In this document: one piece after another, positions 1 to 64,000 of the stretch
Numbering within the stretch: the first letter of the stretch is position 1
Layout of the letters: the number at the start of each line of letters is the position of its first letter
NCBI RefSeq assembly: GCF_050920415.1
Contig: NZ_CP169309.1
Source of the DNA: Escherichia coli
GTDB taxonomy: Bacteria; Pseudomonadota; Gammaproteobacteria; Enterobacterales; Enterobacteriaceae
Strand: one strand, 5' to 3'
DNA length: 64,000 nucleotides
The notes under the pieces: model-generated
The model's input: only the letters and a program-made list of their open reading frames with translations
What the model was told of the DNA's origin: nothing
The model's database searches: none
Translations under genes and position numbers: made by a program

Positions 1-738
1 AATCCCGTAAGCACCGGTCAGGGCGGGAATATTGAAACTTTTCGATCCCGACGTTAGCAATGCCCAGTCTCCGCGCGCCACATTACTCCAGGGAATATGC
101 GGCTGCTCGCCCCAAACCATATCCATATGGATTTCATCGGAAATAACCCGCACACCATGACGCTCGCACAGGTCAGCCATGATCTCCAGCTCATCGCACG
201 TCCACACTTTCCCGGTAGGATTCTGTGGGCTACACAGAAGCATAATTTTACATTCTGGTTTCGCCAGCACGGCTTCCAGCTTGCCCATATCGCAAAACCA
301 GCCGTCAGGCTGCTTCTCTAAAGCAACGGGCATTACTGTGCGCTGGTTACCTTCAATGGCCTTATAAAATGCGTCATAGGCGGGTGTGTGGATCACCACG
401 CCTTCACCTTTTTCAGACCACTGACGAATCAGTTCCGAGACCATGTAGATAACAGAAGGGCCATACACCACCGACTGCGTATCAATTGCGGTGTAATGCT
501 GGGTGGAAAACCAGTGGGCAATAGCCGCGAGAAACTCATCGTTTTTCCAGCGGCTGTAGCCAAACACGCCGTGCATCAGGCGATGATTCAGCGCCTCGAT
601 AATGCAGGGGGCAGTGGCAAAATCCATGTCTGAAATCGTGAACGGTAACAGGTCAGCAGTGCCGAAACGGTCAGCGACATAATCCCACTGCGTACACCAT
701 GTGCCATGACGATCCACGACCTTTGAAAAATCGAACAT
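1..738 (-). CDS. malY: MalY, PLP-dependent cystathionine beta-lyase / Mal regulon modulator (N-terminal 246 codons; 3' end lies beyond window start)
   Basis: Reverse-strand translation from ATG at 736-738 reads MFDFSKVVDRHGTWCTQWDYVADRFGTADLLPFTISDMDFATAP... Start is 9 bp downstream of the malX stop (malXY operon). Absent from the ORF track because no stop falls inside the window. Confidence 0.85.
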   Translation of the reverse strand, partial: MFDFSKVVDRHGTWCTQWDYVADRFGTADLLPFTISDMDFATAPCIIEALNHRLMHGVFGYSRWKNDEFLAAIAHWFSTQHYTAIDTQSVVYGPSVIYMVSELIRQWSEKGEGVVIHTPAYDAFYKAIEGNQRTVMPVALEKQPDGWFCDMGKLEAVLAKPECKIMLLCSPQNPTGKVWTCDELEIMADLCERHGVRVISDEIHMDMVWGEQPHIPWSNVARGDWALLTSGSKSFNIPALTGAYGI

Positions 739-747
739 ATCTTATCC

Positions 748-2422
<1,675 letters not shown>

Positions 2423-2423
2423 C

Positions 2424-3543
<1,120 letters not shown>

Positions 3544-3654
3544 TCCTCTCTTTATCTGCTATACCTGGTAGTGTCCTTTCCTCAAGGTTAATGATAAAAA
3601 ATGTGGCACACAGGCGGTGCCTTTTATTTTTACTGAAGTTCACAGGAGGTTTAT

Positions 3655-4422
3655 GTGTTTAATTCTGACAACCTGAGACTCGACGGAAAATGCGCCATCA
3701 TCACAGGTGCGGGTGCAGGTATTGGTAAAGAAATCGCCATTACATTCGCGACAGCTGGCGCATCTGTGGTGGTCAGTGATATTAACGCCGATGCAGCTAA
3801 TCATGTTGTAGATGAAATTCAACAACTGGGTGGTCAGGCATTTGCCTGGCGTTGTGATATTACTTCCGAACAGGAACTCTCTGCACTGGCAGACTTTGCC
3901 GTCAGTAAGCTGGGTAAAGTTGATATCCTGGTTAACAACGCCGGTGGCGGTGGTCCTAAACCGTTTGATATGCCAATGGCGGATTTTCGCCGTGCTTATG
4001 AACTGAATGTGTTTTCTTTTTTCCATCTGTCACAACTTGTTGCGCCAGAAATGGAAAAAAATGGCGGTGGCGTTATTCTGACCATTACTTCTATGGCGGC
4101 AGAAAATAAAAATATCAACATGACCTCCTATGCGTCATCTAAAGCTGCGGCCAGTCATCTGGTCAGAAATATGGCGTTTGACCTGGGTGAAAAAAATATT
4201 CGGGTGAATGGCATTGCGCCGGGGGCAATATTAACCGATGCCCTGAAATCCGTTATTACCCCAGAAATTGAACAGAAAATGTTGCAACACACACCAATCA
4301 GACGTCTGGGCCAACCGCAAGATATTGCTAACGCGGCGCTGTTCCTTTGCTCGCCTGCAGCCAGCTGGGTAAGCGGACAAATTCTCACCGTCTCCGGTGG
4401 TGGGGTACAGGAGCTCAATTAA
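3655..4422 (+). CDS. hdhA: 7-alpha-hydroxysteroid dehydrogenase, SDR family (255 aa)
   Basis: GTG start; Rossmann motif TGAGAGIGKE; SDR catalytic Y-x3-K (YASSK). Confidence 0.9.
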   Translation: MFNSDNLRLDGKCAIITGAGAGIGKEIAITFATAGASVVVSDINADAANHVVDEIQQLGGQAFAWRCDITSEQELSALADFAVSKLGKVDILVNNAGGGGPKPFDMPMADFRRAYELNVFSFFHLSQLVAPEMEKNGGGVILTITSMAAENKNINMTSYASSKAAASHLVRNMAFDLGEKNIRVNGIAPGAILTDALKSVITPEIEQKMLQHTPIRRLGQPQDIANAALFLCSPAASWVSGQILTVSGGGVQELN

Positions 4423-4650
4423 TACACTAACGAACCGGTAAACAGCCGTATGTGTTGTTTACCGGGATAGCGTGTGCAACTCGTCAACGTCTCTGCTAAA
4501 CAACTGGCAGCCAAATCACGGCTATTGGTTAACCAATATCTGGATAAAAAGCTTACGAATTGAGTGTGCCTTCGCACTATTCAACAGCAATGATAGGCGC
4601 TCACCTGACAAACCGGTAAACTAGTTATTCACGCTAACTATAATGGTTTA

Positions 4651-5241
4651 ATGATGGATAACATGCAGACTGAAGCACAACCGACACGGACCCGGATCCT
4701 CAATGCTGCCAGAGAGATTTTTTCAGAAAATGGATTTCACAGTGCCTCGATGAAAGCCATCTGTAAATCCTGCGCCATTAGTCCCGGGACGCTCTATCAC
4801 CATTTCATCTCCAAAGAAGCCTTGATTCAGGCGATTATCTTACAGGACCAGGAGAGGGCGCTGGCCCGTTTCCGGGAACCGATTGAAGGGATTCATTTCG
4901 TTGACTATATGGTCGAGTCTATTGTCTCTCTCACCCATGAGGCCTTTGGGCAACGGGCGCTGGTGGTCGAAATTATGGCGGAAGGGATGCGTAACCCACA
5001 GGTCGCCGCCATGCTTAAAAATAAGCATATGACGATCACGGAATTTGTTGCCCAGCGGATGCGTGATGCCCAGCAAAAAGGCGAGATAAGCCCAGACATC
5101 AACACGGCAATGACTTCACGTTTACTGCTGGATCTGACCTACGGTGTACTGGCCGATATCGAAGCGGAAGATCTGGCGCGTGAAGCGTCGTTTGCTCAGG
5201 GATTACGCGCGATGATTGGCGGTATATTAACCGCATCCTGA
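4651..5241 (+). CDS. uidR: TetR-family repressor of the uid (gus) operon (196 aa)
   Basis: N-terminal TetR HTH (RTRILNAAREIFSENGFHSASMKAICKSCAISPGTLYHHF); located directly upstream of uidA. Confidence 0.88.
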   Translation: MMDNMQTEAQPTRTRILNAAREIFSENGFHSASMKAICKSCAISPGTLYHHFISKEALIQAIILQDQERALARFREPIEGIHFVDYMVESIVSLTHEAFGQRALVVEIMAEGMRNPQVAAMLKNKHMTITEFVAQRMRDAQQKGEISPDINTAMTSRLLLDLTYGVLADIEAEDLAREASFAQGLRAMIGGILTAS

Positions 5242-5391
5242 TCCTCTCTCTTTCCGCGGGCTGGTGACAACTGAGCCCGCGTTTCATATCGTAATTTCTC
5301 TGTGCAAAAATCATCCTTCCAGGGATCGGAGAATCCCACCTAAATATTCATCGTAGCAATATATCATGAGGGTTTATCGCTCACAATATGT

Positions 5392-5407
5392 TCGAACGAA
5401 CGTTCGA
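5392..5407. promoter_or_regulatory. Perfect inverted repeat TCGAACG-AA-CGTTCGA in the uidR-uidA intergenic region; candidate operator
   Basis: 7-bp arms with 2-bp spacer read directly. A second palindrome CTGTGT-GCA-ACACAG sits at about 5553-5567, closer to the uidA start. Confidence 0.4.
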
Positions 5408-5577
5408 TTGCTTATTTTGTGGCTTCTGTCAACGCTGTTTTAAAGATTAATGCGATCAATATCACGCTGTGGGTATTGCAGTTTTTGGTTTTTTGATCGC
5501 GGTGTCAGTTCTTTTTATTTCCATTTCTCTTCCATGGGTTTCTCACAGATAACTGTGTGCAACACAGAATTGGTTAA

Positions 5578-8810
<3,233 letters not shown>

Positions 8811-8848
8811 TATTCAATAAAAATAATCAGAACATCAAAGGTGCAACT

Positions 8849-10114
8849 ATGAGAAAAATAGTGGCCATGGCCGTTATTTGCCTGACGGCTGCCTCTGGCC
8901 TTACCTCTGCTTACGCGGCGCAACTGGCTGACGATGAAGCGGGACTACGCATCAGACTGAAAAACGAATTGCGCAGGGCGGATAAGCCCAGTGCTGGCGC
9001 GGGAAGAGATATTTACGCATGGGTACAGGGAGGATTGCTCGATTTCAATAGTGGTTATTATTCCAATATTATTGGCGTTGAAGGCGGGGCGTATTATGTT
9101 TATAAATTAGGTGCTCGTGCTGATATGAGTACCCGGTGGTATCTTGATGGTGATAAAAGTTTTGGCTTTGCCCTGGGTGCAGTAAAAATAAAACCCAGTG
9201 AAAATAGCCTGCTTAAATTAGGTCGCTTCGGGACGGATTATAGTTATGGTAGCTTACCTTATCGTATTCCGTTAATGGCTGGCAGTTCGCAACGTACATT
9301 ACCGACAGTTTCTGAAGGAGCATTAGGTTACTGGGCTTTAACGCCAAATATTGATCTGTGGGGAATGTGGCGGTCACGAGTATTTTTATGGACCGATTCA
9401 ACAACCGGTATTCGTGATGAAGGGGTTTATAACAGCCAGACGGGAAAATACGATAAACATCGCGCACGTTCTTTTTTAGCCGCCAGTTGGCATGATGATA
9501 CCAGTCGCTATTCTCTGGGGGCATCGGTACAGAAAGATGTTTCCAATCAGATACAAAGTATTCTCGAGAAAAGCATACCGCTCGACCCGAATTATACGTT
9601 GAAAGGGGAGTTGCTCGGCTTTTACGCGCAACTCGAAGGTTTAAGTCGTAATACCAGCCAGCCCAATGAAACGGCGTTGGTTAGTGGACAATTGACCTGG
9701 AATGCGCCGTGGGGAAGCGTATTTGGCAGTGGTGGTTATTTGCGCCATGCAATGAATGGTGCCGTGGTGGACACCGACATTGGCTATCCCTTTTCATTAA
9801 GTCTTGATCGTAACCGTGAAGGAATGCAGTCCTGGCAATTGGGCGTCAATTATCGTTTAACTCCGCAATTTACGCTGACATTTGCACCGATTGTGACTCG
9901 CGGCTATGAATCCAGTAAACGAGATGTGCGGATTGAAGGCGCGGGTATCTTAGGTGGTATGAACTATCGGGTCAGCGAAGGGCCGTTACAAGGGATGAAT
10001 TTCTTTCTTGCTGCCGATAAAGGGCGGGAAAAGCGCGATGGCAGTACACTGGGCGATCACCTGAATTACTGGGATGTGAAAATGAGTATTCAGTATGACT
10101 TTATGCTGAAGTAA
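8849..10114 (+). CDS. uidC: Outer-membrane glucuronide porin UidC (421 aa)
   Basis: Signal peptide MRKIVAMAVICLTAASGLTSAYA and C-terminal beta-barrel signature ending in F; third gene after uidB. Confidence 0.9.
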   Translation: MRKIVAMAVICLTAASGLTSAYAAQLADDEAGLRIRLKNELRRADKPSAGAGRDIYAWVQGGLLDFNSGYYSNIIGVEGGAYYVYKLGARADMSTRWYLDGDKSFGFALGAVKIKPSENSLLKLGRFGTDYSYGSLPYRIPLMAGSSQRTLPTVSEGALGYWALTPNIDLWGMWRSRVFLWTDSTTGIRDEGVYNSQTGKYDKHRARSFLAASWHDDTSRYSLGASVQKDVSNQIQSILEKSIPLDPNYTLKGELLGFYAQLEGLSRNTSQPNETALVSGQLTWNAPWGSVFGSGGYLRHAMNGAVVDTDIGYPFSLSLDRNREGMQSWQLGVNYRLTPQFTLTFAPIVTRGYESSKRDVRIEGAGILGGMNYRVSEGPLQGMNFFLAADKGREKRDGSTLGDHLNYWDVKMSIQYDFMLK

Positions 10115-10123
10115 GAAAAAACG

Positions 10124-10151
10124 CCGGAGAGAAAAATCTCCGGCATTTTGG
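10124..10151 (+). terminator. Rho-independent terminator downstream of uidC (CCGGAGA-loop-TCTCCGG + T-run)
   Basis: Perfect 7-bp stem with 6-nt loop followed by CATTTTGG; lies between convergent uidC and ydgA. Confidence 0.6.
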
Positions 10152-10158
10152 CTGTGAA

Positions 10159-11667
10159 TTACTGCTGCGGAATAGCGGGTACAGCTGGAACGTTTAATGC
10201 CGGCATCGCAAACATCCCAACAAAATCTTCCAGTGGCATTTTCTGCCCGTTTAACGTGATCTGACCGTTAGCATATTGCAGGCTGGTGGTGATGGTATTG
10301 TCCTGCAAGGTGGTCAGACGGAACATCTGCCCCATTGCTGATGCACCTTCAACTTGCTGTTTCGCCAGTTTTTTCGCTTGATCTTCCTGATAACCTTCCA
10401 GCTTCGCTACCTGAGTCATCAACTCAGTTGCCATATCCACCGGAATGGTCAGTTTCGCATCCAGAGATTTAACCGAGCGGTCTACTTCCTGTGCCAGCGT
10501 TTGCGGCGCTTCTTTTGTCGTTGCCGGATCTTTCAGGAACAGCGACAGATTCAACGCACTTTCACCCTGACTGTTTTTCCAGCTTAACGGCGCGATAGTA
10601 ATCACCGGATCGCCTTTCAACATCAGCGGCAGGGCGCTAAAGAAGGCTTCCGTCACTTTCTCCTGATAAAGTTCGGGATTGTTGGCAATCTCTGGCTGTG
10701 CCAGAAGCGCCTGAGTTTGCGCGTTATATTGCTGACTAAACTGATGCCAGGCTTCGCCATCAATCTGGCCGACTTTTAAAGTCAGCTTGCCGCTGCCCAG
10801 ATCCTGATTCTGTACCTTAAGGCTATTTAGCGAGTAATCCAGTTGGCTATTGATCGTTTTACCGTCATTGACCAGATCCGATTTACCGCTGATCTCTATG
10901 CCTTCCAGCAGTGCCAGTTCTTTGCCTTCCACTGAAATGGTCATTTTCTCCAGCGACAGTTTTTGGTTTCCTACGCGCTCACCAAAACTTGCCAGCGTGC
11001 TGGAACCGTCGGTTTTCAGATTATTAAAGGTTAACTGCACTTTCTGGTTGTATTCGTTAACCGCGTCTACCCGACCACTTTGCGCCTCTCCGGAAAGGGA
11101 GATAGCTTTGCCGTCTTTGTCAGCATTTAACTGGAACTCGCCGCCGCTAAAGGCGACTTTTTCATCCTTTTGTTCGTAATTCAGTGGCTTGAGCGAAATA
11201 TCGGAACTGGAATCTCCGCTGTAACCAATGCGGGAGTTAATCTCAAAAGGCGTTTCACCCTTTGCCATATCAAACAGTGGCTTGCTTACTTCGTTATTGA
11301 CCAGCGTAGTTTGAATTGATGCCATAGACGGGATCAGGTTCAGTTTTTTAAGCTGGGCAAAGGGGAAGGGGCCATGATCAACTGATTCGTTGAAGATGAC
11401 GCTCTGACCACTTTTAATCCACGGATTTTCTTTTCCGGCAACGGGTTTCACCAACAGCTGCAACTGGCTGCTGAATACGCCGCGATGATAGTTTTGATAA
11501 CTTACTTCCAGATTGGATTCAGGAGCTGTCAGTTTGAGTTGCGCGTTCGCCTGCGCGACCATGTCTTCGAGATGGGTTTCTATCTTCTTGCCTGTATACC
11601 ATGCGCCGCCTGTCCAGACTACGCCTAGCGCAACAATGACGCCTACCGCTACCAGCGATTTATTCAT
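10159..11667 (-). CDS. ydgA: DUF945-family periplasmic protein YdgA (502 aa)
   Basis: N-terminal signal/anchor MNKSLVAVGVIVALGVVWTGGAWY; length and neighbourhood match ydgA. Confidence 0.85.
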   Translation of the reverse strand: MNKSLVAVGVIVALGVVWTGGAWYTGKKIETHLEDMVAQANAQLKLTAPESNLEVSYQNYHRGVFSSQLQLLVKPVAGKENPWIKSGQSVIFNESVDHGPFPFAQLKKLNLIPSMASIQTTLVNNEVSKPLFDMAKGETPFEINSRIGYSGDSSSDISLKPLNYEQKDEKVAFSGGEFQLNADKDGKAISLSGEAQSGRVDAVNEYNQKVQLTFNNLKTDGSSTLASFGERVGNQKLSLEKMTISVEGKELALLEGIEISGKSDLVNDGKTINSQLDYSLNSLKVQNQDLGSGKLTLKVGQIDGEAWHQFSQQYNAQTQALLAQPEIANNPELYQEKVTEAFFSALPLMLKGDPVITIAPLSWKNSQGESALNLSLFLKDPATTKEAPQTLAQEVDRSVKSLDAKLTIPVDMATELMTQVAKLEGYQEDQAKKLAKQQVEGASAMGQMFRLTTLQDNTITTSLQYANGQITLNGQKMPLEDFVGMFAMPALNVPAVPAIPQQ

Positions 11668-11767
11668 AATGATTATCCATAAAATGAAATCAGGCGGACT
11701 GGCCGCCTGAAGGTGTTATAAGCCTTTAATAAGCTTAGCAAGAGATGTTAATTTTTTCAGTAAGCTC

Positions 11768-12943
11768 TTACAGCTTGTTGTAAACACGCGCTAAACGGCC
11801 GTGGCCTTTGACAGTCACCGGTGATTCGTTGGCGGCAATAAACGCTGATTCACCCGGTTTAAGCTGTAACTGCTGAGAACCTTTACACAGCGTTGCATCG
11901 CCTTCGACGCAGAACAAAATGGCGGCACTCTGCTGGCTGATGGTGGTTTCTTCTTCGCTAAGGTCATGCAGCGAGAAGGCAAAATCATCCACCGGAATCG
12001 GGAAGTCCAGTTCTGCACCTTGTTTCACTGGCTGGGTCAACAACTGGTTAGCCGGTTTGGCTTCGAACTTCACATTGGCAACCAGTTCCGGAATATCAAT
12101 GTATTTAGGCGTCAGACCCGCACGCAGCACGTTATCGGAGTTCGCCATCACTTCCAGCGCCACGCCTTGCAGGTAAGCGTGCGGTGTTTCAGCGAACAGG
12201 AACATCGCTTCGCCAGGATTCAATTTCACCACATTCAGCAACAGCGGGGAGAACAGACCGCTGTCTTCCGGGTAAAATTCAGAAATTAAACGAATCGTTT
12301 GCCATGGTTCACCCTGCTGGCTGTCGAGGGCCGATTTTAAAATCGCCAGCGCGCGGGATTTTTCTTCACCCTGCATATTCAACAGGCTGGCGAACAGTTC
12401 GCTTAAACGTTCGGCATCAGGCTGTTGTAAAAAGTGAGCAATCGCCGGATGTGCACCTGCGACTGGCTGGAGTAGGGAGACAATCTCGGAAAACTCACGA
12501 AACGCGTTCATCGCAAGGAAAGGCGTCAGCGCAAAAACCAGCTCCGGCTTGTGGTTAGGATCTTTATAGTTACGCTCAGCGGCATCCATCGGAATACCTG
12601 CAGCATTTTCTTTGGCAAAACCGATTTCAGAATTGCGTTTGTTTGGATGAACCTGAATGGAGAGCGGCTGTGCTGCGCATAATACTTTGAACAGGAAAGG
12701 CAGTTCGCCAAAGCGTTTGGCAACGGCCTCTCCGAGCAGAGTCGATTTATCACTCTCAATCACATCACGCAGTGAAACGATATCTCCGGCGGCATTCTGC
12801 ACCTGTGAACTGCTTTTCGGATGTGCGCCCATCCACAGCTCGGCCATCGGCTGGCTGGACGGATTTTCCATACCATAAAGTTCAGTCAACGCCGTTTTGC
12901 TGCCCCAGGCATAGTTTTGCACTGAGTTAATGAGTTTTTGCAT
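11768..12943 (-). CDS. manA: Mannose-6-phosphate isomerase, class I (391 aa)
   Basis: Recognised N-terminus MQKLINSVQNYAWGSKTALTELYGMENPSSQPMAELWMGAHPKSSS begins at internal ATG 12941-12943; the track ORF extends 26 codons further upstream. Confidence 0.92.
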   Translation of the reverse strand: MQKLINSVQNYAWGSKTALTELYGMENPSSQPMAELWMGAHPKSSSQVQNAAGDIVSLRDVIESDKSTLLGEAVAKRFGELPFLFKVLCAAQPLSIQVHPNKRNSEIGFAKENAAGIPMDAAERNYKDPNHKPELVFALTPFLAMNAFREFSEIVSLLQPVAGAHPAIAHFLQQPDAERLSELFASLLNMQGEEKSRALAILKSALDSQQGEPWQTIRLISEFYPEDSGLFSPLLLNVVKLNPGEAMFLFAETPHAYLQGVALEVMANSDNVLRAGLTPKYIDIPELVANVKFEAKPANQLLTQPVKQGAELDFPIPVDDFAFSLHDLSEEETTISQQSAAILFCVEGDATLCKGSQQLQLKPGESAFIAANESPVTVKGHGRLARVYNKL

Positions 12944-13141
12944 GATCAATCCCTGTTTTAATGTGGAAATTAATCCCGCTATTAAAGCAAGAATCCTACG
13001 GGAAGTAACCTGGAGCCGCAAAAAGTCGTACTAGTCTCAGTTTTTGTTAAAAAACTGTGTAGGATATTGTTACTCGCTTTTAACAGGGCAACGGAACACC
13101 CGCCCAGAGCATAACCAAACCAGGCAGTAAGTGAGAGAACA

Positions 13142-14788
13142 ATGTCAAACAAACCCTTTCATTATCAGGCTCCTTTTCCACTCAAAAAAGATGATACTGA
13201 GTATTACCTGCTAACCAGCGAACACGTTAGCGTATCTGAATTTGAAGGGCAGGAGATTTTGAAAGTCGCACCCGAAGCGTTAACTCTGTTGGCGCGTCAG
13301 GCGTTTCATGATGCGTCATTTATGCTGCGTCCGGCTCACCAACAACAGGTGGCCGATATTCTGCGTGACCCGGAGGCCAGCGAAAATGATAAATATGTGG
13401 CGCTGCAATTCCTGCGTAACTCCGACATCGCGGCAAAAGGCGTTCTGCCAACCTGTCAGGATACCGGCACCGCGATTATTGTTGGTAAAAAAGGGCAGCG
13501 TGTATGGACCGGTGGCGGTGATGAAGCAGCGCTGGCGCGCGGTGTCTATAACACTTATATCGAGGATAATCTGCGCTACTCGCAAAACGCGCCGCTGGAT
13601 ATGTATAAAGAGGTGAATACCGGCACTAACTTACCAGCGCAGATCGATCTTTATGCCGTTGATGGTGACGAGTACAAATTCCTCTGTATCGCCAAAGGTG
13701 GCGGTTCGGCAAACAAGACGTATCTCTATCAGGAAACCAAAGCGTTACTGACGCCGGGAAAACTGAAAAATTACCTGGTTGAGAAGATGCGCACGCTGGG
13801 TACGGCGGCCTGTCCTCCGTATCATATTGCGTTCGTTATTGGTGGAACTTCTGCAGAAACGAATCTTAAAACGGTGAAACTGGCTTCCGCTAAATACTAT
13901 GATGAACTGCCAACGGAAGGGAATGAGCACGGTCAGGCGTTCCGCGATGTGGAACTTGAAAAAGAATTGCTGATCGAAGCGCAAAATCTTGGTCTGGGTG
14001 CGCAGTTTGGTGGTAAATACTTCGCTCACGACATCCGCGTGATTCGCCTGCCACGTCACGGCGCATCCTGCCCGGTCGGTATGGGTGTCTCCTGTTCTGC
14101 TGACCGTAATATCAAAGCGAAGATCAACCGTCAGGGGATCTGGATCGAAAAACTGGAACATAATCCAGGCAAATATATCCCGGAAGAGCTGCGCAAAGCG
14201 GGAGAAGGCGAAGCGGTGCGCGTTGACCTTAACCGTCCGATGAAAGAGATCCTCGCACAGTTGTCGCAGTATCCCGTTTCTACACGCTTATCGCTGAATG
14301 GCACGATTATCGTCGGTCGTGATATTGCTCACGCCAAACTGAAAGAGCGGATGGATAACGGTGAAGGGCTGCCGCAGTACATCAAAGATCATCCGATTTA
14401 CTATGCGGGTCCGGCCAAAACGCCGGAAGGTTATGCCTCCGGTTCTCTTGGCCCAACGACCGCCGGACGGATGGATTCTTATGTCGATCAACTGCAAGCG
14501 CAGGGCGGCAGTATGATCATGCTGGCGAAAGGCAACCGCAGCCAGCAGGTGACGGATGCCTGTAAAAAACACGGCGGTTTCTACCTCGGTAGTATCGGTG
14601 GTCCGGCAGCAGTATTGGCGCAGGGAAGTATTAAGAGCCTGGAATGTGTTGAATATCCGGAACTGGGAATGGAAGCCATCTGGAAAATTGAAGTAGAAGA
14701 TTTCCCGGCGTTTATCCTTGTGGATGATAAAGGAAATGACTTCTTCCAGCAGATACAACTCACACAGTGCACCCGCTGTGTGAAATAA
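13142..14788 (+). CDS. fumA: Fumarate hydratase class I (Fe-S), 548 aa
   Basis: [42 protein letters not shown]...; class I fumarase length. Confidence 0.93.
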
Positions 14789-14793
14789 ACAGA

Positions 14794-14817
14794 GCCGCCC
14801 TTCGGGGCGGTTTTTTT
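14794..14817 (+). terminator. Rho-independent terminator after fumA (GCCGCCC-TTCG-GGGCGG + T7)
   Basis: GC-rich hairpin with tetraloop and a 7-T run, starting 6 bp after the fumA stop. Confidence 0.75.
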
Positions 14818-14930
14818 ACATGGCACGAAAGACCAAACACTTGTTATCAAATAGTAAATAATGAGTGAGCTAAAAGTTGCTTAACGAAAGCAAAACAGAA
14901 AGAAAAAATTAATCAGGTGAGGAGCAGGCC

Positions 14931-18638
<3,708 letters not shown>

Positions 18639-18641
18639 CGC

Positions 18642-19361
18642 TTATTCCCATGCATGAGGCGCAAAAAGATAGCCTTTGTTACGCACAGTTTTAATGCGAT
18701 AAGGTTCTGCGGCGTTATCGAGCAGTTTTTTTCTTAATCGCGAAATAGCCACATCCACGCTACGATCCAGACCATCATAACTGACGCCACGTAAGTTCTT
18801 CAGCAATGCATCGCGGTCCATGATTTGCCCGGCATGAGTGGCTAATTCCCACAATAATTCGAAATCAGCCGTCGAGAGCGAGATTTCAGCATTAGCCAGA
18901 GTGACTACGCGGTTGATGGGATCGATAGTCAACGTGCCGAAATGCAGGGCTTTGTAGGGAGTCAGCGTCGTTTCCTGAAGACCTTTGCTCAGTGTGGCTT
19001 GCTCATTCTGACGCAAATGCAAACGTAAACGCGCTAACAAAACAGCAGGGGGCGTCGTTTTGAGAATATAGTCGCAGGCACCCATTTCTAGTGCCAGGAT
19101 GTGGTTCATATCGCTATCGAGAGAGGTTAGAAGAACAATCGGTCCGGACCACTTTGCGCGTAAATCACGACAAATGGTCATGCCGTCCTTGCCTGGTAGC
19201 ATGATATCGAGTAACACCAAATCCGGATTTTCTCGCAGAATAGTTTCTTCGGCCTGGTCGCCGCGCGGCTCTACGGTAACCTGCATATCATGTTTTGCCA
19301 GGTACGCGGCAATCAGTGAACCGACTTCCGCATCATCTTCCACAAATACGATAGTGTTCAT
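18642..19361 (-). CDS. rstA: OmpR-family response regulator RstA (239 aa)
   Basis: Receiver domain starting MNTIVFVEDDAEV with winged-helix C-terminus; start taken at internal ATG 19359-19361. Confidence 0.9.
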   Translation of the reverse strand: MNTIVFVEDDAEVGSLIAAYLAKHDMQVTVEPRGDQAEETILRENPDLVLLDIMLPGKDGMTICRDLRAKWSGPIVLLTSLDSDMNHILALEMGACDYILKTTPPAVLLARLRLHLRQNEQATLSKGLQETTLTPYKALHFGTLTIDPINRVVTLANAEISLSTADFELLWELATHAGQIMDRDALLKNLRGVSYDGLDRSVDVAISRLRKKLLDNAAEPYRIKTVRNKGYLFAPHAWE

Positions 19362-19489
19362 ATTATTCACGGTAGATATAAAAACGTCACAATACACCGC
19401 GCTGTTTTTACTTACTATCAATCGTTTCTAAACAAGTTTTCATCAGGTATTCTACTGGTGACTTGTTATGGAAGTGTTAAGGTAAAAAG

Positions 19490-19825
19490 ATGGGGCTGGT
19501 AATCAAAGCCGCGCTCGGTGCGCTGGTAGTGCTGTTGATTGGTGTTTTAGCAAAAACGAAAAATTATTATATCGCCGGGCTGATTCCACTTTTCCCGACC
19601 TTTGCGCTCATCGCGCATTATATTGTTGCCAGCGAACGCGGCATTGAAGCCTTACGCGCAACCATCATTTTTAGCATGTGGTCGATTATTCCCTATTTTG
19701 TTTACCTGGCGTCGCTGTGGTATTTCACCGGAATGATGCGCTTGCCCGCCGCTTTTGTTGGTTCTGTTGCATGCTGGGGGATAAGCGCATGGGTGTTGAT
19801 TATATGCTGGATTAAGCTGCATTAA
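19490..19825 (+). CDS. ydgC: GlpM-family inner membrane protein YdgC (111 aa)
   Basis: Small four-helix hydrophobic protein; position between rstA and folM. Confidence 0.8.
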   Translation: MGLVIKAALGALVVLLIGVLAKTKNYYIAGLIPLFPTFALIAHYIVASERGIEALRATIIFSMWSIIPYFVYLASLWYFTGMMRLPAAFVGSVACWGISAWVLIICWIKLH

Positions 19826-20544
19826 CGCAGATGACGACCGCCATCAAGAGGGAAACTGCGTCCGGTGACAAAGCAGCTGGTAAGTAAGTAATCGACCAGG
19901 TCGATCACTTCTTTCTCGCCAGGCGCGGTTTTCATCAGTGATTTATTCAGCGCCTGTTGTCGATATTCGGCATCATCATGCTCATTAAACAGGATCAGCG
20001 ATGGCGCAATAGAATTCACTTTCACTTCCGGTGCCAGCTTGCGGGCAAACGAGCGGGTCATATTATCCAGTGCTGCTTTGCTTGCAGCATAGGCAATATG
20101 TTTGTCGCTACCGCGCTCCACCACATAATCGGTAAAGTGAATAATATCGCTGGCGGCGTGTCCGTGCCCGCGCAGTAATCTTTCCAGCGCGTGGTTAAGT
20201 AGGTATGGGGCATTAACGTGGATCTGCATCATGCAGGCCAGTACGTCGGTGAGTGGCATACCTGGTTTTTCTGCCATCCACGCACTGGCATTGTGCAACA
20301 CCGCACGCAGGCCGTGGGTGCTTTTTAGCACTTCATCGGCAAACGCCATCACACCGTCGTTGGTCGAAAAATCAGCCTGAATACACAGCGCACCCGCATT
20401 CATCAGCCCATCAATGGCAGGATAGTGTGTCCGATAGCTGACTATCACCGGTTGCTTTTGATTAATGAAATGCCAAGCGAGGGCGAGGCCGATGCGACGG
20501 CCGCCTCCAGTAATTAATATTGGCAAGGGCTGGGTTTTACCCAT
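19822..20544 (-). CDS. folM: Dihydromonapterin/dihydrofolate reductase FolM, SDR family (240 aa)
   Basis: Rossmann motif ITGGGRRIG; SDR Y-x3-K (YAASK). Confidence 0.9.
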   Translation of the reverse strand: MGKTQPLPILITGGGRRIGLALAWHFINQKQPVIVSYRTHYPAIDGLMNAGALCIQADFSTNDGVMAFADEVLKSTHGLRAVLHNASAWMAEKPGMPLTDVLACMMQIHVNAPYLLNHALERLLRGHGHAASDIIHFTDYVVERGSDKHIAYAASKAALDNMTRSFARKLAPEVKVNSIAPSLILFNEHDDAEYRQQALNKSLMKTAPGEKEVIDLVDYLLTSCFVTGRSFPLDGGRHLR

Positions 20545-20580
20545 CGTTATCTCCTTTGCTATCCAACGATGGGATGAACG

Positions 20581-21963
20581 TTATCCCACCAGCATCCAGG
20601 TCGCCGGAACTGAGGCAATTAACAGCATGCCAATCAGCACCATTTCCTGACGATTCAGTACATTATCATGTGTATGCGTTTTACGCGCGTACAGGAAGAC
20701 CAGTAGCCCTGGCGCATACAGAACGACGGACAACAGCAGATGCATTGGACCAGAGGCGTACAATAACCATAAGCCATAAATGCAGGCACCGACACCTACC
20801 GCCTTATGCAGTGGACGGGTTGCGATTTTCAGTAAGAACGCGCCGACCAGGAAATAGGGCACCAGAATCATTTCTGAGGCGATGGTCAGCAATGTGTTGT
20901 AATCGGAACCGGTCAGCCAGATGAGCACCAGACAAATTTGCACGCAGATGTTGGTCAGCCACAGTGAGGCGGATGGCGCGGCTTGTGCGTTCTGGCGCGC
21001 AAAAATGCGCGGGAATGCTTTATGGGTGGCTGCCAGGAACGGAACTTCTGCCGCCATGATGGTCCAGCTTAAGTACGCACCGCAAACGGAAACGATCAAA
21101 CCGGCAGCGATGATGATTTCGCCCCACGGTCCCATCATTTCCACCATCAGACCGGCCATTGACGGGTTACGAATTTCAGCCAGTTCAGGACGTGCTACCA
21201 CGCCCAGCGAAAGCAGCGTTACCAGCAAGTAAACGCCCAGAGCGGAGAGAACCGCCAGCAGTGTTGCTTTACCTACATCACGTTTATTACGCGCACGCGC
21301 CGAAACGACCACAGCACCTTCCACACCAATGAAAACCCACAGGGTGATCAGCATGGTGTTTTTCACCTGTTCCCATACCGGTACGCCAAGTGCAAGGCCA
21401 GTAAAGTCGAGCTTGAAGGTGTCCAGTTTGAACATCATCATCGCCAGCACAATAAACAGGCCCAGCGGCAACAATTTTGCCAGTGTCGCCACCAGGTTAA
21501 TGCTGGCAGCGGTTTGTACCCCGCGCAGGATCAAAAAGTGAACAATCCACAATAAAGCCGAGGCACCGACGATCGATTGCCAGGTATTGCCATCGCCAAA
21601 CAGACGCAATTCCGGCGTGTCCGTAAAAAAGCTTAACGCGGAAAAAACGATCACCAGATAGGAGACGTTGGCGATAACCGCGCACAGCCAGTACCCCCAT
21701 GCGGAACAAAAGCCGATTAACTCACCAAACCCTTCGCGGGCATAGGTAAAGATGCCGCCGTCAAGCTCGGGGCGAATGCGTGTGAGGATCAGCATGGCAA
21801 AGGCCAGCAATAAAATGCCAGCACCAGTAATGCTCCAGCCGATGAGCAGTGCTGCCGGGCTGGCAACTGCCGCCATATTTTGCGGCAGACTGAAAACACC
21901 CGCGCCCAGCATTGAGCTTAATACCAGCGCGGTGAGTGCGCTCAGTCCCAGTTTCTTTTCCAT
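20581..21963 (-). CDS. ydgI: APC-family putative arginine/ornithine antiporter YdgI (460 aa)
   Basis: 12-TM amino-acid transporter-like sequence; length and neighbourhood match ydgI. Confidence 0.85.
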   Translation of the reverse strand: MEKKLGLSALTALVLSSMLGAGVFSLPQNMAAVASPAALLIGWSITGAGILLLAFAMLILTRIRPELDGGIFTYAREGFGELIGFCSAWGYWLCAVIANVSYLVIVFSALSFFTDTPELRLFGDGNTWQSIVGASALLWIVHFLILRGVQTAASINLVATLAKLLPLGLFIVLAMMMFKLDTFKLDFTGLALGVPVWEQVKNTMLITLWVFIGVEGAVVVSARARNKRDVGKATLLAVLSALGVYLLVTLLSLGVVARPELAEIRNPSMAGLMVEMMGPWGEIIIAAGLIVSVCGAYLSWTIMAAEVPFLAATHKAFPRIFARQNAQAAPSASLWLTNICVQICLVLIWLTGSDYNTLLTIASEMILVPYFLVGAFLLKIATRPLHKAVGVGACIYGLWLLYASGPMHLLLSVVLYAPGLLVFLYARKTHTHDNVLNRQEMVLIGMLLIASVPATWMLVG

Positions 21964-22094
21964 CGATATCCAGTGGTTAAAACGTGATTAGAAGAATAAA
22001 TATTAGGGCAAAACGCATAAAAATGGAGTTTGCCACTGAAGCGCGGGATTTTACGAAGAGATGTGTCTGCATGCAATGGTCGTGGGGAAATTTG

Positions 22095-22130
22095 TGACTA
22101 AAAATGCTAAAGGCGGCATTAAGCCGCCTT
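22095..22130 (-). terminator. Rho-independent terminator downstream of ydgH (AAGGCGGC-loop-GCCGCCTT)
   Basis: Perfect 8-bp stem; on the minus strand it is followed by a U-rich tract (AGCAUUUUUAG). Confidence 0.6.
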
Positions 22131-22148
22131 ATAGTGGTAACTGAATAG

Positions 22149-23093
22149 TTATTTATACAGATCTGCGCTAACGGTGAGGTTATTACCACGTTCCTGCCAC
22201 TGGCGGGTGATGTGGTAATACTTAGCGCCTTTCTTCGCGGCACGTTTTGCAACCTGATAGGAGACTTCGGTCATGTTGCCATAGTTGCCAGAGAATTTGA
22301 TGCTGTCGAATGGAACCATCATCGCTGCTGTTGCTTTGTTCAGTTCTTCGACTTTAGTACCATCAGGAAGCGTGACAGTGTAACGCCCGCCTTTTGATGA
22401 CTGGGTTTCAAAGAAGCGACCAACTTCAGAACTTGGTGATGCGGTTGTCGCAACCCCTGGGATCTCTACTTTCTTCGCTGCTTCGCCACCCGCAGCGAGA
22501 GCTGCACGTCCCGCTTCGGAATCTGCCGGGATCACATCCGGGCTTTGTACGACGCGTTTCTTAGCATCTTTTTTATAGATGAACGCTGTAATGCGCTGGT
22601 TACCGCCCCGGTTAGCATCGATTTGACGAACAATGTAGAAAGCGTAAGCGCCTTTCGCTTTTGCCGCTTTGGTGATGGCGTCATTGACTTCAGGCTGGCT
22701 ACGATAGAAGCCCTGAACGGTAACCGTATCAAACGGTTCAATCAGAACGGCCTGATCTTTTGGCAGTTCGACAACACCGTTGATAACGCGATTACTTGTT
22801 TCTTCGGCTTTTTCAGCATCGGCTTTATAGAGGTCAGCGACCACACGCCAGTTACCGCTGTTACCAAAATCAGAAGTGTCGACAACATAAAAAGAGGCGG
22901 CACCTTCTTTATCAGCGCGACGAGAAACGGCTTTCACCGCTTCGCCAATAGCATTAAAACGACCGGTAACCACTACACGGTCAAAAGGTTTAACCGCTGC
23001 CGCTTGCTCCGGTGTCAGTTCTGTTGCTGCGTTAACGGAAAAGGCCGTAGCAGAAAGCAGTGCCGACGCCAGGAGGGTGTTCTTAAGCTTCAT
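22149..23093 (-). CDS. ydgH: DUF1471-family periplasmic protein YdgH (314 aa)
   Basis: Signal peptide MKLKNTLLASALLSATAFSVNA; three internal repeat modules typical of YdgH. Confidence 0.85.
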   Translation of the reverse strand: MKLKNTLLASALLSATAFSVNAATELTPEQAAAVKPFDRVVVTGRFNAIGEAVKAVSRRADKEGAASFYVVDTSDFGNSGNWRVVADLYKADAEKAEETSNRVINGVVELPKDQAVLIEPFDTVTVQGFYRSQPEVNDAITKAAKAKGAYAFYIVRQIDANRGGNQRITAFIYKKDAKKRVVQSPDVIPADSEAGRAALAAGGEAAKKVEIPGVATTASPSSEVGRFFETQSSKGGRYTVTLPDGTKVEELNKATAAMMVPFDSIKFSGNYGNMTEVSYQVAKRAAKKGAKYYHITRQWQERGNNLTVSADLYK

Positions 23094-23553
23094 AAAAATA
23101 ATCCTTCGCCTTGCGCAAACCAGGTACTGGTATTGTTATTAACGAGAAACGTGGCTGATTATTGCATTTAAACGGTGTAACTGTCTGCGTCATTTTTCAT
23201 ATCACATTCCTTAAGCCAATTTTAATCCTGTTCAAATGACGGTCTATGCTTAAAAAACAGCCGTATCAGCATCAATACTACTGAAGCAACTGAATTGTAT
23301 AAGTTAATTTAATGTTAAGTAATGATTCGTGCCGGGGCGATATCACGTTTTACCTGTCCACCGAAGATAATTATCAGTCTTTATCTAGCGTTCTAAGGTG
23401 TTTATCCCACTATCACGGCTGAATCGTTAATATTTTGCGAGTTCACGCCGAAATACTGATTTTTGGCGCTAGATCACAGGCATAATTTTCAGTACGTTAT
23501 AGGGCGTTTGTTACTAATTTATTTTAACGGAGTAACATTTAGCTCGTACATGA

Positions 23554-25149
<1,596 letters not shown>

Positions 25150-25156
25150 GGGGTAA

Positions 25157-26548
<1,392 letters not shown>

Positions 26549-26552
26549 ACTT

Positions 26553-26574
26553 GACGGCCTCTGCGGAGGCCGTC
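26553..26574. terminator. Hairpin GACGGCCTC-TGCG-GAGGCCGTC between convergent pntB and tqsA; probable bidirectional terminator
   Basis: Perfect 9-bp stem with tetraloop; its 3' flank overlaps the tqsA stop. Confidence 0.55.
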
Positions 26575-27607
26575 ACTCTTTATTGAGATCGCTTAACAGA
26601 ACGGCGATGCTTTGACCTCCCGCTGTTTGTTCAAGCGCAATTTTGACAATAATTGTCAACGGCACGGAAAGCAGCATACCCACCGGTCCTAACAACCATC
26701 CCCAAAAAATCAACGACAGAAATACCACCAATGTGGAAAGCCCCAGCCCACGCCCCATGATCCGCGGCTCCAGAATATTGCCGAAGACCAGATTAATCAG
26801 CAGATATCCCGCCAGCACCAGCAACGCTTCGTAGAAGCCATTAAACACCAGTACCTGAGCGATAGGGGGGATTGCCGCGAGGACTGAACCAATATTCGGG
26901 ATGTAATTAAGCGCAAAGGCCAGCAATCCCCAGACAAAAGCGAAGCGAACATCGAGTGCGGCGAGCATCGCCCAGGCGACCAGGCCGGTGATGATGCTGA
27001 TGGCTGTTTTCAGCACCAGATAATGAGACACACTGTCAATCGCACGCTGAATCGCCGCCATCCCTTCAACCGGACGCGCCATCATTTGCTGAAATTTTCC
27101 GGGCAATTGTGGCACTTCGAGCAGCATAAACAGCACCGTCAGCAGCAATAAAAATATTGATGACATGGCATTAGATAACTGCGTCAATAAGTTGGTGAGC
27201 AACGTCATCGCCGCGTTCGGATCAATGTAATGCGCCAGTTGGTCAACTGAGACGTCAATCCCTACGCGTTGCAACAACGGTTCAAGAGCTTGCAGCGGCG
27301 TCATAATAGAGTTGCGATATTGCGGTAACGTCCGCGTCAACTCGTTGAGCGCGGAACCCAGATAAGCTAACAGCAACACCATCGCCATCACGATGATGGT
27401 CATCAAAATCGACACCGCCAGTACACGCGGCACTCGCCAGCGGACCATGTGTTGCACCAGCGGGTTAAGAATAACAGCAATAAATAATGCGAGAATAAAC
27501 GGCACGAGGATCTCGGCGGCAAAACGGATACCGCAGAGAATAATGACCAGCATTCCCAACATAATGACGATTTTTAGACCATTGAGCGTGATGATCGGCT
27601 TTGCCAT
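26573..27607 (-). CDS. tqsA: AI-2 exporter TqsA (344 aa), AI-2E/PerM family
   Basis: Polytopic membrane protein of the right length and position. Confidence 0.88.
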
Positions 27608-28018
27608 GCTTGTCCCCGTTTTTTCTTTCTTTGCTAATAATAATGTCTTTTTCGTTCCGTCATCATAACGAAAATCAATCCGCTCGGGTAAAGAAGTGAA
27701 AATATTTTGAGTTAATTCTTAAGCTATGATACAAATCAGGCGTGTTCAACTACCGAGGACAATTATCATCCGCGATGATGAGAAGCAACACTGCGGATAA
27801 TTGTAATATTATGGACAATTTGTTCAGGACGTTATTTTCTACATTTACCCATCTTCGTACCTCATCCACTATCTTGCTCGTAGGTGAGCAGCACTGGCGC
27901 AACGCGCTTTAGTCCTTTCTTCTGCCTAACCTTGCGCTATGCGCGGGGCTTGATCACTTTGCTCTGGTTTCGCTGAATTGAGCGAAAGATAAAATAATTC
28001 TCTTGCAGGAGAAGGACG

Positions 28019-28384
28019 ATGTATATTTATTGGATTTTATTAGGTCTGGCTATTGCTACGGAAATTACCGGCACGCTGTCAATGAAATGGGCGAGCGTCA
28101 GTGAGGGTAATGGCGGTTTTATTTTAATGCTGGTGATGATTTCTCTGTCGTATATATTTCTCTCCTTCGCCGTTAAAAAAATCGCCTTAGGCGTAGCTTA
28201 TGCGCTGTGGGAAGGTATCGGTATTTTATTGATTACCTTGTTTAGCGTTTTGTTATTCGATGAAAGTTTATCGCTGATGAAAATTGCCGGGTTAACCACC
28301 CTGGTGGCCGGGATTGTGTTAATCAAATCAGGTACCCGTAAAGCGTGTAAACCTGAGCCGGAGGTGAACCATGGCGCAGTTTGA
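28019..28384 (+). CDS. mdtJ: SMR-family spermidine export protein MdtJ (121 aa)
   Basis: [26 protein letters not shown]...; four TM helices; overlaps the mdtI start. Confidence 0.9.
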
Positions 28385-28700
28385 ATGGGTTCACGCCGCC
28401 TGGCTGGCATTGGCAATCGTGCTGGAAATCGTTGCTAACGTTTTTTTGAAATTTTCTGACGGCTTTCGTCGCAAAATATTTGGCGTGCTCTCTCTGGCGG
28501 CGGTGCTGGCTGCCTTTAGTGCGCTTTCTCAGGCCGTTAAAGGGATCGACTTGTCTGTCGCTTATGCATTGTGGGGCGGATTTGGTATTGCCGCCACGTT
28601 AGCCGCAGGTTGGATCTTGTTTGGTCAACGGTTAAATCGTAAAGGCTGGATTGGTCTGGTCTTGCTGTTGGCTGGAATGATTATGGTGAAGTTTGCCTGA
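28371..28700 (+). CDS. mdtI: SMR-family spermidine export protein MdtI (109 aa)
   Basis: [32 protein letters not shown]...; overlaps mdtJ by 14 bp. Confidence 0.9.
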
Positions 28701-28738
28701 TGAACACGCTGCCCGTGCTGTCGGGCAGCGTTTGAATG

Positions 28739-29560
28739 CTATTTTTGCAAAAGTTGGTCTAGCTTGTCGCGAAAACCAGTGACAGAAATGGCCCGGTTAT
28801 CGGCACGCCAGCGATCTTTCGCGGCAGGAGCCGAACTTTGCACGCCAATTAACTGCCAGCCGTCATCGGTATGCAACATCAGAGGCGAACCGCTATCACC
28901 CGGCAAAGTATCGCACTGATGCGACATCACCGACGTTTGCGCCCAGCCAGTTACTTCGCAATTTTGATGACTGTATAGCGTATCGAGGTGATCTTCAGGA
29001 TATCCCGCTTGAGTCACTTTTCGACCTGCCGCTTTTAATGCGGCGGTAAGTGCGGCTTTATCTCCCGCAAATAACGGCAACGGTGTAATGCCAGAAGGGG
29101 GATTACGTAGCACAATCAAACCGAAGTCCCACGGCGCAGCTGCGGGAGGAACAATCCAACCATCCCCATCTGCTTTTAACCGCTTTCCCAGTGTCGGGTC
29201 AACGCGGCCTTCTATGTCGTGGATCTCATAGCGCCAAAGACCTTTACTTGACACAAAACGCAGCGCCACCGCTTTATCGGCTTTACCCTTTGGCGGCGTC
29301 AATAAACAGTGTCCTGCCGTTAATGCCAGATTGGGTGCAATCAGCGTCGCCGTACATAAATTGCCGCTGGCCGTTTCCAGTTGCCCAACCGCATCCCACG
29401 GTGATTGGGTCGTGTCATTCACGGGCACACGATCATCATGACCAAAAAACAGGGTGCTGACCTCATCGTTTGCCGATTTGGCAACGTCTGGTTTATCTGC
29501 AAACACAAAAGCAGACGTCAAACTAATTGCACCCAACACTACAGCAATGGTTGTACGCAT
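28739..29560 (-). CDS. ydgD: Putative secreted trypsin-like serine peptidase YdgD (273 aa)
   Basis: Signal peptide; trypsin-like motifs TAGHC (His) and GDSGSPL (Ser). Confidence 0.85.
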
Positions 29561-29659
29561 ATCACACTCTGGTGGGTAATTATGATTATTAAAAGCAAAC
29601 CCTCATAAATACTATAGACGGGACGGGATGAAAGTGGGAGTAAAATCAGATAACTACGA

Positions 29660-29743
29660 TCAGGAAAGATAAAAACGGGTGGCAATCAGTGCGCATAAAA
29701 TAAGGATGATAAGAATGAACTCAAAGCGATAACGGCCCACCAT
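29660..29743 (-). CDS. ydgU: Small hydrophobic protein YdgU (27 aa)
   Basis: Minus-strand ORF MVGRYRFEFILIILILCALIATRFYLS between ydgD and asr; too short for the ORF track, found by hand translation. Confidence 0.55.
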   Translation of the reverse strand: MVGRYRFEFILIILILCALIATRFYLS

Positions 29744-29835
29744 ACTACCCTCCGCTAAAGGCGGTGCTAAACGTTACCCGCTTAGCACCGTAATTTTCAG
29801 GCGCGAGGGGGCGCGCCAGCATTACTGTTGAAAAC

Positions 29836-30144
29836 TTACGCTGCGGGTTGTGCAGCAGGTTTTGCCGGTTGCTGATGGCTGTGTTTCTTGGCGTGTTTCT
29901 TCGCTGCCTGCGCTTTTTGTTCAGGGGCTTTCTGTTCAGCTTTCGCATTTTTATGATGCTTTTTAGCCGCCTGCGCTTTCTGGGCAGGTGCTGCTTTATG
30001 CTGTTTTTTATGATGTGTAGTTTTCGCCGGCGCTGCTTTGGTGGTCGTCGCAGTCGGAGCAGGTGTGGTCGCAGTCTCTGCAGCAAAGGCGGCAGAAGAC
30101 AGACCCATAGCAGCGGCAACAACCAGAGCTAATACTTTTTTCAT
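29836..30144 (-). CDS. asr: Acid shock protein Asr (102 aa)
   Basis: Signal peptide [21 protein letters not shown] followed by Lys/Ala/His/Gln-rich low-complexity repeats; start taken at internal ATG 30142-30144. Confidence 0.88.
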
Positions 30145-30524
30145 TGTCATACCCTCAATTTGTTTTTTCATTTAACCCCACTGCGGGGCCGTTGAAATAA
30201 CTATATCCCTGGGAATGGCAGACTTCCGTGAGTGGTTGGTTTCAGCGTGTAACGATATGTACAAACGTTAAATAAATTACAGCGTTGATAATAACGTATT
30301 GTGACTTAAGGGAAATTTAGCTACCAATAATAGTAGTCTTGATCGGGTTAACTATTTTACTACTTACAAAGCGGTAGAATAACTGCGCATCAGTAATAAA
30401 TGACACACAGCAAAATGAATCCGTTTATTTGGGTACTTATAATCCTGATGACACTAGATGCGCTGCGGGAATTGGCTGGCGCTTCGTCTATTTTAGGATG
30501 GCTATTAACGTTGGTTTGAGCAGG

Positions 30525-30564
30525 CAATAAGTCCGGATGGGTATTTACCGCAGTCCGGACTTAT
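30525..30564. repeat. Perfect 12-bp inverted repeat (AATAAGTCCGGA ... TCCGGACTTATT) with 16-nt loop, just downstream of ynfM
   Basis: Read directly; followed by TTT on the plus strand. Coordinates may be off by 1 (a line-count inconsistency was noticed here). Confidence 0.5.
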
Positions 30565-30566
30565 TT

Positions 30567-31820
30567 TTAGGCGTGCAGACGACGATGCAAACGCGTCCCG
30601 ACCAGCAGAGCAATGACCAGCATCAGAGCAATAAATGCGCCGACGCCGTTCCAGCCATAGTTATGCCAGAAAACACCACCCAGCGTCCCGGCAATACTCG
30701 ACCCCAAATAGTAACTGAACAGATACAGCGAGGAGGCCTGGCCTTTAGCGCGTTTTGCGCGGGGGCCGATCCAGCTGCTGGCAACGGAGTGGGCTGCGAA
30801 GAATCCGGCTGAGAAGAGTAACATTCCGGCAAAGATTAGCCACAGCGAGCTGAATAAGGTCATCAGTAAACCAAACAGCATAACCCCCGTCGAAAACAAC
30901 ATCACCGGACCGCGCCCATAACGGGTGGTCATGGTTCCGGCTTTGGGTGAGCTCCATGTACCGGTCAAATAAGCCAGCGATAATAAGCCAACCACGGCCT
31001 GACTGACATGCCAGGGGGAAAGCATCAACCTATAGCCGATGTAATTAAACAGCGTGACGAACGACCCCATCAGCAAAAAGCCTTCTGCGAACAATAACGG
31101 CAATCCCCGGTCACGCCAGTGCAGACGAAAGTTGATAAATAACGTCTTTGGTCGCAGGGAAGTCGGGCGAAAATGGCGTGATTCCGGGAGGATTTTCCAG
31201 AACATCAACGCCGAGGCCAGCGCGAAACAGCCGATAGCCGCCAGAGCAATTCGCCAGTTGAAAAAGTCCGTGAAGACACCGCTAATTAAGCGTCCGCTCA
31301 TGCCGCCAATTGAGTTGCCGCTGATATACAACCCCATCGAAAAGGCCACGAAACTGGGGTGGATTTCCTCGCTAAGATAAGTCATGCCAACAGCTGCCAC
31401 GCCACTTAACGAAAGCCCAATCAAGGCGCGCATAATCAAAATGCCGTGCCAGCTGGTCATCATTGTCGAAAGTAACGTACAAATGGAGGCCAACAGTAGC
31501 GCCGTGACCATCACTGGTTTGCGACCAATGGCATCGGATAGCGGGCCAGTAAACAGCAAACCGATAGCCAACATCGCCGTTGAAATGGACAGTGAAATAC
31601 TACTGTTCGCAGGCGTTAAGCCAAACTCCTGCGAAAGCACCGGAAGGATAGGTTGCACACAATAGAGAAGTGCGAAGGTTGCCAGTCCGGCAGAGAAAAG
31701 CGCCAGGGTGACGCGCATAAATTGCGGCGTACCGCGTTTAATAAATTGATTTGGCTGAGAAATGCTTTGCTTGTCAGTGACGCTTGCCGGAGCGCCATCA
31801 ACAGTTGTAGTACGGCTCAC
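30567..31820 (-). CDS. ynfM: MFS transporter YnfM (417 aa)
   Basis: GTG start; 12-TM MFS topology; position between asr and ynfL. Confidence 0.88.
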   Translation of the reverse strand: MSRTTTVDGAPASVTDKQSISQPNQFIKRGTPQFMRVTLALFSAGLATFALLYCVQPILPVLSQEFGLTPANSSISLSISTAMLAIGLLFTGPLSDAIGRKPVMVTALLLASICTLLSTMMTSWHGILIMRALIGLSLSGVAAVGMTYLSEEIHPSFVAFSMGLYISGNSIGGMSGRLISGVFTDFFNWRIALAAIGCFALASALMFWKILPESRHFRPTSLRPKTLFINFRLHWRDRGLPLLFAEGFLLMGSFVTLFNYIGYRLMLSPWHVSQAVVGLLSLAYLTGTWSSPKAGTMTTRYGRGPVMLFSTGVMLFGLLMTLFSSLWLIFAGMLLFSAGFFAAHSVASSWIGPRAKRAKGQASSLYLFSYYLGSSIAGTLGGVFWHNYGWNGVGAFIALMLVIALLVGTRLHRRLHA

Positions 31821-31926
31821 TTGAAATCCTTGCTAAATATGCCTGTGGATCAGGCTTATGAATAGATTAGGAAAATCGAATTGTTCTGTCTAATATATTA
31901 ATAATCTCAAATAAGATGTTTTAAAT

Positions 31927-32820
31927 ATGAATATTGAACTTCGTCATCTGCGTTACTTTGTTGCTGTTGCGGAAGAGCTGCATTTCGGGCGCGCCGCTGC
32001 CCGTCTGAATATTTCGCAACCACCGCTAAGTCAGCAGATTCAGGCGCTGGAGCAACAAATTGGTGCCCGACTGCTGGCAAGGACCAATCGCAGTGTATTG
32101 CTGACGGAAGCAGGAAAACAGTTTCTTGCAGATAGTCGGCAAATCCTGTCTATGGTGGATGACGCTGCCGCTCGCGCTGAAAGGCTGCATCAGGGCGAAG
32201 CGGGGGAGTTGCGCATTGGTTTTACTTCGTCCGCTCCTTTTATTCGGGCGGTGTCCGATACGTTATCGCTGTTTCGTCGTGATTATCCCGATGTCCATTT
32301 ACAAACCCGCGAAATGAACACTCGCGAGCAAATCGCTCCGCTCATTGAAGGAACGCTGGATATGGGATTGCTGCGTAACACAGCGTTACCGGAGACGCTT
32401 GAACACGCAGTCATCGTCCATGAACCGCTTATGGCGATGATCCCGCACGATCATCCCCTGGCAAATAACCCGAGTGTAACGCTGGCTGAACTGGCGAAAG
32501 AACCCTTTGTCTTTTTTGATCCGCACGTAGGGACAGGGCTGTATGACGATATTCTCGGGCTGATGAGACGTTACAATTTGACGCCCGTCATCACTCAGGA
32601 GGTGGGTGAGGCAATGACCATCATCGGTCTGGTTTCCGCTGGTCTGGGTGTTTCAATTTTGCCTGCGTCATTTAAACGTGTTCAGCTCAACGAAATGCGC
32701 TGGGTGCCGATTGCTGAAGAGGATGCGGTTTCTGAAATGTGGTTGGTCTGGCCGAAACACCATGAACAAAGTCCGGCTGCGCGTAACTTTCGTATTCATC
32801 TGCTGAATGCTCTCAGGTGA
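31927..32820 (+). CDS. ynfL: LysR-family transcriptional regulator YnfL (297 aa)
   Basis: N-terminal LysR HTH (MNIELRHLRYFVAVAEELHFGRAAARLNISQPPLSQQIQALE); divergent from ynfM. Confidence 0.88.
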   Translation: MNIELRHLRYFVAVAEELHFGRAAARLNISQPPLSQQIQALEQQIGARLLARTNRSVLLTEAGKQFLADSRQILSMVDDAAARAERLHQGEAGELRIGFTSSAPFIRAVSDTLSLFRRDYPDVHLQTREMNTREQIAPLIEGTLDMGLLRNTALPETLEHAVIVHEPLMAMIPHDHPLANNPSVTLAELAKEPFVFFDPHVGTGLYDDILGLMRRYNLTPVITQEVGEAMTIIGLVSAGLGVSILPASFKRVQLNEMRWVPIAEEDAVSEMWLVWPKHHEQSPAARNFRIHLLNALR

Positions 32821-32954
32821 GGGAAATTTCAGCGAAAAAGCCCGAAAAATGTGCTGTTAATCACATGCCTAAGTAAAAATTTGACGACACGTATTGAAGT
32901 GCTTCACCATAGCCTACAGATTATTTCGGAGCGCGAAAATATAGGGAGTATGCG

Positions 32955-34175
32955 GTGGTTGCTGAAAACCAGCCTGGGCACATTGATCAAATAAAGCAGA
33001 CCAACGCGGGCGCGGTTTATCGCCTGATTGATCAGCTTGGTCCAGTCTCGCGTATCGATCTTTCCCGTCTGGCGCAACTGGCTCCTGCCAGTATCACCAA
33101 AATTGTCCGTGAGATGCTCGAAGCACACCTGGTGCAAGAGCTGGAAATCAAAGAAGCGGGGAACCGTGGCCGTCCGGCGGTGGGGCTGGTGGTTGAAACT
33201 GAAGCCTGGCACTATCTTTCTCTGCGCATTAGTCGCGGGGAGATTTTCCTTGCTTTGCGCGATCTGAGCAGCAAACTAGTGGTGGAGGAGTCGCAGGAAC
33301 TGGCGTTAAAAGATGACTCGCCATTGTTGGATCGTATCATTTCCCATATCGATCAGTTTTTTATCCGCCATCAGAAAAAACTTGAGCGTCTGACTTCTAT
33401 TGCCATTACCTTGCCGGGAATTATTGATACGGAAAATGGTATTGTACATCGCATGCCGTTCTACGAGGATGTAAAAGAGATGCCGCTCGGCGAGGCGCTG
33501 GAGCAGCATACCGGCGTACCGGTTTATATTCAGCATGATATCAGCGCATGGACGATGGCTGAGGCTTTGTTTGGTGCCTCACGCGGGGCGCGCGATGTGA
33601 TTCAGGTGGTTATCGATCACAACGTGGGGGCGGGCGTCATTACCGATGGTCATCTGCTACACGCAGGCAGCAGTAGCCTCGTGGAAATAGGTCACACGCA
33701 GGTCGACCCGTATGGGAAACGCTGTTATTGCGGGAATCACGGCTGCCTCGAAACCATCGCCAGTGTGGACAGTATTCTTGAGCTGGCACAGCTGCGTCTC
33801 AATCAATCCATGAGCTCGATGTTACATGGACAGCCGTTAACCGTTGACTCATTGTGTCAGGCGGCATTGCGCGGCGATCTGCTGGCAAAAGACATCATTA
33901 CCGGGGTGGGCGCGCATGTCGGGCGCATTCTTGCCATCATGGTGAATTTATTTAACCCACAAAAAATACTGATTGGCTCACCGTTAAGTAAAGCGGCAGA
34001 TATCCTCTTCCCGGTCATCTCGGACAGCATCCGTCAGCAGGCCCTTCCTGCGTATAGTCAGCACATTAGCGTTGAGAGTACTCAGTTTTCTAACCAGGGT
34101 ACTATGGCAGGGGCTGCGCTGGTAAAAGACGCGATGTATAACGGTTCTTTGTTGATTCGTCTGTTGCAGGGTTAA
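32955..34175 (+). CDS. mlc: ROK-family global regulator Mlc/DgsA (406 aa)
   Basis: GTG start; N-terminal HTH plus ROK sugar-kinase-like domain with zinc motif CYCGNHGCLE. Confidence 0.92.
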   Translation: MVAENQPGHIDQIKQTNAGAVYRLIDQLGPVSRIDLSRLAQLAPASITKIVREMLEAHLVQELEIKEAGNRGRPAVGLVVETEAWHYLSLRISRGEIFLALRDLSSKLVVEESQELALKDDSPLLDRIISHIDQFFIRHQKKLERLTSIAITLPGIIDTENGIVHRMPFYEDVKEMPLGEALEQHTGVPVYIQHDISAWTMAEALFGASRGARDVIQVVIDHNVGAGVITDGHLLHAGSSSLVEIGHTQVDPYGKRCYCGNHGCLETIASVDSILELAQLRLNQSMSSMLHGQPLTVDSLCQAALRGDLLAKDIITGVGAHVGRILAIMVNLFNPQKILIGSPLSKAADILFPVISDSIRQQALPAYSQHISVESTQFSNQGTMAGAALVKDAMYNGSLLIRLLQG

Positions 34176-34299
34176 CATTTTTTAACTGTTCTACCAAAAT
34201 TTGCGCTATCTCAATTTGGGCCAGGAAAGCATAACTTAGACTTTCAAGGTTAATTATTTTCCTGGTTTATATTTGTGAAGCATAACGGTGGAGTTAGTG

Positions 34300-34995
34300 A
34301 TGCTGAAGCGTTTCTTTATTACCGGTACAGACACTTCTGTAGGGAAAACGGTGGTTTCCCGCGCATTGCTACAAGCGTTAGCCTCCCAGGGAAAAACGGT
34401 TGCGGGATATAAACCCGTAGCGAAGGGGAGCAAAGAGACACCCGAAGGGCTGCGTAATAAAGATGCCCTGGTGTTGCAGAGTGTTTCAACCATCGAACTG
34501 CCTTATGAAGCAGTTAATCCTATCGCGTTAAGCGAAGAAGAAAGTAGCGTGGCGCACAGTTGCCCAATCAATTACACCCTCATTTCAAACGGCCTGGCAA
34601 ACCTGACCGATAAAGTCGATCATGTCGTGGTAGAAGGGACTGGCGGCTGGCGCAGTCTGATGAATGATTTACGTCCGCTCTCTGAATGGGTGGTGCAGGA
34701 ACAACTGCCGGTGTTGATGGTTGTCGGTATTCAGGAAGGTTGCATTAACCATGCACTGCTGACAGCTCAGGCGATTGCCAACGACGGGCTGCCGCTCATT
34801 GGCTGGGTGGCTAACCGAATCAACCCAGGACTGGCGCATTATGCGGAAATCATTGATGTGCTGGGTAAAAAACTTCCAGCACCGCTCATTGGTGAACTGC
34901 CTTATTTACCGCGCGCCGAACAGCGTGAACTGGGGCAATACATCCGCTTAGCTATGCTGCGCAGTGTGCTGGCGGTAGATAGAGTCACGGTGTAA
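34300..34995 (+). CDS. ynfK: Dethiobiotin synthetase paralogue YnfK/BioD2 (231 aa)
   Basis: Recognised start [26 protein letters not shown] at internal ATG 34300; P-loop GTDTSVGKT. Confidence 0.85.
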
Positions 34996-36204
34996 CGTCC
35001 GCGAAATTACCGACGCAATTACGCAGGCAATCAATAAACCGGGGAGTAGCTGATACTCGCCGGTCATTTCACATATCATCAACGTCGACATAATCGGCGC
35101 GTGCGTGGTTGCCGCCAACAGTGTCGCCATCCCGGTTAATCCGAGTAAGAGTGTAATTTCTTCGCCGTCAGGAAACCATAACCCCAGGCTACGTCCATAC
35201 AACATGCCAATGGCAAGACCGATAAAGAGTGTCGGTGTAAACACACCACCAGGCGCGCCGGAACCGCTACTTGCCAGAACGGCAAACAGTTTGCAAAGGA
35301 AGATCCCGCCAATGATCATAAACAGTGGCGGGGCGGTTAAAAAGGATTGTACGGTGCTATAGCCGTTGCCCCACACGGCGGGGGTGAACAGGGAAAGCAG
35401 ACCCACGATCAACCCGCCGAGTGCCAGTTGCCAGGGGGGCGCAAGTTTGAGAATAACAAATCCTCGATGACTGGCGTTCATTAACGTTAACAACACTGGT
35501 CCGCATAGACCTGCCAGCACACCTGTACTGATAATCAGCGCATAGTCACGAGCCTGAACCGTCACTGAGAGTTGTACGCTGTAGAGTAACGCGTCGCTAT
35601 GATTAATCAGATTGCTAACCAGCAACGCCACGACGGCGGAAATAATCACCGGGCCGAGAGAGGCCAACATCATAGTGCCAAACAGCACTTCGGCTATAAA
35701 TAAACTGTCAGCAAGCGGGGCGCGGTAAGCCGCAGCCATTCCCGCCGCAGCTCCACAGGCAATCCATAATTTCCACTCCTGGCGTGGCGTAAAACGCTGA
35801 GCAAAACAGGAGGCGGCAAGGGCAGCTAAAAGAATCATCGCACCTTCGCGACCAATTGCGCTGCCGCTAGTTACTACCAGCAGAGAGGCAAGCGATTTAA
35901 CCAGGCTTGCTGCGTAATCGAATTTACCATCGGTTTGCAACGCTTCCATGTAATCGGTCGGCGCATGAGGGCGTTGCTGGGTAAATTTCTGCCAGCCCAT
36001 CAACAACAAACCCGCCGCCAGTCCGCCGAGCGCCGGAGTTAGCAGCCGTCGCCACGGAGAAAGATTCGTCGCTGCATTGACCAGACTGCCGGAGTCATTA
36101 TTGAGGAACAGCCATTCCAGTAGCAGCATCGCGTGACGAAACGCGGCAACGGCAAAGGCCGCAAGAATACCGACTATTGTTGCGATAAGCAGACGGCGAA
36201 ACAT
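34948..36204 (-). CDS. clcB: ClC-type voltage-gated chloride channel ClcB (418 aa)
   Basis: ClC motifs GSGAPGG and GREGA; start taken at internal ATG 36202-36204 ([17 protein letters not shown]); 3' end overlaps ynfK by 48 bp (convergent). Confidence 0.88.
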
Positions 36205-36397
36205 AGTACGCAGATCCGGATAGCTGTGTAGATGGTGCATGAGCAGAAATGGACAATGAAACACGAGCGACTATTTTGCGGCAAAACAGGTTATCGGCAA
36301 AAGCAGTGCGTGCTTAAAGCGATAAAATACGTGACGTTGTAACGTATTATTGCCGAATGACGCGTGATTGTCGCCATTCGGCAATATTGCGGCAACT

Positions 36398-37012
36398 TTA
36401 TCGAAACAGTGGTTTAACCGCGACAGGAATCAACAGTTGTGATTGCCATTGCGCCAGCGTTAAGCGAGCCAGTTCACCCAGCGCACGGTAGAAAGGGTGT
36501 TCTGCTTTTTCGATAAAAACGTCGAGAAAACGTGTTGACCACGGAAAAAGATGCCATGCCAGCAATTCTTCACATTCTGTTTGGCGACCATTCTCCGCCA
36601 ACCACGCAGCCATCAACAGCAGTGAACCAAAATGATCTTCCGGTTCGTTTTGCTTCATTTCGAACTGAATGCCTTTCTCGCGCATCCATTGACGAAGTGC
36701 CAATGTTGAATCGCCAAACAGCACAGATTCGCGATCCAGCCAGACCGACCCCCACGGCGGAGACGGCAGTGCCCACGGGCCGACAAACAAACGCTGCCAG
36801 GCCTGGGCGCGAGTCTCTTCACTCTGTGCCTGAAAAGCCGTCACCAGCGGCGCTAATGACGCTTCTGGTAGAGGCCACTGAGTTTCCCAGCCGTCACTGG
36901 TGAGTACCGCAACCAGAGGTGCGGCTTCCGCACTCTCTGGAGCGTAATAAAACAGCGCGCCCAACACGCGCGCCGCGACAGAAAAATTATCTTGCTGTGA
37001 AAAATGGGTCAT
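36398..37012 (-). CDS. dmsD: Tat proofreading chaperone DmsD (204 aa)
   Basis: MTHFSQQDNFSVAARVLGALFYYAPESAEAAPLVAVL...; last gene of the ynfEFGH-dmsD operon. Confidence 0.88.
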   Translation of the reverse strand: MTHFSQQDNFSVAARVLGALFYYAPESAEAAPLVAVLTSDGWETQWPLPEASLAPLVTAFQAQSEETRAQAWQRLFVGPWALPSPPWGSVWLDRESVLFGDSTLALRQWMREKGIQFEMKQNEPEDHFGSLLLMAAWLAENGRQTECEELLAWHLFPWSTRFLDVFIEKAEHPFYRALGELARLTLAQWQSQLLIPVAVKPLFR

Positions 37013-37054
37013 TCCTAACATCCTGAAATGTGCGGGTTGCCCCGCACCAATTTG

Positions 37055-37909
37055 TTAACCTGCAATAGCCATTCCTACTGTCATGTGCAGGCCATAAAAG
37101 AGCACACGCCCGATCATCTCACCGCCAAGTATGAGGATTAGCCCCAGAATAAGTCCGGCAACGTGAGGTTCGCGGCGACGAATGAGCGGGCAAAGCCAGC
37201 ATCCAAGACCTGCGCATAACAATACCACACGCCAGACCTGTAAGGAGGCGTAATCTGGTACCAGTGCGCTGGCTTGTTGCACGGATGAGTGAATAGACGC
37301 CAGAGACAAACCTTGCAGCACAATCACCCCGGCACAAGCGATCAGCGCCAGAACGCTAATGATGGCAAATGGTGTGGTATTAAATGTAACGCGAGCTGCC
37401 CGCAGAATTGCGGCAGCAAGTATTGGACCGCTCAACAATACCGTCAGGAAGAAAGCTAGCGTAGTGTAACCGTTATGCCAGGTTGGCACGGTGTCGATTT
37501 GATACACGCAGGTCATCATCCAGACGAAAATGACGCCGAGCGCCATGCTGACAAGTAACCAGAGTTTCCCCAACGCTTGCGGCATTTTACCGATGACCGC
37601 CACCAGCCACCATAGTCCGCCAACGGCAAAAAATATGGAACCGGCAGCAATCTCGTTACTCAGACCAGAAGCTCCGATTCGATTCAGCGAGTTAAACGCT
37701 CGCAGTGGCGATCCCAGGTGCATGACAGAGGCAATAAACCCGATGCCCATCAACAGCCAGAGGAAAAACATGCCACGGACAATACGCTGACGGTCTGCGT
37801 CATTTTTGGCGGCGAACCAGCCAATTCCGCTAACAATCAGCGCGCCTACTACGCATTGACCCAATACGGTAAAGATAACCAGTGGCCATTCATGCCATCC
37901 ATTTCCCAT
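37055..37909 (-). CDS. ynfH: DMSO-reductase-family membrane anchor subunit YnfH (284 aa)
   Basis: Hydrophobic DmsC-like protein starting MGNGWHEWPLVIFTVLGQCVVGALIV at ATG 37907-37909; in this window it is the 3' part of a single 489-codon ORF that begins as ynfG. Confidence 0.85.
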   Translation of the reverse strand: MGNGWHEWPLVIFTVLGQCVVGALIVSGIGWFAAKNDADRQRIVRGMFFLWLLMGIGFIASVMHLGSPLRAFNSLNRIGASGLSNEIAAGSIFFAVGGLWWLVAVIGKMPQALGKLWLLVSMALGVIFVWMMTCVYQIDTVPTWHNGYTTLAFFLTVLLSGPILAAAILRAARVTFNTTPFAIISVLALIACAGVIVLQGLSLASIHSSVQQASALVPDYASLQVWRVVLLCAGLGCWLCPLIRRREPHVAGLILGLILILGGEMIGRVLFYGLHMTVGMAIAG

Positions 37910-38524
37910 TTTACACTTCCTCCGGATTAGCCAGATAACCAGTGGTATCGCCGGTCGGCTGTTGGCGTTAGGTTTGATAACGATATTGGGTTTTGTGAAA
38001 TGCGCGCGCGGCAGTGGCGCGACGGCAGCCAGAGTGCCGTGCTTCTGGCGCAGCTCTTCAATTGGACCGAACTCAAGTGCACGCAGCGGGCAGGATTCGA
38101 CGCATATGGGTTGTTTCCCCTCGGCGACGCGCGAATAACAACCATCGCACTTCGTCATGTGCCCTTTTTCAGCATTGTACTGTGGTGCGCCGTACGGACA
38201 AGCCATGTGGCAGTAGCGGCAGCCGATACAAACATCTTCATCAACCACCACAAAGCCATCTTCACGCTTATGCATTGCGCCGCTGGGGCAGACTTTTGTA
38301 CATGCGGGGTCATCGCAATGGTTACAGGAGATGGAGAGATAATAAGCGAACACGTTCTGGTGCCAGACGCCATTATCTTCCTGCCAGTCGCCGCCAGCGT
38401 ATTCATAAATACGGCGGAAACTGACTTCCGGGCCAAGATCTTTAAAATCTTTGCACGCCAGTTCGCAGGTTTTACAGCCTGTACAGCGGCTGGAATCGAT
38501 AAAAAATCCATATTGTGTGGTCAT
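37910..38524 (-). CDS. ynfG: DMSO-reductase-family Fe-S subunit YnfG; codons 1-191 intact, C-terminus frame-altered, no stop codon, reads in-frame into ynfH
   Basis: Four-cluster ferredoxin motifs (CTGCKTCELAC, CNHCDDPACTKVCP, CIGCRYCHMACP, CDGCYSRV...C). After ...KPNANSRP the frame gives AIPLVIWLIRRKCK and then the ynfH Met, where a DmsB-like ...PTGDTTGYLANPEEV-stop is expected. Confidence 0.8.
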
Positions 38525-38534
38525 GGGCTACTCC

Positions 38535-40958
38535 TTAAACCTTTTCGATCTGGACGAGATTGCTGTGCGACGGGTTTCCCTTTGCCAGCGGTGAAGGGCG
38601 GTGAGAGGTCAGAATATTGATACTGCCGCCGTGATCGACCCGGTCACCAAACATATCCGCTTTAAGCCACGCACCTTGCCCGATGGCGGTAACGCCAGGC
38701 AGAATACGCGGAGTCACTTTTGCGGCAATCAGCATTTCTCCATTATTGTTAAATACCCGCACGGTATCGCCATGACGGATACCGCGTGCCTGAGCATCAA
38801 TGGGGTTGATCCACACCTCTTGTGGGCAGGCCTGCTGTAACACATCAATATTGCCGTAGCTGGAGTGGGTACGCGCTTTGTAGTGGAAGCCCGTTAACTG
38901 CAGTGGATAGGTTTTCCGCAGGGGATCGTCCCAGCCATCAAAACCTGGGGTATACGCAGGAAGGGGATGAATAATTTCATCTTTTTTCAATTCCCAGGTA
39001 TCTGCAATCTTCGCCAGTCGTTCAGAATAAATTTCGATTTTCCCCGAAGGTGTTTTCAATGGGTTTGCCTGTGGATCTTCACGGAATGCGCGGAAAGCGA
39101 CGTAATGTTCTTCCGGGCATTTTTTCTTAAAGATCCCGGTCGTTTTCATCTCCTCGTAGTCCGGCATCTCAGGGTTACGTTCCTTCGTTTTCGCATGGAG
39201 ATATTTGATCCATTCATGCTGACTGCGACCTTCAGTAAAGGTTTGATAAACGTCTGGTCCTAAGCGTTTCGCGACTTCACTCAGCATCCAGTAGATGGGT
39301 TTGCGTTCAAATTTTGCTGAGGTTGCGGGTTGGGCGAGGATCACATAGCCCATATTCCCTGCAGATTCATGAGAGATAAGGTCTTCTTGCTCTGTTGGCA
39401 TCAGGTCGGGCAACAGGATATCGCAATACTTAGCCGAGGCCGTCATGAAGTGGTCAATGCCAACAATCATCTCGCACTTGCTGTCATCCTGAAGCACCTC
39501 ATGGGTGTGATTGATGTCGCCATGTTGATTGATCAATGTGTTACTGGCGTAGCACCATAAAAACTTGATGGGGACATCCAGTTTTTCTTTTCCACGAATA
39601 CCATCACGGGTCGCGGTCATTTCCGTACCGTGGTCGATGGCATCTGTCCATGTAAAGACGGAAATCTGCGTTTTAACAGGATTATCAAGCATCGGGAACC
39701 ATTCGACCCCCAGATCCCAGCTACCTTCGCGTACACCTGAGTTGCCGCCGTTTATGCCGACGTTACCGGTGAGAACGGAAAGCATGGCAATAGCGCGGGA
39801 CGTTTGCTCGCCGTTGGAGTGTCGTTGTGGCCCCCAACCCTGACAAATATAAGCAGGTTTTGCTGAACCGATCTCTCGTGCCAACTGGATAATTTTTTCT
39901 GCCGGGATGCTGGTGATTTTTGCTGCCCATTCCGGCGTTTTAGCTATGCCGTCAGGCCCTTCGCCCAGAATATAGGCTTTATAATGCGCGTTACGTGGTG
40001 CGTTGGCGGGCAGCGTTTTTTCATCGTAACCAACACAATATTTGTCGAGAAATGGCTGATCGACCATGTTTTCCGTAATCAGTACCCAGGCAATCGCACA
40101 GGCCAGTGCGCCATCGGTGCCAGGGCGAATGGGCAGCCATTCATCTTCACGCCCGGCAGCTGTGTCGTTATAACGTGGATCAATGACGATCATGCGTGCG
40201 TTTGAACGTTCGCGGGCTTGCTCGACGTAGTAAGTGACACCACCGCCGCTCATCCGGGTTTCTGCCGGGTTATTTCCGAACATAACGACCAGCTTCGTAT
40301 TGGCGATATCATCCGGGCTGTTGCCATCATTGGCACCGAACATATAACTCATTGCGGCACTGATCTGTGCGGTACTGTAGCTGCCATAGCGACTGAGAAA
40401 ACCACCACAAGAGTTCATCAGACGGTACGGGACGTTTGAGTTGGTGATGTTTCCGCCATCTACGCCTGTTCCATAGAGAACATGTACAGCCTCATTGCCG
40501 TAATCTTTTAGGATCCGCCGAAGATTATCACTGATGGTCTCCAGGGCTTCGTCCCAACTTATCCGTTCAAATTTACCTTCACCGCGCTTGCCGACGCGCT
40601 TCATGGGATATTTCAACCTATCAGGATGATTCATCCGTCGGCGGATAGAGCGCCCGCGTAAACAGGCGCGAACCTGATGATTACCGTAGACGTCGTCACC
40701 TGTCGTATCAGACTCCACCCAGTACACAGTGTCATCTTTCACATGCAAACGTAACAGACAGCGGCTCCCGCAGTTAACGGTGCAGGAACTCCAGACCGCT
40801 TTCTCTTCTACCGGAGCCTCTGCCGCTCGGACCATTTGGGAAAATGGCAGAGTGAAAGCACTGCTTGCCAGCGCGAGACTGCCAAGTGCGGAGGTTTTCA
40901 TCAGACTTCTACGGCTGATTTCAGCCTTCATGAGCGCCTCTGTGGTATGGATTTTCAT
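38535..40958 (-). CDS. ynfF: Molybdopterin oxidoreductase catalytic subunit YnfF (DmsA paralogue, 807 aa)
   Basis: Tat signal (SRRSLMKTSALGSLALA), N-terminal Cys cluster (CTVNCGSRC), MopB domains; intact. Confidence 0.9.
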   Translation of the reverse strand: MKIHTTEALMKAEISRRSLMKTSALGSLALASSAFTLPFSQMVRAAEAPVEEKAVWSSCTVNCGSRCLLRLHVKDDTVYWVESDTTGDDVYGNHQVRACLRGRSIRRRMNHPDRLKYPMKRVGKRGEGKFERISWDEALETISDNLRRILKDYGNEAVHVLYGTGVDGGNITNSNVPYRLMNSCGGFLSRYGSYSTAQISAAMSYMFGANDGNSPDDIANTKLVVMFGNNPAETRMSGGGVTYYVEQARERSNARMIVIDPRYNDTAAGREDEWLPIRPGTDGALACAIAWVLITENMVDQPFLDKYCVGYDEKTLPANAPRNAHYKAYILGEGPDGIAKTPEWAAKITSIPAEKIIQLAREIGSAKPAYICQGWGPQRHSNGEQTSRAIAMLSVLTGNVGINGGNSGVREGSWDLGVEWFPMLDNPVKTQISVFTWTDAIDHGTEMTATRDGIRGKEKLDVPIKFLWCYASNTLINQHGDINHTHEVLQDDSKCEMIVGIDHFMTASAKYCDILLPDLMPTEQEDLISHESAGNMGYVILAQPATSAKFERKPIYWMLSEVAKRLGPDVYQTFTEGRSQHEWIKYLHAKTKERNPEMPDYEEMKTTGIFKKKCPEEHYVAFRAFREDPQANPLKTPSGKIEIYSERLAKIADTWELKKDEIIHPLPAYTPGFDGWDDPLRKTYPLQLTGFHYKARTHSSYGNIDVLQQACPQEVWINPIDAQARGIRHGDTVRVFNNNGEMLIAAKVTPRILPGVTAIGQGAWLKADMFGDRVDHGGSINILTSHRPSPLAKGNPSHSNLVQIEKV

Positions 40959-41018
40959 CATTACTCACTTATTGCTTTTCAAACAAAATGTCATGCCAGA
41001 ATTTATGGTTGTAGTGGG

Positions 41019-43206
41019 TTATATTTTTTCGATCTCGACCAGATTAGTGTGCTGCGGGTTTCCCTTCGCCAGTGGTGAAGGGCGCAGAGTGGTTAGCGTA
41101 TTCACACAGCCGCCGTGGTCGATTTTATCGCCAGACATATTGGCCTCGTGCCAGGCTCCCTGGCCCATAGCGCTAACTCCAGGGAGAATGCGTGGTGTCA
41201 CTTTGGCTGGTAGCCGAACTTCGCCACGATGGTTAAACACCCGCACCATATCGCCGTTGGCAATCCCACGTTTCTGTGCATCTATAGGGTTGATCCACAC
41301 TTCCTGACGGCAGGCTGCCTTCAGGACATCAATGTTGCCGTAGGTCGAGTGAGTACGAGATTTGTAATGGAAACCAAACAGTTGTAGCGGGAAGGTACTA
41401 CGTTCAGGGGCGTCCCAGCCTTCGAAGGTTGAGGCATAAACCGGCAGTGGGCTTATTACTTCATCTTTTTCGAGTTCCCAGGTACGGGCAATTTCCGCCA
41501 GTTTGCTGGAATAAATTTCGATCTTACCGGAAGGCGTTTTAAGTGGATTTGTCTCGGGGTCGTCACGAAATGCTTTGTAGGCGATAAAATGACCATTAGG
41601 ATCCTTACGCTTATAGATACCCATTTTTTTCAGTTCGTCGTAAGACGGTAATGCCGGATCTTTGGCAAGCATTTTGGCGTACAGATGTTGTAACCATTGT
41701 TCCTGAGTGCGGCCTTCAGTGAATTTTTGATAGACGTCAGGGCCAAGACGTTTCGCGACTTCACTTAGGATCCAGTAAATCGGTTTGCGTTCGAATTTTT
41801 CGCTGGTGACTGGCTGGAGGAAAATGAGATATCCCATGTTACCGGCGTAATCGTTAGGAATAATATCTTCCTGCTCAACGGTCATCAGGTCTGGCAGCAG
41901 AATGTCGGCATATTTTGCCGATGAGGTCATAAAGTTTTCGATGACCACAATCATTTCGCATTTCGATTCGTCCTGCAGAATTTCATGCGTTTTGTTAATG
42001 TCAGAATGCTGATTAACCAGGGTATTTCCCGCGTAGTTCCAGATGAACTTAATGGGCACATCCAGTTTATCTTTGCCGCGGACGCCGTCGCGGATTGCCG
42101 TCATTTGCGGGCCATGATCGATAGCATCCGTCCAGCTGAAGCAGGAGATTGATGTTTTGACCGGATTATCCAGCACCGGCAGGCGTTCTATGGTAATGGT
42201 ATAGGTGGATTCACGCGCGCCACTATTTCCGCCGCTGATGCCGACATTGCCCGTCAGAATAGGCAACATCGCAATAGCGCGTGCGGTCAGCTCACCGTTT
42301 GCCTGGCGTTGCGGTCCCCAACCCTGGCAGATATAAGCGGGTTTTGCTGTGCCGATTTCACGCGCCAGTTTGATGATACGGTCCACCGGGATACCGGTAA
42401 TTTGCGAAGCCCACTGCGGCGTTTTCGCTGTGTTATCATCACCTTCACCAAGAATATAGGCTTTATAGTGGCCATTTTTTGGTGCATCTGCGGGTAAGGT
42501 TTTTTCGTCATAACCGACGCAGTATTTATCGAGAAAAGGTTGATCAACGAGATTTTCGTTAATCAATGCCATCATTACTGCCGTAGGTGTAGGGCATGGC
42601 ACAGGAAATTTGCGCGGTGCTGTAGGAGCCATACTGGTTGAGTGAACCGCCGTAGCAGTTCATCAGGCGTTTGACCGCCGAGGCTGATGGCGAAGAGCGG
42701 GTCATATTGCCGCCAACGATCCCCGAAGAGTACTGAATATATACAGCCTCATTGCCATATTGTTCGACGGTTTTTTTCAGACTACTGGCGATAGTATCCA
42801 GGGCTTCATCCCAGCTAATCCGTTCGAATTTGCCTTCGCCGCGTTTGCCCACGCGTTTCATTGGGTAATTCAAGCGATCGGGATGATTAATACGCCGACG
42901 GATGGACCGACCGCGCAAACAGGCGCGTACTTGATGATTGCCATACTCGTCGCTGCCGGTGTTGTCAGTTTCCACCCAGGTGACTTCATTATCTTTAACA
43001 TGTAGACGAAGTGCACAGCGGCTACCACAGTTGACGGAACAGGCACCCCAGACCACTTTTTCGCTGGCCTGTTGTACCGCTGCCGCTGCACTGCGCAGGG
43101 TGAACGGTAAAGAAAAACCGCCTGCAGCCAGCGCCAGAGAACCTATCGCGGTAGATTTAACGAGTGTTCTGCGGCTGATGCCCACCATTTGTTCATTTTT
43201 GGACAT
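41019..43206 (-). pseudogene. ynfE: ynfE (DmsA paralogue) disrupted: N-terminal 215-codon ORF (42559..43206) and C-terminal 537-codon ORF (41019..42632) lie in different frames; about 80 codons are missing at the junction
   Basis: N-terminal ORF has Tat signal and Cys cluster and ends ...YGSNDGID-stop. C-terminal ORF resumes at ...LINENLVDQPFLDKYCVGYDEK. The intact paralogue ynfF in this same window has 80 residues between the equivalent NDG and LITENMVDQ. Confidence 0.75.
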
Positions 43207-43404
43207 AACTCACTCCCTGTTCTTTATCGTTATATAAAAGTTTATATATTGAATATTTAGCGCGCTAACAATAGAGGGAGTCTACCCATTTTGGGTTAAG
43301 AATTATTAATCCATATCAATAGAAGGGTATGAGTAATAAGGCGGGATTATGTTGTATGTTCATATCGCCGGACCTGTTGAATCCGGCGTTTAGTCAATAA
43401 TGTG

Positions 43405-43710
43405 TTACTGCGGTTCGGCAGGCGCGCCATCCTGAGTAGACTGCGCGGGGGCAGAGACGTTACCGCTGGTGGTGCGGGTGTAAAGAATTTTATGCGTATC
43501 ATTGGCGCAATGCCCGACGACCTGGGAATCAGGCTGATCAACCTGGTCATTGGGTACAATACTTAACGTGAAGCTGCTTTCGGGTACGCCATTATTGATA
43601 ATACGCTGTGATATATCGCTCTTTATGCGCTCACAGGATCCCGGCGCGGCGAGTACCGCGGGTGAGGTGAGTGCGAGCAGAAGCGCGGCACAGCAAGTTG
43701 AGAGTTTCAT
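43405..43710 (-). CDS. ynfD: DUF1161-family periplasmic protein YnfD (101 aa)
   Basis: Signal peptide MKLSTCCAALLLALTSPAVLA; start at internal ATG 43708-43710. Confidence 0.8.
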   Translation of the reverse strand: MKLSTCCAALLLALTSPAVLAAPGSCERIKSDISQRIINNGVPESSFTLSIVPNDQVDQPDSQVVGHCANDTHKILYTRTTSGNVSAPAQSTQDGAPAEPQ

Positions 43711-43817
43711 CATAAGCTCCTTTCGCGAATATAACTTCTTTAAGCATAGCATTTAACGTGTAAAGTACTGTATTTGCTACTATGATTGAGAATCATCTCT
43801 ACTGTCTGGTGACTGTT

Positions 43818-44528
43818 GTGAAATACAAATTACTACCATGCTTACTCGCGATATTACTCACAGGATGTGACCGCACAGAGGTAACACTTTCATTTACCCC
43901 TGAGATGGCTAGTTTCTCTAATGAATTCGATTTTGATCCGCTGCGTGGTCCGGTAAAAGATTTCACTCAGACATTAATGGATGAGCAAGGGGAAGTAACG
44001 AAGCGTGTTTCGGGGACTTTGTCGGAAGAAGGCTGTTTTGATTCACTCGAATTATTGGATCTGGAAAATAATACCGTGGTTGCCCTGGTATTGGACGCCA
44101 ATTATTACCGTGATGCCCAGACGCTGGAGAAAAGAGTACGTTTACAGGGAAAATGCCAGCTAGCAGAATTACCTTCTGCCGGGGTGAGTTGGGAAACCGA
44201 TGATAATGGCTTCGTGATTAAAGCCAGCAGCCAACAAATGCAGATGGAATATCGCTATGATGATCAGGGTTATCCGCTGGGTAAAACCACGAAAAGTAAC
44301 GACAAAACATTATCTGTTAGCGCTACGCCATCAACGGATCCGATCAAAAAATTAGATTACACAGCGGTTACTTTACTGAATAATCAACGGGTTGGTAATG
44401 TAAAACAGAGCTGTGAATATGACAGTCACGCCAATCCGGTAGACTGTCAGCTAATCATTGTTGATGAAGGAGTAAAACCCGCCGTCGAACGGGTTTATAC
44501 CATCAAAAATACTATCGATTATTATTAA
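43818..44528 (+). CDS. ynfC: UPF0257 lipoprotein YnfC (236 aa)
   Basis: GTG start at 43818; lipobox LLTGC in (M)KYKLLPCLLAILLTGCDRTEV. Confidence 0.82.
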   Translation: MKYKLLPCLLAILLTGCDRTEVTLSFTPEMASFSNEFDFDPLRGPVKDFTQTLMDEQGEVTKRVSGTLSEEGCFDSLELLDLENNTVVALVLDANYYRDAQTLEKRVRLQGKCQLAELPSAGVSWETDDNGFVIKASSQQMQMEYRYDDQGYPLGKTTKSNDKTLSVSATPSTDPIKKLDYTAVTLLNNQRVGNVKQSCEYDSHANPVDCQLIIVDEGVKPAVERVYTIKNTIDYY

Positions 44529-44530
44529 TG

Positions 44531-45091
44531 CTATTGTGCGGTCGGCTTCAGGAGAGTCTGACCCGGTGTTTTGTGCTCTGCCAGATACTGATGCTGGAAT
44601 ATGCACATGCGAATGGCATTCCGATATTGACCATTAATAAAGAACTCATGCATCAATTCACCTTCAACCGTAAAGCCAAGCTTGCGGTAAATGTGAATCG
44701 CTTTTTCATTCTCTTTATCGACGATCAGATACAGCTTATAGAGATTGAGAACGGTGAAGCCATAGTCCATTGCTAATTTTGCAGCACGCGTTGCCAGACC
44801 TTTCCCCTGATATTCCGGGGAGATAATTATCTGAAATTCTGCGCGGCGATGAACATGGTTAATTTCCACCAGCTCCACCAGACCGGCTTTTTCGCCGTCA
44901 CATTCCACCACAAAGCGCCGTTCGCTCTGATCGTGAATATGCTTATCGTACAGATCAGAGAGTTCAACAAAGGCTTCGTAGGGTTCCTCAAACCAGTAAC
45001 GCATCACACTGGCGTTATTGTCGAGTTGATGTACATAGCGTAAATCTTCACGCTCCAGCGGGCGTAGCTTAACACTGTGGGCGCTTGGCAT
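44531..45091 (-). CDS. speG: Spermidine N1-acetyltransferase SpeG (GNAT), 186 aa
   Basis: [41 protein letters not shown]...; GNAT fold; convergent with ynfC. Confidence 0.95.
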
Positions 45092-45125
45092 AACGTGTCC
45101 TTACATTCCTTAAATCAATAACAGG

Positions 45126-45467
45126 TTAGGGGGTAATAACGCGGCCAGTTCGACGGTCCAGGCAGCGCAAAGTATTTGGCTCCCAGTAGGCATTGATATT
45201 GGCGCTTTGCTCACATTTATCGCGGTTATCAAAAGCGGCGTCGGCTTTATCCCACTCTTTTTCAGTGCGTTTATTCACTTTCTGGCGCAGATTGCGCGTG
45301 TCATTCCATTGCTCTTTTTCCATAGCGGCGTGCTGGCGGCTTTGTGCACTGTCGCCAGACTCAATCACCAGTTTGTTAGTTTCGGCATGAACAGTTGTGC
45401 TCAATGCCAGTGCGCAAGGCAGCAGAAAAGCGAGCAGGCCAATTCGTTTGCTGAGAGTAATTTTCAT
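45126..45467 (-). CDS. ynfB: UPF0482 secreted protein YnfB (113 aa)
   Basis: Signal peptide plus small soluble domain; position next to speG. Confidence 0.82.
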
Positions 45468-45601
45468 AATTCATTCCCTGTATGAATGATTAAAGGTGAT
45501 TCTACACCATCCACTGCGAACGCAAAACGTACCAGGAGGATGTTTATATTGATGATATTATGTCGTCCTATAACTATACATGATGTCAATAAGTGACAAA
45601 G

Positions 45602-45928
45602 ATGATTAAAACAACGTTACTATTTTTTGCTACTGCGCTGTGTGAAATTATTGGATGCTTTCTGCCCTGGTTGTGGTTGAAACGAAACGCCAGTATCTGG
45701 CTGTTGCTTCCGGCGGGGATTTCTCTGGCACTGTTTGTCTGGTTGTTAACGTTGCATCCTGCGGCGAGTGGGCGTGTTTACGCGGCTTATGGTGGCGTTT
45801 ATGTCTGCACGGCGTTGATTTGGCTGCGCGTTGTGGATGGCGTGAAACTGAGTCTTTATGACTGGACGGGGGCGTTGATTGCGCTTTGCGGCATGTTGAT
45901 CATTGTTGCGGGCTGGGGGCGCGCGTAA
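45602..45928 (+). CDS. ynfA: UPF0060 small membrane protein YnfA (108 aa)
   Basis: [33 protein letters not shown]... from internal ATG 45602. Confidence 0.85.
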
Positions 45929-46133
45929 GGACATAAATCCATTTTATCAATAAGATACAAGGAAGTGTCAGCTGACAAAAGGTATTCTATTTCATCTTTT
46001 GTCAACCATTCACGGCGCAAATATACGCCTTTTTTTGTGATCACTCCGGCTTTTTTCGATCTTCATACTTGTATGGTAGTAGCTCAGTTGCGTAGATTTC
46101 ATGCATCACGACAAGCGATGCAAGGAATCGAAC

Positions 46134-47348
46134 ATGAAGATCGTAAAGGCTGAAGTTTTTGTTACCTGTCCGGGGCGTAATTTCGTCACATTAAAAATCA
46201 CCACTGAGGACGGTATTACGGGCCTTGGGGATGCCACCCTCAATGGACGTGAGCTTTCCGTGGCCTCTTATTTGCAGGATCACCTTTGTCCGCAGCTTAT
46301 TGGTCGCGATGCACAGCGTATCGAAGATATCTGGCAGTTTTTCTATAAAGGTGCTTACTGGCGTCGCGGTCCGGTGACGATGTCGGCCATTTCAGCGGTT
46401 GATATGGCGTTGTGGGATATTAAAGCCAAAGCTGCCAACATGCCGCTTTACCAGTTACTCGGCGGCGCGTCTCGTGAAGGGGTGATGGTTTATTGCCATA
46501 CCACCGGTCACAGTATTGATGAAGCTCTGGATGATTATGCCCGTCATCAGGAGCTGGGATTCAAAGCCATCCGCGTGCAGTGCGGAATCCCTGGTATGAA
46601 AACCACCTACGGCATGTCGAAAGGCAAAGGTCTGGCTTATGAACCCGCAACCAAAGGACAGTGGCCGGAAGAGCAGCTGTGGTCGACGGAGAAATACCTC
46701 GATTTCATGCCGAAATTGTTTGACGCGGTACGTAACAAGTTTGGTTTTAATGAACATTTGCTGCATGACATGCACCATCGCTTAACGCCTATTGAAGCGG
46801 CGCGCTTTGGTAAAAGCATTGAAGATTATCGCATGTTCTGGATGGAAGACCCGACGCCTGCGGAAAACCAGGAATGCTTCCGTCTCATTCGCCAACATAC
46901 CGTCACACCCATCGCGGTGGGTGAAGTCTTCAACAGCATCTGGGACTGCAAACAGCTGATTGAAGAACAACTTATCGACTATATCCGCACCACGCTGACT
47001 CACGCGGGGGGGATTACCGGTATGCGCCGGATTGCCGATTTTGCTTCGTTGTATCAGGTACGTACTGGCTCACACGGTCCTTCCGATTTGTCACCAGTCT
47101 GCATGGCTGCGGCGCTGCACTTTGATCTGTGGGTCCCCAATTTCGGTGTCCAGGAATACATGGGCTATTCCGAACAAATGCTCGAAGTCTTCCCGCACAA
47201 CTGGACTTTCGATAACGGCTATATGCATCCGGGAGACAAACCGGGTCTTGGCATCGAATTCGATGAAAAGCTGGCGGCGAAATATCCCTATGAACCTGCT
47301 TATCTGCCAGTCGCACGTCTGGAAGATGGCACGCTGTGGAACTGGTAA
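46134..47348 (+). CDS. rspA: Starvation-sensing protein RspA, enolase-superfamily mannonate dehydratase-like (404 aa)
   Basis: [42 protein letters not shown] from internal ATG 46134. Confidence 0.9.
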
Positions 47349-47359
47349 GGAGTAAGATA

Positions 47360-48379
47360 ATGAAAAGCATTTTAATTGAAAAACCGAATCAACTGGCAAT
47401 TATCGAACGCGAAATACCCACCCCGTCAGCGGGTGAAGTTCGAGTAAAAGTGAAACTTGCCGGAATTTGTGGTTCAGATAGCCATATTTATCGTGGGCAT
47501 AATCCTTTTGCGAAATATCCGCGCGTCATTGGACATGAATTCTTTGGCGTCATTGATGCAGTGGGTGAAGGCGTGGAAAGCGACAGAGTCGGTGAACGCG
47601 TTGCTGTCGATCCGGTGGTCAGCTGTGGGCATTGCTATCCGTGCTCTATAGGTAAGCCGAACGTTTGTACGACACTGGCTGTATTAGGTGTGCACGCTGA
47701 CGGTGGTTTCAGTGAATATGCCGTGGTGCCGGCAAAAAATGCGTGGAAAATTCCTGAAGCAGTGGCCGATCAATATGCGGTGATGATCGAACCTTTTACC
47801 ATTGCGGCTAACGTTACCGGTCATGGTCAACCGACTGAAAATGATACCGTTCTGGTTTACGGTGCAGGTCCAATCGGCCTGACGATCGTTCAGGTATTAA
47901 AAGGCGTCTATAACGTTAAGAATGTGATTGTTGCCGATCGCATTGATGAACGACTGGAAAAAGCGAAAGAGAGCGGGGCAGACTGGGCGATTAATAACAG
48001 CCAGACACCGCTTGGCGAGATTTTCGCTGAAAAAGGCATAAAGCCGACATTAATTATCGATGCGGCTTGTCATCCTTCAATCCTGAAAGAAGCCGTAACG
48101 CTGGCTTCTCCAGCGGCACGTATTGTATTGATGGGCTTCTCCAGTGAACCGTCTGCAGTGATTCAGCAAGGAATTACCGGAAAAGAACTCTCTATTTTCT
48201 CTTCACGCTTAAATGCAAATAAATTCCCGGTCGTTATCGACTGGTTAAGTAAAGGGTTAATTAAACCAGAAAAACTAATTACCCATACGTTTGATTTCCA
48301 GCATGTTGCTGATGCCATTAGTTTATTTGAACAGGATCAAAAGCATTGCTGCAAAGTCTTACTCACTTTTTCTGAATAA
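47360..48379 (+). CDS. rspB: Zn-dependent medium-chain dehydrogenase RspB (339 aa)
   Basis: MDR motifs GICGSDSH and GHEFFG; start at internal ATG 47360. Confidence 0.9.
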   Translation: MKSILIEKPNQLAIIEREIPTPSAGEVRVKVKLAGICGSDSHIYRGHNPFAKYPRVIGHEFFGVIDAVGEGVESDRVGERVAVDPVVSCGHCYPCSIGKPNVCTTLAVLGVHADGGFSEYAVVPAKNAWKIPEAVADQYAVMIEPFTIAANVTGHGQPTENDTVLVYGAGPIGLTIVQVLKGVYNVKNVIVADRIDERLEKAKESGADWAINNSQTPLGEIFAEKGIKPTLIIDAACHPSILKEAVTLASPAARIVLMGFSSEPSAVIQQGITGKELSIFSSRLNANKFPVVIDWLSKGLIKPEKLITHTFDFQHVADAISLFEQDQKHCCKVLLTFSE

Positions 48380-48436
48380 TACCAATAACGGCGAGTAAGT
48401 AGTACGCATCTTACCTCTTTTTTAGAGATAACCATT

Positions 48437-48544
48437 ATGACAATAGAAAAACACGAAAGAAGCACTAAGGATTTGGTGAAAGCAGCAGTATCGGGATGGC
48501 TGGGCACTGCGCTTGAATTCATGGATTTCAAGAGTCATGAATAG
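48437..48544 (+). pseudogene. ydfJ: 5' remnant (35 codons) of MFS transporter gene ydfJ, truncated by prophage integration
   Basis: Short ORF MTIEKHERSTKDLVKAAVSGWLGTALEFMDFKSHE-stop lying directly before the phage integrase gene. In K-12 the Qin prophage interrupts ydfJ at this locus. Confidence 0.5.
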
Positions 48545-48566
48545 TAACCATTTGATAATTAATAAA

Positions 48567-49862
48567 TTAATTTTTCACCACCTCGTTTTGGGGCATGGTT
48601 GGGGCAAACTCGCTTAGCTGTGTATTTAACAGGGCTACCTGTGCATTATTGTTTTCAGACATCCATTTCCCGTATACCTGAAACACCATTTGCGCATCTG
48701 CATGTCCCATCTGGTTTGCTATGAATGCCGGGTTGGCACCGGCTGTCAACGACCAGCAGGCATAAGTATGTCTCGACTGATATGATTTGCGGTGGCGGAG
48801 GCCAGCGCGCTTTATCGCTGCGTCCCACATCTGCCTTATTGAGTCAACGGTAAAATGGTCACCATAATTTTTTACTCTCGCTGACACTTCAGGTTGAAAA
48901 ACAAAGGTGCATTTTTGTTTTTCTGTTCTGCCGAACTCTCTGAGGTGAACGTCAATAATATGTTCTTTGCTCAGCCTCGTTAGTGTCATCTGACTCCTGA
49001 GAGCGTCGATTGCAGGCTTGATAAGGTGAATTACCCGATTGGTACCAGCCTGTGTTTTCGGTACCGTAAAACGATCTTTTGCTAAATTTCTCCTGATCAT
49101 CATTGTTCCATTTTTCAGATCTATGTCCTCCCACCCAAGCGCACACAGTTCACCAGGGCGAATGCCTGTATAAACAGAAACACACCATAAATTTTTGGCC
49201 TGCTGATTTCTGCAGGCGTCGATAAGACGGATAAATTCCTCCCGTGAAAGAGGATCAGGAATGGTTCTTGATTCCTTTAATGGCGAGATCCCCTTAAACG
49301 GATTATCTGCCAGGTAACCGTTATCAACACCAAACTGGAACACGGCGTTAAGATTTGTCATGTAATTATTTACAGTTACAGCCGATCTCCCTGGTTGTGT
49401 AACAATATAGTTACTTTTGGGGATCTGGTATCCAGTCAGTAGCTCTTTACGAACCTCCAGTAATTTTTCTTTATTAATCGATGAGGCAAGATTTTTTTCA
49501 CCGATTATGCTCAGGATATTTTTGATGACGGCACGGTATGTGTTGAGTGATGCTTTGGCGACTTCAGTTTCTTTCAGTGCCAGAAATTTTTCAGCCAGTT
49601 CTTTTATGGTTAAATCTTGTCGGGCCTCACCAAATTTTTCCAGATTGCGTGAGGAGGGAAACTGTTTTGCATAGTCGAAAACACCAGTTTTTATTGCGTA
49701 ACAAACAGAGGAGCGTAGTTCACCTGCAACGCGCCTGTTTTTTGCTGTGTCAGGAACCCCCAGATTTTCCCTGACTCTTACGCCTTTATAAACAAACCAG
49801 ATACGTAATTTCCCTCCATGGTTTTCCACGCCTGTCGGATATTTCATTTCAACTTCTCTCAT
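48567..49862 (-). CDS. Prophage tyrosine integrase (site-specific recombinase)
   Basis: C-terminal catalytic region with RHTYACW (His-x-x-Arg), GHADAQM and VYGKW (Tyr nucleophile); phage Int N-terminal arm-binding-type domain. True start may be the internal ATG giving MKYPTGVENHGG. Confidence 0.85.
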   Translation of the reverse strand: MREVEMKYPTGVENHGGKLRIWFVYKGVRVRENLGVPDTAKNRRVAGELRSSVCYAIKTGVFDYAKQFPSSRNLEKFGEARQDLTIKELAEKFLALKETEVAKASLNTYRAVIKNILSIIGEKNLASSINKEKLLEVRKELLTGYQIPKSNYIVTQPGRSAVTVNNYMTNLNAVFQFGVDNGYLADNPFKGISPLKESRTIPDPLSREEFIRLIDACRNQQAKNLWCVSVYTGIRPGELCALGWEDIDLKNGTMMIRRNLAKDRFTVPKTQAGTNRVIHLIKPAIDALRSQMTLTRLSKEHIIDVHLREFGRTEKQKCTFVFQPEVSARVKNYGDHFTVDSIRQMWDAAIKRAGLRHRKSYQSRHTYACWSLTAGANPAFIANQMGHADAQMVFQVYGKWMSENNNAQVALLNTQLSEFAPTMPQNEVVKN

Positions 49863-49881
49863 TAGTTAGTGTGGCTTTTAG

Positions 49882-50133
49882 TCAAGTAAGATGACGTCTT
49901 GGTCTCGCTGATGCCTGGCGCTCAATCCAGCGATCAATTTCTTCCAGGTTGTAAAAGCATGGACTGTTATCCCATGGCATACCGTCATGAGCGACATGCT
50001 TATATTCCCTTCCTTCCATAAACGATTTTTCCCGGGCCTTTTTTAACGTACCTTTTTTTATTCCTTTCAGCGCAATTAACTGCTCTTCGGATACCCATTT
50101 GCCGGGAGAGACAATCATGATTACTTCGCTCAT
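49882..50133 (-). CDS. Excisionase-like small protein (putative Xis)
   Basis: 83-codon ORF immediately upstream of int on the same strand; small basic protein. Function inferred from position and size. Confidence 0.55.
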   Translation of the reverse strand: MSEVIMIVSPGKWVSEEQLIALKGIKKGTLKKAREKSFMEGREYKHVAHDGMPWDNSPCFYNLEEIDRWIERQASARPRRHLT

Positions 50134-50205
50134 CGATTTCTTTATCTCTTACATCAGACGAGCGCCGGTTGCAGAATACCAGTCACAACCGGCGACAGTT
50201 GAACA

Positions 50206-52677
50206 TTAAGAATCAGCCTGACTCGGGATCAGTTTTTGCCAGATAACTGAAACGTATTTTGCCTGGTAACGGGCGTCATCAAGTGCATTATGGCGCTCAC
50301 CTTCGAATGGAATAGCCGTTCTGGCATCGAAGTCTATGGCTTTCCCCAGCTCAACGATTGTGCGTACATCGCGATCGTTGTAGTAACGCCACGGGCAGGG
50401 GATCCCCTGCCGTTCGTATGAACGGCGCAAAATCGTGTTGTCGAAGTTGGCTCCATTTCCCCAGACCTGAACAAAAAATTCACCGGAGTTTTCGTCGATA
50501 AATTCCCGCAATTGTAACAGTGCATCATCTAACGGGATTTCATCGGTCATAATGGCAGATTGCGCTTCGCGTGATTGCTTAAGCCACCATTTAATGGTGT
50601 CCCGATCAATGACTCCGCCAGCAGTTTCCAGATCGATAGTCTTACTAAATTCCGGTCCCATATCTCCGGTTTGCGGATCGAAAAATATTGCACCTATTGA
50701 GATAATCGGGGCATCAGGATTTTTTCCCATGGTTTCAAGGTCGATCATTAGATGGTCACACGTCCTGCTGGTGGATGTGATAACGTGATGACCGTTCACC
50801 GCAATTAAGGGATCTGCCGTCTCGCCAGTTTCATTATTGCTGGCGTGGTCCTGAGCGCTGCCAGCATTCTCCTTGTGTGGATGTTCAGCGCCTTCCATTT
50901 CCTCCGGATCATTTTCCTGAACTTCAACCTGATTCTCTTCATCGAATGTTTCTTGGTATGTTGCGTCGCCCATCACCGCACCACAATCAGGGCAGTTGCC
51001 GCCGCCGGTCTGACCGCATGCGGTGCAGACTTTTTCCGCTTCCTGTTGCGCTACTGGCTCAGGTTGTTTCGTTTCTGGCTCGTTTTGTAACGCATTTGGG
51101 CTGTTTTGTTCTGCTTTCTGGTCGTTCTGTTCCGTTTCTTGCTGGTTCTGATTCACTGAATCGCGGGTTTCAATCCCCTTCACCCATTTCGGATCATTCG
51201 GGTCGCTAATCCCTGCAACAAATTCACCACGTGATACAGCAAGCAACTTATCGGCGTCAGGCTGGCTGATATTGGCTGCCTGCATAATTTTGTTTACTTC
51301 GTCAGCGGTAACTTTTACCGGCTCTGGTTGTGCGGTCGTGTCAGATGCACCAGTATTTTGTTGTGAACCTGAGTATGTACCGTTTTTACGGGCAAAATAT
51401 TCTTCTTTCGTGATTTCAGTAGCCCCTGCAGTCAGCGCCTTATTCAGACCAGAAAGTTTGTTTGCGCGACCATATTTTTCGCCATCCTTGTCGGTGAAGA
51501 GGAAGTAGAACGGCCCCTCACGCTCTACAGATGGTTCGACTTCCACTTTGCATTCGGTTTTTTCGTTGTCCGGAATTGCCGTTTCCACTGCATCAGTTTC
51601 TGGTACTGGCGACGAGAGAGTATCAGTTGCGCTCTGATTTCTTCCTTCATCTTCAAACACGCCCTTTGTAGTCAGGTATTCAGTAATGTATTTGTTCAGT
51701 GTCACAGGGTCTTTGTGAATGTCGATCGGACGTTCACGGACAAGGCCAAAAATAGTCTGGCGGTCGTAGCGAAGGGCATCAGGCTGTTTGCGCATTGATG
51801 CCGAGATACGCTTCCAGTCTTCGCGGTCGTTGTCGATAACTTCATTTTTTGCCCAGCGATGGATGCTGCCGTCAATGTTTCCGGCATCCACATCACCAGG
51901 CCAGAGAGCGTAGGCCAGTTCGTCATCCAGTGTTTTCCATGTCTGCTTGTATTCGCGATGAGTGGCAGCAATGACCGGGCTGATTTTTCCTGTTGAATTG
52001 TCAGTGTACTGTTGATTGGCTCTGGCGCGGGCGAGATCAACAACAGACGTGTATTTTCCGGTTTCCTTGCGTTCACCTTCGCGACGTTTTTTCCAGATGC
52101 GCATCTCTGCCTGAATTTCGGGCCATTTAGCACCAGGAATACATTTATGCTTAACCCACCCAATGGCGTGCAACTTAAGCTCCGGATACATGGCGTTAAC
52201 TTCTGGCATTTTCATCAACGCTTCAACGATATGTCCGTCGAATGTTGCCATGTCTTCCTGCAACAATTCCTGTGCGCTAATAACCATATCAACGGTGATG
52301 TTTTCACATGTGTCGAACTTAACCAGGACCGCGTTCTGTACTTCAGGGGACAGCTTGTCAAAATTGACGTTCATCGGATCGGATTCTGGTTCGACCGGGA
52401 CAAAGGAAGCGCCTTCCTCATCCCAGCGGTTTTCCAGCATATATTCGGTATCCCAGGAGTCGATGGCAGGGCGGGGCATGCCGGGTTTATCCTCGCAGAC
52501 AAGAAATTTATAAGCGCAGTCCTGAGCAGCCGGATATTGCTCCAGGAATTGCCAGGTAAATTTGGCTCGGGCGCGACGTTCGTCGCCGGCTTCAATGGCA
52601 GTGGCTACAGCGACTGCACCTTCTTCCTTTATTGCCTGTTCGTCCGGAATGGCGGCGCAAATAAAGACTTTACTCAT
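50206..52677 (-). CDS. Prophage RecE-like protein (823 aa): acidic/Gln-rich linker with CxxC...CxxC zinc ribbon and C-terminal DEDDh-type 3'-5' exonuclease motifs
   Basis: Linker ...DPNDPKWVKGIETRD...CTACGQTGGGNCPDCGAVMGDATYQETFDEE... resembles the RecE linker as I recall it. C-terminus has Exo I motif MIDLETMG, Exo II-like FVQVWGNGANFD and Exo III HNALDDARY. Confidence 0.6.
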   Translation of the reverse strand: MSKVFICAAIPDEQAIKEEGAVAVATAIEAGDERRARAKFTWQFLEQYPAAQDCAYKFLVCEDKPGMPRPAIDSWDTEYMLENRWDEEGASFVPVEPESDPMNVNFDKLSPEVQNAVLVKFDTCENITVDMVISAQELLQEDMATFDGHIVEALMKMPEVNAMYPELKLHAIGWVKHKCIPGAKWPEIQAEMRIWKKRREGERKETGKYTSVVDLARARANQQYTDNSTGKISPVIAATHREYKQTWKTLDDELAYALWPGDVDAGNIDGSIHRWAKNEVIDNDREDWKRISASMRKQPDALRYDRQTIFGLVRERPIDIHKDPVTLNKYITEYLTTKGVFEDEGRNQSATDTLSSPVPETDAVETAIPDNEKTECKVEVEPSVEREGPFYFLFTDKDGEKYGRANKLSGLNKALTAGATEITKEEYFARKNGTYSGSQQNTGASDTTAQPEPVKVTADEVNKIMQAANISQPDADKLLAVSRGEFVAGISDPNDPKWVKGIETRDSVNQNQQETEQNDQKAEQNSPNALQNEPETKQPEPVAQQEAEKVCTACGQTGGGNCPDCGAVMGDATYQETFDEENQVEVQENDPEEMEGAEHPHKENAGSAQDHASNNETGETADPLIAVNGHHVITSTSRTCDHLMIDLETMGKNPDAPIISIGAIFFDPQTGDMGPEFSKTIDLETAGGVIDRDTIKWWLKQSREAQSAIMTDEIPLDDALLQLREFIDENSGEFFVQVWGNGANFDNTILRRSYERQGIPCPWRYYNDRDVRTIVELGKAIDFDARTAIPFEGERHNALDDARYQAKYVSVIWQKLIPSQADS

Positions 52678-52757
52678 TTTGTTTTAACCTCATTACAGAT
52701 TTAAGGGTGAACAAATCCCTGCCATTGCTGGCATATAAAAATGAAACCGGATATTAA

Positions 52758-52961
52758 TTACGGTGCTGTTTTAAGTCCTGCCGGGATTTCGTTATTGTCC
52801 ATGCGAATAACTTTCTCAACCGGATAACAGTTGCCGGGAATTTTCTGTTCCGCTGCGGCAGCCATGCATTCTTTCATTGAGTCATGTATACCAATAACAA
52901 GATCAACTGGCTCGCCCGTATTAAGAAAAACCGTCAGAACGAGTGCAAATGCTGTATTCAT
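52758..52961 (-). CDS. Hypothetical small secreted/membrane prophage protein (about 67 aa)
   Basis: ORF with signal-like N-terminus MNTAFALVLTVFLNTGE... immediately upstream of the recE-like gene; the track ORF extends to 53015. Confidence 0.35.
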   Translation of the reverse strand: MNTAFALVLTVFLNTGEPVDLVIGIHDSMKECMAAAAEQKIPGNCYPVEKVIRMDNNEIPAGLKTAP

Positions 52962-53898
52962 TGCCAGTATCCTTTTTGCATCAGACGTAAACGGGCCAGC
53001 ATTGATACAATGCATATTTGATTTAATAGCTCCCGTTCGTGTTTTCTCTTATTAATGGCATCTTCAGTAAATACAGGGTTACTGATTCTGACACCAATTT
53101 CAAAACAACCTTCAGACGTATTAACGTTTGGTAATAACGTTTCCATTATCGCGTCCTCAACAATGAATTTTGTGATACGGTGCCTGGTGCCTCCAGGTGA
53201 CGTTAACCAGTTAACAATTAACGCCGGATACAGAGAACCCACCCATAAGAACCAATACGGAAGTCAACTGGCCTTTTTAACTGTTCCGCGTGCGCTTAGC
53301 CGCATTCACCGCATCACAAAATTCACTTTAAAAAGGGCGGCAGAGCAGTCACGGAGTAAAACTGATACCGCCAAACGTCACCAGAAAATTGATAACAGAG
53401 GGCGTTGCAGCGGGGTTGCCACTTAAGCGTATGGTCAACCTGACAACCCGGTGTCCTCAACGGGGAAGGAATAACCCCGCCATACTTACCGCCGCGCCAT
53501 TTCGCGGATTGCCACAACCGGAAGCGCACAGACGAAGATGTCAGTGGTACACAACAAAGGGAGGAATGACTTCGCCGTGCGCTTTCGCGTTATGCCCTGA
53601 CTTTTCAGGGATATATCCTTTCAGTAAACTGTTTGTGCCGGATTCTTATCCGTGTCCGGCGCACGACCACGCGCTGTCACGTGTGGTCTCCATTCTCAAC
53701 CAGTAACCTCAATGGAGGATAAAATTAAAATGGTCAGCAAACTAAATTAGACTCGCTGGAAGATTCATTATTAAACAGCGCGTTTAAATTATATTCTTGA
53801 ATGTTTTGGGGATAACCTTGCTGCTGAGGAAGGCTATCCAAACCATGTCGATGGTTTCGAAGCGATATATCTTTATCTATCCCGTAAACATGGATGGA

Positions 53899-54300
53899 CT
53901 ATTTCACAGTGTCGTTTAATGCCACTGGATGATATTCGCCTTGCTCTTTCGTTAGAGCTATCAGGGTGGCGACTCCCTGATGATGCAAAGATTGACGACC
54001 ATCATTCTCACGATGATATAAGTTGTTAAGTTCCAGTAGTTTGGCTTTTGCAATGGCCTCTACAGATTTCCAGAATTTGTGGGGGTCTGTACTCTCTTCC
54101 TGTTCGTCAGGAATGTTATTGTCCTCAACAGAAACAGAATACAGTCCGGTAAACGCATCGCGCACATTACGAGCCATATTATCAATGTCTTTTTTCGTTT
54201 CAGCTTCTAATGCAACTTCGTTCAGACGTTGACGAAGTGTATGTGCTGCAATTTCTTGGATTTCTTTTGGTAACTCTTTAAATTCCATAGTCAACCTCAT
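53899..54300 (-). CDS. Hypothetical prophage early-left protein (about 130 aa)
   Basis: ORF translationally coupled to the upstream 76-codon ORF (the two share position 54300); acidic helical protein; no family recognised. Confidence 0.45.
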   Translation of the reverse strand: MRLTMEFKELPKEIQEIAAHTLRQRLNEVALEAETKKDIDNMARNVRDAFTGLYSVSVEDNNIPDEQEESTDPHKFWKSVEAIAKAKLLELNNLYHRENDGRQSLHHQGVATLIALTKEQGEYHPVALNDTVK

Positions 54301-54530
54301 CAGTCAGTGTTTCTGGCTAACCAGCGATGCGCGCCAGTTTCGGTTTTAAACGTTTTGCTTTTGGTATATGTCATCGCGGTGAACGTACCGTCCTGGTTGG
54401 GGAACACGCCACATACCAGAGATTCGCTGTTGCCAAGATCGATAGTATCCATGCTGACCTCATTTCCCCTTAACGCCGGGGTGGCGGAACAAAAACCTGC
54501 TGCATAGTTAAAGTTGAACCCTGCCGTCAT
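54300..54530 (-). CDS. Hypothetical small prophage protein (50-76 aa)
   Basis: First ORF after the putative early-left operator; possible internal start MDTIDLGNSESLVCGVFPNQDGTF. Confidence 0.4.
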   Translation of the reverse strand: MTAGFNFNYAAGFCSATPALRGNEVSMDTIDLGNSESLVCGVFPNQDGTFTAMTYTKSKTFKTETGAHRWLARNTD

Positions 54531-54620
54531 GTTCTTACGCCTCGGGCTGGCTACTTAACCCCTGACCACTGCCTGGTAACTCGAAGTATTGCCCTGCGTT
54601 CTGTGGGGCGGGGTGGTATA

Positions 54621-54650
54621 CTATAAAACTAAATCTATTTAGTTTTATAG
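54621..54650. promoter_or_regulatory. Perfect 14-bp-arm palindrome CTATAAAACTAAAT-CT-ATTTAGTTTTATAG; candidate OL-type operator for the CI-like repressor
   Basis: Exact 30-bp inverted repeat between the repressor gene and the early-left ORFs; a related half-site (CTAAAA...TTTTAG) recurs in the cI-cro intergenic region. Confidence 0.55.
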
Positions 54651-54671
54651 TCAAGCGCGATCTAGATATAT

Positions 54672-54698
54672 TTAAAAAAAGGTCGACAAAGCCGACCT
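54672..54698 (-). terminator. Candidate rho-independent terminator downstream of the repressor gene
   Basis: Minus-strand hairpin AGGUCG-loop-CGACCU followed by U7, about 25 nt after the repressor stop. Confidence 0.5.
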
Positions 54699-54721
54699 CT
54701 GATTGAAAAACAAAGTGGAAG

Positions 54722-55372
54722 CTATAGGCTGAACTGCACACCTTTTGCTACAGCAACAATTTTACATTCAGGTGTCAGTAAGGACGATTGATAGCGAGGA
54801 TTGAGGGGGCTTAAATACACGAGTTTTCCGTCGATGACTAATTTTTTTATAGTCATAGATGGTTCGTTTGTAAGCGGATCTGGGACTATTACAGCGACGA
54901 TACTACCATTTTTATATTTTTCTCTAGGCCTCATGATCACTGTGGCACCAACCGGAATGCTTGGCGACCCTGATGGGTTGTGCATAGTGTCATCAGGCAT
55001 TGAAACGGCAAAATCCCCCTCCTTGACGTCAAAGAATGTGGTGATTCTGTCGGCATTTCCCATAGTTTTCTCTCCTTCTAAAATTAGGAAAGAAATTGCT
55101 TCCCCCCATGAAAGATAGGGGATTTGGGTGCCTGAATTGTTCTGCACAAGGGTAGGTTCAGTAGACGATACTCCATATAGGAGATAGGACTCAGTAGTTC
55201 CTAGTGCTTGGGCTAATTTACTAAGAGCTTTGCTACCGGGTTCGTTTAGGTCTTTCTCCCAGTACCCTATAGTTACCCCTGTTACGCCAGAAAGCTTGCC
55301 CAGTTCGACTTGGGTCAGTCCCTTGTCTTTTCTGAGTCTCTTAAGCCTAATGCCAAGGCTTTCCATCATCAT
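54722..55372 (-). CDS. Prophage CI-like repressor: XRE-type HTH plus S24 (LexA-like) autopeptidase domain
   Basis: N-terminal HTH (LKRLRKDKGLTQVELGKLSGVTGVTIGYWE) and C-terminal S24-like region (...GSIVAVIV...KKLVIDGKLVYLSPLN); divergent from a cro-like gene. Confidence 0.85.
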   Translation of the reverse strand: MMMESLGIRLKRLRKDKGLTQVELGKLSGVTGVTIGYWEKDLNEPGSKALSKLAQALGTTESYLLYGVSSTEPTLVQNNSGTQIPYLSWGEAISFLILEGEKTMGNADRITTFFDVKEGDFAVSMPDDTMHNPSGSPSIPVGATVIMRPREKYKNGSIVAVIVPDPLTNEPSMTIKKLVIDGKLVYLSPLNPRYQSSLLTPECKIVAVAKGVQFSL

Positions 55373-55464
55373 CTCCCGTGAATTGAATATAAATTATTTT
55401 AGATTGCATTGACCTAAAAAAAATTATCCTTTAATCTAAAAATACTTAGTTTTAGGAGGGTGAA
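55373..55464. promoter_or_regulatory. Divergent promoter/operator region between the cI-like and cro-like genes
   Basis: AT-rich 92-bp spacer with partially palindromic sites TTTAGATTGCATTGACCTAAA (55398-55418) and CTAAAAATACTTAGTTTTAG (55436-55455); AGGAGG RBS precedes the cro-like start. Confidence 0.5.
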
Positions 55465-55692
55465 ATGCGAGTTGATGAACTTGTCCAGTTTTTTGGCTCT
55501 GTTCAGAGAGTTGCCGATTTTTATGGGATAACCCGTGAAGCTATATACATGTGGCGCAAACGTCCTGGTGAAATAGTTCCCAAGGGGAGGGCCGCGGAAG
55601 CTGCCGCATACTCCAAGGGAAAATTATCTTTGAACCCAGAACTTTACAAAAAGAAGGATAACACCTTGAACGAAGGAAAGAATGATTCATGA
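55465..55692 (+). CDS. Cro/YdaS-like small HTH regulator (75 aa)
   Basis: Small protein with HTH-like segment VQRVADFYGITREAIYMWRKR; first gene of the rightward operon opposite the repressor. Confidence 0.7.
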   Translation: MRVDELVQFFGSVQRVADFYGITREAIYMWRKRPGEIVPKGRAAEAAAYSKGKLSLNPELYKKKDNTLNEGKNDS

Positions 55693-56114
55693 AAATCAAG
55701 CATGAACACATCCGCATGGCTATGAATGCCTGGGCGCGTCCGGATGGTGAAAAAGTTCCGGCGGCCAAGATAACCAGGGCTTATTTCGAACTGGGAATGA
55801 CGTCCCCGGAACTGTACGACGACAGCCATCCAGAAGCCCTGGTTCGTAATACTCAGAAAATTTTCCGCTGGGTGGAGAAAGACACCACTGATGCGGTTGA
55901 AAAAATTCAGGCGTTGTTACCAGCAATCGAAAAAGCAATGCCACCTCTGCTGGTGGCCCGGATGCGCAGCCACAGTTCAGCCTATTTTCGGGAGTTGGTG
56001 GAGACGCGGGAACGACTGGTGAGAGACGCTGATGATTTTGTCGCAGTGGCAATCGCCGGTTTCAATCAGATGAATCGTGGTGGCCCGGCAGGAAATGCTG
56101 TGGTGATGCACTAA
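55689..56114 (+). CDS. YdaT/CII-like prophage regulatory protein (141 aa)
   Basis: Begins MKIKHEHI... like Rac YdaT as I recall it; overlaps the cro-like stop; sits where lambdoid cII lies. Confidence 0.55.
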   Translation: MKIKHEHIRMAMNAWARPDGEKVPAAKITRAYFELGMTSPELYDDSHPEALVRNTQKIFRWVEKDTTDAVEKIQALLPAIEKAMPPLLVARMRSHSSAYFRELVETRERLVRDADDFVAVAIAGFNQMNRGGPAGNAVVMH

Positions 56115-56137
56115 AAGCACGGTGTTCGGGGTTTTTT

Positions 56138-56962
56138 ATGAGCAGCAAGCTTCATGGTCTTGTCTGGGAAGGGTGCGCCTTCACCGGCATGATCTTATCC
56201 AGGGTGGCAGTAATGGCTCGCCTTGCAGACTACAGCAATGACGAAGGTGTGTCATGGCCTGCAGTGGAGACCATTCGTCGTCAGATTGGGGCAAAGAGTG
56301 AATCAACGGTTAAAGCGGCGATAGCGGAACTGGAAAAGAACGGCTGGCTGACGAAGGAGGAGCGTAAGGTCGGTGGGCGTAATGAAAGCAATATCTACCG
56401 CCTTAATGTGGAAAAACTCGAAGCAGCAGCTGAGGCGGCGCGTGAGGCATATAAACCGAAAAGAAAAATTAGCCCGGCAAAAAATGACCCGTTAACAGTT
56501 GACCAGTCAAATATTGCCCCCTCAACGGTTGACCCGTCAAATTTTGATGGATCAACCGTTGGTAAAAAACAGCCGGTTAGGGGGGCGATGGTTGGCCCCG
56601 ATCCGTCAGTATTAAAACCTGATCCGTCAGATAAAAGATCTTTTCGTCCGGAAGCTTCGCAACCGGACCCGCAGACGGCTGAACAGGATTTTTTAACCCG
56701 ACATCCTGATGCGGTTGTGTTTAGTGCAAAAAAACGTCAGTGGGGAACTCAGGAGGATTTGGCATGCGCACAGTGGATCTGGGGGCGAATCGTGAGTCTT
56801 TACGAACAGGCCGCCAGCGATGATGGCGAGATCACCCGACCGAAAGAACCCAACTGGACAGCATGGGCCAATGACGTGCGCATAATGCGGATGCTGGATG
56901 GCAGAACTCACAGACAAATCTGTGAACCGCCCCGGGTTTCCTGGAGAGTGTTTTATCTGTGA
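56138..56962 (+). pseudogene. Phage replication-initiator (O-like, N-terminal winged-HTH) gene, 5' part; interrupted by an IS element after codon 261
   Basis: N-terminus ...AVMARLADYSNDEGVSWPAVETIRRQIGAKSESTVKAAIAELEKNGWL is typical of phage replisome-organiser proteins. The frame ends inside the IS inverted repeat; the original frame resumes at 58235 and stops at 58414. Confidence 0.65.
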
Positions 56963-56964
56963 AC

Positions 56965-57831
56965 TCAGGCTGCCAGATCATTGTTTCCGATGGAAGCATA
57001 ATAAGCTTTTTCTGCTTCTGCCGGAGGAGTATGGCCCAGCCTTCCCAGCAATCGTCGATTGTTATACCAGTCCACCCACGTGAGTGTGGCCAGTTCCACT
57101 TCTGCACGGTTTTTCCAGCTCTTACGGTGTATTACCTCCGCTTTGTAAAGACCATTGATGCTCTCAGCCATCGCGTTGTCATACGAGTCGCCTGTACTCC
57201 CTGTTGATGCCAGCAGTTTTGCTTCTTTTAGTCGCTCCGTATAGGCCAGTGACACATACTGAGAGCCTTTATCGCTGTGATGGATGGTGCCAGACGGACG
57301 ACGGGCCCACAACGCCTGCTCCAGCGCATCCAGCACGAATGTCGTTTCCATAGACGATGAGACCCGCCACCCCACGATGTATCCGGCAAACACATCAATG
57401 ATGAACGCCACATAGACGAAGCCCTGCCATGTGCTGACGTAAGTAAAATCAGCCACCCACAGCTGGTCAGGACGTTCTGCCACGAACTGACGGTTTACGC
57501 GGTCACCTGTGGCAACGGTTTTCCGGCTGACGGTAGTGCGGACCTTTTTACCCCGGAGAACACCGGCAAGTCCCATAACCGCCATGAGGCGCGCCACTGT
57601 ACATCTGGCCACCCTGATTCCTTCCCGTAACAACTGACGCCAGACTTTACGCACACCGTACACCTGATGATTTTCATCGTATACGCGCTGTATCTCTCTC
57701 TTCAGCCAGTCATCGCGCTGCGCACGGGCACTGCGTTTATCAGGATGATGCCGCTGCTGCTGACAATGGTAATACGTTGACGGGGCAATATGCAGTTCAC
57801 TGCATACCGGTCCGACCCCCGTACTGCTCAC
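56965..57831 (-). CDS. IS3-family transposase OrfB (DDE integrase core)
   Basis: DDE core ...LWVADFTYVSTWQGFVYVAFIIDVFAGYIVGW...HHSDKGSQY...DSYDNAMAESINGLYKAE. In this copy the body is in the same frame as orfA rather than the -1 frame. Confidence 0.85.
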   Translation of the reverse strand: MSSTGVGPVCSELHIAPSTYYHCQQQRHHPDKRSARAQRDDWLKREIQRVYDENHQVYGVRKVWRQLLREGIRVARCTVARLMAVMGLAGVLRGKKVRTTVSRKTVATGDRVNRQFVAERPDQLWVADFTYVSTWQGFVYVAFIIDVFAGYIVGWRVSSSMETTFVLDALEQALWARRPSGTIHHSDKGSQYVSLAYTERLKEAKLLASTGSTGDSYDNAMAESINGLYKAEVIHRKSWKNRAEVELATLTWVDWYNNRRLLGRLGHTPPAEAEKAYYASIGNNDLAA

Positions 57832-57852
57832 GCAGCTTATCCAGCAGTGGCA

Positions 57853-58179
57853 TTATTTTTTCCAGAGGCGGTCGAACTCCGCCTTCGCAAAATAAGCGGA
57901 AGCCTGGCGAAGGATATCGTTACTGCGGCGCAGTTCACGATTTTCACGTTCCAGCTCTTTCAGACGCTGACGTTCAGCGGTGGTGAGCCCACCATCACCG
58001 CTCCCGGTATCCCTCTCATGCTGGCGAACCCAGACACGCAGAGTCTCTGGCGTACAGCCAATCTTTGGAGCAATGGAACAAATTGCCGCCCATTGTGAGT
58101 CATATTCGCCCTGACTTTCCAGAACCATACGAACTGCGCGTTGACGGACTTCGGGGGAAAAACGAGTATTTTTAGTCAT
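57853..58179 (-). CDS. IS3-family transposase OrfA (HTH plus leucine zipper), 108 aa
   Basis: [57 protein letters not shown]...; ends WKK-stop at an A-rich run. Confidence 0.85.
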
Positions 58180-58234
58180 CCTGTTTACCTCTTTCTCAGG
58201 AAGTTTAGTCTCCAGGATTTCCGGGGCGGTTCAC

Positions 58235-58414
58235 TGCGAAATGTTTGGTCGGGTACAGCGGGATCCATTCTGGGTAAAAAACATCATGAGCCCGTCAAAA
58301 CTTCGCGATAAATGGGATGAGCTGGTTATCCGTCTGGGGCGTTCGCCTGTACAGCGTTGTGTGAATCATATTTCTGAACCTGACACCGAAATTCCACCAG
58401 GGTTCAGGGGGTAG
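58235..58414 (+). other. 3' remnant (59 codons) of the IS-interrupted phage replication gene
   Basis: Joining 56138..56922 to 58237.. (removing the IS and one CTG copy) restores a continuous frame ...RQICEMFGRVQRDPFWVKNIMSPSKLRDKWDELVIRLG... ending at TAG 58412-58414. Confidence 0.6.
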
Positions 58415-58454
58415 GTATTGATTTCAGATCATGAGGTAATTTTCAGGAGGACTT

Positions 58455-58877
58455 GTGGCAAAAGTTTTTACACAAGAAGAGCGGGAAAAAATTAAGGGAC
58501 AGGTTGTTGCACTCGTACGCCAGAGTGGGCGCGAGACGTTACGACAGCTGGAAGCTAAAACAGGTGCGACAAGATATCTGATTAGCGTTCTTGCCTGGGA
58601 GCTGGTTGCCAGTGGCGATGTATACAACTCTGGCTATGGGTTATTCCCGTCAGAACAGGCTCGTAAGGACTGGCAAAACGCCCGCAAAAAACTATCGAGG
58701 GCAAAGGGGAAGAAACCGTCTATGGTTGATCCGGACCTTATCTGGTCATTACCTGACGGAGAAATTCGTCGCTACGATAGTCGCCATAACATGGTTTGTC
58801 GCGAGTGTCTGGAAAGTGAAGTAATGCAGCGAGTGTTGGCATTTTATCAGGGAAATGTTCGCTATTTATTGAAGTGA
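58455..58877 (+). CDS. Hypothetical prophage protein (140 aa)
   Basis: GTG-start ORF after the replication gene; no recognisable family. Confidence 0.4.
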   Translation: MAKVFTQEEREKIKGQVVALVRQSGRETLRQLEAKTGATRYLISVLAWELVASGDVYNSGYGLFPSEQARKDWQNARKKLSRAKGKKPSMVDPDLIWSLPDGEIRRYDSRHNMVCRECLESEVMQRVLAFYQGNVRYLLK

Positions 58878-59341
58878 CGAGATTAAAGAGCATTAATACA
58901 TATGTGAATTGACATTTCTGTGGCACAGGGCTAGAACTATTCTCATTGTCAGCGTTGTGCCAGAGTCTGATGTTTGTTGTACATTTGGACGAATAGACGG
59001 CGTTGTTAACTTTAAAAATAACACAGGAACACTTTGAGAAAGTGAACAGGCGTATTTATTTTTTGCTGATGAAGGAGAGTAACTTTAATTTGGGTAATTA
59101 GATTGATAATAGGCCAGACGAAAATAACATTCTGGCACACTTTTGGTCGCTACAGTCATTAGTTAATTTTAAGTGATAAATTTTTATCCATAAGTTAACA
59201 CTAGTGTGTCATCTAGCGAAACCGAATCGCTTTAATCCATAACTTAAAGTTGAATCAGTGGGGTAGCAGTAGGTATGCCGGAACTGATAAACTGTGCAGA
59301 AGGCTAAACATTCATTCACTCGTGAGATAGTAGCATAAATT

Positions 59342-59686
59342 ATGCAAAGAATTATTCCTGATAAAAATTGGTGGGAAAAAGAGCGTATTAATCGTAAAGC
59401 ATCATCAAAATGCCCATATGCTAGTTCATACAGATGTCCTCGGTACTATCAGAGTGTAGTTTTGCTCTCAAGCATCAATATGATAGCTGGTATGGCAACT
59501 AGGAAAGAAAAAGAGTTGGGCGAATTTGGGGAAAGAACTAGTTTCTCATATTTATGTGATGAAGAAGTCCCAACAGTTACTACAAAAGAATATGGCGGCC
59601 TTGCATCAGTTAGTAATTTTTGCCCAGAAATATCATTTAGATATTTACACTATTACGCCGATTATATGTGTAAATATGTTGATTAG
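59342..59686 (+). CDS. Hypothetical Cys-rich small protein (114 aa) in the AT-rich cargo island
   Basis: ORF in AT-rich DNA, 70 bp upstream of the HEPN-like gene on the same strand; several Cys in CP/CD contexts; weak RBS. Confidence 0.35.
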   Translation: MQRIIPDKNWWEKERINRKASSKCPYASSYRCPRYYQSVVLLSSINMIAGMATRKEKELGEFGERTSFSYLCDEEVPTVTTKEYGGLASVSNFCPEISFRYLHYYADYMCKYVD

Positions 59687-59755
59687 ATAGATCAGGATAC
59701 TGGCAGGCGTAGTGCGGAAAAAGATAATTTAGAAAATGATTGGAAATATACATGG

Positions 59756-60208
59756 ATGTCAGTCAATCCTAAATTTTATTTAGATTGCGATGTTTTTGAA
59801 AGTGTCAAAAACTTCAATGAAGAATTGGCTAGTGATTACTTAAAGAGATTGCATCCAAATATCATTCAGCAAATAGATAGAATGAATAATTGCTTGGATA
59901 ATAATGACCCTGCGGGTGCACTGCACGCAGCCTCTAATATTCTAGAAACTATGGCGAAGGAAATCACTCAAAACCCGAATGTGGCAAATGAGTCATTGGG
60001 TGGTTTTTTTAAACAGTTCGAAAAAATGTCAAAATTACCTAAGAATCTTATTGATATTGTTAAAGATATTTATGATTTACGCAACAAACTACCTACTGCT
60101 GGACACGGAAGCTTGAACAGGCCTGAATTAACTATGGTAGAAGCTATAACTATTGCGGCAATGACAAAGGCGATTTTAGAAATTGAATATCGAAGCAAAG
60201 CCATCTAA
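59756..60208 (+). CDS. Abi_C / HEPN-like abortive-infection-type protein (150 aa)
   Basis: C-terminal motif DLRNKLPTAGHGSLNRPE fits the R-N-x(n)-H-G signature of Abi_C/HEPN domains; AT-rich codon usage. Confidence 0.4.
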   Translation: MSVNPKFYLDCDVFESVKNFNEELASDYLKRLHPNIIQQIDRMNNCLDNNDPAGALHAASNILETMAKEITQNPNVANESLGGFFKQFEKMSKLPKNLIDIVKDIYDLRNKLPTAGHGSLNRPELTMVEAITIAAMTKAILEIEYRSKAI

Positions 60209-60702
60209 CAAACATAAATTATGTGGTTCAAATTCCCGCTATACTTCTGTGTTATTGCCGCCAGCGTCTACTTATCGCTGTGAGTTCAACGGGGCGATGA
60301 TGCGTTAGAGATCTCTGAATCGATTGAAGTCTAAGGTTGTCAGGGCTGTAACAGTAGCCCTGTGTCATGAAAGGATTGCATATTAATTAACGAAGAACAG
60401 ACCAATAGCATTGATAGTTGTTTTCAAAAATAGACCAATAACAAACACGACTGGCCATCTCATCGATTTTCGACAGTATGCAGAAATGGGCGGGATCCAC
60501 ACGCAGTACCAGCTTGCTAAGATAAACGAAAAGGAGACTTTAACCAGTCAGTGGCTGCATGCTGATGGTGATCCGCTATGGGCCGTAGATGTTGTTTGAT
60601 GTACGCAGAAAGAGACGACGAAGGGCACTATGCCGAAAACTAAATCGGTTTTAGAGATTAACCGCGCTGGTGAGCTGGAGTGATTGACTTTTAGAACGCC
60701 AG

Positions 60703-60732
60703 AAAGCAAAAACCTCACAATCGAGTGAGGTT
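60703..60732 (-). terminator. Candidate terminator after the kinase-partner operon (AACCTCAC-loop-GTGAGGTT)
   Basis: Perfect 8-bp stem; U-rich flank on the minus strand; lies 15 bp downstream of the 208-aa gene stop. Confidence 0.45.
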
Positions 60733-60746
60733 TTGTTAAGGGCTTA

Positions 60747-61373
60747 CTATTTTTTGGCAATTAGTGCATGCATCGCCATTTCATGACCTTTTCTGCGAAG
60801 TTTTTTCACACGGGGCTTGAGCCTAGTGAAAGAACTTGGGCTAATTGTCGACTCAGCTTCAACTATATCATTGCGGGGAGCACCCGTTTTAGCATCTTCA
60901 TAGCGGATAAGTATTTTAAACGTGCCCTCATCAACTCCGACACCTTGCAAGTGATGAAGTTTAGATGAAACAGCACCGATTAAATAATCATGAATTCCTT
61001 GCAGGCCCGTTTTACCGATTGGTGAATAGGTATGCAACATATTTGCACCTACAGGAAGGAACTGGCGAAAGTCAGGAACATGCATCTTGTTAACTTCAAC
61101 AGAAGTGTATGCTTTCATGTCAAAAGAAACTCCAGGTTTCCGTGCATTGACTTCTAGCCATTGAGGCAAATCGAGAATATATTTGCTCTCAGCAGTTACT
61201 TCCAGTTTCTTCCTAGACGATAATGTCACGTCCATTACCTGAGCCATATCAGCCATAGAAAGCTCAGCGGCCTTCCGGTTGATGGCTTGTACCCGCTCGC
61301 TCACGTTAGGTCCGAATGCATCGAACAACGAAATTTCAGCAGCTGGTTTAATGGCTTCAGTTTTAACAGACAT
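60747..61373 (-). CDS. Hypothetical protein (208 aa), translationally coupled partner of the P-loop kinase
   Basis: AAGGAG Shine-Dalgarno 5-6 nt upstream of ATG 61371-61373, directly after the kinase stop; no family recognised (track ORF starts at GTG 61379). Confidence 0.5.
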   Translation of the reverse strand: MSVKTEAIKPAAEISLFDAFGPNVSERVQAINRKAAELSMADMAQVMDVTLSSRKKLEVTAESKYILDLPQWLEVNARKPGVSFDMKAYTSVEVNKMHVPDFRQFLPVGANMLHTYSPIGKTGLQGIHDYLIGAVSSKLHHLQGVGVDEGTFKILIRYEDAKTGAPRNDIVEAESTISPSSFTRLKPRVKKLRRKGHEMAMHALIAKK

Positions 61374-61398
61374 ATACACTCCTTAGATAGGACACTTA

Positions 61399-62097
61399 TT
61401 ATACACCTAAATGCGCTAGATCGCTAACGTCTGAATATGGGCAGCTATGGGAGGTAGTCCAGTTTTCAAGGGTCACGTTAGGAGTATAGTCGACCACGAA
61501 CTGACCATCATTTTCAGGATCTTCCCGTCGATGATAAACATTGAGTGTAAATAGGCCTGCATATTTCGCGAGCATATGTTCAATGGTCTCTCTGCTCTTG
61601 AAAAAGTTCGCTTTAAGAACCTCTAACGGAACCTTACGAGAGCGGGCTTGGGCAAAAACCCACGCGTAAGCCGGATCAAAATAGACGTAATTCAGTGCTA
61701 CCTGATAACCAGCCTTCAGGGCCAGATCAAAGTTTCTCTCCGCAATACCTATACTGGAGAAAGTAGAGTCCATAACAATGGGATAGCCTTCAGATAGCGC
61801 TTTTTTGTAGATAAAATCGACCATTCTGGAGGCAGGTCTCTGATAGTCCACAGAGTTCTCTTCATTGTAGTAGGGGAACCACCAGCGAAAATCATCAGCA
61901 TCAATTCGAACAATGTTTGTGATGCCATGTTGTTCTAAAAGACGATTTAAGAGCTCGGTTTTACCTGCAGCAGGCGAACCAGCCATAAACAGGACGTGCT
62001 TGGCATTGGCATTTTTGTTTGCTGTTACGTAACTATAAACGTAAGGGCGAATTGCCTCACCAAACTCAGGCAGTATGGTTTCAAGTTCTTTTTTCAT
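61399..62097 (-). CDS. P-loop kinase of the zeta-toxin / polynucleotide-kinase superfamily (232 aa)
   Basis: Walker A MAGSPAAGKTEL followed by IVRIDADDFR (compare zeta toxin GGQPGSGKTS...VIVIDNDTFK and T4 Pnk GCPGSGKST...NRDDYR), then IVMDSTFSS and ALKAGYQVALNYVYFDP. Confidence 0.55.
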   Translation of the reverse strand: MKKELETILPEFGEAIRPYVYSYVTANKNANAKHVLFMAGSPAAGKTELLNRLLEQHGITNIVRIDADDFRWWFPYYNEENSVDYQRPASRMVDFIYKKALSEGYPIVMDSTFSSIGIAERNFDLALKAGYQVALNYVYFDPAYAWVFAQARSRKVPLEVLKANFFKSRETIEHMLAKYAGLFTLNVYHRREDPENDGQFVVDYTPNVTLENWTTSHSCPYSDVSDLAHLGV

Positions 62098-62261
62098 CGG
62101 TAAATCATGCCGTGGTAGTTTTAGTTTTATTTAACAATATCATAAACGTTTAAAGATGGTTACAAATTAGCTAGATTTGTGAGCGCTTTAACCTCTAAAA
62201 CCCTCTGGAACCCAATACCGCTTTTCTGGCTGTCTTTTCAATACGGCATCCAGCGCATCAC

Positions 62262-62600
62262 TTACTCGGTCTGTATGCGGTTCATTGCTGAAGTCGCCAG
62301 TTGCGGGTAAATCTGCATCTCTGCGCCGTTTAAGATTCGCGTATTTACGCGCAAGCGCTCGATGGCTTCATTTTGCTGGTGGCTTTCCTTCCTCGCGGCT
62401 ATTCTAGCTATCTGATTGGCTGCTATGGCCTTTGCCGCTGTCATGGAATGCGCCAGAGTCTTATCCGTCATCATTACACGCTGCGTTTCCAGCATGCTGG
62501 AATGATCTCTTTTTGTTGTTCTTGAAGAAGAACTCTTATTCTTCGGTATATCATTTTGACAGGGGGCAGTGTAAGTATCCCTGCAAAACGAACCATTCAC
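62262..62600 (-). CDS. Hypothetical small protein (77-112 aa), upstream of the kinase operon
   Basis: ORF with possible internal start MLETQRVMMTDKTLAHSMTAAKAIAANQIARIAARKE...; helical and basic; 164 bp upstream of the kinase gene. Confidence 0.3.
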   Translation of the reverse strand: MNGSFCRDTYTAPCQNDIPKNKSSSSRTTKRDHSSMLETQRVMMTDKTLAHSMTAAKAIAANQIARIAARKESHQQNEAIERLRVNTRILNGAEMQIYPQLATSAMNRIQTE

Positions 62601-62821
62601 TTTAACAGATATGTCAATTTCCGCTCATCGTTCAAAGCGGACTAGAAGGTTAGCTTGCGTCGGACTTGGCGTTTTTAAAGAAGTGCTGGTGGTGACTGGT
62701 TGTTGTGTTCCATTTCTACAGAACAAAATCACAGAAACTATTCCCAATAGTTTTATTGAATCAATGATGAGACAGCCTCATATTTATCAGGACTGGTGTA
62801 CGTCCAATACAGGAGGTTGTC

Positions 62822-62911
62822 GTGCTGGTTCTCAAATGTGCGCTCGCTATTGCGGCTGTAATGGCAATTTATTGTCTTGCTGTTGTTCTTATGGATCGCC
62901 TTTCTGATTGA
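62822..62911 (+). CDS. 29-aa hydrophobic peptide (MLVLKCALAIAAVMAIYCLAVVLMDRLSD) with perfect Shine-Dalgarno; candidate small membrane/type-I-toxin-like peptide
   Basis: AGGAGG at 62811-62816, 5-nt spacer, GTG start at 62822; single predicted TM helix with polar tail; 210 bp upstream of hok. Confidence 0.4.
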   Translation: MLVLKCALAIAAVMAIYCLAVVLMDRLSD

Positions 62912-63122
62912 TTTTATATTGGCGAGGTGACGGGAGTTAAGTAGGATTGCTGCGGGTGCTTGAGGCTATCTGTCTCAGGCATGAATACCAACGGCAGATA
63001 GAGAAAAGCCCCAGTTAACATTACGCGTCCTGCAAGACGCCTAACATTAATCTGAGGCCATATCTATGACTTGCACACGTAGGTTAGCCTCTTACGTGCC
63101 GAAAGGCAAGGAGAAGCAGGCT

Positions 63123-63353
63123 ATGAAGCAGCATAAGGCGATGTTAATCGCCCTGATTGTCATCTGTTTAACTGTCATTGTGACGGCACTGGTAACGAGG
63201 AAAGATCTCTGTGAGGTACGAATCCGAACCAGCCAAACGGAGGTCGCTGTCTTCACAGCTTACGAACCTGAGGAGTTAGAGACCAGGCGAGGGAGAAATC
63301 CCTCGCCACCTCTGATGAGTCAGGCATCCTCAATGCACCCACACTTAACTTGA
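63123..63353 (+). CDS. Hok/Gef-family type I toxin homologue with a 25-codon C-terminal extension (76 codons to the first stop)
   Basis: MKQHKAMLIALIVICLTVIVTALVTRKDLCEVRIRTSQTEVAVFTAYEPEE aligns with Hok (...[24 protein letters not shown]...). After ...EPEE the next codon is TTA (Leu) and the frame runs to 63353. Confidence 0.75.
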   Translation: MKQHKAMLIALIVICLTVIVTALVTRKDLCEVRIRTSQTEVAVFTAYEPEELETRRGRNPSPPLMSQASSMHPHLT

Positions 63354-63737
63354 TTCGGCGGGTTTATTTTATCTGTAAATATTTTTATAAAAATAATGCC
63401 CACACACAGCATAAAACAAAAAGTATCACAGATAAAAAAGGAGCGTAATGTGCAGATTTGTTGTTTTCCATATTTACTCGCTTTAACATAATCAATATTG
63501 ATATGGTTGTTATTTCGGTGGTTTCAAACGAGATATTATGGTGATCTGGCAAATTTGCATAACATTAAAATTTAATTTATCTAATCGCTTTTAATAATAA
63601 GCGTTGTGTTTTATCCCAGCAATCTGTTGTTTGATTTTTATTTCATTAATGTAGGGGCTTTACACTGGAACCAGTTTATTTATACTTTATACGCCAGCCT
63701 GAACAACTGGCACCTGCTGCGCCAGCAGAGACAACCG

Positions 63738-64000
63738 ATGGCGCACGATACCAAATTACACAATTCTGATGATTCTGCCGTCTTTGCCAGCAGGTGCGGA
63801 CGGCGTTTTCACGCATTCAAATCGGACTGGTTCCAGCATTCTCCATGCACTGAAGAACAGGCTGAATGGTTAATTCATTGCTACCGCAGACGCGGATACG
63901 AGATTAAGAAAGCCCTCAGCCCCGATTATCGTCACTGGATAATCTACGTCAGGCTTCCTTATTCCGAACGCCCACCGCGTCAGTCCCGCACATTCCAGCA
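63738..64000 (+). CDS. Partial ORF (at least 87 codons, runs off the window end), hypothetical
   Basis: ATG at 63738 opens MAHDTKLHNSDDSAVFASRCGRRFHAFKSDWFQHSPCTEEQAEWLIHCYRRRGYEIKK... with no stop before the window end; not in the ORF track. Confidence 0.3.
   Translation, partial: MAHDTKLHNSDDSAVFASRCGRRFHAFKSDWFQHSPCTEEQAEWLIHCYRRRGYEIKKALSPDYRHWIIYVRLPYSERPPRQSRTFQ

Follow-up and report, generated by a model that had tools for sequence, protein, structure and literature searches.

An IS629/IS1203-type insertion sequence in an Escherichia coli prophage gene with orfB in the frame of orfA: a one-base expansion of a G run, or a miscall

In elements of the IS3 family the transposase, OrfAB, is made only if ribosomes translating orfA slip back by one base into orfB. 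In IS629 there are reportedly two such -1 shift sites, TTTTG and AAAAT, which Chen & Hu are said to have described in 2006. The slippage is stimulated by the ALIL pseudoknot, for which a spacing of 44-104 nt between stem-loop 1 and stem-loop 2 has been given (PMC5009743, summarising Mazauric et al. 2008). With respect to the products, excision in the IS1203v/IS629 system goes up when OrfAB is supplied and down with OrfA by itself (bioRxiv 10.1101/2023.06.07.543989), while the OrfB of IS629 has been reported to lower transposition (PMC5771124). In O157:H7, 62% of the IS629 copies are located within prophages (PMC3271280), and the element that we describe here, found in a window of 64,000 nucleotides of an Escherichia coli genome (contig NZ_CP169309.1), is likewise in a prophage. 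It is an ordinary IS3-family element of the IS629/IS1203 type, inserted into a prophage gene; it is a member of the family by descent, and this particular copy is either mutated or misread. The kind of feature is already known: one copy, among many of a very common insertion sequence, that a frameshift has inactivated or that has been misread.

A minus-strand reading of positions 56400-58600, together with the listing of open reading frames, delimits a complete insertion sequence of 1311 bp (Table 1). Terminal inverted repeats of the TG...CA type are present at both ends, and the motif TGAACCGCCCCGG, the perfect part of these repeats, has two matches in the whole window, at the two ends of the element and in inverted orientation, where 0.08 would be expected by chance. 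In strain MFDS1022581 the site is empty, the two flanks being contiguous with a single CTG between them. Sequences are counted by ISfinder as isoforms when they have at least 95% DNA identity to a named reference; the copies annotated as IS629 (in Stx phages) or IS1203 (in RefSeq) have approximately 97% DNA identity to this element, which is therefore probably an isoform of the IS629/IS1203/IS3411 group.

Table 1. Features of the insertion sequence and of the interrupted prophage gene (positions in the window)
Feature	Position	Strand	Basis and remarks
5' part of interrupted prophage HTH_36 (replication-type) gene	56138-56922	+	PF13730; intact homologue in MFDS1022581
Target-site duplication, copy 1 (3 bp, CTG on plus strand)	56920-56922		Flank sequences and empty site in MFDS1022581
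IS3-family insertion sequence, IS629/IS1203 type	56923-58233	-	1311 bp, against 1310 bp in intact copies
Right terminal inverted repeat, perfect 13-nt part	56923-56935	+	Motif search of window
Transposase catalytic body (HTH_21 + rve DDE core), 288-aa ORF, now in the frame of orfA	56965-57831	-	Three-frame translation
Predicted ALIL frameshift-stimulating pseudoknot	57781-57898	-	Rfam RF01497, 114 bits (gathering score 50), E = 1.9e-30
TGA ending the -1 frame in this copy	57797-57799	-	Three-frame translation
Predicted ALIL stem-loop 2 internal loop UCGGAC, directly 3' of the G run	57810-57815	-	Partner of stem-loop 1 apical loop
G5 run (G4 in intact copies), holding the one-base insertion; 5' arm of predicted stem-loop 2 basal stem	57816-57820	-	Sequence and alignment
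orfA, 108 aa, intact, HTH_Tnp_1 domain	57853-58179	-	ORF listing and three-frame translation; PF01527, 48 bits, E = 1.4e-12
AAAAAAT, A6 run overlapping the orfA stop; second candidate -1 shift site, giving ...WKK-IMPLL...	57855-57861	-	Position and frames
Predicted ALIL stem-loop 1 (GGCGG-AGUUCGA-CCGCC)	57867-57883	-	Rfam match and sequence
TTTTG, first candidate -1 shift site; stem-loop 1 follows after 5 nt	57888-57892	-	Position from sequence
Left terminal inverted repeat, perfect 13-nt part, TGAACCGCCCCGG	58221-58233	-	Motif search of window
Target-site duplication, copy 2 (3 bp, CTG)	58234-58236		Flank sequences and empty site in MFDS1022581
3' remainder of interrupted prophage gene (first 3 bases are the duplicated CTG)	58234-58414	+	Comparison with MFDS1022581

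The gene that was hit belongs to a lambdoid prophage integrated next to rspB, among neighbours encoding Cro/CI, a YdaT-family toxin and DUF977. It is an HTH_36 (replication-initiator-like) gene of 320 aa, broken at about codon 262, and its intact form in MFDS1022581 is WP_001349596.1 (positions 20739-21701 of the MFDS1022581 stretch compared). Within the interrupted gene there are two copies, 30 bp apart, of the palindromic motif TTGACNGGTCAAC (56498-56510 and 56528-56540). Such a pair is only weakly above chance, since 4 of 100 shuffles reach two, and by analogy it appears reminiscent of the origin iterons in lambda O-type genes.

In none of the complete RefSeq E. coli genomes is this prophage site occupied by an insertion sequence, and neither among these genomes nor by exact-protein look-ups was a second assembly with this insertion found. 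The O111:H8 and Indian isolates seemed to be colinear, but their IS1203 lies elsewhere, downstream of DUF977 or of hok genes. Exact-protein look-ups with the 288-aa frame-0 ORF and with the 274-aa product in which the prophage gene runs on into the end of the element found neither on record, and the same look-up with the 57-aa downstream remnant returned one 2-kb metagenome contig (ENA ERZ27257960 k141_28071). This contig begins at the first base of the remnant ORF (contig positions 1-174) and has a different neighbour gene, DUF1627, so that it carries no information about the G run. Its start may be a break at an insertion sequence located nearby in a related prophage, or it may be coincidental.

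Considering that the family depends on a programmed -1 frameshift, the arrangement of the reading frames in this copy is the central observation. The intact orfA ends in ...FDRLWKK followed by the TAA at 57855-57853. In three-frame translations made by script, orfB is absent from its usual -1 frame and is found instead in frame 0, which reads WKK*CHCWISCVSSTGVGPVCSELH... and has this one stop alone, with none further between 57855 and 56965. The 288-aa ORF that starts at the first in-frame GTG after the TAA (57831) carries the catalytic domains: PF00665 (rve) with 95 bits and E = 3.4e-27, PF13276 with 64 bits, and also rve_3 and rve_2. The -1 frame is open from 57919, reads through ...REQYGGRTGMQ and stops at the TGA 57799-57797. 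The original prediction, made from the letters of the window, had said as much, namely that the -1 frame runs into an early stop and that the DDE body is in frame 0, separated from orfA by a single TAA, and the translations bear it out on both points. It had further proposed that five G stand where four would keep orfB continuous, and in fact the deletion in silico of one G restores a 295-aa orfB in the -1 frame and, with it, a 404-aa OrfAB fusion that matches the NCBIfam transpos_IS3 model over positions 1-369 of 369 (365 bits, with a cutoff of 160). The plus-strand motif that it gave for the run, ACCCCCG, is also correct, but it lies at 57815-57821, one base away from the position originally assigned, about 57814-57820. 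Both of the shift sites reported for IS629 have their counterparts upstream of the G run, and thus the fusion products arising from either of them would be truncated.

The region spanning the end of orfA and the G run is a predicted -1 frameshift stimulator, on the strength of a covariance-model match and of loop complementarity. It is like the ALIL family (RF01497) both in matching the model over its full length (positions 1-117 of 117) and in having a first stem-loop whose apical loop is complementary to the internal loop of the second; it is unlike it in the extra G, the sole insertion with respect to the model, which falls in stem-loop 2 where the basal stem meets the internal loop. Read by eye, the apical loop GUUCGA (57877-57872) can form six of six pairs, one of them a G.U, with UCGGAC (57815-57810). 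The letters of this interaction differ from the Rfam consensus (GUUCGA/UCGGAC here, GCUCGA/UCGAGC there), with one pair changed on both sides, from C-G to U-A, and one that is now a U.G wobble, such that the pairing is kept. Stem-loop 2 begins 45 nt after stem-loop 1, which fits the published range of spacings, and its basal stem consists of CGGGG paired with CCCCG, the G run forming the 5' arm. The predicted folding energy of stem-loop 2 is -18.6 kcal/mol with G5 and -18.9 kcal/mol with G4, the internal loop growing from 6 to 7 nt. We have therefore rejected the idea that the extra G acts mainly by weakening the frameshift stimulator: because the predicted stability is the same with either run length, the stimulator is probably little affected and the damage would be to the reading frame rather than to the RNA.

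To place this copy among its relatives, we have employed both the whole element and the immediate surroundings of the G run as queries. Of 5,426 complete E. coli genomes, 4,250 contain matches to the whole element, at 31,011 places in all, and the best of these matches are 1310 bp long with 99.9% identity. A base-for-base alignment of the element with the copy on plasmid p1RM9088 of strain RM9088 gives 1310 identities in 1310 positions and a single gap, which lies in the G run. The plasmid copy has G4; in its PGAP annotation it is an "IS3 family transposase, programmed frameshift", and the corresponding region is marked as an "AL1L pseudoknot". With one added G as all that sets the element apart from an annotated intact copy, the unusual frame arrangement is not a chance pattern. 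The original prediction would have fallen with a reference copy that itself had G5 and orfB in frame 0. The plasmid copy has instead G4 and a -1 programmed frameshift, and the two alternatives of the prediction, a copy defective in transposition or a sequencing error in the homopolymer, are supported by intact copies that are 1310 bp long and have G4.

The rarity of the longer run was assessed with a 73-nt stretch centred on it, a match that spans 72 nt being one with G4. No exact G5 copy was found in complete E. coli genomes (4882 matching records, 20,166 places), in plasmids (2285 matching records) or in phages (169 matching records), and a G5 30-mer was found neither in viral contigs nor in metagenome contigs; the corresponding G4 29-mer is present in 101 stretches of the viral contigs. 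Counting E. coli genomes, plasmids and phages together, approximately 25,000 places with a match were covered, in addition to the two contig scans. Among the best places listed, all but one span 72 nt, and the sole exception is a G5 copy with one substitution elsewhere in strain PNUSAE008406 (NZ_CP104647.1, N5921_RS21190), annotated by PGAP as a "frameshifted" pseudogene with an ALIL feature. In this copy the corresponding run has likewise grown from G4 to G5; however, at the start of orfB the copy is of the subtype ATGCCGCTG, whereas the window element has ATGCCACTG, and it occupies another genomic site. With a different subtype at a different site, the G5 of PNUSAE008406 must be either an independent event or an independent error. 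The change is therefore on record at least once before, and a standard annotation pipeline treats such a copy as a pseudogene.

The quality of the assembly around the element can be judged from its close relative. Positions 35400-56926 align with MFDS1022581 over 21,527 bp with 3 mismatches and no gaps, and positions 58234-64000 are identical over 5,767 bp; the aligned flanks thus total 27.3 kb at 99.99% identity, or approximately one difference per 9,000 bases. Homopolymer runs of at least five number 155 in the gap-free stretch, and 19 of these are G/C runs. Against K-12, with approximately 49 kb aligned, not one gene has a one-base homopolymer frameshift. A generally indel-prone assembly, which would have been a simple explanation for the extra G, is rejected for the flanks on these two grounds. 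The differences from K-12 do include a 4-bp deletion in ynfG (at approximately 37958), a deletion of approximately 236 bp in ynfE (at approximately 42567-42570) and some intergenic indels. The two deletions are common to MFDS1022581, where PGAP calls both genes "frameshifted", which indicates that this operon of selenate/DMSO-reductase paralogues has decayed in the lineage.

How then did the fifth G arise? We put at roughly 0.5 the probability that replication slippage has genuinely lengthened the run by one base, from G4 to G5, in an IS629-type element of recent insertion, so that this copy is unable to make its own transposase. The other serious contender, to which we would give somewhat short of an even chance, is that a homopolymer error of sequencing or polishing has crept into an element that truly has 1310 bp, G4 and a working programmed frameshift. 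As between mutation and miscall, the odds are about even, with a slight leaning to a real mutation. A miscall would readily account for the fact that the sole difference from the intact copies is a one-base change in the length of a G run, and for the lack of any exact G5 match among the E. coli genomes, plasmids and phages as well as in the viral and metagenome contigs, against the many G4 stretches in the viral ones. It would also suit an element that has no other mutation and that inserted recently, the site being empty in a strain whose flanks are 99.99% identical, with little time for decay. A multi-copy insertion sequence is, moreover, the worst place for the short-read polishing of a long-read assembly, and the errors that remain there are typically one-base homopolymer indels. 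Against a miscall, the surrounding assembly has no indel with respect to MFDS1022581 at any of the 155 runs of at least five, the indels seen against K-12 (4 bp, approximately 236 bp and intergenic) are not frameshifts of the miscall type, and homopolymer errors more commonly take other forms than an added base in a run of just four. The same absence of indels from the flanks, by showing that the assembly is not generally indel-prone, favours a real change, and the G4 to G5 copy of the other IS629 subtype in PNUSAE008406 provides a precedent for one. Against a real change, the evidence for the extra G is a single sequence. Furthermore, with no substitution relative to the other copies and a divergence of approximately one per 9,000 bases in the flanks, a real mutation in 1.3 kb is not to be expected either; the insertion being recent, neither a mutation nor an error would be expected a priori.

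There are also ways in which a G5 copy might still yield a full-length transposase, namely read-through of the TAA, a -1 shift that a +1 re-shift on GGG_G undoes ahead of the TGA, or a reversible switch by slippage in the G run. What speaks for such decoding is that one stop alone separates orfA from the DDE body (57855 to 56965), that the G run is situated inside the window of 19 codons between the A6 shift site and the TGA, and that the change has been recorded at least twice, here and in PNUSAE008406. However, there is no known read-through or +1 signal, the run is only five G long, and the fusion in frame 0 would exchange the conserved linker for CHCWISCVSST. As for a maintained switch, G5 is the best match in just 1 of the 4882 E. 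coli records and in 0 plasmid and 0 phage records, which is the reverse of what should be expected. We therefore consider unconventional decoding very improbable. Still more far-fetched is the specific notion of the G run in ALIL as a contingency site that would toggle copies between an autonomous G4 state and a G5 state making OrfA only, as a repressor, or else of G5 copies that obtain transposase by way of a -1 shift and then a +1 shift on GGG_G.

If the one-base expansion is real, what this copy produces, and its loss of transposition, can be inferred from its layout. The candidate slip sites and the predicted ALIL stimulator are intact, with the extra G downstream of both slip sites, so ribosomes should still shift; they would then meet the TGA after 19 more codons in the -1 frame, counted from the A6 site, while the DDE body would remain in frame 0 behind the TAA of orfA. 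The expected products would be a normal OrfA, a shortened OrfA extension devoid of the catalytic domain and, at most, a little free OrfB-like protein. Translation of the DDE body would have to begin at the GTG at 57831, where no Shine-Dalgarno sequence is evident, or depend on infrequent read-through of the TAA. Given that OrfA lowers excision and that OrfB is reported to lower transposition, we predict that the G5 copy is non-autonomous and that any effect on its relatives would be to damp them. Its intact ends would still allow mobilisation in trans, and a reversion from G5 to G4 could restore its function.

Beyond annotation, the case has little significance. Were the G real, the genome would contain a non-autonomous IS629-type copy that still expresses a predicted OrfA, and this would bear only on counts of active insertion sequences, or on the predicted IS-driven instability or IEE-mediated excision in the strain. 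Were it an artefact, there would be one residual homopolymer error in a repeat, and for annotation the gene would be a normal programmed-frameshift transposase. Either way, the interrupted prophage replication-type gene remains broken.

The element may also be compared with the systems closest to it. From the unnamed "IS3 family transposase" copies of RM9088, UTAK-1 and the OkiPb strains it is distinguished by one G and is otherwise identical. With the wider IS629/IS1203/IS3411 group of E. coli, Shigella and Stx phages it shares the ends, the 3-bp target duplication, the 108-aa orfA, the DDE orfB and the ALIL frameshift region, but it has 1311 bp rather than 1310 bp and, with orfB in frame 0 instead of the -1 frame, its programmed frameshift leads to a premature stop. 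The IS911/IS3 model comes from other subgroups of the IS3 family; by analogy with it, we predict that here too the OrfAB fusion alone would be the transposase, with OrfA and OrfB by themselves acting as modulators or inhibitors.

Follow-up and report, generated by a model that had tools for sequence, protein, structure and literature searches.

What occupies the interval between the replication-side genes and the hok gene of this Rac/Qin-type lambdoid prophage, and are the genes found there core phage genes or candidates for phage defence or addiction? The question was addressed in a 64-kb stretch of Escherichia coli DNA, referred to as the window, in which the initial annotation had described positions 58878-62911 as an AT-rich cargo island between the replication module and hok, carrying five to six ORFs without structural or lysis function. 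The interval probably represents a variable defence or addiction slot that is filled by a mosaic of two cassettes, one with a kinase pair as a candidate toxin-antitoxin or abortive-infection system and one with an inactivated HEPN gene.

Boundaries and Composition of the Slot

The variable DNA is located between a DUF977/Ren-like gene on the left and the hok/sok locus on the right (Table 1). The former, named DUF977 in the RefSeq annotation, concludes the row of conserved genes in the replication-side module and shows 84-91% identity with prophages bearing other cargo. The initially proposed extent does contain variable DNA, but the right edge lies at 62618/62619 and not at 62911: homology to the loci L030 and L035 begins at 62619/62620, and the segment 62619-62953 is common to other cargo variants. 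The 29-aa ORF, which had been counted as cargo, exists but is part of this conserved hok flank, where it is kept in L030 and L035 with four synonymous and two conservative changes. A 15-nt inverted repeat was found with two matches in the window versus 0.02 expected, and L030, L031, and L035 contain a diverged copy. The product of the hok ORF includes Hok residues 1-51, but with 76 aa it is longer than the typical Hok ORF of 50-52 aa; RefSeq labels an identical copy as pseudogene.

Table 1. Features of the variable slot and its flanks in the window.
Feature	Position	Strand	Remarks
DUF977/Ren-like gene, 140 aa (left anchor)	58455-58877	+	phrog_142 "Ren-like exclusion protein", E 7e-43
15-nt inverted repeat, left arm (AATTGACATTTCTGT)	58907-58921	+	Within the intergenic piece following DUF977
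Cassette A	58955-60446	+	GC 0.361; unit also in P2-like prophage hotspot beside the portal gene
HEPN gene, 288 codons	59342-60208	+	4-Cys N-terminal domain and C-terminal HEPN domain
Recombinase relic	60295-60375	+	Inside cassette A; 3'-terminal 40 nt of a tyrosine-recombinase gene (~200 aa) and downstream hairpin
Cassette B, kinase-partner unit	60447-62348	-	GC 0.440; 93.9% identity to a Klebsiella lambdoid prophage locus
Terminator-like hairpin 3' of partner gene	60709-60734	-	10-bp stem, then T run
Partner gene, 208 aa	60747-61373	-	Start 25 nt past the stop of the kinase gene, preceded by a near-invariant AAGGAG
Zeta-toxin-family P-loop kinase gene, 232 aa	61399-62097	-	Pfam Zeta_toxin, AAA_33
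Small ORF, 5'-truncated gene remnant	62262-62600	-	RefSeq version 77 aa (62262-62495)
15-nt inverted repeat, right arm	62605-62619	-	End coincides exactly with the right junction of the variable DNA
hok-upstream flank, semi-conserved	62619-62953	+	Common to prophages with other cargo
29-aa hydrophobic ORF, unannotated	62822-62911	+	GTG start, AGGAGG 5 nt upstream
hok/sok locus	62954-63353	+	Rfam sok RF01794 (108 bits); phrog_251; NCBIfam Hok
hok ORF	63123-63353	+	Codon 52, the usual stop, is TTA; 76-aa product

The AT-richness of the interval was confirmed, with a GC content of 0.411 for 58878-62911 and 0.409 for the island-specific part 58967-62618, compared to 0.494 ± 0.019 (minimum 0.450) for same-sized windows elsewhere. 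The island-specific part is the 3.65-kb stretch of minimum GC in the whole window. This AT-richness is uneven: 58955-60446 (0.361), versus 0.440 for 60447-62348, is the 1.5-kb window of minimum GC, the minimum elsewhere being 0.418. Homology to the P2 locus stops at 60446 and homology to the Klebsiella locus begins at 60447 (blastn), the two cassettes adjoining without a gap. Because the homology switches at this point and the GC content differs, the island is a mosaic, in which two unrelated cassettes abut exactly at 60446/60447; it had rightly been taken for accessory DNA, but not for a single unit.

The five to six ORFs on both strands could be found again, at 59342-59686, 59756-60208, and 62822-62911 on the plus strand and at 60747-61373, 61399-62097, and 62262-62495 (or 62600) on the minus strand, but only the kinase pair is intact cargo. 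None of the island ORFs matches a structural or lysis family in PHROGs, and relB and relE are absent from the island, both as initially described.

Distribution and Alternative Contents

Of 5,426 complete E. coli genomes, 5,086 match both flanks, whereas only seven carry the present cargo, in copies that are 99.5-100% identical. The cargo, with its abnormal GC content, is hence not conserved core, so that the outcome named as refuting in the initial annotation did not arise, and its genes are better regarded as candidates for phage defence or addiction than as part of the phage core. In a sample of the flank-matching genomes, at least nine other cargo sets were read, including a RelA/SpoT protein, DUF5677, QueH, and an alpha/beta hydrolase as well as sce7726 with beta, DUF7167 sets, and a methyltransferase. 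The slot thus combines conserved flanking genes with contents that vary among related prophages, and known defence systems are among these contents: PADLOC predicted cll together with PD-Lambda-2_C/beta and PDC-S33 (E 5e-119) in alternative cargoes, while the DUF5677, alpha/beta hydrolase, and QueH cargoes gave no PADLOC match. In the equivalent slot of Klebsiella, the neighbours of the kinase pair are AriA/AriB (PARIS) according to PADLOC. The present cargo contains no recognised or validated defence system; none of its ORFs matched PADLOC at E≤0.01.

In K-12, relB-relE lie directly upstream of hokD, as had been stated correctly. This layout was found in 1,154 of the 5,426 genomes, every time with flxA-ydfV. 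The DUF977 anchor has been lost from the K-12 Qin prophage, whose homology to the window begins only at 63109. The relBE genes are therefore an alternative neighbour of hokD and not, as the word "replaced" had implied, one side of an allelic swap between identical flanks.

Cassette A and Its HEPN Gene

Across exactly its own extent, cassette A shares 95.8% identity with NZ_CP025916 and other genomes. The HEPN domain noticed initially was verified, but the two plus-strand ORFs assigned to a HEPN-like cassette are one gene, which is a single ORF in relatives and is split in the present copy by an in-frame TAG (59684-59686) into ORFs of 114 and 150 aa. The TAG takes the place of E115, a nearly invariant residue within the invariant D114-x-x-D117 motif, and parts C149 from the other three invariant cysteines. 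Because this amber codon lies inside the conserved D-E-I-D motif, the gene is most likely dead in the present lineage. The window thus has a broken version of a HEPN gene of the "suicide-nuclease" type that is itself uncharacterised. The lesion itself also argues against a functional split gene, in which the two products cooperate or the HEPN fragment of 150 aa acts by itself. The split forms are common (roughly 100-700 contigs, some from Salmonella) and free of further lesions, but the latter is explained by the youth of the island, as judged from its near-identical copies. Since the ATG at 59756 lacks an upstream Shine-Dalgarno sequence and all 29 aligned homologues outside the lineage are single polypeptides, such a function is very unlikely.

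The intact protein shows the four-helix up-and-down fold of the HEPN superfamily. It contains nearly invariant R247 and H255 within L-R-N-x-L-P-T-A-G-H-G, an Rx7H spacing one residue beyond the canonical Rx4-6H, in a loop of low pLDDT. Pfam Abi_C (PF14355) matches it at an i-E of 0.0032; across the family, 0 of 29 members match at E≤0.001 and 9 of 29 at E≤0.1. The sole PADLOC match of the full-length protein is PDC-S32 (E 0.008). No relative of the 4-Cys N-terminal domain was found in the PDB, and the domain is seen again in AFDB proteins whose descriptions name fusions with TIR, HNH, or HTH. Cassette A would have encoded a single-protein HEPN effector, whose 4-Cys domain may be sensory or regulatory, given that domains of similar structure occur in other proteins in fusion with TIR, HNH, or HEPN modules. 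Intact copies of the gene adjoin Septu in the P2 hotspot and are also located between Lamassu and Gabija. In addition, cassette A contains a recombinase relic, which has counterparts in about 600 E. coli genomes, where they form the 3' terminus of "site-specific integrase" genes, and whose aligned translation ends in VDDALEISESIEV before the stop codon.

The Kinase Pair of Cassette B

The kinase operon of the initial annotation was corroborated as a Zeta_toxin kinase gene with an adjacent partner gene. The kinase matches Pfam Zeta_toxin (PF06414) with an i-E of 9.3e-29 over residues 28-181 and AAA_33 with 3.7e-12; in the PDB, it matches PezT (2p5t, E 1.4e-10) and zeta (1gvn, E 3e-4). Its Walker A motif GSPAAGKT aligns with GQPGSGKT of zeta (K46), and the catalytic aspartate (zeta D67) corresponds to the second Asp of R-I-D-A-D, compared to I-D-N-D in zeta and I-D-G-D in PezT. 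A 2011 study by Mutschler et al. is said to have assigned UDP-GlcNAc binding in zeta to E100, E116, T118, R120, and T121. In the alignment, T118 is kept, E100 and E116 are changed to Asp, and R120 and T121 to Ser. The kinase is a member of the Zeta_toxin family and not a PezT orthologue, as the NCBIfam PezT equivalog reaches 39.6 bits against a cut-off of 470. PHROG matches are labelled "ATPase" and "polynucleotide kinase", and weak NCBIfam matches are adenylyl-sulfate and uridine kinases. Across ten loci, the kinase is 84-96% identical with a dN/dS of 0.06-0.08, which indicates strong purifying selection.

The partner protein consists of a conserved N-terminal part of 48 aa, a hypervariable middle, a C-terminal helix with beta-hairpin, and a basic tail. 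Its overall identity across the ten loci is 42-52%, with 80-94% in the N-terminal 48 aa and 28-43% in the remainder, and its dN reaches up to 0.5-0.9. AlphaFold predicts it to be mostly disordered (pLDDT 52), as many antitoxins are. No relative was found in Pfam, NCBIfam, PADLOC, PHROG, or the PDB, whose chains, epsilon and PezA among them, show no similarity; among 1.84 billion representative proteins only 36 clusters contain it. From its variability alone, the partner may act as a sensor; the variability could also reflect relaxed constraint on a disordered linker. Kinase and partner are adjacent in all ten loci, linked, co-oriented, and coupled as is generic for type II toxin-antitoxin genes, and the carriers comprise lambdoid prophages, P1-like contigs, a 210-kb plasmid, and an integrase islet. 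For both cassette families, a literature search yielded no toxicity, neutralisation, or anti-phage data.

The small helical protein described upstream of the kinase exists as an ORF, but to judge by alignment it is a 5'-truncated remnant of a longer gene. The ORF, which has no family match of its own, can be aligned with residues 141-216 within a phrog_2418 protein of 271 aa (43% identity, E 3e-11), whose gene stands before the kinase pair on a P1-like contig. In the loci from Klebsiella, Enterobacter, and Pectobacterium, the ORF is missing in front of the pair.

Proposed Function and Alternative Explanations

In the proposed model, the slot bounded by the DUF977/Ren-like gene and hok/sok contains two cassettes that circulate independently of each other. 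Because cassette B is oriented against the phage early genes, its expression in the lysogen is suggested. The kinase pair would form a toxin-first type II toxin-antitoxin system, in which the partner is translated from the conserved ribosome-binding site 25 nt downstream of the kinase and neutralises the latter by binding through its conserved N-terminal ~48 residues, while the fast-diverging remainder may set stability or trigger specificity. We infer that the kinase is toxic: if the partner is lost or titrated, e.g., when another phage infects or the element is lost, the freed kinase would phosphorylate an essential nucleotide-sugar or nucleotide metabolite and thus lead to cell arrest or death. 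Against this model speak the lack of PADLOC matches for the cargo, the toxin-first order, which inverts that of epsilon-zeta and PezAT, the dissimilarity of the partner to epsilon and PezA, the changed UDP-GlcNAc-binding residues of the kinase, and the survey result on hok loci given below.

A plain addiction module that acts by post-segregational killing, stabilises any mobile element carrying it, and has no anti-phage role, in a slot that gathers selfish stabilisers (hok/sok, relBE, and the zeta pair) instead of defence genes, is possible but doubtful. The slot or its edge does hold hok/sok, and relBE in K-12; the pair is also found on large plasmids and P1-like phage-plasmid contigs, the classical setting of addiction, and a published survey found hok loci not to be enriched near DefenseFinder systems (bioRxiv 10.1101/2025.08.07.668861). 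However, validated or candidate defence components fill the same slot elsewhere, PARIS adjoins the pair in Klebsiella, and simple addiction needs no fast-diverging partner region; moreover, both roles are not mutually exclusive. Rather unlikely is a kinase that is no toxin but a small-molecule, nucleotide, or polynucleotide kinase of the prophage, used in lysogenic conversion or nucleotide metabolism, with the partner as its substrate, its regulator, or the product of an unrelated co-transcribed gene. Its fold is shared with benign kinases, the UNAG-contacting R120 and T121 are changed, and the PezT score is far under the cut-off, but PezT and zeta are by far the top matches, and the two genes stay strictly linked, with an invariant coupling region, on mobile elements that are unrelated to each other; their patchy, rare distribution is typical of modules for toxin-antitoxin or defence functions and not of metabolic genes.

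It is also unlikely that the whole island is decaying hitch-hiker DNA that has no function in the present lysogen, despite three degraded features, namely the TAG in the HEPN gene, the truncated upstream ORF, and the integrase 3' relic. The prophage itself is degrading, since the stop codon of hok is gone and the replication gene nearby is interrupted by an IS element. Against decay of the island, both ORFs of the pair are intact and the kinase is constrained; the near-identity of the island in seven complete genomes and the presence of its proteins on about 700 contigs therefore characterise the island as young and spreading and not as old and eroding. Beyond the proposed model, the cassettes might tentatively be regarded as two undescribed immune modules, a zeta-kinase/hypervariable-partner abortive-infection system and a new 4-Cys sensor domain. 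If so, the N-terminus of the partner would hold the kinase inactive and the diversifying remainder would be a phage-sensing surface, which would make the pair a split analogue of fused toxin-antitoxin sensors. The 4-Cys domain would then combine with HEPN, TIR, or HNH effectors, and the HEPN gene in the window would be a recently killed member of this group.

Comparison With Known Systems

Like the P2 and P4 hotspots (Rousset et al., 2022, PMC9122126; PMC9519451), the slot consists of conserved phage genes around a short variable interval whose contents include known defence systems. Cassette A is physically common to the slot and the P2 portal-side hotspot described by Vassallo et al. (2022, PMC9519451). 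In contrast to these hotspots, the present slot belongs to a Rac/Qin-type lambdoid phage with DUF977 and hok/sok as anchors, and its cargo is without validated anti-phage activity. A description of this DUF977-hok slot was not found in the literature searched.

The HEPN protein shares about 10-13% sequence identity with HepS of the Gifsy-1 prophage (PMC13043305) and other abortive-infection nucleases that consist of a single HEPN protein (AbiV, LsoA/RnlA). It differs from them by the extra 4-Cys N-terminal domain and by the motif R-N-x6-H instead of Rx4-6H, and the window copy is a pseudogene.

With epsilon-zeta/PezAT (PMC10532202), the kinase has in common the Zeta_toxin Pfam domain, Walker A and catalytic Asp, and carriage on mobile elements. 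However, the antitoxin lies upstream in these systems, whereas the present pair is reversed, with the toxin first and the 208-aa partner downstream. The partner has no relation to epsilon, PezA, or the EzeT N-domain, and some of the UNAG-binding residues of the kinase are altered. Upstream of the kinase, where epsilon or PezA would stand, lies the fragment of the unrelated 271-aa gene. A review that screened upstream genes for antitoxins listed several "orphan" zeta toxins without cognate antitoxin (PMC10532202), and a pair of the present kind would be expected to count among them.

The same toxin-first kinase order is found in AvrRxo1-Arc1, to which the present pair is likened by description and not by sequence. 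In this and other toxin-first pairs, a zeta-like kinase is followed by an inhibitor gene; AvrRxo1 is a secreted effector phosphorylating NAD, with a small folded protein as its partner. In CapRel-type fused sensors, much as proposed for the present pair, the toxin is restrained by an attached, fast-evolving neutralising segment. Neither these sensors nor relBE-hokD of K-12 Qin show homology to the present pair, but in relBE-hokD, as would be the case here, a toxin-antitoxin module adjoins hokD in a lambdoid prophage.

A Variable Slot Between the DUF977 Gene and hok/sok

The interval between the DUF977 gene and hok/sok in this Rac/Qin-type lambdoid prophage was compared with 5,426 complete E. 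coli genomes by megablast (query 58400-63500). Some part of the query was matched in 5,086 genomes, but only seven match 80% or more of it. Taken by itself, the cargo (58878-62650) is found in full in these seven genomes, with an identity of 99.5-100%. For a census of the cargo, an evenly spaced sample of 30 records was taken down the megablast ranking. The sampled records retain hokD and the left gene, which is annotated as DUF977 and matches phrog_142 ('Ren-like exclusion protein') in PHROGs, with different content in between: a RelA/SpoT-domain protein, DUF5677, QueH, an alpha/beta hydrolase, sce7726 and 'beta family' proteins, small-protein sets with DUF7167, or a methyltransferase. Since the flanks are kept while content and edges differ, the interval is a variable slot. 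flxA-ydfV-relBE-hokD, the arrangement of K-12, occurs in 1,154 genomes, and all others have just hokD in common with it. As stated in the initial annotation, relB, relE and hokD are contiguous in the K-12 record, and relB and relE are absent from the window.

The sce7726 protein was assigned by PADLOC to 'cll' and its neighbour to 'PD-Lambda-2_C', both components of systems from functional and P4-hotspot screens, and the RelA/SpoT protein to the candidate PDC-S33 (E 5e-119). No PADLOC match was obtained for the DUF5677, alpha/beta hydrolase and QueH cargoes. The slot thus contains recognised defence genes as well as unknowns, as is likewise the case for the P2 and P4 hotspots (PMC9122126, PMC9519451), and is a fresh example of a familiar kind, the prophage hotspot of accessory/defence genes. 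No paper describing this particular slot was found in a literature search. A survey of hok genes reported that they are enriched in prophages and not near DefenseFinder systems (bioRxiv 10.1101/2025.08.07.668861).

Variable slots of prophages have so far been productive ground for finding new anti-phage systems. This one lies in very common E. coli prophages and is bounded by two easy markers, which makes systematic mining possible. Its cargo points to two protein families without annotation, Pfam model or solved relative, namely the partner of a zeta-like kinase and the cysteine-rich domain fused to HEPN, TIR or HNH effectors. Together with the slot, these families offer good starting points for discovering defence systems; features of this kind are well known.

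Composition, Borders and Gene Content of the Island

For the interval initially annotated as a markedly AT-rich island (58878-62911), direct measurement gave a GC content of 0.411. The island-specific part (58967-62618) has a GC content of 0.409, whereas equally long windows from the rest of the 64 kb have a mean of 0.494 ± 0.019 and a minimum of 0.450, so that the island forms the trough of the composition profile and is the lowest-GC stretch of the window. This trough is uneven, with 0.361 at 58955-60446 (cassette A) versus 0.440 at 60447-62348 (cassette B). Homology to the locus of a P2-like prophage spans 58955-60446, and homology to a locus of Klebsiella pneumoniae CP021955 spans 60447-62348. 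These two blocks abut at 60446/60447 with neither gap nor overlap. The island is a mosaic of two cassettes, which are also unlike in their GC content. No close copy of either was found in deposited phage genomes.

Pairwise blastn against prophages with other cargo placed the left edge of the variable DNA within 58846-58966 and the right edge at 62619/62620 in two variants and within 62881-62942 in four others, while the K-12 alignment begins only at 63109. The right boundary of the interval lies at 62618 and not, as initially annotated, at 62911. Both a tRNA and an att site were considered for the borders, and no tRNA was found there. The inverted repeat at the island ends has two matches in the whole window versus 0.02 expected. 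Both arms are kept in every fetched copy of the island, and the right arm stops precisely where the shared flank begins. The repeat may be a promoter pair, a recombination footprint or a coincidence. A promoter scan was uninformative, since the 13 sites found are close to the 11.5 expected. Only sok was found in the RNA family search; an rnk-leader candidate was rejected, as it scored 27.6 bits against a gathering score of 55 and overlaps a terminator-like hairpin.

All of the ORFs listed in the initial annotation were found, and none matches phage families with a structural or lysis function. Searches of the island ORFs with PADLOC, PHROGs, NCBIfam and Pfam gave only Zeta_toxin/AAA_33 and a weak Abi_C match. 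The gene count is lower than annotated: the ORFs exist, but one gene is split by a stop codon, one is a truncated remnant and one small ORF belongs to the flank. Once right boundary and gene count are corrected, the observation holds together with its main interpretation, and the island cargo is reduced to one intact two-gene module.

Features of the slot and its surroundings (window positions)
Feature	Position	Strand	Description
IS3-family insertion sequence	56927-58233		orfA 108 aa, orfB 288 aa; terminal repeats TGAACCGCCCCGGG...
Inverted repeat, 15 nt	58907-58921 and 62605-62619		AATTGACAT[T/A]TCTGT; both island ends; 14/15 identical; contains TTGACA
HEPN gene	59342-60208	+	cassette A
Integrase relic	60295-60375		81 bp; last 40 nt of a ~200-aa tyrosine-recombinase gene (...VDDALEISESIEV∗) and hairpin
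Partner gene	60747-61373	-	208-aa ORF; start 25 nt past kinase stop; nearly invariant TAATAAGTGTCCGATTTAAGGAGTGCATATG before it
Kinase gene	61399-62097	-	232 aa; Pfam Zeta_toxin (9e-29) and AAA_33
Small upstream ORF	62262-62495 or 62262-62600	-	
29-aa hydrophobic ORF	62822-62911	+	MLVLKCALAIAAVMAIYCLAVVLMDRLSD; unannotated; GTG start, AGGAGG 5 nt before
hok	63123-63353	+	normal stop lost, codon 52 is TTA (63276-63278); ORF runs on to 76 aa

A Split HEPN Gene in Cassette A

Two ORFs on the plus strand of cassette A share a frame, and their joint translation comprises 288 codons with one stop, TAG at 59684-59686. An uninterrupted 288-aa gene is present in the P2-borne copy (96% nucleotide identity) and in the copy of strain NCTC9064 (80% identical). 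The gene family is small and consists of 40 clusters, all from Gammaproteobacteria and all annotated as 'hypothetical'. Invariant in the family alignment are the cysteines C24, C32, C94 and C149 as well as D114-x-x-D117, and nearly invariant are E115 and, within L-R-N-x-L-P-T-A-G-H-G, R247 and H255. The TAG of the window stands in place of E115, and the gene is most likely inactivated in this island lineage. The split allele also occurs beyond this strain, with the exact 114-aa and 150-aa products on roughly 100-700 contigs.

Foldseek against the PDB returned HEPN matches only and none for the N-terminal domain, and a profile search of PDB sequences with the family found nothing. The C-terminal domain has the HEPN fold, but its Rx7H spacing is non-canonical. 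The N-terminal four-cysteine domain is undescribed; in Pseudomonas members the C-terminal half is swapped for unrelated sequence, and the cysteine-rich domain is a fusion partner of HEPN, TIR or HNH effectors. Intact copies of the HEPN gene are located in the P2 portal-side hotspot adjoining Septu PtuA/PtuB, in a chromosomal island between Lamassu LmuA/LmuB and Gabija GajA/GajB, and in a Salmonella myovirus-type prophage, where the gene follows a small integrase, a 'GT4-conflict' glycosyltransferase and a DUF4145 gene. With its swappable-effector architecture, the gene is a candidate for single-protein abortive infection of the HEPN type. About 600 E. coli genomes have the 81-bp piece of the integrase relic at genes of this integrase type, frequently with DUF4145 genes as neighbours; the relic is the trace of an earlier neighbourhood, carried inside cassette A.

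The Kinase-Partner Pair of Cassette B

The kinase has PezT and zeta as its sole sequence relatives in the PDB and scores below the PezT equivalog cut-off of NCBIfam. It belongs to the Zeta_toxin family, yet lies outside the epsilon-zeta and PezAT systems, because there is no upstream antitoxin and the partner is unrelated. A published survey of homologues of PezT and zeta looked for antitoxin candidates among the upstream genes and reported several 'orphan' toxins without a cognate antitoxin (PMC10532202). The kinase would thus be expected to rank among these 'orphans'. Residues 141-216 of a phrog_2418 protein of 271 aa, encoded ahead of the pair on a P1-like contig, align with the small upstream ORF. 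This ORF is truncated at the island border, and other loci lack it upstream of the pair. It is a remnant and not a component of the module, and was accordingly rejected as an epsilon/omega-like antitoxin or regulator.

Kinase and partner are adjacent with equal spacing in all ten loci examined. A terminator-like hairpin follows the partner ORF, and the pair is oriented opposite to the phage early genes both in the window and in Klebsiella, where the lambdoid prophage copy occupies the equivalent position between lambda-P-like replication genes and DUF968/Q. The partner has no match in Pfam, NCBIfam, PHROGs, PADLOC or PDB, and its profile matches only 36 clusters among 1.84 billion representative proteins. 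The 217-aa gene beside cassette A in P2 was rejected as its homologue (BLASTP E 0.11).

Partners of different loci are 42-52% identical, with 80-94% in the first 48 residues and 28-43% in the remainder, for which dN is 0.5-0.9 (Nei-Gojobori). In the first 48 codons (61230-61373), dS amounts to 0.16-0.5 and is below that of the adjacent kinase gene (about 1.0-1.3), and the 25-nt intergenic spacer (61374-61398) is almost invariant across loci. Both observations suggest nucleotide-level constraint or repeated recombination with a breakpoint near codon 48. The AlphaFold model of the partner is mostly disordered (pLDDT 52) and too poor for a fold search; predicted elements are two helices (24-46 and 124-145), a beta-hairpin (153-172) and a basic tail. 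A profile of the C-terminal helix and beta-hairpin (positions 133-181) gave 5-9 repeated matches in each of three proteins of 1,500-1,750 aa (P0134, P0140, P0146).

Proposed Function and Alternatives

What can be said on the function of the island is throughout what we infer. The pair may form a toxin-first toxin-antitoxin module, in which the conserved N-terminal segment of the partner would neutralise the kinase, and the variable remainder would govern stability or recognise a trigger. The released kinase would poison an essential nucleotide-sugar or nucleotide pool; such pools are the targets of zeta, PezT and ng_zeta1 (PMC10532202). The outcome could be abortive infection, prophage/plasmid addiction, or both. 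If neutralising, the partner would supply so-called 'orphan' zeta toxins with an antitoxin and possibly with a trigger. No work on a zeta kinase whose partner is encoded downstream turned up in a literature search, and the searchable literature holds no experimental data on the HEPN-gene and partner families.

This proposal has three main rivals. The pair might serve addiction purely. Besides lambdoid prophages of E. coli and Klebsiella, its loci include a 210-kb Enterobacter plasmid, IMG/VR contigs bearing P1-like markers (Ref, Ban-type helicase) and a Pectobacterium integrase islet. The plasmids searched contained only two near-full-length relatives of the kinase, and in Klebsiella pneumoniae CP021955 PADLOC matched the genes directly beside the pair to AriA and AriB of PARIS (positions 7232-9136 of locus L006). 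The kinase might also be non-toxic. It retains the Walker A motif and the catalytic Asp, and of the zeta residues T118 is kept, while E100 and E116 are replaced by Asp and R120 and T121 by Ser. With these altered residues it is a family member whose substrate is not to be assumed. Lastly, the island might be a functionless hitch-hiker. Here the kinases are 84-96% identical across loci with a dN/dS of 0.06-0.08 at a dS of about 1 (Nei-Gojobori), and an intact, strongly conserved zeta-family kinase is strictly coupled to a partner that diverges fast and is largely disordered by prediction.

The hok Flank and the State of the Prophage

The hokD genes of other strains stop after 51 aa, and the identical copy of the extended hok gene in NZ_CP169399 is marked by RefSeq as a pseudogene. 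Upstream, the sok RNA (62954-63128) scores 108 bits and appears intact. The 29-aa ORF is kept in two other prophages with four synonymous and two conservative substitutions and has no family match. The ORF probably encodes a genuine small membrane protein of the hok-upstream flank; it was excluded as cargo, since it lies within the flank common to other cargo variants. The IS3-family element splits a replication-initiator-like helix-turn-helix gene (56138-56962, with the remainder extending to 58414). The prophage of NZ_CP169399, identical in other respects, has this gene intact.

Follow-up and report, generated by a model that had tools for sequence, protein, structure and literature searches.

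Gene structure at the locus

The window, which is the whole 64,000-nucleotide stretch of an Escherichia coli genome (NZ_CP169309.1) that was analysed, contains two neighbouring small open reading frames (ORFs) on its plus strand, one of 114 and one of 150 amino acids (Table 1). They lie in a lambdoid prophage, between an upstream cI/cro-YdaT-HTH-DUF977 block and a downstream hok remnant. An earlier reading made from the DNA without database searches (the sequence-only reading) had described them as a two-gene cassette of phage-borne defence cargo, placed beside hok in AT-rich DNA and encoding a Cys-rich protein followed by an Abi_C/HEPN-like protein. Both ORFs are present with the positions, strand and lengths given there, the prophage setting is as described, and the block is indeed AT-rich, with a GC content of 0.35-0.39 vs 0.45-0.56 in its flanks. 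The cassette itself did not survive the analysis: the two small ORFs are halves of one 288-codon prophage gene that has been cut by one stop mutation.

Read straight through, positions 59342-60208 give 288 codons with a sole internal stop, the TAG at 59684-59686, and the distance of 414 bases (138 x 3) between their start codons puts the two ORFs in one frame. Intact relatives with 96% and 80% nucleotide identity to the window each encode one 288-aa protein. In the DNA alignment, the codon at the position of the window's TAG is GAG in the copy of strain 120899 (record L001) and GAA in that of strain NCTC9064 (record L003), both encoding Glu115, and the stop of the window is therefore a single G-to-T change. 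What had been counted as a 70-bp intergenic gap is 69 bp of in-frame coding sequence for residues 116-138, including the family-invariant D117 and D133 and the near-invariant W134 and W138.

The ATG at 59756, from which the second ORF was called, is the conserved internal Met139 of the full-length protein. No Shine-Dalgarno sequence was found before it (-3.3 kcal/mol, vs -10.3 for the neighbouring DUF977 gene), promoter-like sites that could serve this ORF occur at chance level (6 found vs 6.3 expected), and no terminator of its own was found. The 150-aa ORF appears to be an ORF-caller restart at this methionine. The 114-aa ORF does hold five Cys (4.4%), as its description as Cys-rich implied, but it represents no separate protein, being the first two-thirds of an N-terminal domain cut at Glu115. 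The 114-aa fragment carries its own UniProt/AlphaFold entry, A0A4T8JGB0.

Table 1. Features of the interrupted gene and of the block that carries it, in window coordinates
Feature	Position	Strand	Basis
Cargo module of ~1.5 kb: gene with ~390 bp upstream and ~240 bp downstream	58955..60446	+	blastn vs L001; low-GC block
Single disrupted gene, 288 codons plus terminal stop, one internal TAG; orthologues are the intact 288-aa WP_016569949.1 and WP_096835767.1	59342..60208	+	Same-frame translation, intact CDSs, full-length relatives
114-aa ORF	59342..59686	+	ORF calling
150-aa ORF	59756..60208	+	ORF calling
Premature amber TAG; GAG/GAA (Glu115) in intact alleles	59684..59686	+	DNA alignment
Supposed spacer, in-frame coding for residues 116-138 of the N module	59687..59755	+	Translation, alignments
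N-terminal module, residues 1-165, predicted compact alpha/beta domain of no described family, cut here at codon 115	59342..59836	+	
Cys24 (TGC), invariant, in CPxAxxxxCPRY motif	59411..59413	+	62 N-module proteins
Cys32 (TGT), invariant	59435..59437	+	62 N-module proteins
GGG (Gly63) replacing the family Trp; second damaging change, lineage-specific	59528..59530	+	Alignments
Cys94 (TGC), invariant, in F-C-P-E motif	59621..59623	+	62 N-module proteins
Cys149 (TGC), invariant, inside the 150-aa ORF	59786..59788	+	Alignments
C-terminal HEPN module, residues 166-288, Abi_C-like	59837..60205	+	
E202-T-M-A-K206, HEPN 'Ex3[KR]' motif, E and K invariant	59945..59959	+	Motif definition of PMC3710099
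R247-N248-K-L-P-T-A-G-H255-G256, predicted catalytic Arg/His motif, spacer of 7 residues	60080..60109	+	Conservation

Distribution of the stop allele

Megablast of positions 59100-60400 against 5,426 complete E. coli genomes returned 17 records that cover the region. Seven of the 17, at 99.5-100% identity to the window, are annotated with two hypothetical proteins, and the other ten, at about 96% identity, with one. The gene is an intact single CDS in records L001, L003, L015 and L016; in strain 120899 it is a single 867-bp CDS (WP_016569949.1, L001:6242-7108), and in NCTC9064 it is likewise a single CDS of 867 bp (WP_096835767.1), there with 80% nucleotide identity to the window.

The nonsense change E115* is present in all five translated lambdoid-prophage alleles (the window and four other E. 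coli genomes), and three further complete genomes of the lambdoid-prophage group show the same two-ORF annotation. The TAG is missing from 4/4 intact alleles checked, three from P2-like prophages and one from the NCTC9064 island. Since all five lambdoid alleles share the stop and the four others are intact, we conclude that it is a real, inherited allele that arose once, and not a sequencing error. The product of the 150-aa ORF, WP_000115768.1, is identical in three split-allele genomes. What the annotation of at least seven complete E. coli genomes presents as two 'hypothetical proteins' is one broken gene.

The C-terminal module

The HEPN superfamily has been defined by an Rx4-6H motif with a polar residue (N/D/H) after the R, together with an Ex3[KR] motif, and mutagenesis cited in the same work showed the R and H of RNase L, PrrC and RloC to be catalytic (PMC3710099). 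The motif quoted in the sequence-only reading, DLRNKLPTAGHGSLNRPE, is located at residues 107-124 of the 150-aa ORF, and the residues of the R-N-x(n)-H-G signature proposed there stand up well: across 85 homologs E, K, R, H and G are invariant and N is nearly invariant. Its spacing is less canonical, as the clade has 7 residues between R and H (R-NKLPTAG-H), one beyond the published 4-6. The acidic and basic residues of the Ex3[KR] motif, E202 and K206, correspond to E64/K68 of the 150-aa ORF and to E42/K46 of alignment A5. The latter comprises 28 clean C-module sequences, shows the same conservation pattern, and was built from the C module alone because an earlier profile, A3, had been polluted by variable heads. 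Such conservation of R, N, H, E and K argues for catalysis. The predicted fold is an all-alpha HEPN bundle; confidence in the structure model is lowest in the loop that carries the catalytic His (253-256).

Assignment of the 150-aa ORF to Abi_C/HEPN holds in that it contains an Abi_C-like HEPN domain, although the clade to which it belongs sits at the edge of Pfam Abi_C. No Pfam family other than Abi_C (PF14355) scores below E=0.01, whether the full-length protein or the 150-aa ORF is searched. The profile search that the sequence-only reading had proposed scored the 150-aa ORF at 22.1 bits (E=1.6e-4) and the intact protein at 18.0 bits (E=3.2e-3), over model positions 26-78 of 83. The same profile matched 9/29 close relatives at E<=0.1 and 0/29 at E<=0.001; among 28 diverse C modules, one was matched at E<=0.001. 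For a cluster representative with 97% identity, a PF14355.13 match is precomputed.

A useful comparison is P0170, a relative through the N module that bears a canonical Abi_C tail (E=4e-14) with 6 residues between R and H. Alignment to this tail pairs the two modules motif for motif, with IERM..D..ET..K matched and LRNvhGtGHG set against RNxxPLAGHG, and hhalign against the canonical Abi_C tail gave E=1.7e-4 with a probability of 49%. The PADLOC, NCBIfam and PHROGs libraries gave weak matches to PDC-S32 (8e-3), AbiJ (1.2e-2), Cas13a (1.4e-2), Csm6 (8.5e-3) and phrog_9704 (4e-4). These weak library matches converge on AbiJ, Cas13a and Csm6. Profile searches for relatives of solved structure (A2, A3, A4 and A5) gave chance or low-complexity matches alone, and the clade has no member of solved structure. 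On these grounds we assign the C module to the HEPN superfamily, where it is an apparent divergent sister of Abi_C and not a clean member of it.

The N-terminal module

Modelled alone from 62 sequences, residues 1-165 are predicted to form one compact alpha/beta domain (pLDDT 94.7, pTM 0.88) that contains a 4-strand sheet. Its invariant residues are C24, C32, C94, P95, E96 and C149, with three of the four Cys preceding a Pro, and Glu115 is nearly invariant in the family alignment. Cys149 is parted from the other three invariant Cys in the window because its codon lies downstream of the stop.

The module has no Pfam match even at E<=10, no family in NCBIfam or PADLOC, and nothing better than E=0.1 in PHROGs. 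Its structural matches in AFDB50 are uncharacterised proteins of its own family, followed by a sharp fall to E>=0.6. The Pfam AbiJ_NTD models did not match it, while AbiJ_NTD4 was detected in other proteins by the same type of run; AbiJ NTD1 and NTD2 are described as mostly alpha-helical (PMC3710099), which by description sets them apart from the 4-strand sheet predicted here. By profile search the N module occurs in at least 1,188 clusters at 90% identity, the commonest form being about 200 aa long. Among the best 120 matches every protein with a name goes by 'hypothetical', and no precomputed Pfam match covers the module in any of them. We infer that the N module is an undescribed domain of a sensor type.

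Family architecture and module shuffling

An exhaustive phmmer search over 1.84 billion representatives gave 497 matches, and domains were mapped in the best 150 of these plus 40 proteins from another protein search, 189 distinct proteins together. Both modules occur in 36 of the 189, all of them single chains, and full-length single-chain representatives are mostly about 286-296 aa long. The N part alone (~1-160) occurs in 66, always N-terminally and with tails of 0-390 aa, and the C part alone (~165-286) in 87, almost always C-terminally behind varied heads that include AbiJ_NTD4. Family members come from Escherichia, Salmonella, Serratia, Hafnia, Pectobacterium, Vreelandella, Shewanella, Vibrio and Pseudomonas.

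According to Pfam, the tails attached to the N module include TIR_2/TIR (five members), Pycsar-type TIR (two), Schlafen AlbA_2, PLD and canonical Abi_C. ThsB-like, PDC-S35 and PDC-S66 TIR modules are also among them, as is a recurrent short 'ELKPGxxGIxLNVK..WWLRR' peptide; transmembrane segments are found in 18 of the 66 N-only proteins, and fusions to HNH and HTH domains appear among the AFDB50 structural matches. The AbiJ-NTD1-5 domains, too, are joined to TIR, PLD, REase and kinase effectors; they have been proposed to interact with phage components (PMC3710099), so that the shuffling of the N module follows the same architectural logic. [quoted passage not shown]

The N domain heads at least 1,188 protein clusters and is attached to classic immune effectors. 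We put forward, tentatively and with somewhat more doubt than confidence, that it is a new and widespread domain for sensing infection or gating effectors, which might bind Zn or an Fe-S cluster, in a single-protein immune family with interchangeable effectors. In this tentative scheme the effectors would be HEPN RNase, TIR, PLD, HNH, Schlafen, membrane tails and a short conserved 'ELKPG...WWLRR' peptide. If the N domain is a sensor, the cue that it recognises and the metal or Fe-S status of its Cys would add a new input module to bacterial immunity; and if the sensor-family reading is true, the E. coli 288-aa HEPN form is a readily testable member of a family that defence finders have not catalogued.

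Two proteins were considered as evidence that a stand-alone HEPN ORF is a natural architecture, and neither was accepted. P0136 (L024; from a metagenome, 37% identical) is a frameshifted full-length copy, in which the N module is spread over three frames and a stop, leaving an ORF of ~147 aa that begins at the equivalent of Met139. As this copy was broken independently, stand-alone ORFs of ~147 aa are best seen as remnants, with an assembly error possible for the P0136 contig. P0057 is uninformative, lying 42 bases from a contig end with a start set by the ORF caller.

Genomic settings and mobility

The stretch of the window from 58955 to 60446 is 95.8% identical (blastn vs L001) to a copy in the gpA-gpQ hotspot of a P2-like prophage, and the prophages around the two copies are unrelated, one lambdoid and the other P2-like. 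The gene moved as a low-GC block of ~1.5 kb that includes ~390 bp of upstream sequence. In three E. coli P2-like prophages an intact gene occupies the interval from DinI-like/gpA to the portal gene, and the gpA-gpQ region of P2 is the defence hotspot described by Rousset et al. (PMC9122126). That paper gives no indication that the gene was among the P2-hotspot systems tested, and we found no paper that mentions the protein accessions.

The suggestion that this is a typical location for defence cargo is supported by the settings of the intact copies, namely the P2 hotspot, an island with Lamassu and Gabija, and an integron cassette. In strain 120899 the intact gene adjoins Septu PtuA/PtuB, and in NCTC9064 it is flanked by Lamassu LmuA/LmuB and Gabija GajA/GajB. 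The Vibrio cholerae homolog is the sole gene of an integron cassette of ~1 kb bounded by VCR repeats (L009:3841-3970 and 4855-4984), and the neighbours of a Pseudomonas homolog are NACHT and KAP NTPase proteins. Seven plasmids also carry the gene; tblastn found no copy in 50,697 phage records.

No conserved partner gene was found across six contexts by BLASTP of neighbours and inspection of gene tables, and no nucleotidyltransferase or other antitoxin gene lies beside the homologs in the contexts compared. A recurring downstream gene of ~210 aa on the opposite strand was considered as a partner and rejected, as it is not homologous between loci. Positions 58800-60700 were searched for an RNA antitoxin or other structured RNA with Rfam (E<=1), Tandem Repeats Finder and a repeat finder, and gave no tandem repeats and no Rfam match below E 0.36.

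Between intact alleles, pN/pS is 0.30 overall and 0.21 in the HEPN part, which shows purifying selection. The locus in the window appears to record a 1.5-kb defence block that moved between unrelated P2-like and lambdoid prophages and then decayed. Pseudogenes of defence systems are reported to be rare in P2/P4 hotspots (bioRxiv 10.64898/2026.02.27.708500).

State of the interrupted copy

Codon 115 falls within one compact predicted N domain, and the 114-aa product is without helix 115-128, strand 138-143, helix 152-164 and Cys149. With the stop inside this domain and no ribosome-binding site before the 150-aa ORF, the copy in the window is most probably a pseudogene, apparently at the start of its decay. 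Since the shared E115* the N module has acquired W63G (the window and MB07081), R34Q in the CPRY motif (ARS-C301) and R123L (EC261 and MS 119-7). W63 and R34 are invariant among the 29 sequences of one family alignment and near-invariant among the 62 of the other. In their HEPN part the split alleles vary at residue 239 only. These post-split substitutions, three in the N module vs one in HEPN, are too few for statistics, and their direction fits decay of the N module within the limits of such small counts. The comparison of the window with L001 (pN/pS 0.16, from 10 nonsynonymous and 15 synonymous differences) was set aside as a signal of relaxed selection, having too few differences to inform.

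Taken as a whole, we consider it probable that the gene is a nonsense-inactivated copy of a 288-aa, AbiJ-type, single-protein abortive-infection system carried as mobile prophage cargo. A split allele that retains part of its function is an unlikely alternative, in which a re-initiated 150-aa HEPN protein would act alone or together with the 114-aa product, its possible partner or inhibitor, or in which some full-length protein would come from low-level amber read-through or from a suppressor tRNA of the host. Re-initiation across the 69-nt gap between stop and ATG is conceivable in principle, but the ATG lacks a Shine-Dalgarno sequence, and 27 residues of the resulting protein would be an orphaned stretch of the N module. 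Maintenance of the allele at 99.5-100% identity in at least eight sequences (the window and seven complete genomes), with a 150-aa ORF that is nearly unchanged, bears no further disruption and preserves all HEPN catalytic-motif residues, would be in keeping with some residual activity; however, W63G and R34Q at conserved sites argue that the N part is free of selection, and neither fragment holds a complete N module, as the cut runs through one compact domain. No naturally split homolog was found, the one other ORF of ~147 aa whose upstream sequence was examined being a frameshifted wreck. For suppressor read-through, the near-invariance of Glu115 means that an inserted Gln or other residue may not be tolerated. 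A true two-gene cassette, with a small Cys-rich antitoxin or regulator and a separate Abi_C/HEPN toxin, is scarcely credible and is already refuted by comparison of frame and codons. PGAP does give two CDSs in the split-allele genomes, and small partners are common for HEPN toxins (PMC3710099), yet here a single mutated codon is all that divides the ORFs within one reading frame, conserved residues are encoded in the supposed spacer, every other relative that has both modules is one polypeptide chain, and the four invariant Cys of one domain would be divided 3+1 between the ORFs.

A different question is whether the intact HEPN protein is anti-phage at all. It could instead be an addiction or stress toxin that stabilises mobile elements, an RNA-processing factor or a non-catalytic binding HEPN, which we regard as quite improbable. 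The invariant R, N, H, E and K favour catalysis, and neither an adjacent nucleotidyltransferase or other antitoxin gene, in the contexts compared, nor RNA repeats were found. Copies in defence hotspots and islands beside Septu, Lamassu and Gabija, and the immune effectors that are the other partners of the N module (TIR, PLD, HNH, Schlafen and transmembrane tails), also speak against a role outside defence.

Known systems and a proposed mechanism

The anatomy of the intact protein, which combines a 165-residue four-Cys alpha/beta N domain with a C-terminal HEPN domain bearing Ex3K and R-N...H-G, resembles that of AbiJ/Abi_C proteins. In the AbiJ family HEPN stands behind the variable AbiJ-NTD1-5 domains (Anantharaman et al. 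2013, PMC3710099). Both are single polypeptides with a C-terminal HEPN, the same two motifs and a swapped N domain, encoded on prophages, islands and integron cassettes. The protein differs from AbiJ/Abi_C in its marginal Pfam match, which most members of its clade miss, and in its spacer of 7 residues vs 6 in the canonical tail compared; it differs from AbiJ in an N domain that matches no Pfam AbiJ_NTD model and has four invariant Cys. The AbiJ-like kind has been known since 2013, and the N domain and HEPN subclade described here are uncatalogued. With a score of only E=0.012 from the PADLOC AbiJ model, the gene would escape standard defence finders. Intact, it makes a plausible abortive-infection system of one protein, barely seen by PADLOC models and Pfam.

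HepS of the Salmonella prophage Gifsy-1 (PDB 9oik) is a single-protein HEPN abortive-infection system that cleaves the anticodon loops of tRNAs once a phage tail-tip protein has activated it (PMC13043305); it has no detectable sequence similarity to the 288-aa protein. By analogy with HepS and the AbiJ class, we suggest that the N domain would keep the nuclease inactive until a phage-derived cue is recognised, whereupon the HEPN domains of at least two subunits would form a composite Arg/His site. This site would cleave RNA (tRNA, rRNA or mRNA) without metal, stopping translation and aborting the infection. The intact protein would then be an abortive-infection RNase, in which the N domain may sense infection and free HEPN activity through oligomerisation.

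Taranis of Vibrio integrons, which belongs with the AbiJ family among the closest known systems, has an AbiJ_NTD5-like N-terminus (bioRxiv 10.1101/2024.07.02.601686), and identity with it was rejected, as this N-terminus is absent here when the two are compared by description. AbiV is a HEPN RNase with an RNA antitoxin, forming a type III toxin-antitoxin system (PMC13064643, PDB 9bj5), and is without the canonical H (PMC3710099); unlike AbiV, the 288-aa gene has no tandem repeats or RNA-family matches in or around it that could represent such an antitoxin. The toxins of HEPN-MNT pairs and the archaeal/bacterial HEPN-T proteins (2hsb, 1ufb, 1wol, 5yep, 7ae2 and 8xdj) are stand-alone domains of ~120-140 aa with a paired nucleotidyltransferase antitoxin gene. 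Unlike HEPN-MNT pairs, the 288-aa gene stands without an MNT neighbour and has its HEPN domain fused to a sensor-type module.

Genomic setting of the split gene

A short way 3' of the split gene, an 81-bp stretch shares ~91% identity with sequence found in ~575 E. coli genomes, where the counterpart covers the 3' end of a small 'site-specific integrase' gene and the flank beyond it. In strain HKUOPY1, the next gene after this integrase gene encodes a DUF4145 protein; DUF4145 is a different HEPN-type family. The 81-bp segment is probably the common junction of a cargo slot. Beyond it lie two genes convergent with the split gene, one encoding a hypothetical protein and the other a P-loop kinase of the zeta-toxin family. 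PADLOC models matched neither of them, and together they may constitute a toxin-antitoxin or defence pair.

The sequence-only reading had placed the cassette between the prophage replication module and hok. Upstream, a helix-turn-helix (replication O-like) gene of the prophage is broken by an IS3-family element, which is absent from the closest genomes, where both of its flanks are 100% identical (89% coverage, in two pieces). Downstream, the landmark 'hok' may be a remnant in its turn, because MB07081, a 100%-identical genome, carries an incomplete Hok/Gef family pseudogene annotation at this position.

Features of the window and of homologous loci (window coordinates unless a locus is given)
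Feature	Coordinates	Strand	Details
Helix-turn-helix gene, 5' part	56138..56962		ORF
IS3-family insertion sequence	~56920-58233		~1.3 kb; orfA 108 aa + orfB 288 aa
IS3-family ORFs	56965..57831 and 57853..58179	-	
Helix-turn-helix gene, 3' end	restarts at 58234		past the IS3-family element
Putative cargo-slot junction	60295-60375		81 bp
210-aa hypothetical protein and zeta-toxin-family P-loop kinase	60747-61379 and 61399-62097	-	pair, 60747-62097
Incomplete Hok/Gef family pseudogene	~63123-63275 = L002:10024-10176		annotation in MB07081
Vibrio homologue P0020, 286 aa	L009:3841-4984		V. cholerae contig ABTUDW010000023.1; single-gene chromosomal integron cassette
37%-identical homologue, N module disrupted	L024:918-1773		metagenome contig SRR13262724_39888

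Homologues and tails of the N module

The Vibrio cassette is bounded by VCR/attC repeats of ~130 bp, and the array that holds it contains at least seven of them. In the metagenome homologue, the N module (the four-cysteine domain) lies in pieces in three frames and carries an internal stop, a disruption independent of that in the window. A 147-aa HEPN ORF is left over, and it starts at the conserved Met at which the window's 150-aa ORF also begins. This instance reflects either an assembly artefact or a tendency of these genes to be inactivated repeatedly through disruption of the N module. An intact copy of the gene is also present on a 29.5-kb linear 'extrachromosomal' record from E. coli O25b:H4 (NZ_CP015088.1), which resembles a P2-like phage genome with many core genes frameshifted. 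The chromosome of the same strain also has the gene, and the record may represent a prophage that was either excised or duplicated during assembly.

Two kinds of C-terminus recur in the N-module proteins (P0109, P0113, P0114, P0132, P0142, P0145, P0161, P0179, P0181 and P0187 for tails, and P0099, P0100, P0103, P0133, P0150 and P0165). Many proteins of ~200 aa bear a conserved C-terminal peptide of ~45 residues, E(L/V)KPGxxGIxLNVKxLxxRxxxWWLRR, and bare forms of ~170 aa end in ...(R/Q)IGF. No Pfam family was matched by either ending. Candidate roles for both tails are effector, membrane anchor or docking peptide.

Propagation into databases

The 114-aa N fragment has a separate UniProt/AlphaFold entry (A0A4T8JGB0, E. 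coli), named 'uncharacterized protein' in AFDB, and PGAP has assigned WP_ accessions to both fragments. Thus, the split now exists as two proteins in reference databases.

Follow-up and report, generated by a model that had tools for sequence, protein, structure and literature searches.

The two genes analysed here, a kinase gene and the gene for a partner protein directly downstream of it, are a rare self-contained mobile cassette. The copy from which we started lies in a prophage within the window, i.e., the whole stretch of 64,000 nucleotides of Escherichia coli DNA that was analysed (Table 1). Sequence and fold both place the kinase in the zeta-toxin family, whereas its partner falls outside known families. 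With moderate confidence, we read the pair as a toxin-first, type-II-like toxin-antitoxin (TA) cassette, which likely serves in abortive infection or addiction and against which phages would deploy antitoxin mimics.

Table 1. Features of the cassette and its surroundings (positions within the window)
Feature	Position	Strand	Evidence or remark
Zeta-toxin-family P-loop kinase, 232 aa	61399-62097	-	ORF list, Pfam, fold, homologue alignment
Partner protein, 208 aa, outside known families	60747-61373	-	ORF, alignments
RBS of the partner gene, AAGGAG	61379-61384	-	5 nt ahead of the partner ATG
Partner motif, residues 14-46	61236-61334	-	Alignments, AlphaFold, motif-only partners, phage grafts
Partner middle, residues 49-128, hypervariable, length-variable	60990-61229	-	Alignment, dN/dS, pLDDT
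Partner C-terminal part, residues 129-208	60750-60989	-	Alignment, fusion pLDDT, dN/dS
Terminator-like hairpin, 10-bp stem, 13 nt past the partner stop codon	60709-60734	-	
Kinase upstream leader/promoter region, conserved	62098-62205	-	
RepL replication gene remnant, 3' half, frameshifted; includes a 77-aa ORF	62224-62585	-	
Pseudogene of a ~134-aa secreted protein; 5'-truncated, in-frame TGA at 60597-60599	60411-60683	+	

Both open reading frames lie where the original prediction had placed them, and both are on the minus strand, which it had left unstated. Its description of the junction is borne out as well, the measured spacer being 25 nt: the kinase gene ends in TAA, and the spacer, which carries the AAGGAG, leads to the partner ATG (an alternative GTG start would give 210 instead of 208 aa). 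Both the length and the sequence of this spacer are conserved between loci. The kinase-partner segment is AT-rich as described, with a G+C content of 36-45% versus about 50% for the window. The cassette occupies a variable slot between a DUF977 gene and hokD in a Rac/Qin-like lambdoid prophage, which agrees with the proposed accessory location. In other E. coli genomes, this slot houses AIPR, DUF262, DUF4209, KwaB-like and sce7726 genes, and an Abi_C/HEPN-like gene adjoins the cassette. The slot thus is a genuine cargo and defence hotspot.

The pair is present in 7 of 5426 complete E. coli genomes and in 4 of 100,044 species genomes, and PLSDB holds only two close and five distant plasmid copies. 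The same gene order and a spacer of 25-26 nt recur in more than 12 distinct contexts, which include prophages, RepL/ParA plasmids, one integrase island and solitary chromosomal insertions. Throughout the kinase subfamily (55-100% identity), the partner gene invariably follows at a distance of 25-26 nt, its RBS being conserved, and it is the only conserved neighbour of the kinase. Plasmids of Kosakonia and Enterobacter harbour a more distant kinase subfamily (34-40% identity), which shows the same layout with a divergent version of the partner motif described below. Since more than 12 contexts share order and spacer, and since purifying selection on the kinase is strong (dN/dS 0.03-0.08), kinase and partner are real genes rather than chance open reading frames. 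The suggestion that the pairing may be undescribed also holds up: the kinase-first order is conserved, no system model of PADLOC-DB v2.0 matched (best E-value 0.04-0.06 for the kinase, zero matches for the partner), and literature searches on zeta toxins in abortive infection or phage defence, on GTXR and on PF06414 found no description of the pairing.

The zeta-type nature of the kinase, which had been proposed from a Walker A sequence followed by an Asp-rich segment, is evident at several levels. The Walker A GSPAAGKT occupies residues 40-47 (with K46), and RIDADDFR occupies residues 64-71 and provides D66, D68 and D69 of the catalytic loop, D66 aligning with the catalytic D66 of PezT and D67 of zeta. 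K46 and D66 are invariant in 26 kinase homologues, and R152, R154 and R169 are likewise invariant among homologues. The kinase matches Pfam Zeta_toxin (PF06414) over residues 28-181 with an E-value of 9.3e-29, ahead of AAA_33 (3.7e-12). In a PDB profile search, PezT (1.3e-12) and zeta (4.6e-8) were found, and the top Foldseek matches (3e-9 to 4e-8) were zeta (1gvn/3q8x, 3e-9) and PezT (2p5t). The score against the NCBIfam PezT equivalog, 39.6 bits, is below the cut-off of 470, and the kinase has no extra N-terminal domain of the kind that serves as a cis antitoxin in EzeT.

The family assignment thus stands, but the label "UDP-N-acetylglucosamine (UNAG) kinase" that had come with it does not. 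In zeta, the UNAG-binding GTXR motif lies at G117-T121, and R120 contacts the UDP phosphates (PMC6362051, PMC3062530). Residues 109-115 of our kinase, MDSTFSS, occupy this position (the aligned segment being D110-S-T-F-S-S115), and GTXR is absent from the kinase as well as from all aligned homologues, which read DSTF[SA]S, such that the Thr is retained but Ser or Ala stands in place of the Arg. Without this motif and its UDP-phosphate-binding arginine, neither the established toxic chemistry nor the UNAG substrate can be assumed, and the kinase might even be harmless. Zeta toxins are a classic family, whose partners, substrates and roles have been worked out mainly for the UNAG kinases of Gram-positive bacteria. 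If our preferred explanation holds, the lack of the UNAG motif means that this zeta-type kinase probably has a new toxic phosphorylation target in Enterobacterales.

The partner had been called unplaceable in any family, and it has indeed remained so: searches of Pfam, NCBIfam, PHROGs, PADLOC and the PDB sequences, with single sequences as well as profiles, returned zero matches. At 208 aa it is large for an antitoxin, and a DNA-binding domain cannot be recognised in it. Conservation is concentrated in the N-terminal ~48 residues, which hardly vary, the remainder being 32-59% identical. Within the N-terminal part, residues 14-46 form the motif [ST]L-x-[DE]-x-FGP[ND]-x-[ST]-x9-AA-x2-SM-x-[DE]-M. 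The middle region, in contrast, evolves with a dN/dS of 0.4-1.2, is predicted with a pLDDT below 50 both alone and in a fusion with the kinase, and is deleted in one partner (P0076). The moderately conserved C-terminal part (dN/dS 0.2-0.4; pLDDT 80-89 in the kinase fusion) comprises a helix and a beta-hairpin (L..L..VGVD.R...V.I.Y.DP.TG) and a basic tail ending in AKK.

Besides its near-invariance and the loss of the middle region from P0076, two observations suggest that the motif of about 35 aa at the N-terminus is likely the kinase-binding, neutralising element. When the partner is modelled alone with AlphaFold, its pLDDT is 50, which makes the model unfit for a fold search. The pLDDT of the motif (residues 19-48) is 53-61 alone and 91-96 in a kinase-linker-partner fusion (pTM 0.61), though this comparison is confounded by the deeper alignment of the fusion (70 rows vs 23), and docking of the motif on the kinase is judged from pLDDT and not from PAE or a contact map. 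Secondly, there are partners of 56-62 aa that contain little beyond the motif and that apparently pair with a kinase lineage (P0035-37) of about 66% identity to the 232-aa kinase with all motifs intact, a pairing deduced from same-sized contigs rather than from inspected DNA.

A 58-aa form of the partner in Pluralibacter was also considered as proof that the motif is sufficient. We have downgraded it, because it represents a single recent lineage (<1% divergence) of which one member carries a nonsense codon. The idea that SLFDAFG is a beta-clamp-binding motif was dropped because it differs from the consensus (there is no Gln, and Asp is at position 4), and a 1596-aa candidate motif protein with nine matched stretches (P0088) proved to be a spurious repeat translation.

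The translation signals of the two genes differ. No Shine-Dalgarno sequence precedes the kinase, while the partner has the strong AAGGAG. The leader contains tiny upstream ORFs whose stop codons overlap with the ATG of the kinase (ATGA), and in some homologues the leader is fused in frame to the kinase. Promoter calling on the minus strand gave no sigma-70 consensus site ahead of the kinase. In the mechanism that we propose, the kinase would be an active, ATP-dependent enzyme of the zeta family that is poorly translated owing to the missing Shine-Dalgarno sequence and the upstream ORFs, and that most likely phosphorylates an essential small metabolite, not necessarily UDP-N-acetylglucosamine. 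The partner, made from its strong RBS, would keep the kinase inactive, with the helix-forming N-terminal motif folding onto it. The middle region and the C-terminal hairpin and basic tail would be accessory, possibly for regulation, stability or sensing. The cassette travels on plasmids, prophages and islands, and it would most plausibly act as an abortive-infection module in the prophage copy, which sits in a defence hotspot, and as an addiction module on plasmids.

A further line of evidence comes from proteins that carry the motif apart from the kinase. A profile built from kinase-linked partners only recovered motif carriers with whole-library E-values of 1e-9 to 1e-4. The phage-type carriers among them sit in arrays of small co-directional ORFs with no kinase nearby. 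Outside the motif, they resemble early proteins from phages of Sugarlandvirus (T5-like), Moovirus (N4-like) and Stephanstirmvirinae, but these matched early proteins are themselves devoid of the motif. The Stephanstirmvirinae-like carriers have two motifs in tandem, of which the first is 53-61% identical to the plasmid partner of subfamily B, and the second shares 44-50% identity with the partner of subfamily A. Among cultured phages, no carrier of the motif was found. A strict scan for the motif as a DNA pattern yielded eight contigs in IMG/VR, all of them kinase-bearing, and seven loci in metagenomes, where the kinase is missing only at one (L050).

The simplest reading of the phage motif proteins is that they mimic the antitoxin and thereby keep the kinase off. 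In the mechanism proposed above, some lytic phages of Enterobacterales would thus have had the motif grafted into their early proteins to hold the kinase in check. Antitoxin mimics of phages are known from T4 Dmd, which acts against RnlA/LsoA, and from phage pseudo-ToxI. The likeness that we propose is that of a lytic phage that carries a surrogate of the host antitoxin against a TA-type abortive-infection toxin. In contrast to these examples, a module of ~35 aa has here been grafted into pre-existing early proteins in several phage families, and in one case the graft is a tandem of two subtype-specific modules. A more far-reaching version, which we put forward only tentatively, holds that the cassette represents a kinase-based system of abortive infection that is as yet undescribed, that its antitoxin works through a portable peptide module of ~35 aa, that this module has been captured repeatedly as modular counter-defence by lytic phages from at least three families, including the tandem against two kinase subfamilies at once, and that the hypervariable middle of the partner may sense infection. 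If our preferred explanation holds, the kinase cassette and the grafted-motif phage proteins are a candidate pair of defence and counter-defence, and the shuffling of short antitoxin modules into unrelated phage proteins could be turned into a search strategy for anti-defence genes.

The grafts also bear on the question whether defence has to be invoked at all. The same TA pair could be a purely selfish addiction or stabilisation module without any part in phage defence, the use of the motif in phages being unrelated. Many plasmid copies indeed adjoin replication or partition genes (RepL, Rep3, ParA/ParG, SopB), the E. coli copy resembles a captured plasmid fragment because RepL and integrase debris lie on its flanks, PADLOC has no match, and classic epsilon/zeta is a plasmid-maintenance system (according to the title of entry 1gvn). 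Nevertheless, we consider this unlikely, because the E. coli prophage slot elsewhere holds defence genes and has an Abi_C-like gene next to the cassette, because the solitary cassettes between housekeeping genes of Pectobacterium and Pantoea have nothing to stabilise, and because the motif has been grafted independently into early proteins of lytic phages with three unrelated scaffolds, the two-subtype tandem among them, which is hard to explain unless phage and cassette interact.

It is also conceivable, though improbable in our view, that the roles are reversed in a type VII TA-like manner, such that the kinase is the antitoxin or regulator and phosphorylates the partner, which would be the effector, toxin or output substrate. 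Kinase antitoxins exist, for example in TakA/TglT, and with reversed roles the antitoxin would come first, as is canonical. Ser39 of the motif is invariant, and Ser15 and Ser25 are nearly so, such that Ser39 or Ser15 might be the phosphorylated residue. Furthermore, the association of motif and kinase in the AlphaFold model would be equally expected of a substrate, and low translation of the kinase combined with high translation of the partner suits a catalytic modifier. However, the characterised enzymes of the zeta family act on small molecules, i.e., UDP-sugars and NAD. Moreover, 40% of the partner is near-neutral and has been lost in several lineages with an intact kinase, which is not the pattern of an effector that has an active site, and phage proteins that titrate a protective kinase would hurt the phage. 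Very unlikely, finally, is a reading in which the kinase lacks toxicity and serves the mobile element, e.g., in anti-defence repair, either as a PNK/Pnkp-type kinase of nucleic acids or metabolites (RNA repair) or as an enzyme of nucleotide salvage, with the partner as a scaffold or specificity subunit: the missing UNAG-binding GTXR and secondary matches to PHROG 505 (E-value 1.3e-4), Pnkp1 (4xrp; 4.6e-7, compared with the value given above for PezT) and a Clostridium PNK (Foldseek) would fit it, but zeta and PezT outrank these matches both in sequence and in fold, their E-values being better by more than 100-fold, neither the single-domain kinase nor its conserved neighbours contain a phosphatase, ligase or Hen1 domain, the cassette sits on plasmids and in solitary insertions rather than in phage RNA-repair clusters, and the kinase subfamily is missing from 50,697 cultured phage genomes, such that the RNA-repair option of the original prediction fares poorly.

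The TA reading that we prefer invites comparison with known zeta-family systems. With epsilon/zeta and PezAT of Streptococcus (1gvn, 3q8x, 2p5t), the kinase shares the Pfam family, the fold, the lysine of Walker A and an I-D-x-D-x-F-[RK] loop that contains the catalytic Asp, and it keeps an acidic residue aligned to zeta E100 as well as a Thr aligned to T118. These systems likewise are cargo of mobile elements, and a block of the kinase by direct binding of the antitoxin is presumed here as well. The differences are that the kinase comes first, that the partner is unrelated in sequence to epsilon and PezA and two to three times longer, that the arginine of GTXR is replaced, and that the host range of the cassette is Enterobacterales. 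Neither an upstream epsilon/PezA homologue nor an EzeT-like cis antitoxin domain was found at any of the loci examined.

In its gene order, the cassette comes closest to AvrRxo1:Arc1 of Xanthomonas and relatives (4z8q-4z8v), a zeta-family toxin-antitoxin pair in which the antitoxin gene lies immediately downstream of the toxin gene (PMC4938570). It is likewise rare, horizontally moved and lower in G+C than its host, and the substrate of AvrRxo1 is NAD rather than UNAG, which parallels the absence of the UNAG motif from our kinase. However, the cassette kinase is nearer to zeta/PezT than to AvrRxo1 (Foldseek E-value 3e-9 vs 7e-6), and the type III secretion part is absent here. Arc1 has 81-121 aa and a KExFD(x25-27)[YL]ExxYY motif that the partner lacks by inspection, and profiles of the partner and of its motif gave no match to the Arc1 PDB chains at E<=10. 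That antitoxins of zeta kinases can be non-homologous to epsilon is known from ng_epsilon1 (PMC5923241). The plasmid-borne ng_epsilon1/ng_zeta1 pair of Neisseria gonorrhoeae resembles the cassette in combining a proteobacterial zeta-family kinase with such an antitoxin, which wraps ng_zeta1 in an extended form, and the substrate specificity of ng_zeta1 is altered. Unlike in the cassette, the antitoxin gene is upstream and the toxin has 401 aa, and ng_zeta1 was not matched in the PDB search with the kinase profile at E<=0.01. If our reading is true, zeta-type kinases have a third, non-homologous kind of antitoxin in the partner, whose minimal motif spans about 35 aa.

The flanks of the E. coli copy contain two further reading frames. 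A 77-aa ORF (WP_000894818.1), annotated as hypothetical in RefSeq, lies 164 nt upstream of the kinase and was considered as an antitoxin, but it proved to be what a frameshift has left of RepL residues ~160-279. It accompanies the kinase-partner pair only in the same seven E. coli genomes, and no upstream ORF is conserved across the other kinase loci. The RepL remnant is thus flanking debris carried along with the cassette and not an antitoxin, and the earlier observation that no antitoxin gene precedes the kinase holds. On the other side, the secreted protein of ~134 aa, a pseudogene here, also adjoins the cassette on plasmids and viral contigs.

Two co-directional genes, a kinase gene followed by that of its partner, lie where the original prediction had placed them, on the minus strand of the window, in the variable cargo slot of a Rac/Qin-like lambdoid prophage of E. 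coli. The AT-richness and the prophage setting claimed in that prediction hold as well, the segment having a G+C content of 36-45% as compared to ~50% in the rest of the window. In the E. coli copies, RefSeq names the kinase "zeta toxin family protein" and the partner "hypothetical protein". Between the TAA stop of the kinase gene and the partner ATG lie 25 nt that include AAGGAG. The partner carries a consensus Shine-Dalgarno sequence, while the kinase has none. The conserved leader with short ORFs is also present in L003, L006, L009, L011 and L027-L030, and in L009, L011 and the kinase P0034 an in-frame fusion to it lengthens the kinase to 249-253 aa, with M[SR]YVT at the N-terminus. This arrangement may reflect translational coupling or an attenuated production of the toxin, and together with the strong partner Shine-Dalgarno it implies that the partner should exceed the kinase in amount.

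Coordinates of the cassette, its surroundings and related loci
Feature	Contig	Position	Strand	Details
Kinase gene	window	61399-62097	-	232 aa; GSPAAGKT residues 40-47, RIDADDFR residues 64-71
Kinase leader	window	62098-62205	-	conserved; tiny upstream ORFs, stops overlapping kinase ATG (ATGA)
Partner gene	window	60747-61373	-	208-aa ORF, ATG start
Partner ribosome-binding site	window	61379-61384	-	AAGGAG, 5 nt upstream of partner ATG
Terminator-like hairpin	window	60709-60734	-	10-bp stem, 3' of partner gene
RepL remnant	window	62224-62585	-	frameshifted 3' half of RepL (Phage_P1_RepL) gene, residues ~160-279
Secreted-protein pseudogene	window	60411-60683	+	downstream of cassette; 5'-truncated, in-frame TGA 60597-60599
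Integrase-gene fragment	window	60295-60371		77 bp; downstream of cassette
Second two-gene unit of island	window	59342-60208	+	orf114 (no family), then orf150
IS3-family element	window	56927-58233		orfA 57853-58179 (-), orfB 56965-57831 (-); inside prophage helix-turn-helix replication-region gene
Subfamily B locus	L059, Kosakonia plasmid pKrDSM107547	1750-3179
Subfamily B locus	L060, Enterobacter kobei IncFIB plasmid	1744-3148
Motif carrier, lytic-phage-like contig	L050	2191-2841
Motif carrier, lytic-phage-like contig	L034	4001-4396
Motif carrier, lytic-phage-like contig	L036	1562-1951
Motif carrier, lytic-phage-like contig	L038	4001-4318
Motif carrier, lytic-phage-like contig	L054	765-1070

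The kinase had been proposed to be of the zeta-toxin (UNAG kinase) or polynucleotide-kinase type, and its placement in the zeta family stands. Two of the profiles suggested as a check match it in Pfam (Zeta_toxin PF06414, E 9.3e-29; AAA_33, E 3.7e-12), and among proteins of known structure its family profile ranks PezT first (1.3e-12), followed by zeta (4.6e-8) and Pnkp1 (4.6e-7). AlphaFold models the kinase part with pLDDT 88-98, and the top structural matches are zeta (1gvn, 3q8x; E 3e-9) and PezT (2p5t), ahead of PFK-2, AvrRxo1, PSTK and polynucleotide kinases. Invariant in 26 homologues are the lysine of Walker A and the Asp corresponding to PezT D66/zeta D67, the catalytic base (PMC3062530), as well as D68, D69, T112, R152, R154 and R169. 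However, the GTXR motif that binds UNAG in zeta toxins (PMC6362051) is not kept: the aligned segment reads D-S-T-F-[SA]-S in every homologue, with the Thr contacting the beta-phosphate retained and the Arg contacting the UDP phosphates lost. The score against the NCBIfam PezT equivalog is 39.6 bits, with a cut-off of 470. Thus, judging from its sequence and predicted fold, the protein is a zeta-family kinase capable of catalysis, one that is better not classed with the UNAG kinases.

In all recovered loci of the window kinase's own group, subfamily A (55-100% kinase identity), the partner follows 25-26 nt downstream with a conserved ribosome-binding site, and no conserved upstream antitoxin gene was found in any recovered locus, in agreement with the original prediction. 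A 77-aa ORF upstream of the E. coli kinase, a "hypothetical protein" in RefSeq (WP_000894818.1), was rejected as an antitoxin, because it is part of the frameshifted RepL remnant. The cassette is rare: of 5426 complete E. coli genomes, only 7 carry this 1.65-kb stretch at ≥99.8% identity, and the pair was found in 4 of 100,044 species genomes, 9 IMG/VR contigs and two close plasmids in PLSDB, with no copy in the cultured phages searched. Besides these IMG/VR contigs, its surroundings comprise plasmids with RepL/Rep3/ParA/SopB, an integrase island of Pectobacterium carotovorum, a DprA-like neighbour in Enterobacter, and solitary insertions amid housekeeping genes in Pectobacterium brasiliense and Pantoea. 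A more distant subfamily B (34-40% kinase identity) on Kosakonia and Enterobacter plasmids has the same layout, in which 28-29 nt separate a 248-aa kinase (segments FTAGAPACGKSE, HIDPDQFR and HDTNFAHE) from a partner of 209-217 aa whose N-terminal motif is divergent (KSLRDLFGDNLT..GKADLERAGELAAQDL; also given as KSLRDLFGDNLT...AGELAAQDL). The Kosakonia copy adjoins an integrase and a HEPN/Toprim-associated gene. Behind the most distant kinase relative retrieved, P0059 (33% identity; metagenome contigs L017-L019), lies a different gene. This ORF of 54 aa is highly basic, has an 8-nt overlap with the kinase stop and lacks the motif; on one of these contigs, it adjoins an AAA_21/RloB (OLD-like) pair.

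The partner, which could not be placed in any family at the outset, indeed has no match in Pfam, NCBIfam, PHROG, PADLOC or PDB sequences, whether single sequences or profiles were used. Its family is tiny, with 23 clusters among 5.8 billion proteins and, in a profile search, 38 representatives in 1.84 billion, one of these an artefact. Alignments divide it into three parts: a nearly invariant N-terminal motif (residues ~14-46, [ST]L-x-[DE]-x-FGP[ND]-x-[ST]-x9-AA-x2-SM-x-[DE]-M), a middle variable in sequence and length (full-length partners have 191-266 aa), and a moderately conserved C-terminal helix and beta-hairpin (L..L..VGVD.R...V.I.Y.DP.TG) with a basic tail ending AKK. Between loci, kinase identity is 74-88% and partner identity 32-59%; dN/dS is 0.03-0.08 for the kinase, and 0.06-0.4 (with unusually low dS), 0.4-1.2 and 0.2-0.4 for the N-terminus, middle and C-terminus of the partner. 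Over the first 48 partner codons (61230-61373, minus strand), dS is 0.07-0.4, as compared to 0.6-1.1 in the kinase and the remainder of the partner when the same pairs of loci are considered, which may reflect either recombinational exchange of the variable middle or nucleotide-level constraint near the start.

Several observations, the translation signals described above among them, point to the N-terminal motif as the probable working part of the partner. Four partners of 56-62 aa (P0078, P0091, P0092, P0093) contain little beyond the motif; they differ from each other, have consistent ends, and are matched to intact kinases (P0035, P0037, P0036) by a pairing inferred from equal-sized contigs. 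In P0076, the middle region is deleted. A 58-aa form also stands behind an intact kinase in Pluralibacter, but it is weak support for sufficiency of the motif, because it represents one recent lineage with some decay. In AlphaFold, residues 1-50 of the partner alone reach pLDDT 53-61, while in a kinase-linker-partner fusion residues 19-48 reach 91-96 (pTM 0.61) and residues 129-168 rise to 80-89, with the middle and tail still <50; this comparison concerns pLDDT and pTM only, and the fusion had the deeper alignment.

A profile built from kinase-linked partners only also retrieved small proteins (whole-library E 1e-9 to 1e-4) that share nothing but the motif with the partners. In the flanks examined, these phage-type carriers have no kinase nearby, but lie in arrays of small co-directional ORFs. 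Outside the motif, P0087 resembles a protein of 95 aa from Sugarlandvirus (T5-like) Klebsiella phages, P0090 resembles gp7, which in the N4-like Shigella virus Moo19 (Moovirus) lies in the early region, and P0086 and the L050 protein resemble a protein of 152-172 aa from Klebsiella phages of the Stephanstirmvirinae. Since the cultured-phage homologues of all these scaffolds lack the motif, it has been grafted on or inserted into them. Two motifs in tandem occur in the Stephanstirmvirinae-like proteins as well as in P0085 and P0083. For the L050 protein and P0085, the identity of one copy to the subfamily B partner motif is 53-61% and that of the other to the subfamily A motif 44-50%, a split that is weaker in P0083 (39% to B, 50% to A). 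The simplest reading is that these proteins are antitoxin mimics that would hold one or both kinases off in infection, which in turn would mean that the cassette harms phages.

On balance, we favour a toxin-first, type-II-like toxin-antitoxin cassette, in which the zeta-family kinase would be the toxin and the partner an antitoxin of a new family, neutralising it through the N-terminal motif; prophage copies would serve abortive infection and plasmid copies addiction. A pure addiction module without a role against phage would suit the plasmid copies, but sits poorly with the motif grafts in phages, and we consider it rather unlikely. That the kinase modifies its partner, in a type VII-like manner, seems to us distinctly improbable. 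A non-toxic, PNK-like or metabolic kinase is very unlikely. For the favoured toxin-antitoxin cassette, AvrRxo1:Arc1 provides a precedent for the toxin-then-antitoxin gene order (PMC4938570), and ng_epsilon1 one for zeta antitoxins non-homologous to epsilon (PMC5923241). We found no description of the pairing in the literature searched or in PADLOC; a 2023 survey of PezT/zeta homologues tabulated upstream neighbours only (PMC10532202). While the kinase family is already familiar, there is novelty in the putative antitoxin family, in the loss of the UNAG motif and in the motif grafted into phage proteins, all of which can be tested directly.

The cassette's island (~58,880-62,620) lies between the DUF977 gene and hokD, in a slot whose content differs across thousands of E. 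coli prophages and elsewhere comprises AIPR, DUF262, DUF4209, KwaB-like, sce7726 or other cargo. On plasmids, intact RepL genes occupy the position corresponding to the remnant. The protein to which the pseudogene corresponds, a ~134-aa signal-peptide protein of no known function ending ...TKSTLEKIRAGELD, adjoins the cassette in several plasmid and viral contigs (L003, L011, L012, L027-L030). The integrase fragment matches, at 92-95% identity, a portion of the site-specific integrase genes found in ~600 E. coli genomes, and marks a mosaic junction within the island. With these three relics around it, the E. coli copy gives the impression of a fragment captured from a RepL replicon. In the second unit of the island, orf150 has a Pfam match to Abi_C (PF14355, E 1.6e-4) and weak similarity to HEPN regions in AbiJ, Csm6 and Cas13a; since 9 of the 16 E. 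coli genomes with this unit lack the zeta pair, it is a candidate independent defence module. The replication-region gene carrying the IS3-family element is intact in strain MFDS1022581 (L001, 8853-9815), and because of this insertion the window prophage may be defective for replication.

Follow-up and report, generated by a model that had tools for sequence, protein, structure and literature searches.

A 29-codon ORF directly upstream of hok in lambda-like prophages of Escherichia and Shigella very likely encodes a tiny one-helix membrane protein

The small ORF and its surroundings

The window (the whole 64-kb stretch of DNA analysed here) is 100% identical to three E. coli chromosomes and lies in a lambda-like prophage whose genes follow the order DUF977, hypothetical genes, a zeta-toxin cassette on the minus strand, a small ORF, hokD, a further hypothetical gene, DUF968, RusA and Q (Table 1). 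According to the original prediction, a 29-codon frame starts with GTG 5 nt after an AGGAGG, immediately ahead of hok, and encodes one hydrophobic helix that ends in a short polar tail; each of these points was borne out. Direct reading and the ORF list give TTGTC as the spacer between AGGAGG and the GTG at 62822, a TGA at 62909-62911 and the product (M)LVLKCALAIAAVMAIYCLAVVLMDRLSD; the Rfam sok match begins at 62954 and the hok ATG lies at 63123, such that the stop of the small ORF is 43 nt away from the 5' end of the hok mRNA leader and 8 nt from the hok -35 hexamer. The best 19-residue Kyte-Doolittle window of the peptide scores 2.70, exceeding 99.9% of 914 comparable segments (stop-to-stop, 25-45 aa, within the 64-kb window), and AlphaFold2, run with the family alignment, predicts one unbroken helix from residue 2 to 29 with a mean pLDDT of 91.7. 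The hokD-like ORF downstream is a pseudogene according to PGAP in an identical strain, and the small ORF upstream of it is intact.

Table 1. Features in and around the small ORF of the window.
Feature	Position	Strand	Remarks
Cys-rich 98-codon ORF, judged spurious	62611..62907	+	dN/dS ~1.0 in overlap
Putative -35 (TTGAAT) of small-ORF sigma-70 promoter	62756..62761	+	same position in 9/13 diverse alleles
Putative -10 (CATATT)	62779..62784	+	low variability; predicted TSS ~62790-62792
Conserved TACGTC motif, short 5' UTR	62799..62804	+	nearly all alleles including pINV; flanking bases vary
Shine-Dalgarno AGGAGG	62811..62816	+	5 nt ahead of start; read from sequence
29-codon ORF, GTG start, TGA stop	62822..62911	+	encodes MLVLKCALAIAAVMAIYCLAVVLMDRLSD, predicted single-helix membrane peptide
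Antisense promoter-like site TTAACT-18-TAAAAT, polymorphic	62911..62940	-	4/13 diverse alleles
hok promoter TTGGCG-17-TAGGAT	62919..62947	+	consensus scan across alleles
hok mRNA leader, sok-target region	62954..63128	+	Rfam RF01794 sok, 108.1 bits, E=4e-25
hokD-like toxin ORF	63123..63353	+	extended by 25 codons, stop TAA -> TTA at 63276-63278

A Shine-Dalgarno (SD) sequence followed by an ORF is unremarkable by itself, because ~1.8 ORFs of at least 29 codons with an AGGAGG-spacer-start arrangement are expected by chance per shuffled 64-kb window. It is the comparative data on related loci that carry the 29-codon ORF decisively beyond chance (see below).

Upstream of the small ORF the window holds a zeta-toxin family gene (61399-62097, minus strand) and a small upstream partner (62262-62495, minus strand). 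This slot is occupied in various loci by the zeta cassette, higBA, QueH, a TPR protein or an ORF6N protein, and since the loci differ here, it is a cargo hotspot bounded by the promoter of the small ORF. The ~130-200 nt upstream of the putative promoter (62623-62755) are ~90% conserved in most loci, whatever the upstream cargo, and we found no coherent ORF or terminator in 62623-62755. Across contexts, the minimal conserved block extends from the TTGAA(T/G) hexamer to ~15 nt past the small-ORF stop.

The hexamers of the putative promoter are separated by a spacer whose sequence is unrelated between alleles and whose length is constantly 17 nt, a pattern as expected of a sigma-70 promoter, and in the substitution-event profile no non-coding positions of the module vary less than the SD and the CATATT hexamer. 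From these features we infer, with moderate confidence, that the small ORF has a promoter of its own. The putative promoter is missing in the alleles L009, L099 and L166, in the L013 group and in the Sakai type, and therefore expression from an own promoter is not a trait of the family. No terminator was found in the window between the small ORF and hok, so the transcript probably runs on into hok.

Coding constraint, distribution and pairing with hok

Homologous loci were gathered from IMG/VR twice, initially with a DNA pattern inside the ORF and then with a 5'-UTR pattern that leaves the ORF unconstrained; the ORF-core pattern had biased the first sample at 24 positions and the test was redone with the UTR-anchored pattern. 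In the first, ORF-anchored sample, which includes one frameshifted and one recombinant copy, the peptide frame had a dN/dS of ~0.26, against ~1.0 for that of the overlapping 98-codon ORF and 0.67-0.83 for three further frames; the value of 0.37 in antisense frame -2 is taken as an echo of the constraint on the sense frame, because frame -2 has stops in every allele. The peptide frame is kept in related prophages, contrary to the lack of conservation that the original prediction named as a refutation: 105 of the 108 UTR-anchored loci have it intact, and an IS3 insertion (L007) is among the three disrupted copies. When the 27 distinct haplotypes of this second sample are joined in a minimum spanning tree, substitution events fall on codon positions 1, 2 and 3 in the ratio 13:10:31 (binomial p=2.4e-4), with 33 synonymous and 21 non-synonymous changes.

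More divergent alleles came from a tblastn search of plasmids, from 1.84 billion representative proteins screened with a profile and from the encoding contigs. Among six alleles with 56-85% nucleotide identity, pairwise dN/dS ranges from 0.10 to 0.53, with dS from 0.33 to beyond saturation, and nearly all amino-acid replacements among alleles exchange one hydrophobic residue for another. In a nine-allele alignment Ala9, Val13 and Tyr17-Cys18-Leu19 are invariant (rare Cys18 variants occur elsewhere in the sample) and the C-terminal tail (D/E)R(L/F)(S/G)(D/N) is conserved. The pINV and L249 alleles begin with ATG and the rest with GTG, at a constant distance of 5 nt from an SD with a GGAG core, and intact alleles show the SD variants AGGAGG, GGGAGG, AGGAGA, AGGGGG, TGGAGG and TGGAGA, with the core written as GGAG and the 5-nt spacing. 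Judged by its substitution pattern, the small ORF is shown to evolve as a protein-coding gene under purifying selection.

The Cys-rich 98-codon ORF lies in a different frame from the 29-codon ORF and had been called implausible, rightly so: besides the neutral dN/dS in its frame, of 48 unique homologous versions only 5 retain its start and open frame, and other allele contexts lack its upstream half. These data rule it out as a gene, and it should go from the local annotation. Coding on the opposite strand was likewise rejected; antisense frame -0 is open over the 90 nt in most alleles, but the window has no minus-strand ORF over 62836-62913, and frame -0 has stops in L249 and a dN/dS of 0.67.

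A 166-nt segment with the small ORF is present in 1,891 of 5,426 complete E. coli genomes (at least 80% coverage), yet PGAP left the ORF unannotated in 40 of 40 RefSeq records sampled across the ranking. The segment also occurs in four phage records (Tritos, Evi, mEp460_ev081 and HannyBb), and the exact 29-aa peptide has been deposited sporadically as 'hypothetical protein' or 'membrane protein', E. albertii included. Most copies of the small ORF are 90-100% identical. A scan of GTDB species representatives returned E. albertii and two short MAG contigs labelled Haemophilus and Candidatus Scatousia, so the GTDB species representatives provide no evidence for the family outside Escherichia and Shigella. 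The profile search of the 1.84 billion representatives yielded 17 matches, all to the same family, with the alleles P0024 and P0026 among them. Because the family is narrow, being confined to Escherichia and Shigella, much of the conservation reflects recent common descent.

With tblastn we detected the peptide on 143 of 72,556 plasmids, 135 of them in the 60-80% identity band, and the two plasmids that we inspected, pWR100 and one E. coli plasmid, are of the pINV type. Shigella flexneri M90T pWR100 harbours an intact 29-aa allele with an ATG start that is 79% identical (L128 3001-3190; record 90808-90997, minus strand), and this pINV small ORF has been called by Prokka. The allele sits, together with a decayed hok-leader remnant, 260-350 bp upstream of icsP, and the pINV copy is a prophage fragment within the long icsP regulatory region. 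In dRNA-seq of Shigella M90T pWR100, TSSs of icsP are tabulated at 90709 and 90726 but none for the predicted promoter of the pINV copy (PMC7132871 Table S3).

The hok leader is at most 120 nt away in 99 of the 108 UTR-anchored loci, and in this prophage region a HOK_GEF gene directly follows each of the distant alleles P0019, P0020 and P0026, the three that had full context. The small ORF is also intact at six loci of the L006 type, where hok has been replaced, as well as beside the decayed hok of pINV and the stop-less hok of the window. Most hokD/hokW-type loci, conversely, are without the small ORF, the hok query matching 12,375 places but reaching at least 80% coverage of the query segment in only 1,439 genomes. 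The pairing of the small ORF with hok is ancestral and tight, and it is obligatory in neither direction.

Many other E. coli genomes contain a match to a 47-nt remnant in which the last 23 nt of the small ORF run into the beginning of the hok promoter. In O157:H7 Z869 (L163 1201-1247) it stands alone between QueH and a cytosine methyltransferase gene, where it marks an old recombination junction.

The 34-aa homologue of O157:H7 Sakai and its translation

A 34-aa allele, MSDDISLAMEGALAV(V/I)AVVGVYCLVVFLMDRLGN, corresponds to ECs_5710/XECs145 of O157:H7 Sakai (RefSeq WP_001278454.1, 'hypothetical protein') and occurs in 672 complete E. coli genomes, O26 and O111 included, at up to five places per genome. 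BLASTP aligns it to the window peptide with 54% identity and 75% positives over 28 residues (E=5e-10), and it is also recovered by the family HMM. The similarity runs across the helix and the C-terminal tail, and the position is shared as well: ECs_5710 resides in prophage Sp6 immediately ahead of mok/hok, with DUF968, RusA and Q coming after, and the same position is seen in O26. This placement directly upstream of hok/mok, in the nin-type region of a lambda-like prophage, recurs in the window, Sakai Sp6, O26, L164, L166, L247 and the 99 UTR-anchored loci mentioned above. The two alleles thus share a single TM helix and a site, but they differ in that ECs_5710 has an acidic N-terminus (MSDDISLAME versus MLVLK in the window allele), starts with ATG instead of GTG and is annotated in RefSeq, unlike the 29-aa allele. 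The 29-aa allele can be described as the common unannotated allele of an Escherichia/Shigella small-protein family whose 34-aa allele is already in RefSeq.

Ribosome profiling, named in the original prediction as a check, gives a clear signal for this homologous allele. A RIBOseq survey of Sakai intergenic regions reports for XECs145 in LB a transcriptome RPKM of 79.1, a translatome RPKM of 346.1, an RCV of 4.35 and a coverage of 0.99, and in the BHI control a transcriptome RPKM of 121.3, a translatome RPKM of 150.1, an RCV of 1.14 and a coverage of 0.84 (PMC5597208 S2 Table), to be compared with translation thresholds of 0.25 for RCV and 0.5 for coverage and with a mean RCV of 1.55 for short annotated genes in LB (PMC5597208). 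The call used an upstream start, and the reads may be multi-mapped because Sakai has several near-identical prophage copies. XECs145 is also predicted there to be an inner-membrane protein with one TM helix (PMC5597208 S8 Table). The RIBOseq data on the Sakai allele show that the homologue ECs_5710 is efficiently translated in uninduced lysogens, and the window ORF is very probably translated into a single-pass inner-membrane peptide.

The main texts of the literature that we searched contain nothing relevant on the peptide strings, WP_001278454, ECs_5710 or XECs145. The MetaRibo-Seq supplements hold no match for the peptide, the Pro-SMP finder paper names hokD merely as an example, and the searchable literature does not comment on the fixed position of the small ORF beside hok/sok.

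Candidate roles of the peptide

The resemblance of the peptide to type I toxins (Hok/Gef, Ldr, Ibs, TisB, ShoB, DinQ, ZorO) is plain, as it has fewer than 60 residues, one hydrophobic helix and a short charged tail, and its gene adjoins a bona fide hok/sok locus in a prophage. The original prediction had accordingly pointed to type I toxins, along with small membrane regulators, and had proposed to look for a convergent antisense promoter, and the window does have a promoter-like site on the minus strand (62940..62911) that would drive an RNA antisense to the whole ORF. The site is dimorphic, reading TTTTA or TTTCA just past the small-ORF stop, and TTTTA alleles could make an antisense transcript across the small ORF. 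Most alleles, however, carry TGAAAT at the antisense -10, without the essential A at position 2; the T/C polymorphism kills the -10 in 9 of 13 diverse alleles and leaves the site in four, which rules out a conserved antisense promoter.

A structured RNA could be dismissed too. Single-sequence folds compared with shuffles gave z = +0.15 (62790-62955) and -1.0, neither strand being unusually stable, and the consensus structure of 11 diverse alleles gave z = -0.79 for the sense strand and none for the antisense strand. At a permissive E-value Rfam matched sok alone, which belongs to hok, and complementarity of the small ORF to the hok/sok leader amounts to 11-12-nt chance matches, ruling out that Sok also targets the small ORF. 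Searches with NCBIfam, PHROG and PADLOC returned no toxin model, just noise-level matches to other hydrophobic segments, and the Hok/Gef profile (PF01848) did not match: the precomputed Pfam entry of the homologues is '-' and that of the neighbour gene is PF01848. Finally, the 5' UTR of the small ORF is short (~30 nt), with an exposed consensus SD at optimal spacing.

That the peptide is the toxin of a second type I module beside hok/sok, kept untranslated by a cis antisense RNA, is therefore very unlikely: its size, helix, polar tail and place next to hok are typical, but a conserved RNA antitoxin gene with a promoter of its own is lacking, as are an mRNA kept inert by its 5' UTR or by long-range structure and any sequence or HMM similarity to known toxins, and in growing Sakai cells the homologue belongs with the better-translated small ORFs (RCV 4.35 in normal growth). 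That growing cells translate the homologue so well speaks against strong toxicity in particular, and together with the polymorphic antisense site and the want of structure, complementarity and a toxin HMM it makes a silenced toxin unlikely. On these grounds the type I toxin reading of the original prediction did not hold up.

A different view is that the peptide itself is irrelevant, the DNA or RNA being conserved as part of the hok promoter, for interference or uORF-type control of hok, or as a mosaic recombination junction. The small ORF does end 8 nt from the hok -35, with hok close by in most UTR-anchored loci (at most 120 nt in 99 of 108) and no terminator in between, and the piece of 47 nt that joins the ORF end to the hok promoter is found in many genomes, in one examined case alone at a mosaic junction. 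We regard this view as quite improbable, since the peptide frame alone shows the excess of third-position changes and the low dN/dS, the C-terminal motif persists in the Sakai-type allele although the DNA there and the spacer to hok differ, the ORF is intact where hok is gone, and most hokD/hokW-type loci do without the ORF. That the ORF is decaying, or very young and functionless, and open merely through close kinship of its copies would fit the narrow taxonomic range, the 90-100% identity of most copies and the lack of a TSS at the pINV copy; it is very improbable when alleles at 56-70% nucleotide identity still have the SD, the hydrophobic helix and a frame of 29-34 codons, and when no more than 3 of 108 copies are disrupted, an IS3 insertion accounting for at least one.

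We conclude that the 29-codon frame beside hok is very probably a true gene whose product is a tiny membrane protein with one helix, and we favour, with considerable confidence, a genuine small inner-membrane gene whose product would serve as a lysogen-expressed accessory factor and not as a silenced type I toxin. Within the early-right (nin-type) region the gene has a fixed spot, with a variable cargo cassette ahead of it and hok/sok directly behind. In the window it would be transcribed from its own weak sigma-70 promoter, TTGAAT-17-CATATT, with a TSS at ~62791, and additionally by read-through from the phage early operon, the transcript probably continuing into hok. The peptide is predicted to insert as one helix, with a Tyr-Cys at its centre that does not vary and a (D/E)R(L/F)S(D) tail conserved at the C-terminus, and would act at the membrane at non-lethal levels, as a moron-like accessory factor that may bind or modulate a membrane partner, possibly Hok.

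A stronger version, in which the peptide is a dedicated partner of Hok (an antiholin-like or immunity helix tuning Hok pores) or a superinfection-exclusion factor deployed with hok/sok, appears unlikely, though it deserves mention. The pairing is kept across alleles in which small-ORF DNA at 56-70% identity lies beside nearly identical hok sequences, and this retention despite divergence of the small ORF is compatible with a Hok partner, but no proof of it. If true, hok/sok of lambda-like prophages would be a three-gene unit of small peptide, hok/mok and sok.

Known small proteins offer two points of comparison for the accessory factor that we favour. MgrB, AcrZ, KdpF, MgtS, PmrR and CydX are small single-pass membrane regulators, and KdpF and PmrR have 29 aa. 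The small ORF is like them in size, in its single TM helix and canonical RBS, in being missed by annotation pipelines and, going by its homologue, in being expressed in growing cells; unlike them, and with no homology to them, it is located on mobile prophage DNA and not beside a chromosomal target operon. The peptide may be a small membrane regulator, the other kind named in the original prediction. Lysogen-expressed phage morons and exclusion factors include lambda Bor and Lom, HK97 gp15 and T4 Imm. With these the small ORF has in common a prophage accessory slot between conserved early genes and a predicted membrane location, along with the own putative promoter of most alleles and, for the homologue, expression without induction, but it is much smaller and has no terminator of its own. 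The locus is not a new kind of system. If our reading is correct, a selected small membrane-protein gene in more than a third of complete E. coli genomes is blank in RefSeq, with another copy on the Shigella virulence plasmid and an annotated sister allele in a further 12% of genomes.

In the Sakai-type arrangement the TTGAAT-17-CATATT promoter is absent and ECs_5710 follows another TM ORF in an operon-like manner. This second unannotated hydrophobic ORF of 27 aa (MNWPEAFAITGVAMAIAFLVYVICRWG or MIWPEAF...; L164 2770-2853, Sakai Sp6 L252 2345-2428) begins with an ATG that overlaps the stop of the upstream gene (ATGA), which is DUF551 in L164 and ECs_1518 in Sakai; it lies ~35 nt ahead of ECs_5710, and its composition loosely resembles that of the small-ORF helix. 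A perfect 22-nt palindrome, CGATATGGGAATTCCCATATCG, is found between ECs_5710 and the hok promoter (L252 2575-2596, L164 3004-3025); it has no trailing U-tract and may serve as an operator or as a hairpin for processing or stabilisation.

Follow-up and report, generated by a model that had tools for sequence, protein, structure and literature searches.

The locus considered here raises the question of what becomes of a Hok toxin gene whose reading frame runs on past the position at which its stop codon is expected, and of whether such a gene still encodes a working toxin. The frame lies on the plus strand at 63123–63353 of the window, by which is meant the whole 64,000-nt stretch of Escherichia coli DNA that was analysed (contig NZ_CP169309.1); it opens with an ATG at 63123 and extends for 76 codons to its first in-frame stop, a TGA at 63351–63353. 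The preferred reading, held at a probability of roughly three in four, is that this is a derived allele, most likely without function, of an otherwise complete type I toxin-antitoxin locus (hok/mok/sok) that is of the HokD/RelF type.

Identity of the toxin and its prophage setting

The first 51 codons of the frame (63123–63275, +) encode MKQHKAMLIALIVICLTVIVTALVTRKDLCEVRIRTSQTEVAVFTAYEPEE, which was assigned as the native coding part of a Hok toxin of the HokD/RelF type by Pfam, by tblastn and by alignment to K-12 DNA. The Pfam family HOK_GEF (PF01848) matches residues 6–47 over its whole model (1–42 of 42, E=2.5e-21), PHROG 251 ('MokW-like host killing') is matched with E=1.3e-30, and the product has the make-up of a small single-span HOK_GEF membrane toxin. 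Residues 1–51 are 96% identical in tblastn to a HokD query sequence, the homology being confirmed by DNA alignment to the K-12 hokD locus. In NCBIfam, a library without a HokD-specific model, the 51-aa and 76-aa forms match just two models, both below cut-off, scoring 44–46 bits against NF007279 (cut-off 73) and 34–36 against the HokA model (cut-off 89). Judged by its sequence, the 51-residue part is beyond doubt a Hok toxin, and the original prediction, which had called it Hok/RelF-like, is upheld by the Pfam, PHROG and K-12 comparisons. Searching the window by tblastn with five Hok sequences, and by Rfam over all 64 kb, returned no second hok copy.

Gene order places the hok locus in a Qin-type lambdoid prophage beside rspB, the site of the cryptic Qin prophage of K-12. 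The Qin/Kim-like nature of the element and its integration beside rspB are marked by the gene for the small RNA DicF (53335–53386, −; Rfam RF00039, 76.7 bits), which adjoins dicB. The prophage runs from integrase, excisionase and exonuclease through dicB, DicF, repressor, cro, ydaT, a replication gene and a DUF977 gene to a variable cargo slot, followed by hok, a rem-like gene, ydfU (DUF968), rusA, Q, lysis and morphogenesis genes. In this arrangement hok holds its usual position, between the replication/cargo region and rem/ydfU/rusA/Q, and the succession of dicB, DicF and repressor, then hok, rem/ydfU and Q, is syntenic with Qin. The hokD (relF) gene of K-12 Qin is found in the same place, upstream of rem/ydfU/Q in a lambdoid prophage at the Qin site by rspB, with dicB and DicF, and its toxin is identical to that of the window at 49 of 51 residues (the differences being Q4H and G36S); by both identity and prophage position the window gene is an orthologue of HokD/RelF. 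Loci of the hokW/mokW/sokW type in lambdoid phages (PHROG 251) encode the same protein family, and the copies in mEp460_ev081 and HannyBb stand upstream of rem, as in the window; unlike the window gene, however, the hokW-type copies of lambdoid phages end at a TAA after codon 51.

Several other features of the prophage deserve description in their own right. The cargo slot, which reaches from the DUF977 gene to hok, carries in the window a zeta-toxin family ORF with a weak PezT-like match (61399–62097, −; 232 aa) and, upstream of it, a 112-codon ORF (62262–62600, −) inside which PGAP calls only a 234-nt gene; in strain 503025 the slot holds an AbiH-family abortive-infection gene, and by its content it looks like a defence/moron hotspot. 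At 56922–58234 (−) lies a 1.3-kb IS3-family element with 26-nt inverted repeats, two transposase ORFs and an ALIL frameshift pseudoknot at 57781–57898. It interrupts a helix-turn-helix gene of the prophage replication region, an interruption that forms a context of decay; the insertion is absent from the three genomes MFDS1022581, ARS-C301 and MB07081, to which the text returns below.

A 300-nt block upstream of the hok promoter (62630–62930) recurs in four phages and in 1,582 of 5,426 E. coli genomes, where it bears no annotation. Within it lies a hydrophobic ORF of 29 codons (62822–62911, +) with a GTG start, a strong Shine-Dalgarno sequence (AGGAGG, 62811–62816) and the peptide MLVLKCALAIAAVMAIYCLAVVLMDRLSD. 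When surveyed by tblastn against phages and with a degenerate DNA pattern, this ORF was open in 118 of 119 IMG/VR viral contigs, with 14 conservative peptide variants, and its variable sites were distributed 6:5:10 by codon position, a modest third-position excess; it is frameshifted in two of nine hand-aligned loci, and on 21 contigs it occurs without hok within 800 nt. The 29-aa peptide has no match in PHROG or NCBIfam. The ORF at 62822–62911 looks like a candidate for an unannotated small membrane-protein gene, the product of which may be a small membrane protein or may represent a second toxin-like gene.

Loss of the stop codon

Codon 52 (63276–63278, +), which is the stop codon TAA in alignments elsewhere, reads TTA (Leu) in the window, and what would otherwise be 3' UTR is read through for 24 codons, ETRRGRNPSPPLMSQASSMHPHLT, before the new TGA is reached (63279–63353, +). 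The prediction that the stop had become TTA, a single substitution away from TAA, and that the frame continues to 63353 is borne out by both the frame and the alignments; a reversion of T63277 to A restores TAA exactly at codon 52. Alignment to hokD and other hok loci, which had been proposed as a check, finds TAA in every other locus aligned, namely in strain 357900, the nearest relative (96.7% identical over 521 nt), as well as in strain 503025, K-12 hokD and six more E. coli or phage loci. As the closest relative and the eight other aligned loci carry TAA, it was a single derived A-to-T transversion at 63277 by which the hok stop TAA became TTA. Loci of the same type on IMG/VR viral contigs have TAA at codon 52 in 90 of 93 cases, a frameshift in one and TTA in two, and these two represent the same allele as the window.

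ORFs of the hok family comprise about 49–55 codons and end just before a GC stem-loop in the 3' region, and the toxin ORF of the relatives ends at codon 51 with TAA, whereas here the frame is 76 codons long. It had been allowed that homologues of this gene might normally measure about 76 aa; this was considered and rejected, as their product usually measures 51 aa (70 aa if the mok start is taken), and as the longer matches encountered (P0001–P0010 and P0100) are separate stop-loss or frameshift alleles found on one or two contigs each. Stop-loss alleles of independent origin, in which codon 52 is CAA or GAA, are sporadic and confined to one or two contigs each; among them P0001, P0002 and P0004, which are without the terminator substitutions described below, reach 114–115 aa from the mok start. 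Such scattered CAA and GAA alleles present the pattern that would be expected of recurrent decay.

Occurrence and spread of the allele

Of 5,426 complete E. coli genomes, 4,932 have a match to a 521-nt query centred on this region, almost always under a feature annotated as hokD or Hok/Gef family, while the identical 521-nt allele is found in three of the 5,426: ARS-C301 (cattle, Texas), MB07081 (seawater, Galapagos) and MFDS1022581 (food, Korea). In all three, PGAP records a pseudogene, described as 'Hok/Gef family protein, incomplete, missing C-terminus', and it labels the identical locus as hokD, pseudogene. A 60-nt probe centred on codon 52 is matched exactly in three genome records and with a one-position difference in about 4,140. 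By exact protein look-up the 95-aa product that is read from the mok start was located on 53 contigs and the 76-aa product on seven (about 60 in all), and GenBank copies of the product include EGB64097.1 from E. coli M863. A difference of one base from thousands of homologues might be taken for a sequencing or assembly error in a gene that really ends at TAA. This explanation was rejected and has a negligible probability, as the same allele recurs in three independent complete genomes, from the USA, the Galapagos and Korea, on two IMG/VR contigs and on the 53 and 7 contigs of the protein look-up; the correction to TAA that the original prediction had kept in view is not what the independent assemblies contain. 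The TTA allele is, by all these comparisons, real, rare and derived, and represents an abnormal state of the gene.

The surroundings of the allele indicate how it has spread. Across flank and prophage the window is 99.98% identical to MFDS1022581, except for its extra IS3-family element. Against ARS-C301, in a comparison of 15960–56926 with 58234–64000, the chromosomal flank is only about 97% identical, while the right arm of the prophage, including hok, is 99.86% identical. From this difference between flank and arm, the TTA allele is seen in the alignments to travel with the prophage across chromosomal backgrounds, which implies horizontal spread or recombination of a prophage segment that carries the stop-less allele.

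Leader, mok and Sok

The putative hok promoter (62919–62947, +), placed by motif position, consists of a −35 element TTGGCG (62919–62924), a 17-nt spacer and a −10 element TAGGAT (62942–62947), and ends 7 nt upstream of the leader start as given by the start of the Rfam model. A simple consensus scan for promoters and terminators flagged neither the hok nor the Sok promoter, and both were placed by homology of layout and by conservation; since the scan passed it over, the hok promoter appears to be weak by consensus. The hok gene of R1 is also weakly transcribed. The 5' leader of the hok mRNA (62954–63128, +), with tac, the Sok-target hairpin and the ribosome-binding regions of mok and hok, matches Rfam RF01794 over the full model (1–157) with E=8e-25 and a score of 108.1 bits, the gathering threshold being 59, so that the conserved structure of hok mRNA leaders is present in full length.

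The mok-type leader ORF (63066–63353, +) begins with an ATG at 63066, which precedes hok by 19 codons (57 nt) and is in frame with it. Because the lost stop is common to the in-frame mok and hok, both run through the 3' UTR to the TGA at 63351, and mok encodes 95 aa here as compared to 70 aa normally. The intact 70-aa relatives (P0022 and others) start with M..(R/C)RL..KEKQAMKQQK, and it is on account of the mok start being in frame with hok that many databases list 70-aa 'Hok family toxins'.

A putative gene for the antisense RNA Sok was placed on the opposite strand (63000–63109, −) by its motifs, by the fold of the minus strand and by a conserved promoter block. Its promoter has a −35 element TTGCCT (63109 to 63104), a 17-nt spacer and a −10 element TAACCT (63086 to 63081), and the predicted transcript, from about 63074 to about 63000, would have a single-stranded 5' end opposite the mok start, then a long hairpin (63051–63014) and a U-run. 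The minus-strand fold has an energy of −34.8 kcal/mol (z = −5.9), the hairpin being followed by GGGGCUUUUCUCU. The mok ATG thus lies opposite the predicted 5' end of Sok, as befits an overlapping mok with a Sok-targeted start, and the block that combines the Sok promoter and the hok Shine-Dalgarno sequence (63081–63122) is invariant across nine loci. The sequence features of a cis-encoded antisense Sok, comprising promoter, hairpin and U-tract, are accordingly present. Sok and the leader seem undamaged, and their expression may continue; both mok and sok were found where they had been anticipated, in 62.95–63.15 kb.

Between these invariant flanks, the segment that contains the Sok 5' end and the mok start (63059–63080) is hypervariable: 14 of its 22 columns vary among the nine loci and 11 alleles occur among the 93 viral loci, the variant of the window being seen only together with the TTA allele. 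This hypervariability suggests a diversified recognition of the Sok target, and hence of antisense specificity, between hok copies.

The 3' end of the transcript

The full-length hok mRNA is inert, being closed by pairing of tac with fbi, and slow processing of its 3' end gives rise to a truncated and refolded mRNA with two possible fates, translation (of mok before hok) or binding by Sok followed by RNase III cleavage; in R1, the processed mRNA ends at a GC stem-loop just past the stop codon (PMC9841398). In the window a GC stem-loop, GGCGAGGGA-GAAA-UCCCUCGCC, is located directly 3' of the native stop (63286–63307, +), with a folding energy of −20.2 kcal/mol and z = −5.0. It is kept in 78 of 93 viral loci when the two commonest variants are counted, and by analogy would correspond to the stem in which the processed (Tr) hok mRNA ends in R1. 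Farther downstream lies the fold-back inhibitory element fbi, CCUCAAUGCACCC (63328–63340, +). In the minimum free energy fold of 62954–63372, which has a total of −160.6 kcal/mol (z = −7.8), it is paired with nt 1–12, the tac element (62954–62965), and when the RNA is truncated at 63312, after the GC stem, its 5' end is predicted to refold as a local hairpin. Both the end pairing and the refolding on 3' truncation that mark a hok mRNA are thus predicted for the window, and folding of the leader and a search for fbi and tac, the further checks that had been proposed, come out in favour of a hok-type RNA, with tac-fbi pairing in the fold and a leader that matches RF01794.

The intrinsic terminator (63347–63370, +) is degenerate. 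In its 5' arm ACTTGA has replaced ACCCGC, whereas the GCGGGT of the 3' arm and the T-run persist. The terminator of the common allele, AACCCGC-UUCG-GCGGGUU followed by a U-run, folds at −11.8 kcal/mol; with the 5' arm AACUUGA of the window the hairpin is left at −3.8 kcal/mol, no better than shuffled sequence, and an intrinsic terminator that would define the full-length 3' end is not recovered. Alignment shows that the same substitutions, ACC CGC to ACT TGA, made the new TGA at which the extended frame closes. The 3' UTR of K-12 hokD has the same GC hairpin, fbi and terminator as the window locus, and the two copies have decayed in different parts: K-12 hokD keeps TAA and the terminator but has lost the promoter, tac, mok and Sok to relBE, its homology to the window starting at the hok Shine-Dalgarno sequence, whereas the window copy keeps the leader and Sok and has lost the stop codon and the terminator hairpin. 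With regard to the defining features of the hok family, two are therefore missing from the window locus, the ORF length of about 50 codons and the intrinsic terminator, and the remaining sequence features are present.

The terminator hairpin measures −11 to −15 kcal/mol in about 80 of the 93 viral loci and is weak or truncated in about 13; given these 13, the terminator end of the hok locus seems to decay fairly often. The variant with the terminator lesion occurs in five of the 5,426 genomes, three with TTA and two with TAA, and since two TAA-bearing relatives also carry the lesion, parsimony would place it before the loss of the stop. It may be, then, that the terminator was hit first, leaving the locus silenced, or deregulated and counter-selected, and that the loss of the stop was a neutral secondary or a compensatory event, a consequence rather than the primary cause. 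This order of events, which overlaps with the main reading of a non-functional allele, is regarded as possible but less likely than not. The arm substitutions shared by five genomes of which only three have TTA, the fall in hairpin energy and the weak terminators of related loci all speak for it. However, the two lesion-bearing relatives with TAA keep an intact 51-codon hok, called hokD by PGAP, so that the lesion alone is not obviously disabling, and fbi is situated upstream of the terminator, where by the predicted fold it can still pair with tac. The A-to-U change at the lost stop also adds a U-G pair to a lower stem of the full-length RNA (−34.9 as compared to −30.7 kcal/mol locally), and may make a contribution at the RNA level.

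Probable consequences for toxin function

The closest parallel to the window allele is provided by R1 hok, in which selection for loss of toxicity yielded six substitutions that remove the stop codon, each with a 17-aa extension, and in which an 8-aa C-terminal FLAG tag abolishes toxicity, the authors hence expecting the stop-loss proteins to be non-toxic (FASTBAC-Seq; Le Rhun et al., NAR 2022/23, PMC9841398). As in the window, a single substitution carries the frame through the terminal GC stem. The R1 mutants are laboratory-made, have an extension of 17 aa and have mok in a different frame, whereas the window allele is natural, has an extension of 25 aa, has mok in frame and extended, and has a damaged terminator. 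By this analogy, the earlier suggestion that the extended Hok could be inactivated agrees with the published suppressors of toxicity (PMC9841398).

The position of the new stop would offer a reason for such inactivation. The sole in-frame stop after codon 51, at 63351, lies 44 nt 3' of the GC hairpin. If processing follows that of R1, the 3' end of the mature hok mRNA would fall near 63309, some 40 nt short of the new TGA, and with its end upstream of the TGA the processed mRNA would have no stop codon in the open frame. Ribosomes would unfold the hairpin that protects the 3' end and come to a halt at that end after about 11 extra codons, to be rescued by trans-translation (tmRNA/SsrA) or by ArfA; the product would be a tagged and unstable Hok with about 11 extra residues, and the mRNA would be destabilised. 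The 76-aa protein could be formed only from the full-length RNA, which would be translationally closed, and any that was made would have a basic tail with three Arg, where the native protein has the acidic end ...EPEE, on the side bound for the periplasm. Either route, non-stop rescue or the basic tail, would remove or blunt killing. By analogy with R1, translation of the mature mRNA probably does not cover the whole 25-codon extension, and the 76-aa protein would probably never be made, although with the terminator damaged the transcripts may depart from the R1 model. When an R1-type locus was checked, loss of the stop gave exactly 17 extra residues, the next in-frame stop being 22 nt 3' of the GC stem; as that stop lies 3' of the terminal stem, the non-stop situation holds for the selected R1 suppressors too. 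Nothing relevant on hok in connection with tmRNA or trans-translation turned up in a search of the literature.

An active toxin is the contrary possibility. The extended protein, perhaps attenuated or altered, would then have its tail exported to the periplasm and tolerated, and the locus would go on serving in killing, addiction or defence. Full-length HokC, a close paralogue, is toxic on over-expression even with PhoA fused to its C-terminus; a HokC-GFP fusion, however, is non-toxic (PMC8509063). Additions at the C-terminus thus do not inactivate every toxin of this clade. In the sequence, the promoter, tac, mok, Sok, fbi and the 3' hairpin are all intact, and largely complete prophages harbour the allele in strains from three continents; it is also present on about 60 contigs, yet it is rare. 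At native expression, moreover, the R1 stop-loss mutants survive selection for loss of toxicity and the FLAG tag inactivates (PMC9841398). The translatable mRNA is predicted to end short of the new stop, and the new tail is basic where the native tail is acidic. On balance a toxin that is still active is considered unlikely, and the derived, non-functional allele is retained as the preferred reading. The persistence of the TTA allele, evident from near-identical prophages in backgrounds that are only 97% identical and from the roughly 60 public contigs, is compatible with neutrality and also with retained function.

Implications for the hok family

The hok gene of the window is, in sum, most likely an ordinary decayed toxin allele, with a lesion of a kind already known and as a pseudogene already in RefSeq. 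Pedersen and Gerdes are said to have found in 1999 that hokA, hokB, hokC, hokE and hokD of K-12 are inactivated by IS elements, point mutations or rearrangements. These loci resemble the window in that chromosomal and prophage hok genes commonly decay while parts of the RNA machinery stay; to our knowledge, stop loss together with terminator decay is not among the K-12 hok lesions.

A far more speculative outcome, to which very little probability is attached, is that the stop-less hok is conditional, being either a toxin gated by trans-translation or a basic-tailed, attenuated 76-aa Hok of a persistence type. If the toxin were gated in this way, tmRNA tagging would hold Hok down, and its output would rise only once the rescue of ribosomes became saturated or blocked, as might happen under phage attack or translation stress.

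For the derived, non-functional allele that is preferred here, the finding matters mainly for correct annotation, the module being a textbook hok/mok/sok locus. The window allele is nonetheless a natural counterpart of the laboratory stop-loss suppressors. With its new stop placed past the stem in which the processed mRNA would end, it suggests that the R1 suppressors may act by non-stop rescue, a cause of suppression not considered in PMC9841398, and not by extension of the peptide.
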